64,000 nucleotides of DNA, taken from NCBI GenBank assembly GCA_037379345.1, contig CM074518.1, positions 45,535,586-45,599,585 of the forward strand, read 5' to 3'. Source of the stretch: Perna viridis (lineage: Eukaryota). Position numbers and translations under genes: made by a program. Positions within the stretch are counted from its first letter, which is position 1, and every line of letters begins with the position of its first letter. Shown here in pieces: positions 1 to 64,000 of this stretch. The notes beneath the pieces are model-generated. The model was not told the origin of the DNA. It ran no database searches and saw only the letters and a list, made by a program, of their open reading frames with translations.

Positions 1-639
1 AATTAACAGCAAAGGAGCTTTTACATTTATGTAGATACAGAAAAATGTCAAAAACCTCTGTTGTCTATCATTCTAATGAAAAATTTCAAAACATTGTCCA
101 TTGATATCATACCAAGATCAAGTAGCAGTCATTTCAAATGAAGATTTCTTTGAGTGAAATTACATTGTTAGATCAATACATTTTTCACATGCATGTTACA
201 GATTTTCCAACTGTGCCTGATTCTTACAAATGAGGCAATCAGTCTGTCTGTCTGGTATACTGTCATTTCCGTTTGTGTGAAATGTCTGAAAACTGGTAAA
301 ATTATTACTGTATATGAATAACAGTCTGCAGTCTTCCTTACCCTTTATAGCTGAAAAGGGCATGTGAAAACAATTTTCTCAGCTTACATGTATATGACAC
401 TCCTGTTTTTTTTTGTTTTTTTTTGTAGGAGTTCATATTGCTTGTTGTTTATTTTGTTTTGGGATGTCTTGTTTTTCTTACCTTCTGTTTGTATTTTTTT
501 CTGTTTTCTACATTGTGTATATAGATTATCTTTCCTGTTTTCGTGTTTAGGCCATGATTCCTCAGTATTTTTTTATTACGTTTTTTTTTCTGTTGCAGGT
601 ATTTTGTCTTTGATGTTGTTACAGATATTTTTCTTTGGA

Positions 640-820
640 TGTCCATGCTCCCAGTTTTAAGTGGAGTCTGAGTTGCTCATTTATTTTTGTTGCTTTGTAT
701 GTATTATTTTGGTTCTTTTATGTTCTTTGTTGTGTATGTCTGTTTTCCACGTCTGATCTTTGTCCCTAGATTACATATTTTTGATTCCTGCTAGAATCTT
801 GTTTCCCTTGATTACTCTTT
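640..820 (+). mobile_element. 3' tail fragment of the dispersed Penelope-like retroelement family
   Basis: ccatgctcccagtttt...gtggagtctgagttgctcattt...cccttgattactcttt matches the copies at 35590-35765, 37205-37378 and (reverse strand) 43482-43765. Confidence 0.6.
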
Positions 821-1555
821 TATGATGTGTTTATCTAATTCCTGCAATGTTTTTAACCCATATTTGCATGTTACATTTGTATGTGCAAAGGATAGCAATA
901 TAAATTTCCATCAGACAAAAATGTTATGGGCCAATTCACAGCTATAATGTCTCTGTGCTTGAATGCTATTCGATATAACAAGAATGGATATGGTGAAAGC
1001 ATGACTTTATATTTTCATTGGATTTTACATCACAGTATGTCTGAATTTACAATTATGTGACACACCCATTAATTGTGTCTTTTGATCCACCAAATTTGTG
1101 TCTTGGTATGCATCACAGCACTTCACATAATCTGTCTGCAGATGTTTTGACAACAGGTGGAAATTATTTTTTGGACTACAAATTAACTTTATTTTTTTTA
1201 TTTCTGTATTGGAAAAGTACTCATGTTACTTCCATGGGGTTTTGGGGAGCAATTATTTTTATATTAGGGGGAGGGTTTGAAATAAGCAAGTGTGGAGATA
1301 TATGCAAATTGATTAAAAAAAATAATTTAGTGACAAAAGTTCTAGTGTAACCAAAAAGAAAAACGTATCCAAGTTTACTCCTCTACAAAAGAAATGGTGA
1401 AAACCTTTCTTAAACACAGGTTAGAGGAAAATTTATGCTTGATTTCATTTTTTTTAAGTGAAATTGTTGAATTGTGTGTTAATTAAATTCTTTTGATTCT
1501 TGGTTCCCTTGATTACTCTTTTATCAATGTTTTTAGGCTTTTATTGTATTTTTAA

Positions 1556-1774
1556 GGTGGTAGGCCTGGGGTAAGGGACACAACTCTTACAGATCATTGG
1601 AACATTTGTATTCACCATTTTAAAATAATCTCATGTAAGCATCAAAGTAACTCAGACTTATTTCATTCTCTTTCAAATGAAAGCTTGGAAGGCTTTCGTG
1701 AAATTAAATATGATACAAACATATCACTGTCTTTCCCATTTTTTGAGATTTTCCCATTACCCAAGTCTACCTCC
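1556..1774. mobile_element. TTAA-flanked MITE (Kolobok/piggyBac-type)
   Basis: TTAA at 1552-1555 and 1775-1778. Imperfect TIRs ggtggtaggcctggggtaaggga / tcccattacccaagtctacctcc. A related end recurs at ~14590-14637. Confidence 0.55.
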
Positions 1775-1892
1775 TTAAAACAGTGAAGAAGATAAACTTA
1801 TACTTGAGGGTCACATAAAGACATTTTTCTTCATCTATTTCAGATGTAGCAATACAGCCATTAACCAGGACTATTTAGGAACATCTTCAAAC

Positions 1893-4200
1893 ATGGAGGA
1901 CAGTTCTGACCCCTCCAAAGAACTTCTCCCAAATACAGAAGTTACACATCATCTTCAGAACATGCCAACAGATGACTCTAATACAGCTCCAGAAAAAAAA
2001 AATGTCCTGAGCTTTACACAAATGATTTTACTTAATGCTGTTGTATGTGGAGTTGAAGTTTGTGCATGTGCTGGATTCACATATATACCCCCGATGTTGT
2101 TAAAAGCTGGGTACACAGAAGAAAATATGAGTATAATCCTGGGATTAGGGCCATTTTTAGGATTACTAGTTGTTCCTGTTATTGGCAGAGCTAGTGATAA
2201 ATGTAGAAGTCGTTTTGGACGTAGACGACCATTTATTGCGGGAATTTCATTTATTCTAATTCTAACACTAATTTTGATTCCTTATGGGGATGTGTTTTTC
2301 ACGAAACTTTTAGGTGACACTAGCCTTAGTAAAACACTATGCTTATTAAGTTTGACTTTCGGAGTGATCATTTTAGATTTTTCAAGTCAGGCTTGTTTAA
2401 CTCCTTGTGAAGCGCTTTTGTCAGATGCTACAAGAGATACAAACCAACATGAACAAATATTTACTATTTACTCACAAATGATCAGTTTTGGTGGTTTCCT
2501 TGGATACCTAGTCACCGCCATTGACTGGCAATCTTTGAGCATTGGGCAATTCTTTGGGAGCCAAGAAAAAACAGTGTTTTCAGTGTTGGTTGTGTTATTT
2601 GTATTTTTATTCTCAGCTTCAATTATAGTAGCTAAAGAGGAGCCTTATGTTGAAAAAGTGCCAAAGTTTTTACAGTTAGAACTAGATATCCCAGAATTCA
2701 AACAAAGTCCATCAACTCTGGAGTCTGGTTATGAGTCAAGTATCAATTCAGACGATGAAAATTATTTTCCAGGACATATACTTAGGAGACAAAAAAGACA
2801 CAAAAGTTTCTCAAAATCTGGCAAAAGGTCTACACGATTTTTTCCATTATTTATAAATATTATATTTTATCCTGTGATATATATATTGAAGCGAATCAGA
2901 GCTATGACGTTTCTTCAAAACCTTTGTAGAACTGTAGGAGGGGTTGTTTATGATAAACTTCCAGATGTAATTAAGAATTTTTTAGACATACCATATGTAT
3001 TGAAACATTTAGCTATAGCTAATTTCTGTAGTTGGACTTCACTGATGGGGTTCAACTTATTTTTCACTGATTTTGTTGGACAAGCTGTGTATGGAGGCAA
3101 CCCTAATGCTCCAGAAAATTCTATTTTACGCAATCATTATGATGAAGGGGTACGAATGGCAAGTTGGGGATTACTGTTTCATTGTATTACTTCAGCTGTT
3201 TATGCTTTTCTTGTGGAAAGACTAGTAGAAAGATTTGGGACAAGGTGGACTTACTTCTTTGGCATGTTTTCATTTACTGTGGCAATGTTTTGTATAGTAA
3301 TGTGGCGAAACATTTATGTGGTGAATACGATGGCAGCTTTCACTGGTATTGCTTATGCTACTTTAACCATCATTCCTTTCATTCTAGTAACAACATATCA
3401 CACAGAAAAAGAGGTAAGTTTGATGATACAGGTGTCAAGTTATCTAAAGTTTGGGGAGAATGTCTTTAGCATATCTTAAGTATCATTCCTCACTTTACAT
3501 TATAAAATACAAGCGTTATTTAAGACAAACTGTCTATGATTGAATGACTACCAAAAATAAAAAAATAATAGTACCAGCAAAATTTTGTAAGGTAGGTAAA
3601 TACTAACATACACCATTCCAAACACTAAGTATATTTTTAATATCTTATTTATCAAGATATTAGATCATTCAGGGTAAGGAAATGGCAAAATTATTGTGTT
3701 ACAGTTGTTTTAAAAGGATAGATACATATATTACAATAGTACAAAACAACCATTGCTGTGGTTTAGTGGTAGCATTTTGTGATTTGAGTGAAATAGGGAA
3801 TGGCTATCATCTTCAGTTCCAGCTGTACAGAGCCTTTGACATTGTATCAGTCTTAAAAGTTTTAATGATGTACATTTTTACATGTGTAAAGTTTTTATTT
3901 TCTGTCTTTTTTATCGCTATACAGGTATTTTTCTTTGATGTCAACCAAAATGATCAATTACGTGGCGTGGGTGGAGACATGGGGATGTTGGACACAGCCT
4001 ACTTCCTTTCACAGGTTATATTGTCAGGACTCATGGGATACATTGTTCACATGACTGGCACTGTTTTATCCTATATGGTTACTGCAGGAGCAATGGGTGT
4101 ACTGAGCTGTTTCTTTGCTCAGAGAATAATTACCAGTAAACATGACCTCCGTCATGTTGTTTCAAGACCACGAGAAAAAATGAGGATATTGAATATTTGA
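1893..4200 (+). CDS. SLC45A3: Solute carrier family 45 member 3-like MFS sugar/H+ transporter; coding exons 1893-3413 and 3925-4200 (~598 aa)
   Basis: Motifs GVEVCACAGFTYIPPMLL, GRASDKCRSRFGRRRPFI, FFTDFVGQAVYGG, YDEGVR, YHTEKE|VFF and LDTAYFLSQV. Phase-0 intron with GAG|gtaagt at 3413 and tacag|GTA at 3925. Upstream acceptor at 1843. Confidence 0.9.
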
Positions 4201-6307
4201 TAAGTATTTATTGTCATTAAGTGACTACATGTGCCTGAATGTAAATTACCAAATCTAGATTTGGGCCCAGAGTCCTCTTTTGGACAAAAGGGCTAAATTT
4301 TTGTAACATTATGGAGCTTAGCCAGTTAGGGACTTTTAGAAAACGTATTAGTCACACTAGTACATTGTACTCCTGTTTAAATAACCCTGGGTTTTCCCTG
4401 AACAAATTATATGAAGATTATTTTGTCCCCAGGTGAAGGACTGTTGCATGTTTCAACTTTTGCTTCTAGAATTTAAAGGTTTTCACTGGCAAAAAATTTT
4501 ACATAAAGTTTATTCCTGACTTTTATCTGACTCCCTTGCATTGAACTAATAAATTTTGTCACAGAAATTTTGTGCAGACTTATTTGCCTGTAAATAATGC
4601 ATACATTTTGAAACTATTTTGCAAGTTCACAGATAAAGCAAGATTTCTTGGTATAAACAGAAAAAGCATTTTATTTCATAATACATGTAGTTTTCATTAT
4701 AACCTGTCAAGGCATCTAATAATCAAGCAGTGATTTTTTGCTTAGAAAGATTAATGATAAAGGGAATCTCTAAAGAATCTTACAAATAATGTTGTAAAGA
4801 GAGATATGTAATGAACTTAAAATATTTTTTTTTAATGAAAATATGTTGTACTTGCAATATTGATAAATAGGCCAACTAAATTCCTTGGTTCTCAGACCCT
4901 CCCTGGTTTTTCAGGGAACTAAATTCTTTGGTTCTCAGACCCTCCCTTGTTTATCAGGATACCTCATTTTTATCACCATGTTCATAAAATTTAAAATAAG
5001 AGGAACCTTCTTCATCATTTTCATCTACAAACAGAAAACACCATCTTTACTTTTTAACAGCAAAGGAAAATCAAAAATAAATTTTCTCTTCATCATCTGA
5101 GAATTACAGTGATTACATGTATGTTGAAGTTCAGATTACTTGTACTTACAATGTAAATGTTTATACTGATAATTTCTTTGGTGCTAGTCATTTTTCCGAG
5201 TCAAGAATTTATTAATATTTTTGTAGTTTTCGTGATTAAAAAAAAATAGTGCTGATTTCAATAAAAAGTTAGTTACATGTACATTTATGTGCCAAATTTC
5301 AAAGAATTTTACATTTAAGTTATATCACTGTGAGTTTAGCAGTTACTGCAAAGTCTGCATTTAATTATACAGTTAGTACAATCCTTGCTAATTAGAGGGA
5401 TTCAGAGGGGGATATTGTCCAGACTTCTCACTTTAAAATTTCTGGCTCCACATCTAAAATTCATAGTTATTATAGCTTAGAAGTGTCTAAGATCTAAACA
5501 AGGATCAATGTGTGTGTCTATTTATACTCCTACTCTTATTTAAATGATGTGGCCAAATGTTTCCACCTGTGAAGTATTATTTAAATAGATTTGAAACATT
5601 TGGCCATTGGTTCAATTTATATTTCATTTATGATAATTTTATTTTTGCCATTATGTTTCAGGAGTATGACCCTTTTCATTATAGAAATTAGTTTTCCAAA
5701 TTTCAAAGTGTTGAGATACATGCATTTATAATCACTGGATCAAGTTTCTGTACTCAGATGGTGATTGCATTTTCTATCTACCGTAATTGTTTACTGAGTA
5801 TGGGCAATTTTTAGTTGATAAATACTGATTAATATAAGTATGTTTACCTCAGATGTTTTGTAACATCCGGTATTCTAATTTGTCTGGACGTTTTTGTACC
5901 TCAAACAAGTCTTCCAGCTCTATATCATGTGTCAAAAATTAATATACTATTTTATGCTATTTATGTATATAACTGCTAATTTGTGCCAACACTATGAATA
6001 CATGTACATTGCTTTTCAGAAATAATTATATTGATCTGTACTTAGTTGTACATTTTTTAGCCGTTGTAATTTTTTTTTTAAAGAACAACAACATATATGT
6101 ACATGTATGATTTTGTATCATTTTTGTTTTCTTTTGTGGGTGTGTCTTTGGTTTGACAATCTAGTTCATTTGAATGTTATATTTATTATAATATTTTGTT
6201 AAGATTTAACACAAAAATAATTTCGTTGAATAATGTCATAACCAGTCGATAGTTAATGGTGGATTATGTTGCCAGTTGTTGGGAAACAAATCTGTGATAC
6301 TTATTTT

Positions 6308-6580
6308 TGTAAACTGAAACAGTCTAAACCATACTGGTAAATATAAACCCTGTCTAAACCACACTGGTAAATCTAAACCCTGTCTAAACCACACTAGTAA
6401 ATCTAAAGTCTGTCTTAACCACACTGGTAAATCTAAACTCAGTCTAAACCACACTGGTAAATCTAAACTCTGTCTAAAGCAGACATTTTCCCCTACATAT
6501 GAATTTGAATGTATTTTGAGCCTTCCTGTCAGTATGGAACTAATTCTAAAGTCCAAAATGGTTTAGACGGTTTCACTGTA
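6308..6580. repeat. ~30-bp tandem repeat (5-6 copies) inside a probable Tc1/pogo-type MITE
   Basis: Unit tgtctaaaccacactggtaaatctaaaccc at 6321-6478. The right end ttagacggtttcactgta is an inverted copy of the unit start and ends in CTG-TA. Confidence 0.65.
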
Positions 6581-7841
6581 TATTACCTTAGTGAATGTAA
6601 ATTCAACAAAATATGTAAGGAAATTACCAAATATAAAAGTCAGTTGGTTCTCTAGTGTTCCTATAGCAGGTTTAGAGCAAGTCGAATTATACTGGTACCA
6701 AAGTACAATTGAGTAATCTAAATAGTAGAAATATGCCCAATGTGTTCTACTTGATTACCACAGAATACCTTTGTGATCTTTTCAGGGATGCTTTTTTTCC
6801 TGCTTTTTTAGCAGAATTCCGCTATTTCAAATCTGGTTTTTATCGTTACGATTTTTTTTTTATTGTGTACGTGTATTTACTTGTGTAAATTTGTAGACCT
6901 CGTAAAATTATCCCCATCTTTTGGAAGCTGTCTTTCAGGTTTAAATAACTGTCAATTATGGAGGGCTATTTAAATTTCTTGGTAGCCTACCTGGATTTGT
7001 ATTGAACTAAGTACTAGTAATTTTCAACTTGCTGTAAGAGACTTCTGACCAAGACTCTTCAGGCCTGTATAATGTGTCAAATACTGGTGAACTTTTCAGC
7101 GACCTTGGCAATATGTTGCCATTTAAACAAATTATGATAACTAAATACAAATCAATCTCTATTAATTTTAAGGAGTTTAAAAGGAACAATCTGTTACCTT
7201 CATTATTCAATAATATGTACTGAATGGTTGGATATTAATACAGCTCGGTCGACAGACAGCCATTGAATTCTCTTTACTCTTTTGTATTGAAATAGTGTTC
7301 AATTTTGTCTTTTAACATCGTAGATCATTTAAATTCTCATACCAACACAAAAAATTAGTGTATGAACAATGATTTGAGTATTAGTGTAAGGATCTTTATG
7401 AAATGGAACCAATGGGTTTCATACCAAAAAGGAAGACAATATAACTGGTGTAGCAGTTAGTTATTTGGGTTGTGCAGTAAATGGCAAAACATTAACATTT
7501 TTTTAGCTCCCAGACTCATAAATTGATCTCAACAGAATTGAACCCCAAGATTTCATAACTCAAAAAAGGTCAGTTTATTTGATTTGCTGAATTTAACCAA
7601 TTACATGTATGTAGATTTAAAAAAGAAATAATGGCCACTGCTTTACATGTAAGCTGGCCCAAAATTAAACTTTCGGTTACAACAAAAAATTGAATTAACA
7701 CATTTTTTTATCAGTTGAATTAAACAGTGTATTAAGAGTATTCCTTCTGAACCACTCCCAGGATTTAGATGAAATTTTACAAGTATGTTCAGCATCTTTT
7801 GTAGATCTGCATAAGGAATATACTTCCAAAGGTAGATAGTC

Positions 7842-7929
7842 CAACTTAAAGGTTTTACATGTCTGAATCTAGTGAGCACTACTAGTTCAACTTAAAGGTT
7901 TTACATGTCTGAATCTAGTAAGCACTACT
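7842..7929. repeat. 46-bp tandem duplication
   Basis: caacttaaaggttttacatgtctgaatctagt(g/a)agcactact occurs twice. Confidence 0.8.
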
Positions 7930-10900
7930 CCTCCCATACCTCTCAATGAATTTTTGACATTTTATTAGAAGGTTAGGCATCATATATAGATATGAATAAT
8001 AATTAGCAACCAATGCCTTCAAAGGAAGGTAATCTAAATTAAGGGCTGTACTTTTAACTCCTTAACTAAGTATATGTTTTGAGTATAATATAGTCATTCT
8101 ATTTTTTTAAAGGTTGGTCTGAAATTACCATACAACATACAAAATGCTGATTTTTGTGCCATATGTATAAACGTTTTTACATGTGTTTACAAATCAGATA
8201 GGTTATTTTCTCATTTATAACTGGTACTAGCAGTATTAACCAGAATGTAATTTATTCTTTTCAGGTATTTTTATAATTTTTTTCCCTTTAATGTTGATTT
8301 TTTGTGCCAAAGTATTGAAATAAAGTTTGTCAATTATTCCGTTTTATCAAATTTGACCCTGAAAATTAATTTAGTAAAATAAGTATGGAGCATATTAACA
8401 GGAGAACTCCAAAAAAGCAAAAATTGGGTTTTTGGTACCAAATTTTGTGTTTTAATCCTTCTAGTGGTGCATCTTGATGATATAAGCCCCCTAAAATGGA
8501 CTTAAAGGTCATTTTTGAAAAAAAATTTATAATTAACCTTTGTCATGCTACGCCCGGACCTGTTCGGGATTGGACCATGTTCCGCTTTATCGGTTCTGGC
8601 AGTGTAAATCTGAGTTTAGGAAAGTGCAATCTGTGTCCATCTGCAAGCAGCGTGACTGTGCTTTAAAATGAGGCTATCTGATATAGAGTTTGTTAATAAA
8701 TAATTACTTGCAAGCTAAAAGAAGAAGTCAGGAGTTTCCGCTGTCGAAAAAAATTGGATTTTTTGGGGGGTAGGGTTCATTTCTCGGAGCCTCCCCAGAG
8801 CAGAATTAATCTGTAGTACTCCATTTCACCAGAAAACTAAATAAGAATGATTTCTGTCACCACCATTCTGATGACAACCCCTTGTATCGACTACTTCCGG
8901 TTTATGGACAAACAGAGGCCAAAAATTGAAAAAAATCCTCACTTTTTCACACGAATGAACCTTCAGGGGGCTCCTGACCCTCCACTCATGACTGTAATAC
9001 CCTTTCTTTGGCTTCAGTAGCCTTCACAGTCTTAAGGCTGTAGGATGAATGTGGTTTGGTTCCTGATTTGTGCCCCTTGAACCCCACAGGTAGCAAATAA
9101 TGACCAGAAATGGACAAAAATGACAATTTTTGAGTGACAGACCCATTTTCACGTGTTGGCCCATCCACCCACCCCTTTCTTTGGTGAGATTTTGGCCACA
9201 TGCTTCAATGACTTAAATAATCTAACCATAAAAGCATATTGCATCAAGATGACTTTAGATATCTAGTTTTTTGAAGCCTGTACAAATCAAAACCACCTGC
9301 AAACCTCCATTAACAAGCTTGCAGAGAAATAATACTTTGAAACGTCATTTTCAAACATTAATAGTGTAACAGCTTGTTATATTTTTTTGGTTTCCCTTCA
9401 TTATTGGGTAAACTAAAATTTACAGTAAATGACATTGCCAGAAACATATATTAGCAAATATGACCATTTATATTTTAGATAAATACTGACTTAATTTGGT
9501 CCTTAGGAAAATTTGAAGTGTTATAAAAGTTTTGGCAAAAAAGATTCTAAAGGGTCAATAGTGGTGTTTTATGTTATAGGTCAAAGGTCAATAACAACAT
9601 AAGACTTACAATTTTAGTGTCACATTTTTTTTCAGTGTGTAGGGAAAGGCTCTATTTTGCTTTGCCTTTTTTGTTTTTATTTTTAGATAATGTCTGAGCT
9701 GCAATTATTAATGTATTAGTATGCAGATTTCCTGGAGTAATTGTATGTTGTTTCTTCGTTTACATACATGATATATGTTAACTTATCAATGTGAATTACG
9801 TATGTATGGTATGTTATACTCTGGGATAAACAAGCTTGAACAGGTACTGATTATACAAATACAACATTTTTGTGGAGGCATTTATAATACAAAACAATTT
9901 TGTACTTAGTATCTACACATGTGCCACATATGAAAATCATATGATATAGAACATATCATTATCATGTATTGAGAAAAATATGATTATCATATGTCTCAGT
10001 TGGCATGATTATTACTTAAGTATTATATAATTATTATGTCTTTTACCACTTTGTTGGGGAGATATATTGTTTTTGGCTTGTCCATCTATTTGCCTGTCAC
10101 AAAATTTGTCAGTGCAACTTCTCTCAAACTACTGAACTGAATTTTACGAAACATGGTAAGTAGCAAGAACATCATATGTAATTGTGCATATTACCAGGAA
10201 ATTTTGATCCCCTAAATTTTGTAGGAGTTACACCCCTTTGAACTTAAAATCTGCCAAAATTCCTTTTAAATAATCTTGTCAGCACAACTCCTCTGAAACA
10301 ATTTATACCAAAAATGCTCAAAACAGTTTGCGGGAGGTGGTGGGGGGAGGGCCATATATTTTTGCAGACAAAAACAGACTTAAATCCCACGATAACTCTA
10401 GCATGATAATCATGTTTTAAGCAATTTTGTACATATGATAGTCATGTATCAAATACTTGTATAGTTTTCATTTGTAAACTATCAAAATTCACATTTTCAT
10501 ATAAATTGAGCTTCATATGATAATCTCTGTAAGTGATCTCTGTAAGTATATACTTTTTTTTATAAAGGTTATACATAGTTGTATCTGTTGTGTTTTACCA
10601 TATCTGTTCCTTTTTTATCATATGTGGCATTTTTTGGTGTGTACATTATGTGAACGTGTGTTTGAGGCATTGTTTTTAATGAGTTAATTTTAGTATCAAA
10701 ATTTAACTAGTAAATCATCAAAAAAGGTTGGTCACAGTCACATGACAAAGTTCGGTTTAAAAGATGATGGACAAAATTTGTTATCCAATCAGAAAAGATG
10801 TTATAACTGAAATTAAATTATTTGTTCTTCCACATTGAAAACTAACAAATGTATTGGCTAAACTTGATACAATAAATTATGGACAAATAAACAGAAGTCA

Positions 10901-10939
10901 AAGCTAAATAATTAAGTTGGAGTCTTTAAAAAAAAATCA

Positions 10940-11345
10940 GACCGAAGTCAAGTCATTCATGTCAAAAACCCATGCAACTCATTTTTATTTCTTGTTCAGA
11001 AACGATTCTGATCATATGATCAGCCAAAGTTTTTTATTAAGTTGTTAATTGTGTTTTTGATAAATAAATTATATGGATTGTACTGTATTTGTACATAAAG
11101 TTGGTACTTTGCATGAATTATCATTCTTGATTTGGTTGGTTTAAGTACGAAATGAATGTATGTTTTTCTCAAAAGTGTTCAGCTGATTTGATTATTTATA
11201 GTAATGTATAAATATAGCATATGTAGACTGATAAACCATCGTTTGTTCAGTGGGTTTTTCCACAACATTAATCACTTTACCATTGACAGTGTCTGAATTT
11301 TATATTGACTTGTACTTAAAGTATGTGGTTATATAAAAAGATGCA
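10940..11345. repeat. Dispersed repeat, second copy at ~48795-49200
   Basis: Shared blocks catgtcaaaaa, tttatttcttgttcagaaac and cactttaccat...gtgtc.gaatttta...ttgtacttaa. Confidence 0.55.
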
Positions 11346-11726
11346 ACAATAAACCCAGACTAGTAGAAAGAATTTTTGCCCTAAGTTTGTACACACAAAT
11401 ACTAGGAATAAAGTGAAGACCCAGTCTCTCATTCCTAGTACTATTTTATTGTCAGTTGTGAAGTGAATCCTTTCTTTTGTTTATAAAACTTTGTTGACTT
11501 TTTTCTGTTTTTGCTAAAAATGTTGCTTAGAAACCATTTAAATTTAAGAAATTACTGTGTATAATTGTTGTGCTTTTGCCATTTCAGGCCACAATGATTT
11601 CTTTTAATCTTTATTGATATGAAGGAAAGTCTATCTTAAGTGATTGCATTCTCCAACAAAGGAAAAGTGACATGTAATTCTGTATTAACAGTTTTGTTTA
11701 TGTTCTTAATCCCTGGTGTATTTTCA

Positions 11727-11895
11727 GAAAGAATTTGAGACTTTTCCATTTTGTGGGATAATTTAGGACTATTGCATTGTGGGAAAGAATTGGGGACTAT
11801 TGCGTTTTGTGAGAGAATTAAGGACTATTGCAATGTGGGAAAGACATAGGGACTATTGCATCATTGGAAAAAATTGGGGAACATTGCCTCTTTGG
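11727..11895. repeat. Degenerate ~28-bp minisatellite
   Basis: Recurring tgtgggaaagaattggggactattgc. Confidence 0.65.
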
Positions 11896-13199
11896 AAAGG
11901 CTTAAGTAGACATTGTGTAATTACTGAATTTGGTTGGGATTCTGGATCAAGTTCTGAACCTTTCTTTCAGAGGAATCTGTTTACTGTAATCAAAATATCA
12001 GATTTAAACATGAAGTAGTTGGATGGGGGTTAAATATATATATATACTAATTACAATGTATTCAGATATGTTGTCCATTAATAATTTTGTTAACATGTAG
12101 TGGTAGCAAAATATATCATTTACTTCATTCATACATTATTATCAAATCATTGTCATTTTAGTGTGCAGGTGGGTTGAAAATGTATTTCTGGTATTTCATA
12201 ACAACCAAAATTTATATTGGAAACCTAATGTCCGACAAAACCTTATCTCTATATCTAAACACCATGTTATTTCTTTCCCTGGTTTATATTGTATGTTTTA
12301 TTTGTTTTATGTTTGATTGTTTTCTTGATTAGTTATAGAACAAAATTATTAAAGAATTAGATTTTACTTATAGTTATTAGAAATGATTGTAGGTATTTCT
12401 GTAGAGGAATAGCAGGTTTACATATTCAATGAGCTAGTCCATGGGCTGGAAGGTTCCATTAGCCCTCCCCCAACTCATCAACTTTATTATGATTTTCGAA
12501 AAACCAACATTATTGTGATTCCATTGTCCATACGTCTAAATTTTCCCGGTACATCGTGTGCAAAGAAACTAAATATATATATGATATCATCATGTAACCC
12601 TATGTCTCAGCTTTTCAATGATACCAACGAAAAGTGGCGGTAACCCTTAGGGTTTTGGAATAGAGCGAAACATATGTACCTCTAACCCATGGAAAAAGCG
12701 CATTATTTTTTTTCAGTGTCAAAACCCTTAGAGTATTTATGCTTCCGTAAAAATGTCGTTTTAGTATTTTCTGTTTAGTACTATCACATTATTACCTCTG
12801 GGGTTCTTTTGATAACTTGCGGTGAATTTTTTCAAAAAATTACTAAAAAATAGGATTTTTAATTTTTCCATTAAAAATCGCATTAATTCGACTCGCAAAG
12901 TCACTGATCAACCAAAACATCTCAAATTTGGTATCATTTGATAAATAATTCATTATCCTAAATAATAAAACCACGAAAAATCTTATTTTCATGAAAGAAT
13001 TTTCCAAAAAAGAAATATAACTTCTACCTATAGCAAAAAAATGGTCTCGGTATCAAACAAAATTTTCATTCTAACATATTCATATTTTAGGCATTCACAA
13101 TTTAGGTAATGAGGTATACTACATATCTGATCAATCTTGGGGCTATGATTCTCCTTTTGGTGTTATTTTATCATGAAATCATAAAAGAAGGATTTTTCA

Positions 13200-14232
13200 G
13201 AGCTATTGACATTACTTAATGGCCGTCTTCGTCGTTAACAATTTCTTAGAACATCTTTTCAAAAACTACTGAATGGATTTGGATGAAACTTTAGGTGATT
13301 GTTCCTTAGAGTATCCATAACAAAATGACCATTTAGATTTTTGATCTTTTAATAAACACTACTAAAAATAGAACATAAAGGTCAGACAGCAGATTTTTTC
13401 ACATATCTCTTAAAACCGTTAGGTTTAACCGAATTCTGACTTGGGGTAATAGTATTCAGCATGATCTGTCTGTGGTCAAATTTTGGTGAAAATCTGTTGT
13501 ACATATTGGAGTTATTGCCCTTTTTTGACGCTTTTTGCTATTTTTGATGTTATTTTTCTTTCAAAAATCTTTTCCCGGGAACTACTTTACAGAATTCAAT
13601 GAAAGTTGGTATTTTTGTTTTAGGGTATACTAATCAAAATAACCGTTTGGATTTTCGAACGGTTAAAAAACATGGCCGCCGTTACTAAAAAATAGAACAT
13701 AGCAGCCAGACAGTAGTTTTTTCATATATCTCCAAAACTGTTAGGTTCAGCTAATATCTTTCAATTGCTGAAATGGTCCTTATTATAAGGCCTACAAAAG
13801 CCTCCAAGAGATCAAAGTTGTCAGACGACTCCTTGTAAGAGTTATTGCCCTTTAGAGGTGTTTTTTTTTTTTACAGTTTTCGGTCAATATCTTGAAAACT
13901 ATGATAGATGGAATGAAACTTTCAATTGCTGCAATGATTCTATTATACGGCCAATAAAATCTCCAGGGATCAAAGTTGCCAAACGACTCCATGTGAGAGT
14001 TATTGCCCTTGAAAGGCAAAAAAATTACGTTTTTAGCAGTTTTCAGTCAATATCTTGAAAACTATAATAGGTAGAATGAAACTTTCAGTTGATGAAACGA
14101 TCCTTATAATAAGCCTTACCAAAGTCTTTATGGGGTGAGAATTGTTTGACAACTCCTTGTTGGAGTTATTGCCCTTGAAATGCAAAAAAATTAACCAGAT
14201 GAACGATTCAGGCTCTTGGGAGCGTCTTATTT
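13200..14232 (+). mobile_element. Helentron-associated non-autonomous element (HINE-like) with internal ~155-bp tandem repeats; left boundary approximate
   Basis: Repeated gagttattgccctt / cagttttc.gtcaatatcttgaaaactat units. The 3' end ccagatgaacgattcaggctcttgggagcgtcttattt resembles the subTIR-plus-hairpin end of bivalve HINEs. Confidence 0.45.
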
Positions 14233-16916
14233 TTTTAAGTCCAAAAAGCTGAAAAGTAGCTACCACTACTCCGGAAAAGTACCTCAACATGACCCAAAAT
14301 GTTAATTTTTAACAAAGTGGCATTAACGAACTTTTCATAAAAAAAAATTCTGAATTTTAAATTTTCTTCAATTTCACCTGTAATGGGGACCTTTTTCAAA
14401 TACCGTACGTCAAATACATTTATATAGCATCTTATCTTTCTAGTAAGGGACATAACTCTTGAAATCAGTGATATGTTTCTATCATATTCAATTTCACAAC
14501 AGCCAATCAAGCTTTCATTTGAAACACAATGAAATCAGTCCAAGTTACTATGATACTTACATGAGATTGATGTAAAAAGTATTAACGTTCCAATGATTTT
14601 TAAGAGTTGTGTCCCTTACCCTAGGTCTACCTCCTTGAATGCGTCAAAATCCCCCAAAAATATGGTCTGAACCTGAACACAGGAATCAAAAACGATCTAC
14701 GTACACTATGTAGCGAGCCGAACAAAATAAGTTACAAATAAGGAAACAAAATGTCACACGAAAAAAAAACTACAGCGCTAGCATAATATATCCAAGAAAA
14801 ACTGGGAGTGATATCAGGTCACTCAGGTGCTTCGGAAGCGTAAGTATATCCTGCACCAGCAATCGTACCCGTCATATTGAAATTAAGTAATTTAACTTTC
14901 TGTCTAAACTAAATGCATAAATTGTTGTGCAACTACGAAAAAAAATCATGAGCAACCTTGACTCCACTTTTAACCAGGAGCATGGACCAGGGGCACTGGT
15001 GTGGTAAGTGTATTGATGAATACAACATAACAACACTTTAATCTTGTAGCGTCATCATAAAGGTTTCGGGAGAAATAAAATAGTGATTTGAGCAATATTA
15101 TTTGTTTCGTTTAGCTCACGGTAGTATTTTTTTCGTTGGTAATTATAAATATAAAAAAATATTTTTCGTATTGATAAATATACTTTTATACATTTACACC
15201 CTTGACAGTTGAATGTTACAAAAATATATAGATTTGCACTTTATATGTAATTTCTAACACAGATCTCACTAACTAACGTTTCCATTACTTTACATGTTAA
15301 AAAGTATTTTTCAAAGTTTCGCTGTGAATTCTCAGGATAAATGACATCTCAAAGTTGCAAACCAGTGTGAAACTTTGAAAAAAAAGGATTTCAAAATTAT
15401 TATGCTAATGCTATGATGATTGTAGAATTTAAAAATAATACTGAAAATCCACGTTTTTACCTTGTCCGCTAACTGACGGCGCTAGCATGCAAGCATGCCG
15501 ACAAATTACTCACACATGTAAACAATATTCATACACTTTTGTAGTAAATAACAATTTTTGTTCAGAATACACAGAAACAAAACACTTACAATGCATAGAT
15601 CTAGATTCAGTGTTTTAAGTACTACATAGGGGTGGCCATTTGACCAGAAAAAGAAAAAGTAAGACCATTATACAGTTTGGTAGGAATGGTATCAATCCAT
15701 TCTCATGGGAATTTGATAAGTATCAAGGCAGGTGTTTGGCAAGAATTAGATGCGCATGTTCTTAAAATACATAGCCTAGAAAACTAGTATGAACTCCCAC
15801 ATAAAAGCTGTGAATGACATTAGATGCTAGGATAGCATATCCTGCTCTGCCAGCGGCACCTGTCACATTACAATTGAGAAAAATGCGGTAAAACAATAAT
15901 GTAGCTCCCCGACACACTTAATCAAGGCGGGTCACAAACAGGTCCTATCAAAAACAAAGGCGCTGTTCACACCTAGGCGATACCATTTTATTTATCTAAA
16001 TTTTATTATTGTTAATTATGTAAAAAATATAGAAATACAAATGTAGTAAAAAACATATGAAATTAAATTCAACAAGACATGAAGCAGAAACAAACCAATC
16101 TAGTCGTGCAACCTGGGCCCCATAAAAAATTGAAAAAGCGCCCTACTCTTTGTTCGAAACACAAATTTCCCTTGTATACCCTTTGCACTTCTTATTATAA
16201 AATTATTACATAATCAACCGAAATTTCATGAGTCTGAATTTTTACATCATGCTGAATTTTTTTAAATAAATCAATTTTGAAATAAATAAATACTTCTAAA
16301 ACCCAATTTCCCTTCTCCAAATATAAAATCCCCACCCATGCATAGGAAATTCGTTTGAGCATCCTACAAAATGTTGACTATATTGTTAAATTTGTGGTTA
16401 CGCCTTTCAATGTCAGTGGTCGCAAACATCCGTTTGTTGCTATTTTATCAATATATATTTCCTATTATTATGAAAAACAGGATACTAAGAACAAAACATC
16501 TCTATTTCATACCTTATAACATAATATTCCTGTTGTGATACCTCCTTTAAAAATGATGACAAGGAAAATTTGAAAAGGGGAGGGGGCCAAAATGGTTAAT
16601 ATATTGAGCAGAGGAAATGCATTTGAACGAAATAATGTTCAAAAGAAATTTGATTATTTATTCCATAGTATGAATAAACGCAATTTAATTAATCTATTCA
16701 ATAAAGTAAAAACAACGCATAATATCTGACCGTAATGATTGGTTACCCTTTTAGTATATAATAATTTGAAAGGGCACAGTAATGTGTTTGTTCAGATGCT
16801 GAAATACGTGGGTGGGAATCTTATAAAAGGTCATGCTCCAACAAATCCTCGAGCATCTTTTCAAGACACCTGCCAGCTCCGCTGATTGGTAAATTCATTT
16901 TTTTATTTTTTTTATC

Positions 16917-16989
16917 ATGAATATATTTTAACAGTCTTTCTTAGTTGTTTTTGTTTCTTTGATTTATCTGTTTTTTACGTTGAGTTATG
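16917..16989 (+). other. Candidate signal-peptide exon 1 of the 36255-42605 gene, with an in-frame TAA
   Basis: TATAAAA at 16822. Reads MNIF*QSFLVVFVSLIYLFFTLSY-G|gtatgt. The phase-1 donor is compatible with the phase-1 exon at 36255. Confidence 0.35.
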
Positions 16990-18899
16990 GTATGTATTGT
17001 TTTTCCTTAGGATCCAACTGAGGCTGCACAAATTTAAAGGGATCCACTGTCATATCTGTGCACGTAACCTTATATTATTGATTGCACGACATATGATAAT
17101 TGTAACTAATGGTATTTCGTCGGAATATTTCTGTCTACCAATTTTATTAGTCAGATGGCTGTGTAACTAAAGTCATCCTTTTATAAGGCACATACCATTT
17201 CCTATTGAAAAGGGCGGTGGGGCTTGGGATAATTTTGAAAAAAAAATCAAAATTTGAGCAAACCTTTTTTTAACTCAGGCATGGACAGAAAAAATATGAT
17301 TCAATATTTTCCCGAATACTTAACTATGTAGATTTTTAAAAAGCAATAGTGTGTAGCTTTGGCTATTATCAAATTAGTTTTAAAAAAACAAAATGAAATA
17401 GTGATTCACTTTATATCAATAACACAAACTTTTAGTACTAAGGAAAATCATTACTGTATAGTTGATTTAATAAGACATACAGTTTTTTTTGTATGTTTGT
17501 TTATTTTTTTAGTTGTTAATTTGTTTGTTTGTTTTTTTTCCTTTCTTTCTTGTTTTGTTGTTGTTTTTGTTTTCTATTTTTTCTTTATCTTAAAAAAAGA
17601 TAAGTTATTGCAAAATCTCCGTATCCATTTATTTGCATAATTATACATTTTGAAATCATGATTTATAACCTTCCTAATATGTGCAACAATAAACCAGCAT
17701 TTCCTGCATACGTGATTAACATCTCGAAGTTGATTTGTGGTACAAAAGTTCGCGGTAATTAATAAGATCTTCGAAAACGCCACCCTGATTTTGTCGTCCG
17801 CTTATAACTATGGATACAAGAAAGTGCGCCTTTATCCGTCCTCTAAAATATTTCTGTCGGTATCAAGTGTTTTTAGCAAATAACTTTGTAACAACTGCAC
17901 ACAAAATGTGCTTTTACTACTGCAGTAGCAACTTAACACCGAGTTGACTACTCTTTTACCCCTTGTGCATAACACATTGAAACTTACATCGGAACTGTTT
18001 TGACATCTACGGAAGAGATGGGAGTTTTGGCTAATCATAAAATGTTTTAACCCACCATTGAATTCTAAAATGCCTGTACCAAGTCTGGAGTTAATGACTA
18101 ATTACATTTTTTTCTATTAATCTTTGATTTTGCAAGTTTGTTTCATGTTCTTCCCATTTTGTAATTTACATTATTTACATTTAATTATATATCAAGTTTA
18201 TGGTAGATCCAAATCCTGAAATCAATTCTAGGCTGCAAATTTGGTATAAATTTCCCTTTAGCGGCGTTCGAATCTCTACTTTGCTCTGACATCCATGGCA
18301 ACAATACTTGTACTTACGACAAACGCTCAAGACCACTTGATCAACAAGGCATTTCAATAACGCACAATACGTATATATGTGTTATTAAGCCAACACGTGA
18401 CATTTTTGTGCACGAAAAAAATCTCAACACGAGATAGTTTACACAATGTATACTTATTAAAAAAAGAAAAATAACTAGTTTTCCAAAGTGTTATTATAAC
18501 GAAAAGGAGTAGCGATGTGAAGTCCTTGGACAAGGCAATACCAAAATAGATGACAAGCGCGGCCAATCGTGCAACAGAATGAACCGAAAAACAAACTAAC
18601 AAACAAAAAAAGCAAAGGACAGTTCTAACCGTACCGAAAATATGGCCGAATTTTATGTGTGCCGGAAGGATTGACTACTTGCGATCCTCGGAATACATCC
18701 ACCGTACTGCTTGTCGAACTTTTTTACCTGTGAAAGAGGAAAGATACATATGACAGATGGAGGTCGTTTGTCATACGAGCACTCAGTATTGGTCAATCGT
18801 GGTGAAGGCCATAGAATTTTAACTATAACGACTTTGAACTAAGGGCGATATATCCTCGTCCAGGCGGTTTTTTCTTGAATAGCTGAATACAATATTTTA

Positions 18900-19850
18900 A
18901 ATTAGATCGGCGAAATAATAATAATAATGTATATAAAGCAAATGAGTTGAGAGACAAATACACAGAAGCCGCTAGTACGATACGACATAGGCAATTATAG
19001 TTGATAATGAGGAAATCAAAATCGGGTTAACTTGAAAGCTTTCTTCTTTGAGGTTTATTTAACATGTTTGTTAAACCCAAACTCTTTTGGGAATATGCAA
19101 TGAAGATAGTAAACTAATATAATATTTAATATTAAAACCAGCATATATGACACTATAGCATAACCTGAAACTAACTCCTTTGTTCCTTTGGATGGAGTAA
19201 GTCGGCCTTAAAAGGTGTAGGAACAAATCTGCAAGTAAAGGTGCAAACAGTGGCACCCAAACGAATGTCTACAGTCTGCCAATTACCAATAAGACTGTTT
19301 GTGAAAATAGTTTTATTTCAGTCAAAAATATTTGTTGGATTCAGAATAATTTTTACCAGACTTAGATTTCTCATGGTATGCGGAAGGGTGACCGTGTTTC
19401 CCGTCCGTTGTGAAAAAAAAATAACAAGCATTCGTTCAAATAAATATATTCCCAGATATTTTTTCGTGTCTTCAGATTTAATTTGCATACATGGACTTAA
19501 ATTAGGCAAGATCTTATTTCGCGATTACCCAAACCTTGCCAATATAGCGAACTTCGATTGCGAAAGTATCTTTGTATCTTATTTTAATAGGTCTGCACTA
19601 CATTTACTTTCAGCGTGCTAGGTTCAAAAAGAAGGATGTACACAACCGCTGTATTATTCCTTGTTCTGACAGCAGCCAAATACTGCTTGGGTAAGATAAC
19701 AATACTGTTCTGAAGTAATGTTATGCAAACTAGTGTCAATTTGAAGAACTGTGGAGTGTATTAGTTTCCTAATGTATGTGAATTGAATGGAAGGAATTGG
19801 GTATACTTGATGCATACTCCTTCAACGTAAGAGGTTGGAATTCCGTACCC
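18900..19850 (-). pseudogene. Highly decayed Penelope-like reverse transcriptase fragment
   Basis: Minus-strand remnants APLLADLFL (after a degenerate QxVGIPMG motif), DFDFLIIN and FVSQLI, with many frameshifts. Confidence 0.45.
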
Positions 19851-20504
19851 CCATACCCAAACCTCTTACTTCCGAGCGCCATATTGCATACCGCTCGTAC
19901 CGACGTTCTTTGAAATCGGTAGAATAATTGTAGAATATTTACCATTTAAAACATTTTATATAGTTTATTTACCATAACAAGGGAGAAGGTGAATAAACTA
20001 AAAAAAAAAACAAGAAATGACATACCTGATTAGAAAATGCAGAAATCCTGGAAGTAAAAGCTGTTTAAATGAACACATTTGGTTTTTAGCCTTTTGATTC
20101 TGTAATTCCAGCCGATAAAATTACGGATTTTAAAATTTGCGAAACGAATATCTTACATTAACCAACGAATTGCCTTTACCAAATTTAAGTTCGTTTTGTC
20201 AAAAATATATTGTATTCCATAAAATTAGTGACCTAATTCAAAATGACTGGTCACTTTGATATAAACTGTCTTCATTACACGTTTTTTAGGTATTTAAAAG
20301 ATATTAAGGATTTTTATCACTTGATTTCCGGTAGGTTAAACTTATTTTATATCAATAAAAGACTTAAAATATTTTAAAACACATGTTTAGCTAATTCACA
20401 TTTGCGGTGGCTTTCAACATGTCAGATGCTAGTGGTTTGGGTGGCACCGTCAGGAAATAGCTTGCCAGACAAGCTATAGCACTGCTGGGGTAACTTAATT
20501 GATG

Positions 20505-20588
20505 CAATGAATTTTCATATCACAACTCATACGTTTTGCCAGAGCTTGCCGTAACTGCGCAGACATTTTGTATCGCGCTAGACTTCTT
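20505..20588 (+). mobile_element. 5' part of the Penelope-like RT C-terminal fragment split by the Polinton
   Basis: Reads ISQLIRFARACRNCADILYRARLL and continues after the Polinton at 35352 as TSRLLEQGY. An uninterrupted paralogue lies at 36780-37378. Confidence 0.8.
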
Positions 20589-20744
20589 AGTAGTGAGAAA
20601 ATGACAGTTTTGCCCCACCGGCTATTTTCAAACAGAAATCCTGCATAAACCCCCAAAATTTCGGGCTCCGGGTGCAAATGGATCTCGAGCGAGTCAGGAT
20701 GCTGAAAAGTGCTTTGGGGCGAGGCATCAGGGGTGTGGAGGGTC
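20589..20744 (+). repeat. Polinton left terminal inverted repeat (156 bp)
   Basis: Reverse complement of 35190-35345 with 5 mismatches by manual alignment. Confidence 0.95.
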
Positions 20745-22719
20745 TTTTCCGACGGGGAGATGCCTCGTCGGAAAAGATTATTTTCTAGCGTAATTCTTAG
20801 TAAATTATCTCCCCCGATTGTGGGAAAAATAGCATTTCTTTTCAATTTATTCGCGCCGTAGACTAAGGAGAGGAGAAAGAACCCCTCCAGATTTCCTAGA
20901 ATATGCTATTGGTGAGATTTCAATAATTTCCACTGGGGTCCGAAGGCATGCGGGAAAAAATTTGCAAATTATTTAGGCCATATGCAAATTTCCCTCACCT
21001 TCTCCCAAGCAATTACTGGAATTAGGTAGTATAAATATCGGTCGAACCTATTTTCTTAATAATACTATGCACAAGCTTGGTGATCGAGAAATATCACCAT
21101 CCCATCTTAAAAAATTGAATGGTATAAATAAAATCATGCCATCCAAGATAATAATAGATTCCGTTTGCGTAGAAAGCAGGCAGATGCAAAACTTCATCAC
21201 CCGAAAAGCAGAAATTCTGCAATACCCCACTGAAAAGGAGGAAGGGGCAGCTTTGCCAGGGCAAACCGGGGGAAGACGGACTTTGCTGGAGGCACTCCTC
21301 GCGGCAATACGACGCCGATCGGAGGAAAATTTCGGGTGGTCGAGACCATGGGGGAACTTAGGAAAATCGCCAAGGAGGAAGGGGTGAAGGGATATAGTAG
21401 AAAAAATAATTTCGACTTGATGCGGCTCATCGAGACGGCCACCAACCGGAAATTCAAACGTCGGGAAGCATTCACCAGGAAGCAGATCAAGGCGATTGCG
21501 AGGCGGAGGGGGATCACCAATATCTCCAGGTTGAGGAAAGATCAGCTGGTCAAGAAGGTGAAACAGCATTGAAGAGGCGGCAGACCAGATCGAGGTTACG
21601 CACAAGCGGGAGGCCTTGGGAGGGGCATTCCGCACAGTGACTACCAAGCCCAAGACTCAGCAGGACGTGGAGACATTCATCAAGCTGAGCTGGGGAACCA
21701 TCCGAAGCACGATTTCGGAGGGGCTGGCGGAAAAGAGGGGATTGAAAGCGGAGATAATCCTCCACGTGGAGATGGTAAAGATCAGCCCGGTGACCGGCAA
21801 GAATATCTACGCTAACCCAAAGTTCCGGTCGGCCTTGAAGGTCATCACCGAGTCCGCTGACTTGGACGAAGTGATAGCGCAGATGGAGGATAAGGTCATT
21901 GAGAGCTTGGCAAATTACCAGGCTGGGGGAGCGGGTGGATCTTTGGGCACGTTGAGAAGCTGGAGATTCAGCTGAATGAAGACTGGCGTAGACGGAATCG
22001 TGCAGCTACTGGAGCGCATGATGAAGACCACCATCCAGAAGGTAGAAGGAGGCGAGCCGTCCAAACCCCACACTAAGATCCTCCAGAAGCACATACCATC
22101 AGGATTCTGCTACCACATCAAGTGCTTCGATGAGACGGTATACGCCAAGGAGCCGGTGATCCACACCATGCAGCGGGAGGGGGAGGACGTGGCCCAGATC
22201 TTCGTGGACCGGCTTACGAAGGATATCCGGGATATATATCAGCAGAACGATTTCAAGAAGCCCATGGCGATGACGGAGGAAGATAAGATCGCCTTCGCGG
22301 AAGCCGCCAAGTGCTTCATCTGCGACCAAGAGCTTGGGGAGGTTAAGGTGAGGGACCATTGCCACTTCACGGGCAAATTCCGGGGGGCCGCGCATAATGA
22401 ATGCAATCTGAACTATCAGGCGCCGAAATTTATCCCGGTCATCTTCCATAATCTGGCAGGCTACGATGCCCATCTCTTCATCAAGGCACTAGGGGCCACT
22501 GAGGGCAAGATCGACTGCATCCCCAACACTGAGGAGCGCTACATATCATTCACCAAGAGCGTGGCGGTCGGCTCATATACGGATAAGAAGGGGAAGATGA
22601 AGACTCTCTATCAGCACCTGCGATTCATCGATAGTTTCAAGTTCATGGGGGCAAGCCTGCAGAAGCTGGTAGAATCTACGCCGGCCGATGCATTCACCAA
22701 TATGAGGTGGGAATTTGGG

Positions 22720-23720
22720 GCCAAGCCGATGGATCCGGGACTCTTCAAGATCGGGCACTTTGAGACGGAGAATGGGCGAAGCATCACCTTGCGCGAAGTG
22801 ATCGACCGGGAAAAGCTGAAGCATATCGTGACGCACCCGGAAGATTACGAGCTGGGGAGTCGATATATCAAGGGGGAGAAAGTGGATAAGGAGGGGGGAT
22901 GAGGCAGATCATGGAGCAGGTAACCATTTGAATCCTGTCCTGTCCTGCATAAGCTCGCAGGATTACTTGGCCCGCACCAATGCCCTGGGTGAGTGCCCGA
23001 TGCGATATTACCAGCATCACGGCTTTGGGAGATATTGGACCGGCGAGAAGATTGGCCTCCAGAATATCAGCCGCCGCATCCGGCATACCCTCTGCGCAGA
23101 TCATATGATCGATATCGATATGAAGAATGCGCATCCGACTCTGCTCTCCTGGTATTGCCACGAAAATGGCATCGCGTGCACGGGGCTCGACGCATATATC
23201 TCCGACCAGGAGAAGCTAATCGCGGACCTGATGGCCTACGAGGGAATCAAGCGGGACGACGCCAAAACCTACCTGTTCGCCATCATCAATGGGAAGATCG
23301 TCAGGCTCAAGCATGACGCTCCGACCTGGCTCCGGGACTACTAGGGGGGATGAGGCAGATCATGGAGCAGGTAACCATTTGAATCCTGTCCTGTCCTGCA
23401 TAAGCTCGCCTGCGAATCAAAGGAGAAGAGGGGGACGGACTACAATATCGAGGGGACAACCATGAATTACGTCATGTGCTCCCTGGAAAATAAGACTCTG
23501 ATGGCGGCCTTCGACTACCTGACCGAGCAGGAGATCCAGGTGGGGGTGCTAGTATTCGATGGGCTTATGATTCATAAAAAGGGGGTTCCACGCACCAGGC
23601 TGCCCGAGATTCTCCAAGGCTGATCTCAGAGGGTGAAGGAGGTCGTCGGGGCTGATATCACCTTCACGGTCAAGGAGATGGATGAAGGGTACGATATCCC
23701 CACCGCGGCGATCGGGCAGA
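22720..23720 (+). pseudogene. TVpol-like (family A DNA polymerase-related, putative primase-polymerase) domain nested in pPolB
   Basis: GFGRYW..GLQNISRRIRHTL, motif A DIDMKNAHPTLL (23111-23146), motif B RDDAKTYLFAIING (23252-23293), NIEGTTMNYVMCSLENKTL, motif C GVLVFDGLMI (~23543-23572), end FTVKEMD. Recognised by motif only, no search run. Confidence 0.8.
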
Positions 23721-23743
23721 GGTGGACCACTTAGATCTGCTGC

Positions 23744-25554
23744 GGGTACAGGTCAACTCGTACCTTCGGCAACTCGTACCCAACAAACTCGTACCTTTGC
23801 CAACTCGTACCTTTCTATATAAATTTGTATTCTTTATTATAGAGTGTAGAAATGACTCAATCTTAAAAGAAAAAAAAAAGAAAACAAGATGATGAGATAT
23901 ATTTATTTACATACAAAGAATAACATTTAGCATAACAAGCAACAAGAAACAATTATAATGCAGAACAGTAGAAGTTGATATCTTCTTCACCAGTTACTAA
24001 CTGTTGATACAGCTCACTGGAAATACCTACAAAACAAGCATATAAAATATATTTTAAAGTCATTTGACAGAGCGTCTTGTTTTTTGTTCATAATTTTATT
24101 TGTAACTAGACATGTTACCCCAAATTTAGTCATATATTAAATATTTAACAATTTTATTTTACTTGAAATATCTGTAGAAATATATTTATTATTAAAATTA
24201 TGATTTCGTTAAGGAATAGACGTAACCTAATATTGTATAAAATTTGGAATAATACCAACAGCAACAGTGATAATTTTTTTTATGAAACGCGAATCTAAAT
24301 TTAATTAACTTCATGATTGTTGTCACGCTTATTCAATTACACCAACACACGTGCCAGCGAGTTTATTAAACACCCCTGTGTAATAAGATTAAAATGCGCG
24401 TGTAGCAAAATTGAAGTAAACATGGGCCCAATATATACCCTTCCGCATTCTACGGACAATGAAAACATTTGCAAAACATCTACGGTATACAGGGACAGTA
24501 ATCATTAAATTGTATTACATTCTTATATTTATATAAGGAAATTTTCACAATACATAAATTCGTTGAACACTTTTAAAATATAATTATAATCTTGTTATAA
24601 GAGCATAATTTTATTTATTTGTGAAAAAAATAACCAAAAAAAAAAACAACAAAGAACAAAAATAAATTTACCAGTATTACATAATCTGTGCTGCCAGTCA
24701 TTGCAGGTATCACACTGTAGAGCATCTTGGCGTAATGTTACTGTCTTCTTACAATCTGCACACCTTGGTCGCACCATGGTGGCAATCGAAATATTATGCG
24801 AACTTCCATGGATATGTCTTTTATATCGTCATTTTTAGCTTGGTTTTTACAAAATACAAATCTTACATTTCCTTTGAAGCCAACAGATTGTTAGTACAAG
24901 CATTTCTCATACATCTTTGAAGTATCAAACCGGCATCCGAAACCATACTTATTGTTTTTACAATTATTGCTATTTAACCATCGTAAAAACTAATTTGCTT
25001 ATACAAATATTACTCATTAAGCTTTGATGTAGCATAATATAAACTTAATTGTCCTGCTAATCATTAATTACCTATAATTTTTATTTTCATTTTCCAAATA
25101 AATTAATTAGAATGGCCCTTTATTTTTTAATGATCACCGTATTAATTATTTTACTATCAATCAAACGTCTTATTTCTTTTTCAAAATAAATTAATTAGAA
25201 TGACCCTTTATTTTTTTAATGATCACCGTATTAATTAATTTACTATCAATCAAACAAACGTCTTATTTCTTTTTCAAAATTTTATTATTATCCCAATCAA
25301 AATGTATATCTTAATTCTCAAAATGTGCGTCTAATTTTTGCACACAAACACGTGCCATATATATTATAAAAATATAGACTATGTATTAATTCTCAAAATG
25401 TTTATTTTATTTCCCAAAATGTATATTTTATTTCCTAAAATGTATATTTTACACGCATTATCTATTTTGTTATAAATATATAGAAAGGTACGAGTTGGAA
25501 AAGGTACGAGTTTGTTGGGTACGAGTTGCCGAAGGTACGAGTTGACATAGATTC
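23744..25554 (-). mobile_element. Non-autonomous Mutator-like (MULE, Rehavkus/foldback-type) DNA transposon, 1811 bp, inserted in pPolB
   Basis: 9-bp TSD ATCTGCTGC (23735-23743 / 25555-25563). 69-bp subterminal inverted repeats (23752-23820 / 25478-25546, 1 mismatch) built of four AACTCGTACC units. AT-rich interior. Removing it restores DHLDLLLRKGVYPY. Confidence 0.9.
23953..24777 (-). CDS. Spliced 59-aa PHD-finger minigene in the MULE (exons 24777-24672 and 24026-23953)
   Basis: MVRPRCADCKKTVTLRQDALQCDTCNDWQHRLCNT-G|gtaaat ... ttttgtag|GISSELYQQLVTGEEDINFYCSAL*. Splice phases match. C4HC3 pattern with the last Cys missing. Confidence 0.7.
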
Positions 25555-27307
25555 ATCTGCTGCTACGCAAAGGCGTCTACCCCTACGACTATATGGATAG
25601 GTTCGAGAGGCTCCAGGAGACCCAGCTACCACCCAAGGAGGCCTTCCGCAGCCCGCTCACCGGGGAGCATATCAGCGAAGAAGACTACGCGCACGCTCAG
25701 AGGGTCAGGGGGCCTTTGGATGCAAGACCATGCGCGACTATCACGATCTCTATCTCGAGACTGACGTGATCTTGCTCGCCGACGAGAATTTCCGCGAGAT
25801 CTGCATGAAGCATTATGGACTCGCATACGACGCCGCGCTCAAGGTCAGCGGTATCAAGCTGGATCTCATTACCGACCCCGATATGCTGCTCATGGTCGAG
25901 AAGGGGATTCGCGGGGGTCTGACCATGGCGTCTCAGAGATACGCTCGGGCGAATAATCCCTACCTGCAAGATTTCGACCCGAGCAAGCCGACCAACTATC
26001 TGATGTATCTGGACGCTAATAATCTCTACGGGTGGGCCATGTGTCGGCCCCTGCCCACCAGAGATTTCAAGTGGATCGATCCCAGACCTCAGCACGCTCG
26101 GTGAGGAGGATGAGCAAGGATATATCCTGGAGGCGGATCTCGAATATCCCAGGGAGCTCCACGATCGCCATAACGACTATCCCCTCGCGCCGGAATCCAT
26201 GGTGATCAATGGAGTCAGGAAGCTAGTGGCCAACCTCCACGATAAGCAGAAATACGTGGTCCACTACGTAAATCTGAAGAAATACCTTGCCCGGGGTCTG
26301 AAGCTGAAGAAGATCCATCGAGCCATCCGATTCACCCAGAGCCCATGGTTGAGGGGGTAAGTAGAGAACAATACGGCTTGCAGGGCGGCGGCGACCACCA
26401 CCTTCGAGAAGGACTTCTTCAAGCTCATGGTGAACTCAGTATTCGGGAAGACCATGGAGAATATCCGCAAAAGGGTGGACGTCCGGCTGGTCGATAGCGA
26501 GAAGGCTGCCCGGAAGCTGGTGGCCAAGCCTAGCTTCAAGCGCAGGACGGTCTTCAACGAAGATCTGGCTGCCGTCCATCTGCATCGCACCAAGCTGGTC
26601 TTCGATAAACCCATCTACCTAGGATTCTCCATCCTTGATCTATCAAAGACCCTGATGGCCGACTTCGTCTACGACCATCTCAAGTCCCGGTATGGCGACC
26701 GACTCAGCATCTGCTATACGGATACGGATAGCTTGATCTGCGATATCCAGACGGCGGACGTATATAAGGATATGGCGGAGAGTGTGCAGGAGTGCTTCGA
26801 TACGTCCAACTATGCCCCATTCCATGCCTCCGGGATCCAGGCCGGCGTGAATAAGAAGGTGATAGGCAAATTCAAGGATGAGTGCGCCGGCCAGCCGATG
26901 ATCGAGTACGTGGGACTCCGACCGAAAGCATATGCCTTCAAGGTGGATCGCGAGGAGTGCAAGAGGGCTAAGGGCGTGAAGAAGAGCGTGGTCGAGACCT
27001 TTCTGACCTTCGCCGACTATAAGGAGTGCCTGGACACGGGCAGGGAGAAATACCGCGCGATGAATATCATCCGTAGCCGGCTCCACCAGGTCCTTACCCT
27101 AGAGACCTGCAAGAAATCCCTCTCCTCCAATAACGATAAGCGCCACATCCTGCCCGACGGCATCAGCACCCTCGCCCATGGTCACTACCAAATCGTCCAC
27201 GACTAAGGCATCGATCTACCCCCACCCCCTCCCACCCCAGAATTTCTCGAGGGTCCGTAAGCCTCGGGAAATCTTCTCGCTTCGCCGCCCCCATCTATAC
27301 ATAGCAC

Positions 27308-27432
27308 GCTCTGATGGGTGGGGATGCCCATCCCTCCTCTTCGGCACTTGGTAGGCTCTGACGGGTGCAGATGCCCATCCCACCTCTTCGGCACTTGGTA
27401 GGCTCTGACGGGTGTGGATGCCCATCCCTCCC
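27308..27432. repeat. 47-bp tandem repeat (~2.6 copies) between pPolB and protease
   Basis: Unit ctctgacgggtgcagatgcccatcccacctcttcggcacttggtagg starting at 27309, 27356 and 27403. Confidence 0.85.
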
Positions 27433-27439
27433 TAGATAA

Positions 27440-27823
27440 ATGGATAAGCCCCTTACCAATCTCGAGCTCGAGCGAGCCGTGAAGAATCTGCATATCCCGC
27501 ACTTCAGAGGCGTCTTCATGCGCGATGATCTACCATCCAAGCCCAGAGCTCTCGAGTGCGGTATCCTGAATCATGATGATCTGGCAGGCCCCGGGACTCA
27601 CTGGACGTGCTGGTTCAAGGACGGCTCCCGACGAATCTACTTTGGCTCCTACGGACTCCCTCCACCCACCGAGCTGAGACGCTATCTCGGCCTACCGATC
27701 GACCATAATACGGACGAAGTGCAGCCCCGCGGGTCGGTCATCTGCGGCCATCTCTGCCTATACGTGCTGAAGCTGCTGACGGTTGGCTGGTCCTTCGAGG
27801 ACGTCGTCTTCTTCCTGCTATAG
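27440..27823 (+). CDS. Adenain-like cysteine maturation protease (catalytic Asp apparently mutated)
   Basis: FRGVFMRDDLP, GTHWTCW, YFGSYG (usually YFDSYG), Q..GSVICGHLC. Confidence 0.88.
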   Translation: MDKPLTNLELERAVKNLHIPHFRGVFMRDDLPSKPRALECGILNHDDLAGPGTHWTCWFKDGSRRIYFGSYGLPPPTELRRYLGLPIDHNTDEVQPRGSVICGHLCLYVLKLLTVGWSFEDVVFFLL

Positions 27824-27831
27824 ATAAAAAC

Positions 27832-28395
27832 ATGGTCGATAAATTTGGTCTTAGCGTGGGCCTCACCAGAGGGGCCGACCGCCAGGGTGAGATCGAAGAG
27901 GATCTGAATATGAATTTCAACTGCATCGTCAATCTCAAGCATCCGAGGGAGAGCACAGATGCCGCGACGAGGATATTCGTGAAGCAGTCGCTGAAGAAGC
28001 TGGAGGCCGCTGACGATAAGCTGAAGGCGAAAGTCGTCAACTTGCAGGAGGAGATGCGGCGCATGAAGACCGTCGAGAAGGACGATATCACAGCTCTCAG
28101 GAGGAGGCTGGACCAAAAAGTGGATAGATCGGATTGCAGCTGCACGAATGGTGGTCAGATGAACGTTGATCTCGATATGCAGAAATACCGCATCAAAAAT
28201 CTCCCACTTCCCCAGAGCGATAATGAGCCCGTCACCAAAGCCCTATACGATCAGCTGGTGAAGGATATCTACGATGTGAGAGTCAGTGCAGATGCATCAT
28301 CCCTGAGTGCCCCCTTATCTGCCTTTTTGGATGCCCTGGAGAGCATCCGAAAAGCCATGATTATTCCAAGTCGGATTGCTTCACCCATGAGTTGA
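27832..28395 (+). CDS. Putative fibre/spike-like virion protein with coiled coil
   Basis: Two copies of the L(N/D)MxxxxIxNLxxPxxxxxxxTK/R motif flanking a heptad-rich segment. Confidence 0.5.
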   Translation: MVDKFGLSVGLTRGADRQGEIEEDLNMNFNCIVNLKHPRESTDAATRIFVKQSLKKLEAADDKLKAKVVNLQEEMRRMKTVEKDDITALRRRLDQKVDRSDCSCTNGGQMNVDLDMQKYRIKNLPLPQSDNEPVTKALYDQLVKDIYDVRVSADASSLSAPLSAFLDALESIRKAMIIPSRIASPMS

Positions 28396-29286
28396 AAGAT
28401 TTAGGGTAGCCCATCCACTTCACGAATATTTCCTTGACCCCATTCTTGGTGCGTCGCCGCAGAACCTTATCAATGCGATAAACGTCCTGATCGGTGCGCT
28501 GAAGCTCGGGCTCATAGAAGGACCCCTGGATCTCCTCTTCGTTGAAATCCTTGAGGCCATAGGTCGGCGGCTGAGTGCCCAGGACCTGCGAGAGGGTGAG
28601 GACTTCCTCTTTCCAGCGGGGCATATATCCCTTTTCGAAGATGCCCCTCTTGGCGATCCGGACCCTATCTCCAGGCTTGAATCGCGGCGGCTGCATGGGT
28701 GGGAGGTCTCCGTATAGATTCCAGAAGACCTTTGCATGATTCTCCTTCTGGCTGGCGGCGGTGGGGTCATCTTGATGGATCGATGCTTGGAGGTATTATA
28801 CTGCAGGACGAGGCCCTCCAGAATGGGGAGTAAGTGCGCGTGCTATTGGCCGAAAAATATTTGAACATCCTCTCCTTCATGGTGCGATTCCAGTGCTCGA
28901 CGACGCTCGATTTCTCCTTATTCTCCGTGGAGTAGAAATCTATCCCATGCTTCCGGAGCAGCTCCTTCACCTCCCTATTATAGAATTCGGAGCCCTTATC
29001 AGTCCATAGCTTCTGGAGGATGCGATCCTTGAAGACGGTCTGGAAGGCATCGCGCACCGTGATTCCCCTCTTATCCTTGAGCGGCACCAGCCAGCCGTAC
29101 TTGGAGAAGACGTCGATGATGCTCAAGAGAAATTTATATCCTCGATTATCGCGGGAGAAGGCGCTCATATCCACGAGATCGGCGGCCCAGGTATCGTCCA
29201 CTCCGCCCACCACCACGCGCCCTTCTGAAGTTTACGACGGACGGGCTTGTGCAGCTCCTCGGCTAGCCGATCCGACCAGAGCACTT
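28361..29286 (-). pseudogene. Retroviral-type (rve) integrase with C-terminal chromodomain, frameshifted
   Basis: LAEELHKPVRR, WAADLVDM, IDVFSKYGW, LWTDKGSEF, VEHWNRT (D-D-E triad), FKPGDRVRI, FEKGY.PRW, GSFYEPEL, VKWMGYPKSFNSWV. Confidence 0.92.
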
Positions 29287-29761
29287 TCTTTTTTTGACCC
29301 CCAGCCCGAATCTCACCTTGGAGCCGATGAGAGGTCTGACGATGCTTCGATCCATGCGCTCGCGGGCCGTGGGCTGCTGAATACCGCCCAGCTCCTTGAG
29401 CATGGTCTTATCGGAGATGGAATTGCGGGCGGTCGTATCCTGACGCTGAGCATAGCAGAGATCGTGGTGATAGGAGGCCTTATCCACTCGATTGATGGGA
29501 ATCGACCAGGGCTTAGGGATACCGTCTGCCTTCAGACGCTTATGGAGCTTCGTGCCTGGGCCGGTGAAATTATGCCCCGGTAAGTGCATTTCCACGGGCA
29601 TGCGATTGAGCATCTTATTCCAGAGCCCGGCGCCTGATGCAAAGATAAATTGAGACTTCTGGGAGCCGCAGACGGCGCAGGTCCCTGCCTTTCGCAGCCT
29701 CCCGTTGCGGCCCACCACTTCGCGTATCGGTGGGCTTTTGGCATTTGACGCAGTAGATCAT
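29263..29761 (-). pseudogene. Zn-ribbon plus parvovirus-type phospholipase A2 protein (PLA2X), one frameshift near the 5' end
   Basis: MIYCVKCQ...GTCAVCGSQKSQF, calcium-loop HNFTGPG, catalytic DKASYHHDLCY. Confidence 0.85.
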
Positions 29762-29776
29762 ACTTTTTCTATATAA

Positions 29777-30531
29777 ATGGACGTGCACGATATCTCTTAC
29801 GATGCCGTCGCAACCACCAGGAGCAATCACTACCTCCTCCCCCAGCGATCGATTTGCGGTCTGATCGTCGGGAAGTCGGGCTGCGGCAAGACCACGCTGC
29901 TGAATAACCTCCTCTTGCGCTCTGGATGGCTGGACTACGATCGCCTCTACGTCTTCGGGAAGTCTCTGCACCAGCCCATCTACCAACTCTTGCGAGCGGC
30001 TCTGGAGAAGGGTCTGACCAAAGAGGCCATCCGGGAGCTTATCACCCTGCAGGCAAATATCTCCTGCTAGATCTCATCGAGGCTCTTCCCCGAGGGCCTG
30101 GTGGGTTCGATGCCGCCTTCTTCGAGTAGGGCGGAGACGTGCCAGACCCCCGCGAGCTCGATCCGACGGATAAGAATCTGATGGTCTTCGACGATTTGAT
30201 GCTGAGCAAGCAAAATAAGTGCGAGGATTACTACGTGCGCGGTCGCCATAATAACGTCGATTGCTTCTACCTCTGTCAGAGCTACTTCAAGCTTCCGCGG
30301 CAGACCATCCGGGAGAATGCCAACTTCATCTGCCTCTTCCACCAAGACGATCGAAATCTCGATCATATCCATCGCGACTACTGCACGGATCTATCGCTCG
30401 ACCAATTCAAGACCCTCTGCCGCCGATGCTGGTCTGAGCCTCACGGCTTCGTGACCATCGATCTGACCAGCCCCAGAGAAGCCGGAAGATATCGGTTCAA
30501 ACTAGATGAATTCTTCGACCCGGATAAATAA
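29777..30531 (+). pseudogene. FtsK/A32-like genome packaging ATPase (frameshift plus stop)
   Basis: Walker A GKSGCGKTT, Walker B LMVFDD, RGRHNN, LCQSYFKLPRQTIRENAN. Lesions at ~30060-30130. Confidence 0.92.
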
Positions 30532-31094
30532 TGAAACCCATGATGAAAGATTTTCTCTTGGCCCAATTCGTCGAGCAGGCCACCCCTTGGAGGAATCTCT
30601 GCCATAGGTGCTCGCTCGAGCATCGCCTCAAGCAATTCAATGATCTCGGGCGATGCTGGTGCGGAGTGGACCATCCACGAGTCGGTCTGGAGAAGTGCGG
30701 AGATCTCTGCCAGTCTTGCATCTCCCAGCGCCTGCAAGCCGATCTGGCGGAGAGTGGTGAATGCCGATGCGCGTGCAAGCATGGGGAGATCGAGATGGAG
30801 ACTGGAGAGTGCGGGGGTGTGGGCTGGCATGGTTCATGCCTCGTCACGCCAGTACGTATGCAAGACTGGGAGAGTCTGCATGAAGACGTGCCCAGAGGGA
30901 GCCACCACCTGCCGCCTGCATATACATCCAAACGCTCTTCCGAACGCCCCCGAAAACGCCTCCCCAATCGCCCCTCCGAACGCTCCCCAATCGCCCCCTC
31001 GATCGCCGAACGCTCCCCCAATCGCCCCCTCGATCGCCCCTTCAATCGCCCCCACTCGATCAAACCCTCCTCCCTTAGGTCTCACCTGCTTTGA
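30531..31094 (+). CDS. Hypothetical Cys/His-rich protein with Pro/Arg/Ser repeat tail
   Basis: ATAAATA-ATG start, many CxxC/CxC motifs, tail encoded by ~12/24-bp cgctccccaatcgcccc repeats (30930-31065). Confidence 0.45.
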   Translation: MKPMMKDFLLAQFVEQATPWRNLCHRCSLEHRLKQFNDLGRCWCGVDHPRVGLEKCGDLCQSCISQRLQADLAESGECRCACKHGEIEMETGECGGVGWHGSCLVTPVRMQDWESLHEDVPRGSHHLPPAYTSKRSSERPRKRLPNRPSERSPIAPSIAERSPNRPLDRPFNRPHSIKPSSLRSHLL

Positions 31095-31198
31095 GCATAT
31101 CGCCTGGGCAGCCAAGTTTGGCTGGTGGTGGTGATATCTGCCTTTTCGGATGCTCCAGGGTATCCGAAAAAGCCATGATCGTAGGCATCCCTATATAA

Positions 31199-31847
31199 AT
31201 GAGCTTCATCAAGATCACGACGTGAAGCAGAATATCAAGGGGAGTCATCTGAAGAATTGCTTGAAGCTGGGAGTCAGTCGAGACCTCGGAAATTCTTCAG
31301 GCCTGTGGTGGAACCCCGGACGCAGCACTATCTCCAGCTGAGCATGACCAGTCAGGCGGATCATACCTTTGGGCTGCGATCCGAGAGCGGCAGAATTTTC
31401 ATCGGGAATGCTCCGGTCACCTTCGACGGCGACGATATCCTGGTCAATTACCAGCGATATAAGGGGACGCCTGGACTATGGGAGCTCATGATGATGAAGC
31501 GGCCTGAAGACTTCGATATGGACGACCTGGAGGCTTACGGCGATATCCTGAAGAAGACCCATGCGATCTACCAGCATAACGATGCCCTATCCAAGACCCC
31601 CAAGTCGAACCGCAGCCACAAGTGGAAGGCCATCGTATCCAATATCTATGAGGAAGATAAGAAAGGGAGCAGGATTCTCTTCCTCCCATCAGACCCGACG
31701 CAGCTGACCGAGCGCCTAGATCTATGCGCCGAGGCTTTCACGGCTGGAAATACCGGCGTCCGCAATGAGGTCGTAGCCCTCCGAAGTGAGGGGTATATCG
31801 ATACTTGCAGCGCCTTCATCGTAATATCCTTAAATAAACTATGCTAG
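31199..31847 (+). pseudogene. Conserved Maverick protein of unknown function, decayed
   Basis: Starts MSFIKIT after TATATAA. Motifs DHTFGL..FIG, YKGTPGLWEL and LPSDP..L.ERL......AGNTGVRNE recur in Maverick proteins. Confidence 0.7.
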
Positions 31848-32173
31848 TCATGAAGCACGGATATCGCCGCAAATATGCGGTTGAAGGACGAGGAATATTC
31901 GATACCGTCAGGAGTCTGCTGCTCTGGCGAGTCTTCACGTCTGCCGCCGCCAAGACTCTCGGGAAGAAGGCTGCCACAGCCGCCACCAATGCAGCCATCA
32001 AGGGAGTGGAGAAGGGCGCCACCAAAGCCGTAGATCATCTTGTGAGCAGGATCCCCTCCAAGTCTAAGTCCAAGCTCCCACCGAAAGCCGCCGCCATCCT
32101 ATCGAAGCATGAGGGAAATATCCATAACCTCATCGCAGGAGCAGGCATCGCGCGCGTGCATTCCTATCAATAA
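31841..32173 (+). CDS. Basic Ala/Lys-rich virion core protein precursor
   Basis: EGRG-IFD protease-type site followed by an amphipathic helix. Located directly upstream of the MCP. Confidence 0.6.
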   Translation: MLVMKHGYRRKYAVEGRGIFDTVRSLLLWRVFTSAAAKTLGKKAATAATNAAIKGVEKGATKAVDHLVSRIPSKSKSKLPPKAAAILSKHEGNIHNLIAGAGIARVHSYQ

Positions 32174-32174
32174 A

Positions 32175-33389
32175 ATGACCCAGATCATGAATCTCCGTGA
32201 AGACCTAGTCTTCGACGAAAGCATCCAGGGGTACGAATTTTACGAGTACGAGCCCATCACCGGGACGCAGATGAATGGCTCCGGCACCGAGATCCGACTC
32301 AGCATCGAGACGCAGGATCTCTTCCTCCATCCCACCGAAAGCTACCTTTTGCTGGAAGGGAGGCTCCAGAAGAACGATGGGACGGCCTGTGCCGATGCCG
32401 ATCTCATCTCCCTCATCAATAATGCGATGCTCTCCCTCTTCAGATCCATCACCTACAAGCTTTCCGGGCAGACGATCGAGCACCTAAACGATACCGGGGT
32501 CGCGACCACCATGCTGGGCCTTCTCACATATCCCGACGACTTCTCCAAGTCCCAAGGTCTCAACCAGCTATGGGTGAAGGATACCGCCCCCACCGCCGCC
32601 GTCGAGAATCTGGGATTTGCCGCGCGCAAGGCTTACGTCATCGCCAAGCCCGCCAATAAGGGATCCTTCTCTTTCACCATCCCCTTGAAGCATATCTTCG
32701 GCTTTGCCCAGGACTATGATAAGCTGGTCTACGGATTCAAGAATGAGCTCACTCTCGTCCGCGCATCGGATAATGACGCGATCTTTCGAGATAATGCTAA
32801 TATCAACGATGCCGGCAAGATCGTCCTCAGCAAGCTCTCCTGGTTCGTCCCCCACGTGATGCCCTCTGATGACCAGAAGCTGCGGCTCTATAAGACCATC
32901 GAGAGCAAGGTGAAGCTAGATATCGGCTTCCGCATGAGGCAGTGCGATTCGATCGCCGTCCCCGAAAGCGATAATTTCACCTGGCGATTCTCCATCCGGA
33001 GAGACCCCGATGGGTGATCGTCGCCTTCCAGACCGATAAGAGTAACGATCAAGAAGCCAACCCCGCCATCTTCGATCACTGCCGCCTAAAGAATATCTAC
33101 GTCACCCTGAATTCCCAGAGATATCCCGCCGTGGATTATAATGCCTCCTTCACCAACCAAAAGATCTCCAGGCTCTATAAGGAGGCTGCCGATTTCCGCT
33201 GAAAATTCTTCAATATGGATCACCTGGTGAGCAATCCCGGCATCACCCCCGCCGACTTTACCGATCTTCATCCCCTCTTCGTATTCGACGTCTCCAAGCA
33301 GAGCGAGCGCCTCAAGGACTCGACGATCGACGTCTATATCCGAGCCCAATTCGACCGCAATGTCGCCGCCAATACCCAAGCCTACGCAC
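32175..33389 (+). pseudogene. Double jelly-roll major capsid protein (frameshift ~33000, stop at 33200, 3' deletion)
   Basis: DESIQGYEFYEYEP, LHPTESYLLLEGRL, IPLKHIFGFAQDYDK, LSWFVPHV, VAFQT, FDHC..NSQRYP, PLFVFDVSKQSERLK. Confidence 0.88.
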
Positions 33390-33740
33390 CGGACCGTCCT
33401 AGGATTCAACGAGGAGACCTATATCTACGATGCCGACACCCACAGATATTTCGAGAGCGAGAGCATCGTGAATATCATCAACGTCAATAGCATCCTGGTG
33501 AATAGCGATATCGTCAGCGGAAGCTACGTCGACGGCGTGCAGCAGCTCGTCATCTATAGCTTCTTTCCCAACGTCTCCCCCGGCATGAAGATCGTCCAGA
33601 ATCCCAAGAATCTGATCTACCTTCCGGTGACCGTGAGCACCATCCACTCCATGGCGACGCATATCACGGATCAGGACGGCCTGCCCATCGATCTCCGCGG
33701 CGAGCACTTGACCATGCGCTTCCACCTTCGCGAGATATAA
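33390..33740 (+). pseudogene. Minor capsid (penton) protein, C-terminal half only
   Basis: RTVLGF, SESIVNIINVNSILVNSDIVSGSYVDG, IYSFFPNVSPGMKIVQNP.NLIYLPV, TDQDGLPIDLRGE. Confidence 0.85.
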
Positions 33741-33744
33741 ATAA

Positions 33745-34324
33745 ATGACGTATTCCGAGTATGGTCTGAACCTGAGCTCAAGCCAGAGGGATAAGCTCAG
33801 ACTCGCAGCCAAGCGCAAGCCAAGCCCCGTGAGTATCCGACTCTCGCACGAGAATCTCTCGGGCAACGATAAGTTGCTGCTCACGAATCGGCAGATCCAG
33901 AAGATCAATAAGCTCAAGAGGACCGGCGAAGGTGGTATGATCTTGGAGATGAGCACCACCCAGCTGAAGCAAAATAGAAAGAGGGTGGATTCCTCCCCAT
34001 GCTCGCCGGCTTGGCGATGAGACCCTCCCCATGGTAGCGAAGACCGTCCTTCCAGCCTTGGGAGTGGGTGCCTTGAGCGGCCTAGGTGGAGTCGCAGTCA
34101 ATAAAGCCTTGGGGTCTGGATTATACCTCAAGAAGGGTGGTCAGGTCTGCTGCGTGGAACCTCACGGGAAAGGTTTATATCTCTCCCAAACCCGACTGCC
34201 GAAGACCGTCCAAGGCGACGGCTTATATCTGAAGCGCGGCGGTAAGATCTACGATGGCTCTGGGTTGATCCTAGGTCCCAATAGCCCCTTCAAGGACGTC
34301 CCCCTCCTTGGCATGCTTCTCTAG
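33745..34324 (+). pseudogene. Virion core polyprotein precursor with multiple GxG/GG cleavage-type sites (frameshift ~33980)
   Basis: LLLTNRQIQKI, EGGFLPML, GSGLYL/GKGLYL/GDGLYL, C-terminal GLILGPNSPFKDVPLLGMLL. Confidence 0.75.
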
Positions 34325-34336
34325 ACCCCTAGATAA

Positions 34337-34698
34337 ATGAGTGACGAAGTAGATGATAGACTCGAGGATTTCTTAGAGTCTGAGGTCCAGAAATATGCCC
34401 ACATGCTGCGCATCTATAAGCGGTTGGATAAAGTGGTCTCCATTGCCCTATCCGCGGCTTCCATCAGCAGTCTGCTGCTTACCAGCGGCACCATGGGATC
34501 TGCTTTGACCGGAGTAGGCGCTGCTGCTTCCCTTCCCCTTGGATCCCTCGCTTGCCTAAGTGCTACGGCCATACTGGTGCTCTCGCTGATCGCCAAGTGA
34601 ATCGCCAAGAAGAAGAAGAAGCATCTTGATACTCTCCGCTTGGCCAGGTCCTATCAGTCTCAGCTTCCGGGTGAAGATAGTGCCCCGCAGTCTACCTG
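34337..34698 (+). pseudogene. Small hydrophobic-hairpin membrane protein of Mavericks (stop at 34600)
   Basis: Long Gly/Ala/Ser-rich hydrophobic segment LTGVGAAASLPLG, followed by KKKKH after the in-frame stop. Confidence 0.55.
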
Positions 34699-34747
34699 AA
34701 GAATTACTACGATGGAAAGGATCGGTTACGCCAGCCCTCGTCTCCTT

Positions 34748-35146
34748 TCAGCGAAGATCTAGCCAAGCATTCCCAGGGCACTCGCTGATTCCCACCTCAA
34801 ATATCTTTTCCGATGGGTTCATCCCATAGTTATCGATCTTGAGGAGATGCCACTTTTTCCGCGGTATCCGACCCATCTCCCGGATCATTCTGCTGCACGC
34901 CCAGACCTTGGTCTTTACCTCTTTCCTCTCCAGCGTCAGAATCATACCCTCCCCATACTGACTTTTCGTCTCCTGGACGTGCACCACTTGGAATATTTCC
35001 CAAGGTAGGTCGCGCCACCTTAGAATCGGCTCGCGTCTGGCTTCCCTTTGAGCCTGTGCCCTCTTTCTCACCTCCTCGTCGCTCTCTTCCCGCCCGGAAC
35101 CTAGCAATCGGACGTGCCGATCCATCTTTTGAGATTCGGAATCCAT
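34748..35146 (-). CDS. Hypothetical 132-aa protein, possible OB-fold ssDNA-binding protein
   Basis: Intact ORF preceded by AATAAATC-ATG. Beta-rich pattern WRDLP..FQVVHVQETKSQYGEGMILTL..KVWA. Confidence 0.5.
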   Translation of the reverse strand: MDSESQKMDRHVRLLGSGREESDEEVRKRAQAQREARREPILRWRDLPWEIFQVVHVQETKSQYGEGMILTLERKEVKTKVWACSRMIREMGRIPRKKWHLLKIDNYGMNPSEKIFEVGISECPGNAWLDLR

Positions 35147-35189
35147 GATTTATTGGAATCCAAATTTTTTTAATCTATTTTGGTGGTTG

Positions 35190-46700: not shown

Positions 46701-49471
46701 TTAGGATCAAATAAATAGGAAGATCTAAGTCCAAAAACTATATTGATAAAAATGATAGATAAAATATATTCGGGGTCAGACAAGTCTGACTACTGGGTAG
46801 ATGAATACTCCCTGGGGACCTCAGGTCCACCAGCAGTGGCATCGACCAATTGATTATAACACAACAAAAAATAATCATATATACTGCAAATCTCTATATG
46901 CTGTTCACGCACCTTAGGGAGTAACCTCTCATCACAATATTTAGGTCTTTTAGCCTTCATATTATGAAGACCGGTTCTTTTTATGATATTCAAATCACCT
47001 CTTATAACGAAACTGCCAGGACTATATCGAATGCAAAATTGTGACAGGATCAGTTGGGGTTCTTACCTGTTTGGAATTTTGAATTATGAGGTTCCAATTT
47101 AATAATTCAGATGTATTAGTAAAAGTGTATAAGAGTAGAATTCCATTGTAACGGACTGCTGTGTAAGATAATCCCAATATTCTTTGTGGGCAAACGGAGA
47201 GAGAGAAAACTATGTTCCTGTAGATTCTCTTGTAATTAGGCTGTTTTACACATTTACTTTGCATAGTGGCAAATATCCAGCGCCCCGGCAACAAGTTTGT
47301 AGAAGTTGAAGAACGGTCAGTCTCTGAAGTCGTATAAATCAATGCCTGAAACATGTATATTTACTGATTTTGATAAAACATTGTAAATTGATATATAAAG
47401 AATTATATGTGGACTACATAATGTGTATTTTTCAGAAATAGTAGGGAAGTTCCTGACATCAGGTATTTTGTTTTGAAAAAATCAAAAGCCCAATATATTT
47501 CAGATGCATGGCTAGTATAATGTTAGACATCCGTCTATTGTTTCTGTTGTCTTTGTCCATTTCCTGAAGAAGCTATTAAGTATGGTTATCTATAAAAACC
47601 AGGCAGGGATGATTCAGCACAACTCAATTAAAGAAACTGTTCAAATACATTTGTTACGTCCAAAAAATAACTCTCCTCGCTCTTTTCCATGGATCTGCTA
47701 TAAATTTTTGACTGGTTATAATGAAGAAATTCTAGCAGGAAATTTTCTCTTACTTTTCTATTGTAGAATGTTATCAAATTTTTTAAATGTTATTATCTCC
47801 AGTAATATACTTTCATTTGCACTTTTATCTCTAAATACAGTTTCTACGAGGCCTAAAGGATTTCTTATCAAACATTGACCTCTGCCAATCTGAAGTAAAT
47901 GATTTCGTTAATTGACCCTTAACATCTCAGAAGCCAAATTTTACGCATGCACAGTTCCAGAAAAAAACTAAAACAATATTTCAATCTTTTCGTTCCATCT
48001 TCTTACATGTCTTATCTGTCATGTATTGCTAATTCAGTTTACAATCATGATAAAGTGACTGAAAAATCCCTTTAGTTTCTACCATAATACCTGTCAGTCA
48101 TAATATTATATCAGAACCTGGTGCAAACTTTCAGTTAAATAATGTTCAGTCAAGGAGTGTATATAAAGTCCCTGGTTATGTACAACATTAAAAACTTGGA
48201 GCATGGACCAGGTGCACCATTAGGATAAGGGTATGAGTTTTTTTTCTGTTCCCAATTGTTTTTGTCAATAGTTTTCTCCTCATTTCATTCCCTGGCATTT
48301 CTTTTCTTCCTAACAACAGTAAAGTTAATTTTAAATTTGCTAGATGTTACTTGTTACGCTTAAACTTGCAAGAATTTTATAATATATATCTAAAAAATGG
48401 ACAAATTCTACCGATCATCTGTAATGCAGTTTCAAATCATAGGAGTGACAAATGTATTTTTCAATATAACTTTTGTTCGTGAAGATACCAAAAAAGAACT
48501 ATAAAAAATGTCAATTGTATTTACTCATATAAATGTAACAGATAGTCAAAAACATTTGAAGACACACTGTACAAACAAAATATCACATTCACAATCATAA
48601 TGTCAAATCATGTAACCACATTCAGCACAGTAAACTATAAATAGAACTGATGAAATGATTTCAATCAAATCTTATTTACCATAATTGACAAATTTAAAAA
48701 AAAACTCCTGTATATCCAAAACATCAGTAAATTTTTCCTCACAATAATAACAGATTGGTTTATTATTACATATCAGTCTTTCTAAAAATCAGACAGAAGG
48801 TGAGTCATGCATGTCAAAAATCCACTGATTTGAGTTTTATTTCTTGTTCAGAAACATTTACAGATCGATCACATAACCAGTTTTAGCTTTTCATTTGGTT
48901 GTTACGTGTTTGTGAAAAAAATTATATAGATCGTACATGAAATTTGCACTTTGCAAGAGTTATTGTTCTTGATTAGGTTTCATTTAGTTTTAGTGGGAGA
49001 TAAATGTATGATTTTCTAAAAAGTGCAGATAAGAATGCAAAAATGATTATCATCATGAGAATTTGTAGAGATATAAAAAGCATCGTTAGTTTTGTGGGGT
49101 TTTCTACACCATGAACCACTTTACCATAGATAGTGTCAGAATTTTATGTGGATTTGTACTTAATATAAGACAAAGGACATGCATCTCAATAAATCCTTAT
49201 AAATAACACTTTTGCTCTAATCTGAAGCACTTTTAAACAAAATCTCTCATGATGCACAATCATGACAATGCATATCTTACATCATGGGCAAGAAGAGTAA
49301 ATACATGTACTAGTAAACCACTAAAATTAAGTGTTTTCTCATTATGGTGGTTCTAAGCAAAGGAAACATTTAGGGGAGGACAATAAAGCATCATACCAAC
49401 ATCTCTTAAAAGATGCTGCCATATACATGTACACATAGATACTCCTTCAGTAATGGGTAGTTTAAATAGTA

Positions 49472-49868
49472 TTACCATAGAGAGTGGAGAAATAGTTTTA
49501 CCATTGAGAGTGGAGAAATAATTTTACCATAGAGAGTGGAGAAGTAGTTTTACCATAGAGAGCGGAGAGATAATTTAGCCATAGAGAGCTGAGAAATAGT
49601 TTTACAATAGGGAGTGAAGAAATAATTTTACCCTAGAAAGTGGAGAGAAAGTTTTGCCATAGAGAGTGGAGAAATAATTCTACCCATAGAGAGTTGAGAA
49701 AAATTTGCCATAGAGTGTGGAGAAATAATTTTACCCATAGAGAGTGGAGAAAGTTTTGCCATAGAGAGTGGAGAAATAGTTTTGCCATAGAGATTGGAGA
49801 AATAGTTTTACCATAGAGAGTAGAGTAGATATATAATTTTACCATATAGAGTGGAGAAATAATTTTAA
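49472..49868. repeat. ~26-28-bp minisatellite (~14 copies)
   Basis: ttaccatagagagtggagaaatagtt units. Confidence 0.85.
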
Positions 49869-51203
49869 TCAAGAATAGACTGAAATAGAATCAGCTTCTA
49901 AAATGAAATGTGCAGCATCTTGGAAACTGTAAAATGGCCAGGAAACCTGGAAACCAGAAATTAAATTAACAACATAAATCATGTTCATTTTCAATCATAA
50001 CATTACAGTAAAGTTCTTCAAGATATTCTACCAAGTAACGGTAATTCAATCAAAATCGTTTGAATGTTATAAAAAAAAAAAAACATTCTTCTAACACTGC
50101 ACACTACGGTACAAACAAAAAGTACACAGTACTACTCCATATATGGATTAAGTAGAATTTACAACAGAACGTCAAATTATGATACCATTAGTGCATCTCA
50201 AAATGTTTTCATAACAAATACAGGTACATGTCAGAACCTAGTACCGGTAGATACATTGATGTTGAAATGTATTCTATTTTAGGTATCTCAGAAACCGGTA
50301 TTTTTTTTATCTCAATTAAATGGAAGGTAATTTTAAAATTATCCAGTGATTTAAAAAAAAAACACTTTATAAATCTCAATAATAATGGAGGGAGAAATAG
50401 TCTTTAGATTAAAATTTTTAAATTGTTTTATAAGTGCTCTTCCACACTACACTTCATAGCCTTCCCACCAATGTTCTCATCCCTTTATTTACATACTTTC
50501 TGTTGAAAAAAAAACAAAACAAATTCACGAGGTTTTTGAACTCTTAAATCATTTACAGGACCTGTTTACATTCTTTTCTATCAGAGGTATATTAATTTTA
50601 TCAACTCCAGCTAGAGTTCATTTTTTTCCAAAGCTTCCAAAACCCTTTAACATGATTTAATTGAATGAAGTAGTGAATTTTATGTAGCCATGTTCATTCG
50701 ATATTCTCACTGACTTTGCTTCATCTAGTCTGACGTTGTTGAATGAACAGAACTACAAGCAGGCATTGTCTGTAACTTTATTTTAAAAAGTAGATGTTAC
50801 AACTTTGCAATTGTAAATGTTTTTTTGTAGTCTGTAGTAGTAGAAATAATAATAGGAAAACTGAATTTCAATTTTATTCTTTTTCTCCTAGCTGGAAAAA
50901 TTAAGTTGGCAAATCCGTATAACAAGAAAGTAAATCTGTATAACAACAAAAACCTGTGATTAAAAGTTCTGCCAAGAAAATCACCATCTGTGCAATGTTT
51001 ATATGGACTCAAAAAGAGTAACATATCAACTGTCTAAAATGTAAAAAAAAAAATGGAGAACAAACTGGCTAATCTAAACTGACCACCTTCTTCTTTACAA
51101 TCACTGATGAATAACTTGTGCTTTTATTGGAAATATCTTATAGAATTGCTTTTACAAAAGCAGTCAATTTCACAAAAAGTTTTAAGTGTACAACTGATTA
51201 TAT

Positions 51204-51430
51204 AATGACATCACAATGCTGTTTTCTATCATGACATCACATTGCTGTTTTCTACCATAACATCACAATGCTGTTTTCTATAAGGCCTCACAATGCCATT
51301 TTCTATCATGACATCACAATGATTTTCTTTAATGATGTTATCATGCTACATGTATTTTCTAATATGACATCACAATGAGCTATTTCTATTCTGACATCAC
51401 AATGCTTTTTTTCTATTCCGACATTACAAG
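51204..51430. repeat. Degenerate ~27-bp minisatellite
   Basis: atgacatcacaatgctgttttctatc units. Confidence 0.75.
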
Positions 51431-51605
51431 TTCTGAAATCAGCTATTTTCTACTAGACCTCATATGACTTTATGATTTTACACTTATGACTTAATGAGAA
51501 ATAATTTAATGGTGTAATTCATATGTGGAGCAGTACTTTATACATTAACACTGACAATACACTGTACATATCCAAACATTGTTTAATACTCAGAACCTAT
51601 TACTT

Positions 51606-54600
51606 CTACGAAGCTTGTATAACTTTGATGAAGTTTTTCATTGTTTCAATAGATTGTTGGGTTAGTCTGTGTTTTTCTAATAATTCTTCCTTTCTTCGTT
51701 TTTGTTGCTGCAATACAAAACAAACTCAAAATACAAGATATTTCAATGATTTGAAGAAATAAAAATTGTATCATATTTTATCTCATAAATGATATGAGAA
51801 ATATTGAATATATATATATACTTTCAATTTTGATGCTGACAATATCATGTGGAATATCTCAAAGTGTGCGAGTGCAAGTGGAGATATTCTACATAATATT
51901 GTCAGTATGAAAACTTGAAAGTTACTATTATTCTGATTATCGGTAATCTTTTGATCATTTTAATGTACTTTTAGCTAAAAAAAAACTAGTAGTGGGACTT
52001 CAAACTGTTGGAGTGTAACATCAATGCATTCAAAATTTAAGAAAGTCTCATGATGTCACAATCACTCCAATGTTTTGACGAATGTACAAGAGATAGAAAA
52101 TTATTTTTGACAAATACTTTCAAATATCTTATCATGTACGAGAGATAGCAAAATATTTTTGACTAATCGTTTAAAATATCTTGTCATATATGAGAGATCG
52201 CAAAATATCTGTCAAAAGATCAAAGAAATAAAAGTACAGATTACATAAAGGATATGAGAATTGTAATATTCCAGAACAAACAAAACAAATGCATGTGATT
52301 TTGTGCTAAGAACTTTCATTCACTTCAAATATTATCATATTTGTCAAAGGTCTTGTAAAAAATGAGATCTTTTTCTTTCAGATTACCATTTTGAAAGTTT
52401 TTAACATGATTAACAATAAAACATTTGGCTAAGATTCTTACCATTAAACTGTCAGAAACAGATTTTGTTTTATTTTCTATCATCATTTTTTCAGCCAACA
52501 AATCTGTACTTCTTCTCTGTAGTTTTCTCTTTTCTTCTTCTTTGGCTGTAAAATATGATACATGTAGTAAAATATACTAAATAATTGCATATCCATTTTG
52601 ACAGATGAAAATATTCCACATGACCAACATACTAAAAATGACTTAGTGATCTCTTGAACATTAAGTTCTACAGCAACTTGATCATAGACAAAATAACCTA
52701 CTATATATAATATTGTACATTCTAATATGACATGCTTCGAAGCTCTTCAGACTACAGCCATGGTAAAAAAGTGATAAACACATGACCAACATTTTGTGCA
52801 ACACATAGGCTGCGTCTATTAAAAAATATGAAGAAAAAAGTCCTATTAGAATTTAAATAAATCACAGAAACTCCATTTTATCATTGTTTTACCATTGGCT
52901 GACCATTTGTGTAGTTATTTAACATTGCAACATAAATGGCAAGCCCATGGTAAAACAATGATTGAGATTGAGTTTTATTTATTTAATAATCACAATCAAT
53001 CATTCATCATTTAAGTAAAAGTAACTTCAACTGAAGTGAAGCAAACCTATTTCATTCTACCTGCACCTCACAATGCACAATACGTCTCTTTGATTAGATT
53101 GAAGATTGTTGTCAATGTAAATCAGGAATCCTCAGGTGAAATAGCTACAGGTTATTCCAGAAATAAAGTATGGGGGTTGAAAGGCACTTTTTATTTGACC
53201 CCATCCATGCATACTATTTTTAATTATTTTCTTTCATTGTTAAGGCAAACTGTTTTAAATAACAACCCCCATCAAATTTTAACAGAAGTGCCTACTCACC
53301 CCTCACAATTAATTCTGGAATAGCCCTACTGGCCAGGGAATAAATTTAAGAAAAATGAAGTTTTGGCAATGCAAATTAATATTTCCATTTTCTCTGAACA
53401 AACAAGGAAAGAATTGTTTTCATAGATGTACAGAACAAAATTAAAATCCAGGAGAACAAAAGCACAAGTCTATAAAATCCATTTGGTGCAGGAGAACGAA
53501 AGCTTAAGTCTATAAAATCCATTTGGTGCCAGGAAAACAAAAGCTCCAATCTATAAAATCCATTTGGTGCAGGAGAACAAAAGCTTAAGTCTTTAAAATC
53601 CATTTGGTGCCAGGAGTACGAAAGCTTAAGTCTATAAAATCCATTTGGTGCAGGAGAACAAAAGCTCAAGTCTATAAAATCCATTTGGTGCAGAAGAACG
53701 AAAGCTTAAGTCTTTAAAATCCATTTGGTGCCAGGAAAACGAAAGCTCCAATCTATAAAATCCATTTGGTGCAGGAGAACAAAAGCTTAAGTCTTTAAAA
53801 TCCATTTGGTGCCAGGAGTACGAAAGCTTAAGTCTATAAAATCCATTTGGTGCAGGAGAACAAAAGCTTAAGTCTATAAAATCCATTTGGTGCAGAAGAA
53901 CGAAAGCTTAAGTCTTTAAAATCCATTTGGTGCCAGGAAAACAAAAGCTCCAATCTATAAAATCCATTTGGTGCAGGAGAACAAAAGCTCAAGTCTATAA
54001 AATCCATTTGGTGCAGAAGAACGAAATCTTAAGTCTATAAAATCCATTAGGTGCCAGGAGAATGAAAGCTCCAATCTATAAAATCCATTTGGTGCAGGAG
54101 AACAAAAGCTCAAGTCTATAAAATCCATTTGGTGCAGGAGAACAAAAGCACAAGTCTATAAAATCCATTTGGTGCAGAAGAACGAAAGCTTAAGTCTATA
54201 AAATCCATTTGGTGCCAGGAAAACAAAAGCTCCAATCTATAAAATCCATTTGGTGCAGGAGAACAAAAGCTTAAGTCTTTAAAATCCATTTGGTGCCAGG
54301 AGTACGAAAGCTTAAGTCTATAAAATCCATTTGGTGCAGGAGAACAAAAGCTTAAGTCTATAAAATCCATTTGGTGCAGAAGAACGAAAGCTTAAGTCTT
54401 TAAAATCCATTTGGTGCCAGGAAAACAAAAGCTCCAATCTATAAAATCCATTTGGTGCAGGAGAACAAAAGCTCAAGTCTATAAAATCCATTTGGTGCAG
54501 AAGAACGAAATCTTAAGTCTATAAAATCCATTAGGTGCCAGGAGAATGAAAGCTCCAATCTATAAAATCCATTTGGTGCAGGAGAACAAAAGCTCAAGTC

Positions 54601-57600
54601 TATAAAATCCATTTGGTGCAGGAGAACGAAAGCACAAGTCTATAAAATCCATTTGGTGCCAGGAGAATGAAAGCTCCAATCTATAAAATCCATTTGGTGC
54701 AGAAGAACGAAATCTTAAGTCTATAAAATCCATTAGGTGCCAGGAGAATGAAAGCTCCAATCTATAAAATCCATTTGGTGCAGGAGAACAAAAGCTAAAG
54801 TCTATAAAATCCATTTGGTGCAGGAGAACAAAAGCTAAAGTCTATAAAATCCACTTGGTGCAGGAGTACGAAAGCTCAAGTCTATAAATATTCTTAATTC
54901 AGTGGTGACACAATCCTGTTTTTATGGTATAACAAGCAGTAAATTTTGTGTTGCATTAAAAGGTAGAATATAGATTTGTTATGTGTATTTTTTATAACAA
55001 ATGGTGGTTAAGATAAATTTTATATATAACATATACATGTATATAATACTTCAGGCCTATGACAGACAGACAGACCGTCTCATTCTCACATTTAACTTAA
55101 TTGATAATGCACCGTTCTGTTGTTACAAACTGATGCCTCGACCAATGTGAATATGCAAGACTTTCTACAATACATGATGTGCGTCTGTGTTAAAATTTCG
55201 TACAATCATATCTTAACTGCATACGTCATTTCCGGAAAAGGTCACCTCAGAACGATTTTGAGCCATTCATGTTAATGACAGAGGATATACATATGTAGGT
55301 CAAGGACATCATTAATGCTCTGTCTCTATTCAATAAATGTAAATATCATCTTCGCAATAAACTTCACACAACAGAAATATAACTTCAAATTATAGATACT
55401 GACATTAAAAGCACAGTTGTTCATGGTGAGTATCAAATTAGGGAGATTCAAGGTCATTCAAAGTAAAATTCTTAGTACTCAGGAATACCAATGAGAGAAG
55501 ACTTTTTCTCAATTTTTACTTTTCCTCAAAAAGTGAAGATATTTTTTTTACATTTTTTAGAGCTAAATTATGTGTCTAATAACTAAGACAACAATGATGA
55601 CACGGATGAAGACAGCCATTACACAATCAGTCATTTTTCAAGGTCTCACATTAAGTACGCAGGAGGTGTTCTTGTTCTTTTTTAATGATATGGCAATAAA
55701 AGTGGTAACTAAAATATCCCCATAAGAAACAAAGAGAAAACCTGAGAACTCATGTATAATTTTAGTTGGCCTTGGATTTTTTTTTAGACTTACCAGTTTT
55801 GTTAGCTATGAAATTATGAACCAGAGAAAGTGTTTCAGCAGACCAGCTACCTGACTTCCCATTGGCCTGAAACCAAACAAGTATCTGAATAATTAGTCTG
55901 AAAATATATGTATAGAATATGATTTTCAAATTTAAGGGCACCATATGAGGCATTTCTAAATGTACATTTTAAAGATAGACACATATCAAGTGAAAAGAAT
56001 ATATTCACCTGCTGTATCTTAAAATATTTTAAAAACTAAGTTTTTTTTATTGCAATATATTTGAATTGATCCTTAAAGAAGTAAACACCAATCTAATTAA
56101 AATTTGATGCTTTAATACATTACACTGCCTTTCATTACTTCATAACAGCTGATTAAAATTGGATGTAAACAAATAAGATCTTCTAATATAACATTCTAGG
56201 TTAACGATCAATAATATACAACAAGAATTAATCTACAGTTAAGGATTATCATCAAACTGCTTTGCATAAAATGGAAAACAAATACAGTCAATGGCCAATT
56301 ATGTCCAAAATTCACAATTTATTTTTGAAACAAAATAAGCAACTTTGGTTTATTTATTATAAGTCATTCAAGTGTGAAGTGACCAGATCATAATAAATTA
56401 TATAAACTGGTGTATTTACGGATCATTTGAGGGACAACACCAATCTGGCTGAGCTGACATGTATGATTGATCACATCATTTTAAGGATGATTACTACTCT
56501 ATTTAAAAATTACAAGTATTTCAAAAGGCTGTCAAATCTTAAAAGAACTTTGGTCAGTGGACTTATTTTTGTGATATTAGAATGAAATTTTGGCAGGAAA
56601 AGGATTTCTCTGGAATTTCCAATCATTTTGTCTTAGTAGGTTTTATATATGAAATAACAAGAATTTCATAAAAACTTCTCCAATAATATTTTAAGGTGTG
56701 TTAAATGACACTATGAAAAGAAATGGGGGGTTAGTGGGCAAAAAATATTAATGACATTGAAACGGTTAAAACAAGAGGAATCTGAAAATCTGACATAAAT
56801 GACTAAACTTAAGCAGTGAACATCCTTAAATTATAGCCACAGCCACAAATTTGAAAGAAAAAATATGTCCTATTTCATATTTTATGTATCCTTTCATCAT
56901 TTTCAGCAACAAAGCAAAACCTAATTACATGACACTTTGTACAGCTCCATTTTCCCTCTGGAATGCTGGGTAATGGAGGTTCTACACAATGAATATGGTA
57001 AGATCGGTGGCAGGTGTCACAAGGAATAAGGTTTTCCATCATTCCACATTTTGTACAAGATAAATCTCGAGGTTCCTGGAAGTAGAGAAGAATATTTTTT
57101 TTCATTTTTCATTTATACACAAGGAATAACAAAATTTAATTCTTAATTTAAGTTTACTTTTCCAAAATTGAAATAACAGGATAAACAGTGGTTAAGAGTG
57201 AATATCTAAATCATGACAATAAATAAACACTAAAGAATGTACCCAAAGTTATCAAGTTGTGGTACATGTATTAATGTGCCAGTGTTCATTTCTCAACAAT
57301 ATTTTAGTTACTAACACATTATCCTGTTCATACATATGTATCCTTATTATTGAAAGTACTGTCTATCATTCTGATTTAATAGAACATGAATATCTATTAA
57401 GAAGAACCCGTCCCAACATCGTGAACTATAGTGACCTGGCCCGAGCACCACAAAAAGTAAAATGTAATTTAGTCTGAGAATATTCTTAACTTCAATGGTA
57501 ACTCCAATCAAAGATTTTGAAATTGATTACATCACAATTAGTTAAATTTTTCTTTGACTCAATTAATTTTTGAAGTTGTGTGGCGCTAGGGTCTTATATA

Positions 57601-60600
57601 CTTTTCAACTGCAGGTTCCTCAAACATATAAAATATATTCTGACAAATCTCAGTTGTTTTGAAAAACTTTCTCATGGCCATATCTGTACAATGATGACAA
57701 GGAAAAGTTTTAGTAAATTATATTTGAAAAATAACAACTTTAACATTTTTGTCCATGTAATCTATTACAAAAACTTCTCCCTGTCAATGATTAATGGGAG
57801 AAGTGAGCACAAATGAGAAGTTCTTGCCCATTTCTTCCTCTAGATGAGGTCCTGCTTTCTGCAGAGAGCTATGGAAACGTAAAGTCTTCCAGTAAAGAAT
57901 CTATCACTAACATGTTAATGGTTCTATAGATCTCTTCTTGCCAAGTTAAAGCGAAATAAAGGCCTGATTTATAGATATAAAATTAGAAAAAATGAGTCAA
58001 AAGGACACTGATGCACCCACAACCTCTCAATTAAAGGATTACAACCAAGGAAATGTATCTAGAACGGATTCAAAATATTCTCAACACAGTACTAATCTCA
58101 CTAAACTTACATTTTAAGTAGCTGTCTTTGTAAGAATCATGCAAAATCTGAAAAATGTGATATACCTCAAAAAAGGCTACATATTTTTATTTTTGTAATT
58201 AAGTTGTTTTATGGGTCTATACTATGAAATGTGTAATTATTCATTCAAATCTGCCTGCTCTTAGGAGATAATCAACATTGAAAATCCAGTAGATTCTATT
58301 GTATTTCAGCGTCATTTACAGAGTTATCTCCCTTAATTTTGAAATCTACAGTGCATTCTATATAATTTTTATCTCCTAAGAGCACAGGTTATATGAAAAA
58401 CCACAAGTTAACTTCTGTTTACTATGAAATTTCAAACAAAATATCAAAAATAAAACTATGTAGGCTTTTTACCCATGAATCACATTTTACATGATCCTTA
58501 GCTGGAGTGCTACTTAAATCAAATTTGAAATTCTTTCCATTAAGGGTGGCTGAGATTTGAGCAAAAGGTGAGGAGACCATAAAGATACCAAAAACACACA
58601 GGGCAAACAGGAAATGACAGTTTCAAACCAAATTATAAACTATTCCTATGAACAGTTACTGAGTTTTATACAATAGACATTTTTAACCTAAGTTTGATTT
58701 TTACCTCAATTACACCATTTCTTGGGATTCCATTTTTCTGCCCTGGCCAGCTCTCAGTACTGTCAGGAGTACTTGGGTGACTGTTATTTGGGGAGGAACG
58801 TTTTGGTGGCCGACCTTTGAAAATAAAATACCATCATTAATCACTCCTACTTTAAACAGTGTGGTTGATTTGCATATGCTTCAATTAGTTGATTGATTGT
58901 GGTTTTACATCCTATCGTATATCAGATATTTCATGAGTTTCAGGGCAAGAGCGATTGACCAATCAAACAGACCCTGCTTCGTACTAGTCAGAAATGCAAA
59001 GATGGATTTTTATTGTGCTAGATCAAAGAAGCAACAGCCTGCAGGTAGGCATATCACCCCACATGAACACATTATTTTGCCTCAACCAGTCATCTATCTA
59101 CTCCAATTTATCTCTACACCACCAAGGTAATACCATCCATATAAAACCTTACTACAGTGTAAATCAGACAGGAAATATACTAAGGCAAAGAAACAGTATT
59201 AAACTTACCTCTGGACCTTTTCACCCCCAAGGAATTCAATGTTAAACTGTTAGGTCTCTTTCGCTGCAAAGAAAATAAATGTAGATATATCTGACAGTTC
59301 ATACATCATGTGTCAGCATGTGTTCTCAAAGTGACATAGTTTATCTTTTTCAAATCTACCCCATTCACCTTTTTATTTTAGAAAATATGTGTCCTTTATT
59401 ATTAACTGAAGAAATTTGGGAAAAAATGAAGTACATGTTGATAACCTTATATTGTTAAAATTGTTAATATTATTAAGAATACAAAATGTAAAGTAATAAA
59501 CACTTAATAAATGTAATTTGGAACAGAAACACTACATGTATGTCAACCACTTTGAAAATCATTTTGGGAAATAATTCATCTTTTTTGGGATCATTTTTGG
59601 ACAAAATCGGAGAAACAAAATTGGTCTTGTTTTGGAGGTACACTGTATGTTATTAAAAGCAAACAATATAACTGTCACAACTGGATGATTATCCTTTTAG
59701 CAAAAACATTTTTTTCTGGAAGTCTGCCAAGCTTATAAGCTTTATTTCTCCCATTTCAATGGAATAAAAAATGCTAGTGACATTTAAATACCAGGGGGTG
59801 ATAAAATTTCTGTGAGAAATTTCTTGTCATTTTACATTTAAAGGTTGACTACAAATTTAATGGGAAATACAGATTCTCTTAATCAAAAAACAGGTAGATC
59901 GAATTAGCACCAATTCAACAGGTGGATCAAATCAGCACTATTTTAACAGGTGAATTCAATCAACACGATTTCCACTCTTTTGCCAGGTGGATTAAATGGG
60001 AACTTTTTCACCATATGGACTAAATCAAGGCCATTTTGCCAGGTGGATTAAATCAGCATCTTCCACCAAGTGGATCAATACAGCACTATTTTCTGAGGTG
60101 AAACAGTACTATCTCACAAGGTGGAACAACATTATTTCACTAGGTTATTCAAATCAGCCCTATAAATGGCATTTTGCTTTTAATAGTGACTTTATCACGG
60201 TTCATGTCAGATGACCCCGCAAGAGCAAGTCCTGATATGAATTGTGATGAAGTCGCTATCTAAAACAAGAATGCTATGCATAGCCATATGTCCCCCGTCG
60301 CTGTAAAAAGAGTTGAATTACAAATGTTTGACACTTGTATAAATAGCAGATTCAAAACTTATTTGCTTTCACAAGTCAATGTGGCAATTCAAGGTTAATG
60401 CATCTTAATGAATCAAATTAAGTTAGGTTAAGAATTCTTCATAAAACAAAAAAAAATCAGTAAAAAAGAAACGTGAAAAATGAACAAAGTCCCATAAATC
60501 CAATAAAAATTGTCAAATCAAAATAGCGGTTAAGTATGATCAACTACATATGGTGAAAAAAATCCTACAAAATTTGGTCAAATTCTGTTCTGTGGTTTCT

Positions 60601-63543
60601 GAGGAGTTGTGTCCACAAGGTGTTCCTATTACGAATAATGTGAAAAATGAACAAAGTCCCATAATTCCCATAAAAATTGTCTGATCAAAATGGCGGTTAA
60701 GTATGATCAACTATATATGGTGACAAACAATCCTACAAAATTTGGTCTAATTCCATACAGCCGTTTCTGAGGAGTTGTGTCCACAAGCTTCGGACGCACG
60801 GACGGACACCAGAATTTCTATGTCCCCCCTCCGCGTTGCAGCGGGGGATAACAAAATGTCATTTACAGTAGAGTTCATTTATAACGAATCTCAGGGGACT
60901 GTCTTAGTTACTTCGTTATATGCATCCTACATTATATTAAGATGTTTTTTTTTTTCAAAATTAGGATTATCTCCCTTTCGTTTCCTTAAAAGTGGTATTA
61001 TTGCTTCAGATGTAACAATATTGATGCGTTATTTTCTAACAGTAAATTAAATAATTGTTTTGTAATGAGTATTTATTATGAATTATGAATAAAAAAGAAA
61101 ATTTTTTTTGTTGCTGTTGTAGTTGTTTTCATAAACTCTTTTTATAAACTCGCATACTTTCTCTCTTATCAGTGTTCTAGTCTGTCTTTCTGGTGGAGTG
61201 TCCATGTGACACCCCCAAAACCAGGATAAGCATTATGTGGTTAAACTGTTACATAGTATCGAGGTCAGTTGCCTTTCTCTTCATACTGGAGTTTCTATTT
61301 TGTGAAATATTTTTATCATCAAACCTTTTTGAGTCTGCAGTAATTTACACACCATATTCCACCAATTGAAGCGTGAAAAACTATTGTTTTGATGAACTAC
61401 CAACAAATGTAATCATAAAATCAAAAAAGTTCAAAATCTGGGATGCTCTTTGGCTAAATTTTTCAAAGGCTTGAGTGTCATCATTTGATTGATATTTTAT
61501 TGAGTAATAAAAAAAAAATACAGGTAAGATTAGTCGATCTTCCAACTGTGTGTTCATCAACCGTGAAATTGGTAATTAATCAATTACCATGAGCAGCAGA
61601 CAACTGATGCCCGATGTGTACATAACAATTAAATTGACCTTTCATTTTATCCAGGCAAACTTCAGCTATAAGTCTGTCGCCGGGCCCTAAGAAATACTTC
61701 GTTATATCCCTGATTTCGCTATAACGAATTCGTTATATCAATGACGATATGCATTAGACTGGGAAATATGTTCTAATTCATTGTAAACCTAAATTTGTTA
61801 TAAGCCTGTACGTTATAAGTGAACACTACTGTATTTGATTATCGGTACCGTAATTTGCTAAGTACGATGCATCATAGAAATGATGCTCATTATCTGAAAT
61901 ATGTTGAAAACTAGACATTGCTCTTAACAGGACTAATCCCCCCTGCAGCCTGATGAACCCTGTGTGTTGAGGACAAATCTGGACACATGATTCATGTTGG
62001 ACACAATTTTTATGGGGATAAACTCAGCAATATTGAAACACAATTTTACTGCCATTTCAAAAACCACGATCAGCACTATTTTTTTTGGATAACACAATGA
62101 CAGAAATGACTGCAAATTTACTTTAAACCTAATCTCCAGATAATATGCACATCCTAATATGGTAATCTAACACCCCATCAAGTCTCAAAATAATCCTGCA
62201 AGTAGTTGAAGAGGACTTGTGGACAATGCATCAGACCAAATTTTGCTGAAAAATGCTTAAGTTCAAACTGCCGTCACTTTTACAATTTTTGCCCATACAT
62301 AACTTCCTGAATATACACCTCCCAATATAGTCATTTAACACCCCATTAAGTTTGATAACAATCATGCCAATACTGAAGGAGTTATGGACGACAGATGACA
62401 CCAAAGTTTGCTGAAAAATGTCTGTTTAAGTTCAACAGCTGTCATTTCTACAATTTTTTCCAAACATAAATTCCTGACAGTATGCACATCTCCAAGTAGT
62501 TATATTACATCCAACAAAGTTTCATAACAATGCTGCAACTGCTAAGACAATAACTAGGGCAGACAAGGTGAAACCTATATACCCATGAGTATTCATTAAA
62601 TGTAGGACTACTTTGTTTGATGACCATCGATCAGGATGATTCGTGATGATTAGAAAAGTATAGTATTGATTGATTTATATTATTTCAGGATAAGTTTTTA
62701 AGAAATTTGCGATATATTGCTGTACATCCCTATTTCAGACTGACCCCATTTATTTCTTGTTTCAAGTCAGCTTGCCAATCCAAGCTTTACCAGCAAGTAT
62801 ACATAAAAGTAAAAGACTATTGTGCTAATTACAGATAACACCACTTAACCGCTTAACTCAAAATCATGATGTATATCATTTGTCCATGTACATACAAAAA
62901 TGTATTACGATATTTTCAATGATGGTAGATAAAAATCGGCCATGTCATAGATTCAACACTTACTGTATTACAATGAAGTCCAAGGTAGTTGACCAAGTGG
63001 CAAGGAAACTGATTTGTTATTTTTCTAAACGATAAATAGATTTTAACAGATTACAAAAACTTCTATTTACTTACTATATCTGGTTCAAAGTTGTAGAGAG
63101 GATTAGCTGTAGTCCTTCTTCTCCTATCATATTTCTTGTTCTTTAATTCTATAAGGAGACAACATGAAAATTTACTTCATGAATTTTATTAGGTCGGGCA
63201 TTATTTTTTATTGGTTCTCAACCATTTTTCATGCACTGCTATTCACTTGCTACATTTGGCTTGAAGTTATAGAGAGGATTTGTTGGTTATTTTACTGATA
63301 TGGCAATAAAAATTTGTACCCTCAAAACAAAGAGGGGAGGATCCGATAATCATTTTTTTTTAATTGGCATAAGAAAATATGAATTTAATTTTTTCCAATT
63401 TATTGACTTTCTATACACCCAGAATTATATAACTGTCTTTTATGCTGACAAGTGTGTTACATGGTACATTAATATTTTTATTCTTTCTTACCACTAAGAG
63501 CTTCTTTGGTGATGAGTTCCAGTGCATTCATAAAGTTCAATTT
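51606..63543 (-). CDS. PHF21A: PHD finger protein 21A (BHC80)-like, 3' part; exons 63543-63492, 63148-63075, 59263-59209, 58814-58705, 57075-56929, 55866-55794, 52545-52442, 51707-51606
   Basis: Phase-consistent GT-AG exons give KLNFMNALELIT, RRRRTTANPLYNFEP, AT-hook KRSRGRPPK, PHD CTKC..LIPCDTCHRSYHIHCVEPPL..IPEGKWSCTKC, and coiled coil AKEEEKRKL ending NFIKVIQAS*. The 5' end lies beyond the window. Confidence 0.9.
53445..54888. repeat. 40/41-bp satellite array (~36 copies) in a PHF21A intron
   Basis: Unit caggagaacaaaagcttaagtctataaaatccatttggtg(c). Confidence 0.95.
60264..60855 (-). mobile_element. Helentron-associated/DINE-like non-autonomous element
   Basis: AACAAG plus hairpin atgctatgcatagc, atgtccccc repeated at both ends, cgga microsatellite, terminal hairpin ccccctccgcgttgcagcggggg, and internal ~175-bp tandem units. 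Confidence 0.6.
60866..61831. mobile_element. Tc1/mariner (pogo-like) non-autonomous element
   Basis: TA TSDs. TIRs cagtagagttcatttataacg / cgttataagtgaacactactg (2 mismatches). Confidence 0.75.
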
Positions 63544-64000
63544 CTAAAAATATGAAAATACATAACAGTAAATTATTTATTTGTTAAATACATTTGTGCA
63601 AATTAGAACTTAAAACAAATATGTATCTTCTTTTTTAAACAAATTCATAAAACAAAAACATATTTATTATAGAGGTACATTTCACTGATTCTAGTGCAAA
63701 TGTACTCAATTACATAAACAATTCTAGAGTAAAATATGTTGTAAGAAGTGACTTCACAAGTATTATTTATTTATGATGCCATTCATATATCTCAATTAAA
63801 ACTGTGGTATTTCACATAACATGTACATGTAGAACTCTTAATGAGGGAACCATACCATAAATCAGCCCTTCAAGGAGCTGTACTTTACAAGTTGTTACAA
63901 ACTCATATATATTTATAGATATCATGTATATTGGTAAGACCATTTGGTTATACGGAGTGTATTTCTTTGTTTGTAAAACTGTAAATGCTACTTTAATGCT

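What the first reader, a model, noticed from the sequence alone, without database searches (positions are those of the whole stretch)
22720..23720. A polymerase inside a polymerase: family-A-like TVpol domain inserted in the Polinton protein-primed PolB
Seen in sequence: the pPolB frame runs without a break from LRFIDSFKFMGASLQKLVESTPADAFTNMRWEFG into ~330 extra codons. pPolB resumes at EVDHLDLLLRKGVYPYDYMD once the MULE is removed, one frameshift away. The extra segment has GRYW..GLQNISRRIRH, DIDMKNAHP, RDDAK..F..ING and VLVFDGLMI in order, and its GC level and codon style look like the rest of the virus. Established knowledge: in Maverick pPolBs only a few residues separate these two flanks. 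The motifs correspond to motifs A, B and C of TVpol, a PolA/T7-polymerase-related family normally found standalone or fused to SF3/D5 helicases in virophages, Polinton-like viruses and giant viruses. Inference: the ancestral virus encoded one polypeptide with two polymerase active sites. The TVpol could supply priming, second-strand synthesis or RNA synthesis. I know of no description of this architecture. No intein or intron signatures are visible at the borders.
Basis: partly seen in the sequence, partly recalled or inferred. Interest (0 to 1): 0.95.

Follow-up and report, generated by a model that had tools for sequence, protein, structure and literature searches.

The report
Second polymerase nested inside viral polymerase
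A group of animal Maverick (Polinton) endogenous viruses carries a whole family-A polymerase domain inserted into the proofreading domain of its unrelated family-B replicase, so that one protein holds two polymerase active sites, and the inserted module seems to move between virus lineages.

Summary
Confirmed and extended. The window holds a broken Maverick (20589-35345) whose protein-primed PolB carries about 320 extra codons between exonuclease motifs II and III. The extra segment is a TV-Pol (family-A) polymerase domain: its AlphaFold model matches the Zamilon virophage replicase and Klenow fragment. It is no artefact. Six sister copies span both junctions, and natural stop-free proteins of 1,505-1,644 aa with the same insert occur in several database clusters, one with Mytilus members. 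Catalytic motifs of both polymerases are kept, dN/dS in the insert is 0.09-0.28, and a model of a natural fusion keeps a phi29-like fold around the insert. New here: insert-bearing pPolBs are not one clade (AU p 0.0003), none of the 119 nearest pPolBs has the insert, one pair shows an exchange tract, and a different pPolB type carries a TV-Pol at another site. Best reading: a tethered accessory primase-polymerase on a cassette that spreads by recombination. Activity is untested; a selfish self-copying cassette is not excluded. Seven literature searches showed no description of this architecture.

The parts
20589..35345 (.). Maverick/Polinton element, AGTAGT ends, 6-bp target duplication CTTCTT (20583-20588, 35346-35351)
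20589..20744 (+). left terminal inverted repeat (156 nt, 5 mismatches to the right one)
35190..35345 (-). right terminal inverted repeat
21136..27206 (+). broken pPolB gene (Rho_N-like repeats, terminal-protein region, EndoVII, exonuclease, polymerase), homologous to natural 1,644-aa P0003
22273..22410 (+). endonuclease VII (His-Me finger) domain inside the exonuclease region
   Evidence: Pfam PF02945 E 3e-6
22447..22467 (+). exonuclease motif II (HNLAGYD)
   Evidence: motif name recalled
22624..22719 (+). pPolB flank in front of the insert (FIDS...EFG)
22720..23736 (+). inserted TV-Pol (family-A) polymerase domain, broken in this copy by a duplication, stops and frame changes
23027..23086 (+). 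beta-hairpin arginine (GRYW) and following invariant arginine (RIRH)
23111..23137 (+). TV-Pol motif A, DIDMKNAHP
   Evidence: both aspartates in 114 of 114 aligned rows
23252..23293 (+). TV-Pol fingers motif RxxxK ... NG
   Evidence: lysine in 114 of 114 rows
23549..23569 (+). TV-Pol motif C, LVFDGLM
   Evidence: aspartate in 112 of 114 rows (2 gaps)
22892..22958 (+). 67-bp exact duplicate of 23343-23409, not seen in the open frames of sister copies
23744..25554 (.). nested AT-rich element with 70-bp inverted repeats and 9-bp target duplication ATCTGCTGC (Mutator-like by these marks only)
25569..25768 (+). pPolB resumes: KGVYPY motif to exonuclease motif III (YLETDV)
26012..26732 (+). pPolB polymerase motifs DANNLY, KLMVNSVFG, YTDTDS
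28770..29231 (-). retroviral-type integrase core (broken gene)
   Evidence: Pfam rve E 4e-9
29266..29757 (-). phospholipase A2-like domain
   Evidence: Pfam PF08398 E 2e-8
30130..30528 (+). A32-like packaging ATPase (part)
   Evidence: Pfam Pox_A32 E 2e-5
32046..33014 (+). double jelly-roll capsid protein (part)
   Evidence: Pfam PF21738 E 4e-21

Best explanation
A TV-Pol polymerase domain, taken from a PolA-helicase replicase of a small DNA virus and stripped of its helicase, sits in a surface loop of the pPolB exonuclease domain between motifs II and III (shown). Both folds are kept and both catalytic sets are under selection (shown by model, motifs, dN/dS). It is most likely an active accessory primase-polymerase tethered at the replication fork: it starts short DNA chains on single-stranded template (the displaced strand, the excised single strand, or downstream of a block) and hands the 3' end to the processive pPolB, as a supplement to terminal-protein priming, which appears to be retained (inferred). 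The domain plus short flanks behaves as a cassette that is passed between Maverick lineages by recombination in the conserved exonuclease motifs on either side (scattered distribution shown; mechanism inferred). Separate odds: architecture real 0.98; domain catalytically active 0.85; lateral spread 0.8; priming/restart as the role 0.45.
For: Six of 15 non-self matches in the genome span both junctions; L006 gives a natural 481-aa stop-free frame across both. Ten of 23 hits of the long-protein search are pPolB fusions, with full-length members of 1,505-1,644 aa. 43 of 44 fusion proteins checked match all three TV-Pol motif patterns. pPolB exonuclease, polymerase and vOTU-like Cys/His motifs are kept in the full-length fusions. 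Insert dN/dS 0.09-0.28 in 12 of 12 genome copies against L006, N flank 0.07-0.20 in 9. Insert model pLDDT 93: Zamilon replicase E 2e-20, TM 0.74, Klenow Z 15.8, rmsd 4.2, 280 aligned. Model of natural fusion P0010 (pLDDT 84): phi29 polymerase Z 19.5, rmsd 3.1, 519 of 567 residues over model 50-1138, and model 280-567 on family-A polymerases Z up to 16.1. One clade of insert-bearing pPolBs rejected: C part p 0.0006, N part p 3e-7, whole protein without insert columns, mixture model, p 0.0003. P0060/P0075: insert 90% against 64% and 79% in the flanks, tract about aa 619-1068. A natural recombinant between the two families lies on C14. TV-Pols were predicted to be prim-pols (PMC2579912) and one member, CCPol, primes DNA de novo with a partner (PMC7581432).
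Against: No activity was measured. CCPol alone only extends primers and needs the partner MP; no such partner was identified, and the usual helicase is gone. Most pPolBs work without the insert (0 of 119 nearest), including a co-resident family with the same downstream gene order, so it is dispensable. Selection on the domain would also be seen if it served only its own spread. The dN/dS values share one reference and are not independent. The insert tree does not reject the pPolB-like grouping of five fusions (p 0.32), and its bootstrap had not settled. The insert-less rows in the trees were my choice (31 and 22 of 118) and the trees are unrooted.
Confidence: 0.45

Rival explanations
1. Selfish self-copying cassette: the domain is tolerated in a permissive loop and is kept active because it copies its own coding sequence into breaks at the empty site of co-resident Mavericks (homing without its own nuclease, perhaps at cuts by the neighbouring EndoVII domain).
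For: Same site in at least four pPolB lineages; exchange tract centred on the insert with co-transferred flanks; second insertion (P0202) also lies next to a nuclease-like segment; mobility of PolA/AEP genes by collaborative homing is hypothesised in bioRxiv 10.64898/2026.10.13.758929 (section 13 read).
Against: No nuclease inside the cassette (model residues 2-315 are PolA fold). EndoVII is present in insert-less pPolBs too and lies outside the P0060/P0075 tract. The insert is rare and has not swept the co-resident family. Whole-gene recombination also occurs, so tracts need no homing.
Confidence: 0.25
2. Primer-dependent accessory polymerase: lesion bypass, gap filling (for example at integration ends) or strand restart from an existing 3' end, with no de novo priming.
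For: All evidence for an active, selected domain; CCPol without MP is primer-dependent; no SSB-like partner or helicase found among Pfam hits of the element; terminal-protein and vOTU-like motifs persist.
Against: Nearest relatives are N-terminal modules of helicases, the position where primases sit.
Confidence: 0.22
3. History only: the insert is ancestral to this pPolB group and was lost repeatedly and cleanly.
For: Unrooted trees cannot tell gain from loss; the insert tree does not reject the five-fusion clade (p 0.32).
Against: Needs 7 clean losses among 29 rows against 4 changes, each restoring a spacing of about 41 aa (94 of 111); does not explain an insert more alike than both flanks.
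Confidence: 0.12
4. The domain is catalytically idle and serves as a DNA-binding or processivity module.
For: No assay; position on the exonuclease domain could contact DNA.
Against: Metal-binding aspartates and the fingers lysine are kept in 43 of 44 fusions checked.
Confidence: 0.05
5. Post-integration rearrangement or assembly artefact of this copy, or an intron/intein that is removed.
For: The window copy is heavily broken.
Against: Same junctions in six sister copies, in ten protein clusters and next to pPolB sequence in 5 JGI loci; no Hint-like fold or Pfam Hint match; in-frame codon selection.
Confidence: 0.02

Closest known systems
TV-Pol family (Iyer, Abhiman, Aravind 2008, PMC2579912): Sputnik/Zamilon V13-type PolA-SF3 helicase, PolA-SF2 fusions of Polinton-like viruses
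   Same: Minimal family-A core with thumb, hairpin arginine, two palm aspartates, RxxxK fingers; top structural match is the Zamilon replicase; nearest sequences (38-49%) are fused to origin-binding-type SF2 helicases.
   Different: No helicase; embedded inside another polymerase. The 2008 paper states that TV-Pols never show fusions to nuclease domains; here one sits inside a 3'-5' exonuclease domain.
Maverick/Polinton pPolB with inserted nuclease domains (HNH, VSR; bioRxiv 10.1101/2023.08.22.554363; PMC11161782)
   Same: pPolB tolerates inserted domains; EndoVII is present here.
   Different: The passenger is a second polymerase of an unrelated family, not a nuclease, and it is present or absent at one fixed loop across lineages.
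pPolB-SF1 helicase fusions (Tlr1-like, transpovirons, Oxyrrhis OmPLV; PMC11161782, PMC12721341)
   Same: Replicase fusions in the same virus group.
   Different: Those are end-to-end fusions with a helicase; this is a nested insertion of a polymerase with the exonuclease kept.
CCPol-MP primase of SCCmec (PMC7581432, PMC10061031)
   Same: TV-Pol-class family-A domain without exonuclease; gives the biochemical precedent for priming.
   Different: Needs a separate SSB-like partner; bacterial; no partner identified here.
Elements with two separate replicase genes (bioRxiv 10.64898/2026.10.13.758929, section 13)
   Same: PolA acquired by an element that has pPolB; replicase mobility proposed.
   Different: Separate genes there; one open frame here.
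Inteins and homing-endonuclease cassettes in polymerase genes (recalled)
   Same: Fixed insertion site, patchy distribution, co-transferred flanks.
   Different: No splicing domain and no nuclease in the cassette.

Membership tests
TV-Pol | N-terminal thumb of two antiparallel helices | tested here: met
   helices 30-38 and 57-70 in the model; whole-domain match to Zamilon replicase TM 0.74; feature list
TV-Pol | beta-hairpin with conserved arginine | tested here: met
   strands 76-83 and 90-92; R89 in 112 of 114 rows
TV-Pol | RRM palm with two conserved aspartates | tested here: met
   D116/D118 114 of 114, D264 112 of 114; Klenow Z 15.8
TV-Pol | fingers with RxxxK | tested here: met
   RD[DE]xK pattern in 43 of 44 fusions; K167 114 of 114
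TV-Pol (helicase-fused replicase) | C-terminal D5/SF3 or SF2 helicase in the same protein | tested here: not met
   insert is followed directly by pPolB sequence; typical context, not part of the domain definition
TV-Pol | primase/polymerase activity | not testable with these tools
   needs an assay
T7-like single-subunit RNA polymerase | N-terminal promoter-binding domain beyond the catalytic core | tested here: not met
   insert is about 320 aa and all core; T7 RNAP Z 10.2 against Klenow 15.8; need for the extra domain
CCPol-MP primase | separate SSB-like partner gene | tested here: inconclusive
   no such Pfam hit among 28 frames scanned, but several small genes of the element are unassigned
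Maverick/Polinton | terminal inverted repeats, AGT-type ends, 6-bp target duplication | tested here: met
   criteria recalled
Maverick/Polinton | pPolB, rve integrase, packaging ATPase, double jelly-roll capsid | tested here: met
protein-primed PolB | phi29-like exonuclease and polymerase fold with catalytic motifs | tested here: met
   phi29 Z 19.5, 519 aligned; motifs
protein-primed PolB | working terminal protein with linking residue | tested here: inconclusive
   Ser/Thr-Gly loop and vOTU-like Cys/His present in six fusions; region not modelled; criteria from PMC11161782
intein | Hint domain and splice-junction residues | tested here: not met
   junction residues variable, no Cys/Ser...His-Asn pattern (pattern recalled); model fully PolA fold
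homing-endonuclease cassette | nuclease encoded within the mobile tract | tested here: not met
   EndoVII (aa 511-563 of P0075) lies outside the tract that starts near aa 619 and occurs in insert-less pPolBs
self-splicing or spliceosomal intron | removal from the transcript | tested here: inconclusive
   3 and 7 RNA reads only; in-frame selection argues for coding

The most novel reading that the evidence does not exclude
A polymerase domain that acts as a site-specific mobile element: a non-splicing, nuclease-free family-A cassette that has entered protein-primed family-B replicases at least twice at different sites and spreads between virus lineages by copying itself into the empty site, while yielding a two-active-site replicase able to prime both by protein and de novo.
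Probability: 0.25. Interest if true: 0.93.

Novelty: new variant of a known kind. Interest (0 to 1): 0.8.

Why it matters
How Mavericks start and finish replication has never been worked out biochemically, and eukaryotic-virus TV-Pols have, by the 2020 CCPol paper, no biochemical characterisation. A natural single-chain A+B polymerase with insert-less near relatives gives a built-in comparison for both questions. It also shows a step by which replicases are exchanged in small DNA viruses (pPolB versus PolA), namely one nested in the other, and a domain that spreads like an intein with neither splicing nor nuclease. A tethered primase plus strand-displacing polymerase would also be of interest as an enzyme.

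Tried and rejected
Pfam, PHROGs and PDB sequence searches gave nothing significant for the insert, which explains why annotation misses it. ESM Atlas gave only sub-0.9 leads for the insert region, one with DNA_pol_A on 11% of members, and for the P0202 nuclease-like segment unnamed mollusc/Preplasmiviricota clusters, so its VSR label stays recalled. RNA: no RNA holder listed; two RNA runs gave 3 and 7 reads, uninformative; one 5,443-nt contig of uncertain kind (X1) covers the insert, and no listed joint removes it cleanly. IMG/VR: 0 of 52 loci have pPolB flanks; JGI: 5 of 80. A search for relatives of the P0202 insert found only itself among 1,833 candidates. AU tests on the insert tree did not reject the five-fusion clade (p 0.32) or P0202 grouping with the Maverick inserts (p 0.12). 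A test of 20-30-aa flanks for co-transfer in P0003, P0004 and P0008 showed best matches mostly to insert-less proteins, so no support there. dS was saturated for the four JGI loci. In one search loci were translated on the + strand only, so minus-strand copies were not read there. Two look-ups of earlier scan findings returned nothing. No complex prediction was sent: no binding claim is made.

Full report
The element. The window holds a Maverick from 20589 to 35345: GC about 55% against about 31% around it, 156-nt terminal inverted repeats with 5 mismatches, AGTAGT ends and a 6-bp target duplication, and Pfam matches to integrase, packaging ATPase and double jelly-roll capsid. Its pPolB gene is broken by stops, frame changes, an internal deletion near 21978, a 67-bp duplication and a nested 1.8-kb element with a 9-bp target duplication. 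The closest named proteins are from Mytilus, so a mytilid-like host is my inference.

Six of 15 non-self matches in the same genome span both junctions. L006 gives a natural 481-aa frame from the N flank through the insert into KGVYPY, and the C14 copy matches P0003 residues 681-1135 without a stop. The same genome holds an insert-less family in which P0003 residues 22-759 abut 1079-1595 directly. Among the 119 nearest pPolBs by the C-terminal part none matches the insert, and the spacing across the site is 41 aa in 94 of 111 measurable proteins against 348-410 aa in 7 fusions.

Natural fusions elsewhere. A search of proteins of 843-2,405 aa gave 23 hits among 1,471 candidates; ten carry pPolB sequence next to the insert, nine on both sides. 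Full-length examples are P0003 (1,644 aa; cluster of 20 with Mytilus members), P0004 (1,559), P0005 (1,538), P0057 (1,564), P0060 (1,505) and P0075 (1,550); hosts of all but the first cluster are not named. Five of 80 JGI loci and 0 of 52 IMG/VR loci show the insert beside pPolB sequence. The other hits are PolA-like domains in front of SF2 (origin-binding type, 38-49% identity) or SF3 helicases; the family is large, 3,651 representatives at E up to 0.001.

Identity of the insert. Profile libraries miss it. The AlphaFold model (pLDDT 93.2, pTM 0.89) matches Klenow fragment first in the PDB (Foldseek E 1e-7; VIA Z 15.8, rmsd 4.2, 280 aligned; T7 RNA polymerase Z 10.2, best family-B chain 7.2) and the Zamilon virophage replication protein first among viral models (E 2e-20, TM 0.74). 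The four features by which Iyer et al. define TV-Pol (PMC2579912, parts 1-2 of 3 read) are met. Five residues after the motif A aspartate, where DNA polymerase I has its sugar-gate glutamate and T7 RNA polymerase a glycine (recalled), the family has histidine in 112 of 114 rows, so sugar choice cannot be predicted.

Both enzymes look alive. 43 of 44 fusion proteins that cover the insert match all three TV-Pol motif patterns (these include near-identical cluster members). Exonuclease and polymerase motifs of pPolB are kept in the full-length fusions, as are the vOTU-like Cys and His and a Ser/Thr-Gly loop in the terminal-protein region (criteria from PMC11161782, part 2 and passages). Against L006, dN/dS in the insert is 0.09-0.28 in 12 of 12 genome copies, and 0.07-0.20 in the N flank of 9; the values share one reference. 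A model of natural fusion P0010 (1,162 aa, pLDDT 83.8, pTM 0.73) superposes on phi29 polymerase over 519 of 567 residues (Z 19.5, rmsd 3.1, model range 50-1138) while residues 280-567 superpose on family-A polymerases (Z up to 16.1). The split exonuclease domain thus closes around the insert in the model; the relative orientation of the two active sites was not examined.

The insert moves. The inserts form one group (90/85; 100/99 with fragment P0098) inside the PolA-SF2 relatives (bootstrap not settled). Their host pPolBs do not: P0004 and P0008 are 70-77% identical to insert-less proteins in the C part but 56-58% to P0003, and one clade is rejected for the C part (8 against 31 rows, p 0.0006), the N part (7 against 31, p 3e-7) and whole proteins without insert columns under a mixture model (7 against 22, p 0.0003, four changes forced by starred branches). 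An ancestral insert would need 7 losses on that tree. I chose the insert-less rows from 118, and the trees are unrooted. P0060 and P0075 are 90% identical in the insert but 64% and 79% in the flanks, with a high-identity tract from about residue 619 to 1068 that takes in short flanks but not EndoVII. Against this, the insert tree does not reject the pPolB-like grouping of five fusions (p 0.32). Recombination between families is real in this genome: the C14 element joins an insert-bearing pPolB (88-90% to the window) to a downstream module 92-96% identical to the insert-less family. Downstream gene order is the same in both families as far as compared, so the insert does not replace a visible separate gene.

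A second insertion. P0202 (1,766 aa; two full-length records on contigs of 9.9 kb) is a different pPolB type (Pfam DNA_pol_B_2 E 2e-34, which P0003 lacks) with a 31%-identical TV-Pol at residues 873-1171, behind exonuclease motif III, within a segment that resembles the VSR nuclease of mollusc pPolB2 (resemblance recalled; not confirmed). All motifs of both polymerases are present. The site differs, so it is a separate insertion event; a separate source of the domain is favoured by the tree (98/89) but not proven (p 0.12). It rests on one cluster.

How it most likely works. TV-Pols occupy the primase position in front of helicases and were predicted to be prim-pols; the one tested member, CCPol, primes de novo with its partner MP and only extends primers without it (PMC7581432 passages; PMC10061031 passages). 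A strand-displacing pPolB makes single-stranded template without a helicase (phi29 TPR2), so a TV-Pol tethered to it could prime the displaced or excised strand or restart behind a block. I put this at 0.45, a primer-dependent repair role at 0.22, a selfish self-copying cassette at 0.25, a scaffold at 0.05 and artefact or splicing at 0.02. Transcription is unlikely because the domain is the bare core. None of this is measured.

What is in print. Seven searches aimed at the architecture and passages of PMC11161782, PMC12721341, PMC8502044, PMC13215967, bioRxiv 2024.03.25.586562, 2023.08.22.554363, 2026.06.19.733378 and 2026.10.13.758929 (passages and section 13) showed PolA-helicase, AEP-helicase and pPolB-helicase fusions, nuclease insertions in pPolB, and elements with two separate replicase genes, but no PolA inside pPolB. 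I read no supplements and no Repbase or Dfam entries, and most subscription journals are outside the library; a prior mention there is possible.

Verdict. Real, conserved, present in several lineages and apparently undescribed: a new variant built from two known polymerase families, with an unexpected mobile behaviour. Interest 0.8.

Noticed in passing
P0202 / P0352 (Logan contigs, no locus held): Different pPolB type with a TV-Pol domain and a Cys-rich finger inserted behind exonuclease motif III, a second insertion site.
   Followed up: partly
G000:C14:1300200-1315777 (L181, L074, L075): Natural recombinant Maverick: insert-bearing pPolB of the window's family joined to the integrase/capsid module of the insert-less family.
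   Followed up: partly
window 20509-20588, 35346-35397 and 36877-37000: The Maverick is inserted into a host repeat; a second, empty copy of that repeat lies 1.5 kb downstream.
   Followed up: partly
window 23744-25554: AT-rich element with 70-bp inverted repeats built of short internal repeats and a 9-bp target duplication; no frame of 100 aa or more inside.
   Followed up: partly
window 40551-42605 (+): 684-aa single open frame in host-like DNA, coiled-coil-rich with one hydrophobic stretch, no Pfam match above cut-off.
   Followed up: no
window 1779-3479 (+): Major-facilitator transporter open frame (Pfam MFS_1).
   Followed up: no
P0004 and P0281: An insert-bearing and an insert-less pPolB share a Cys-rich stretch of about 48 aa just in front of the same loop, although they are not sisters in the trees.
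   Followed up: no
P0089: Mytilus coruscus protein in which the insert is followed by sequence with no match to the pPolB C part but resembling the start of a downstream Maverick gene; may be a deletion or a gene-model join.
   Followed up: no
window 30928-31065 and 27299-27439: Short tandem repeat arrays inside the Maverick (12-bp-based and 47-bp units).
   Followed up: no
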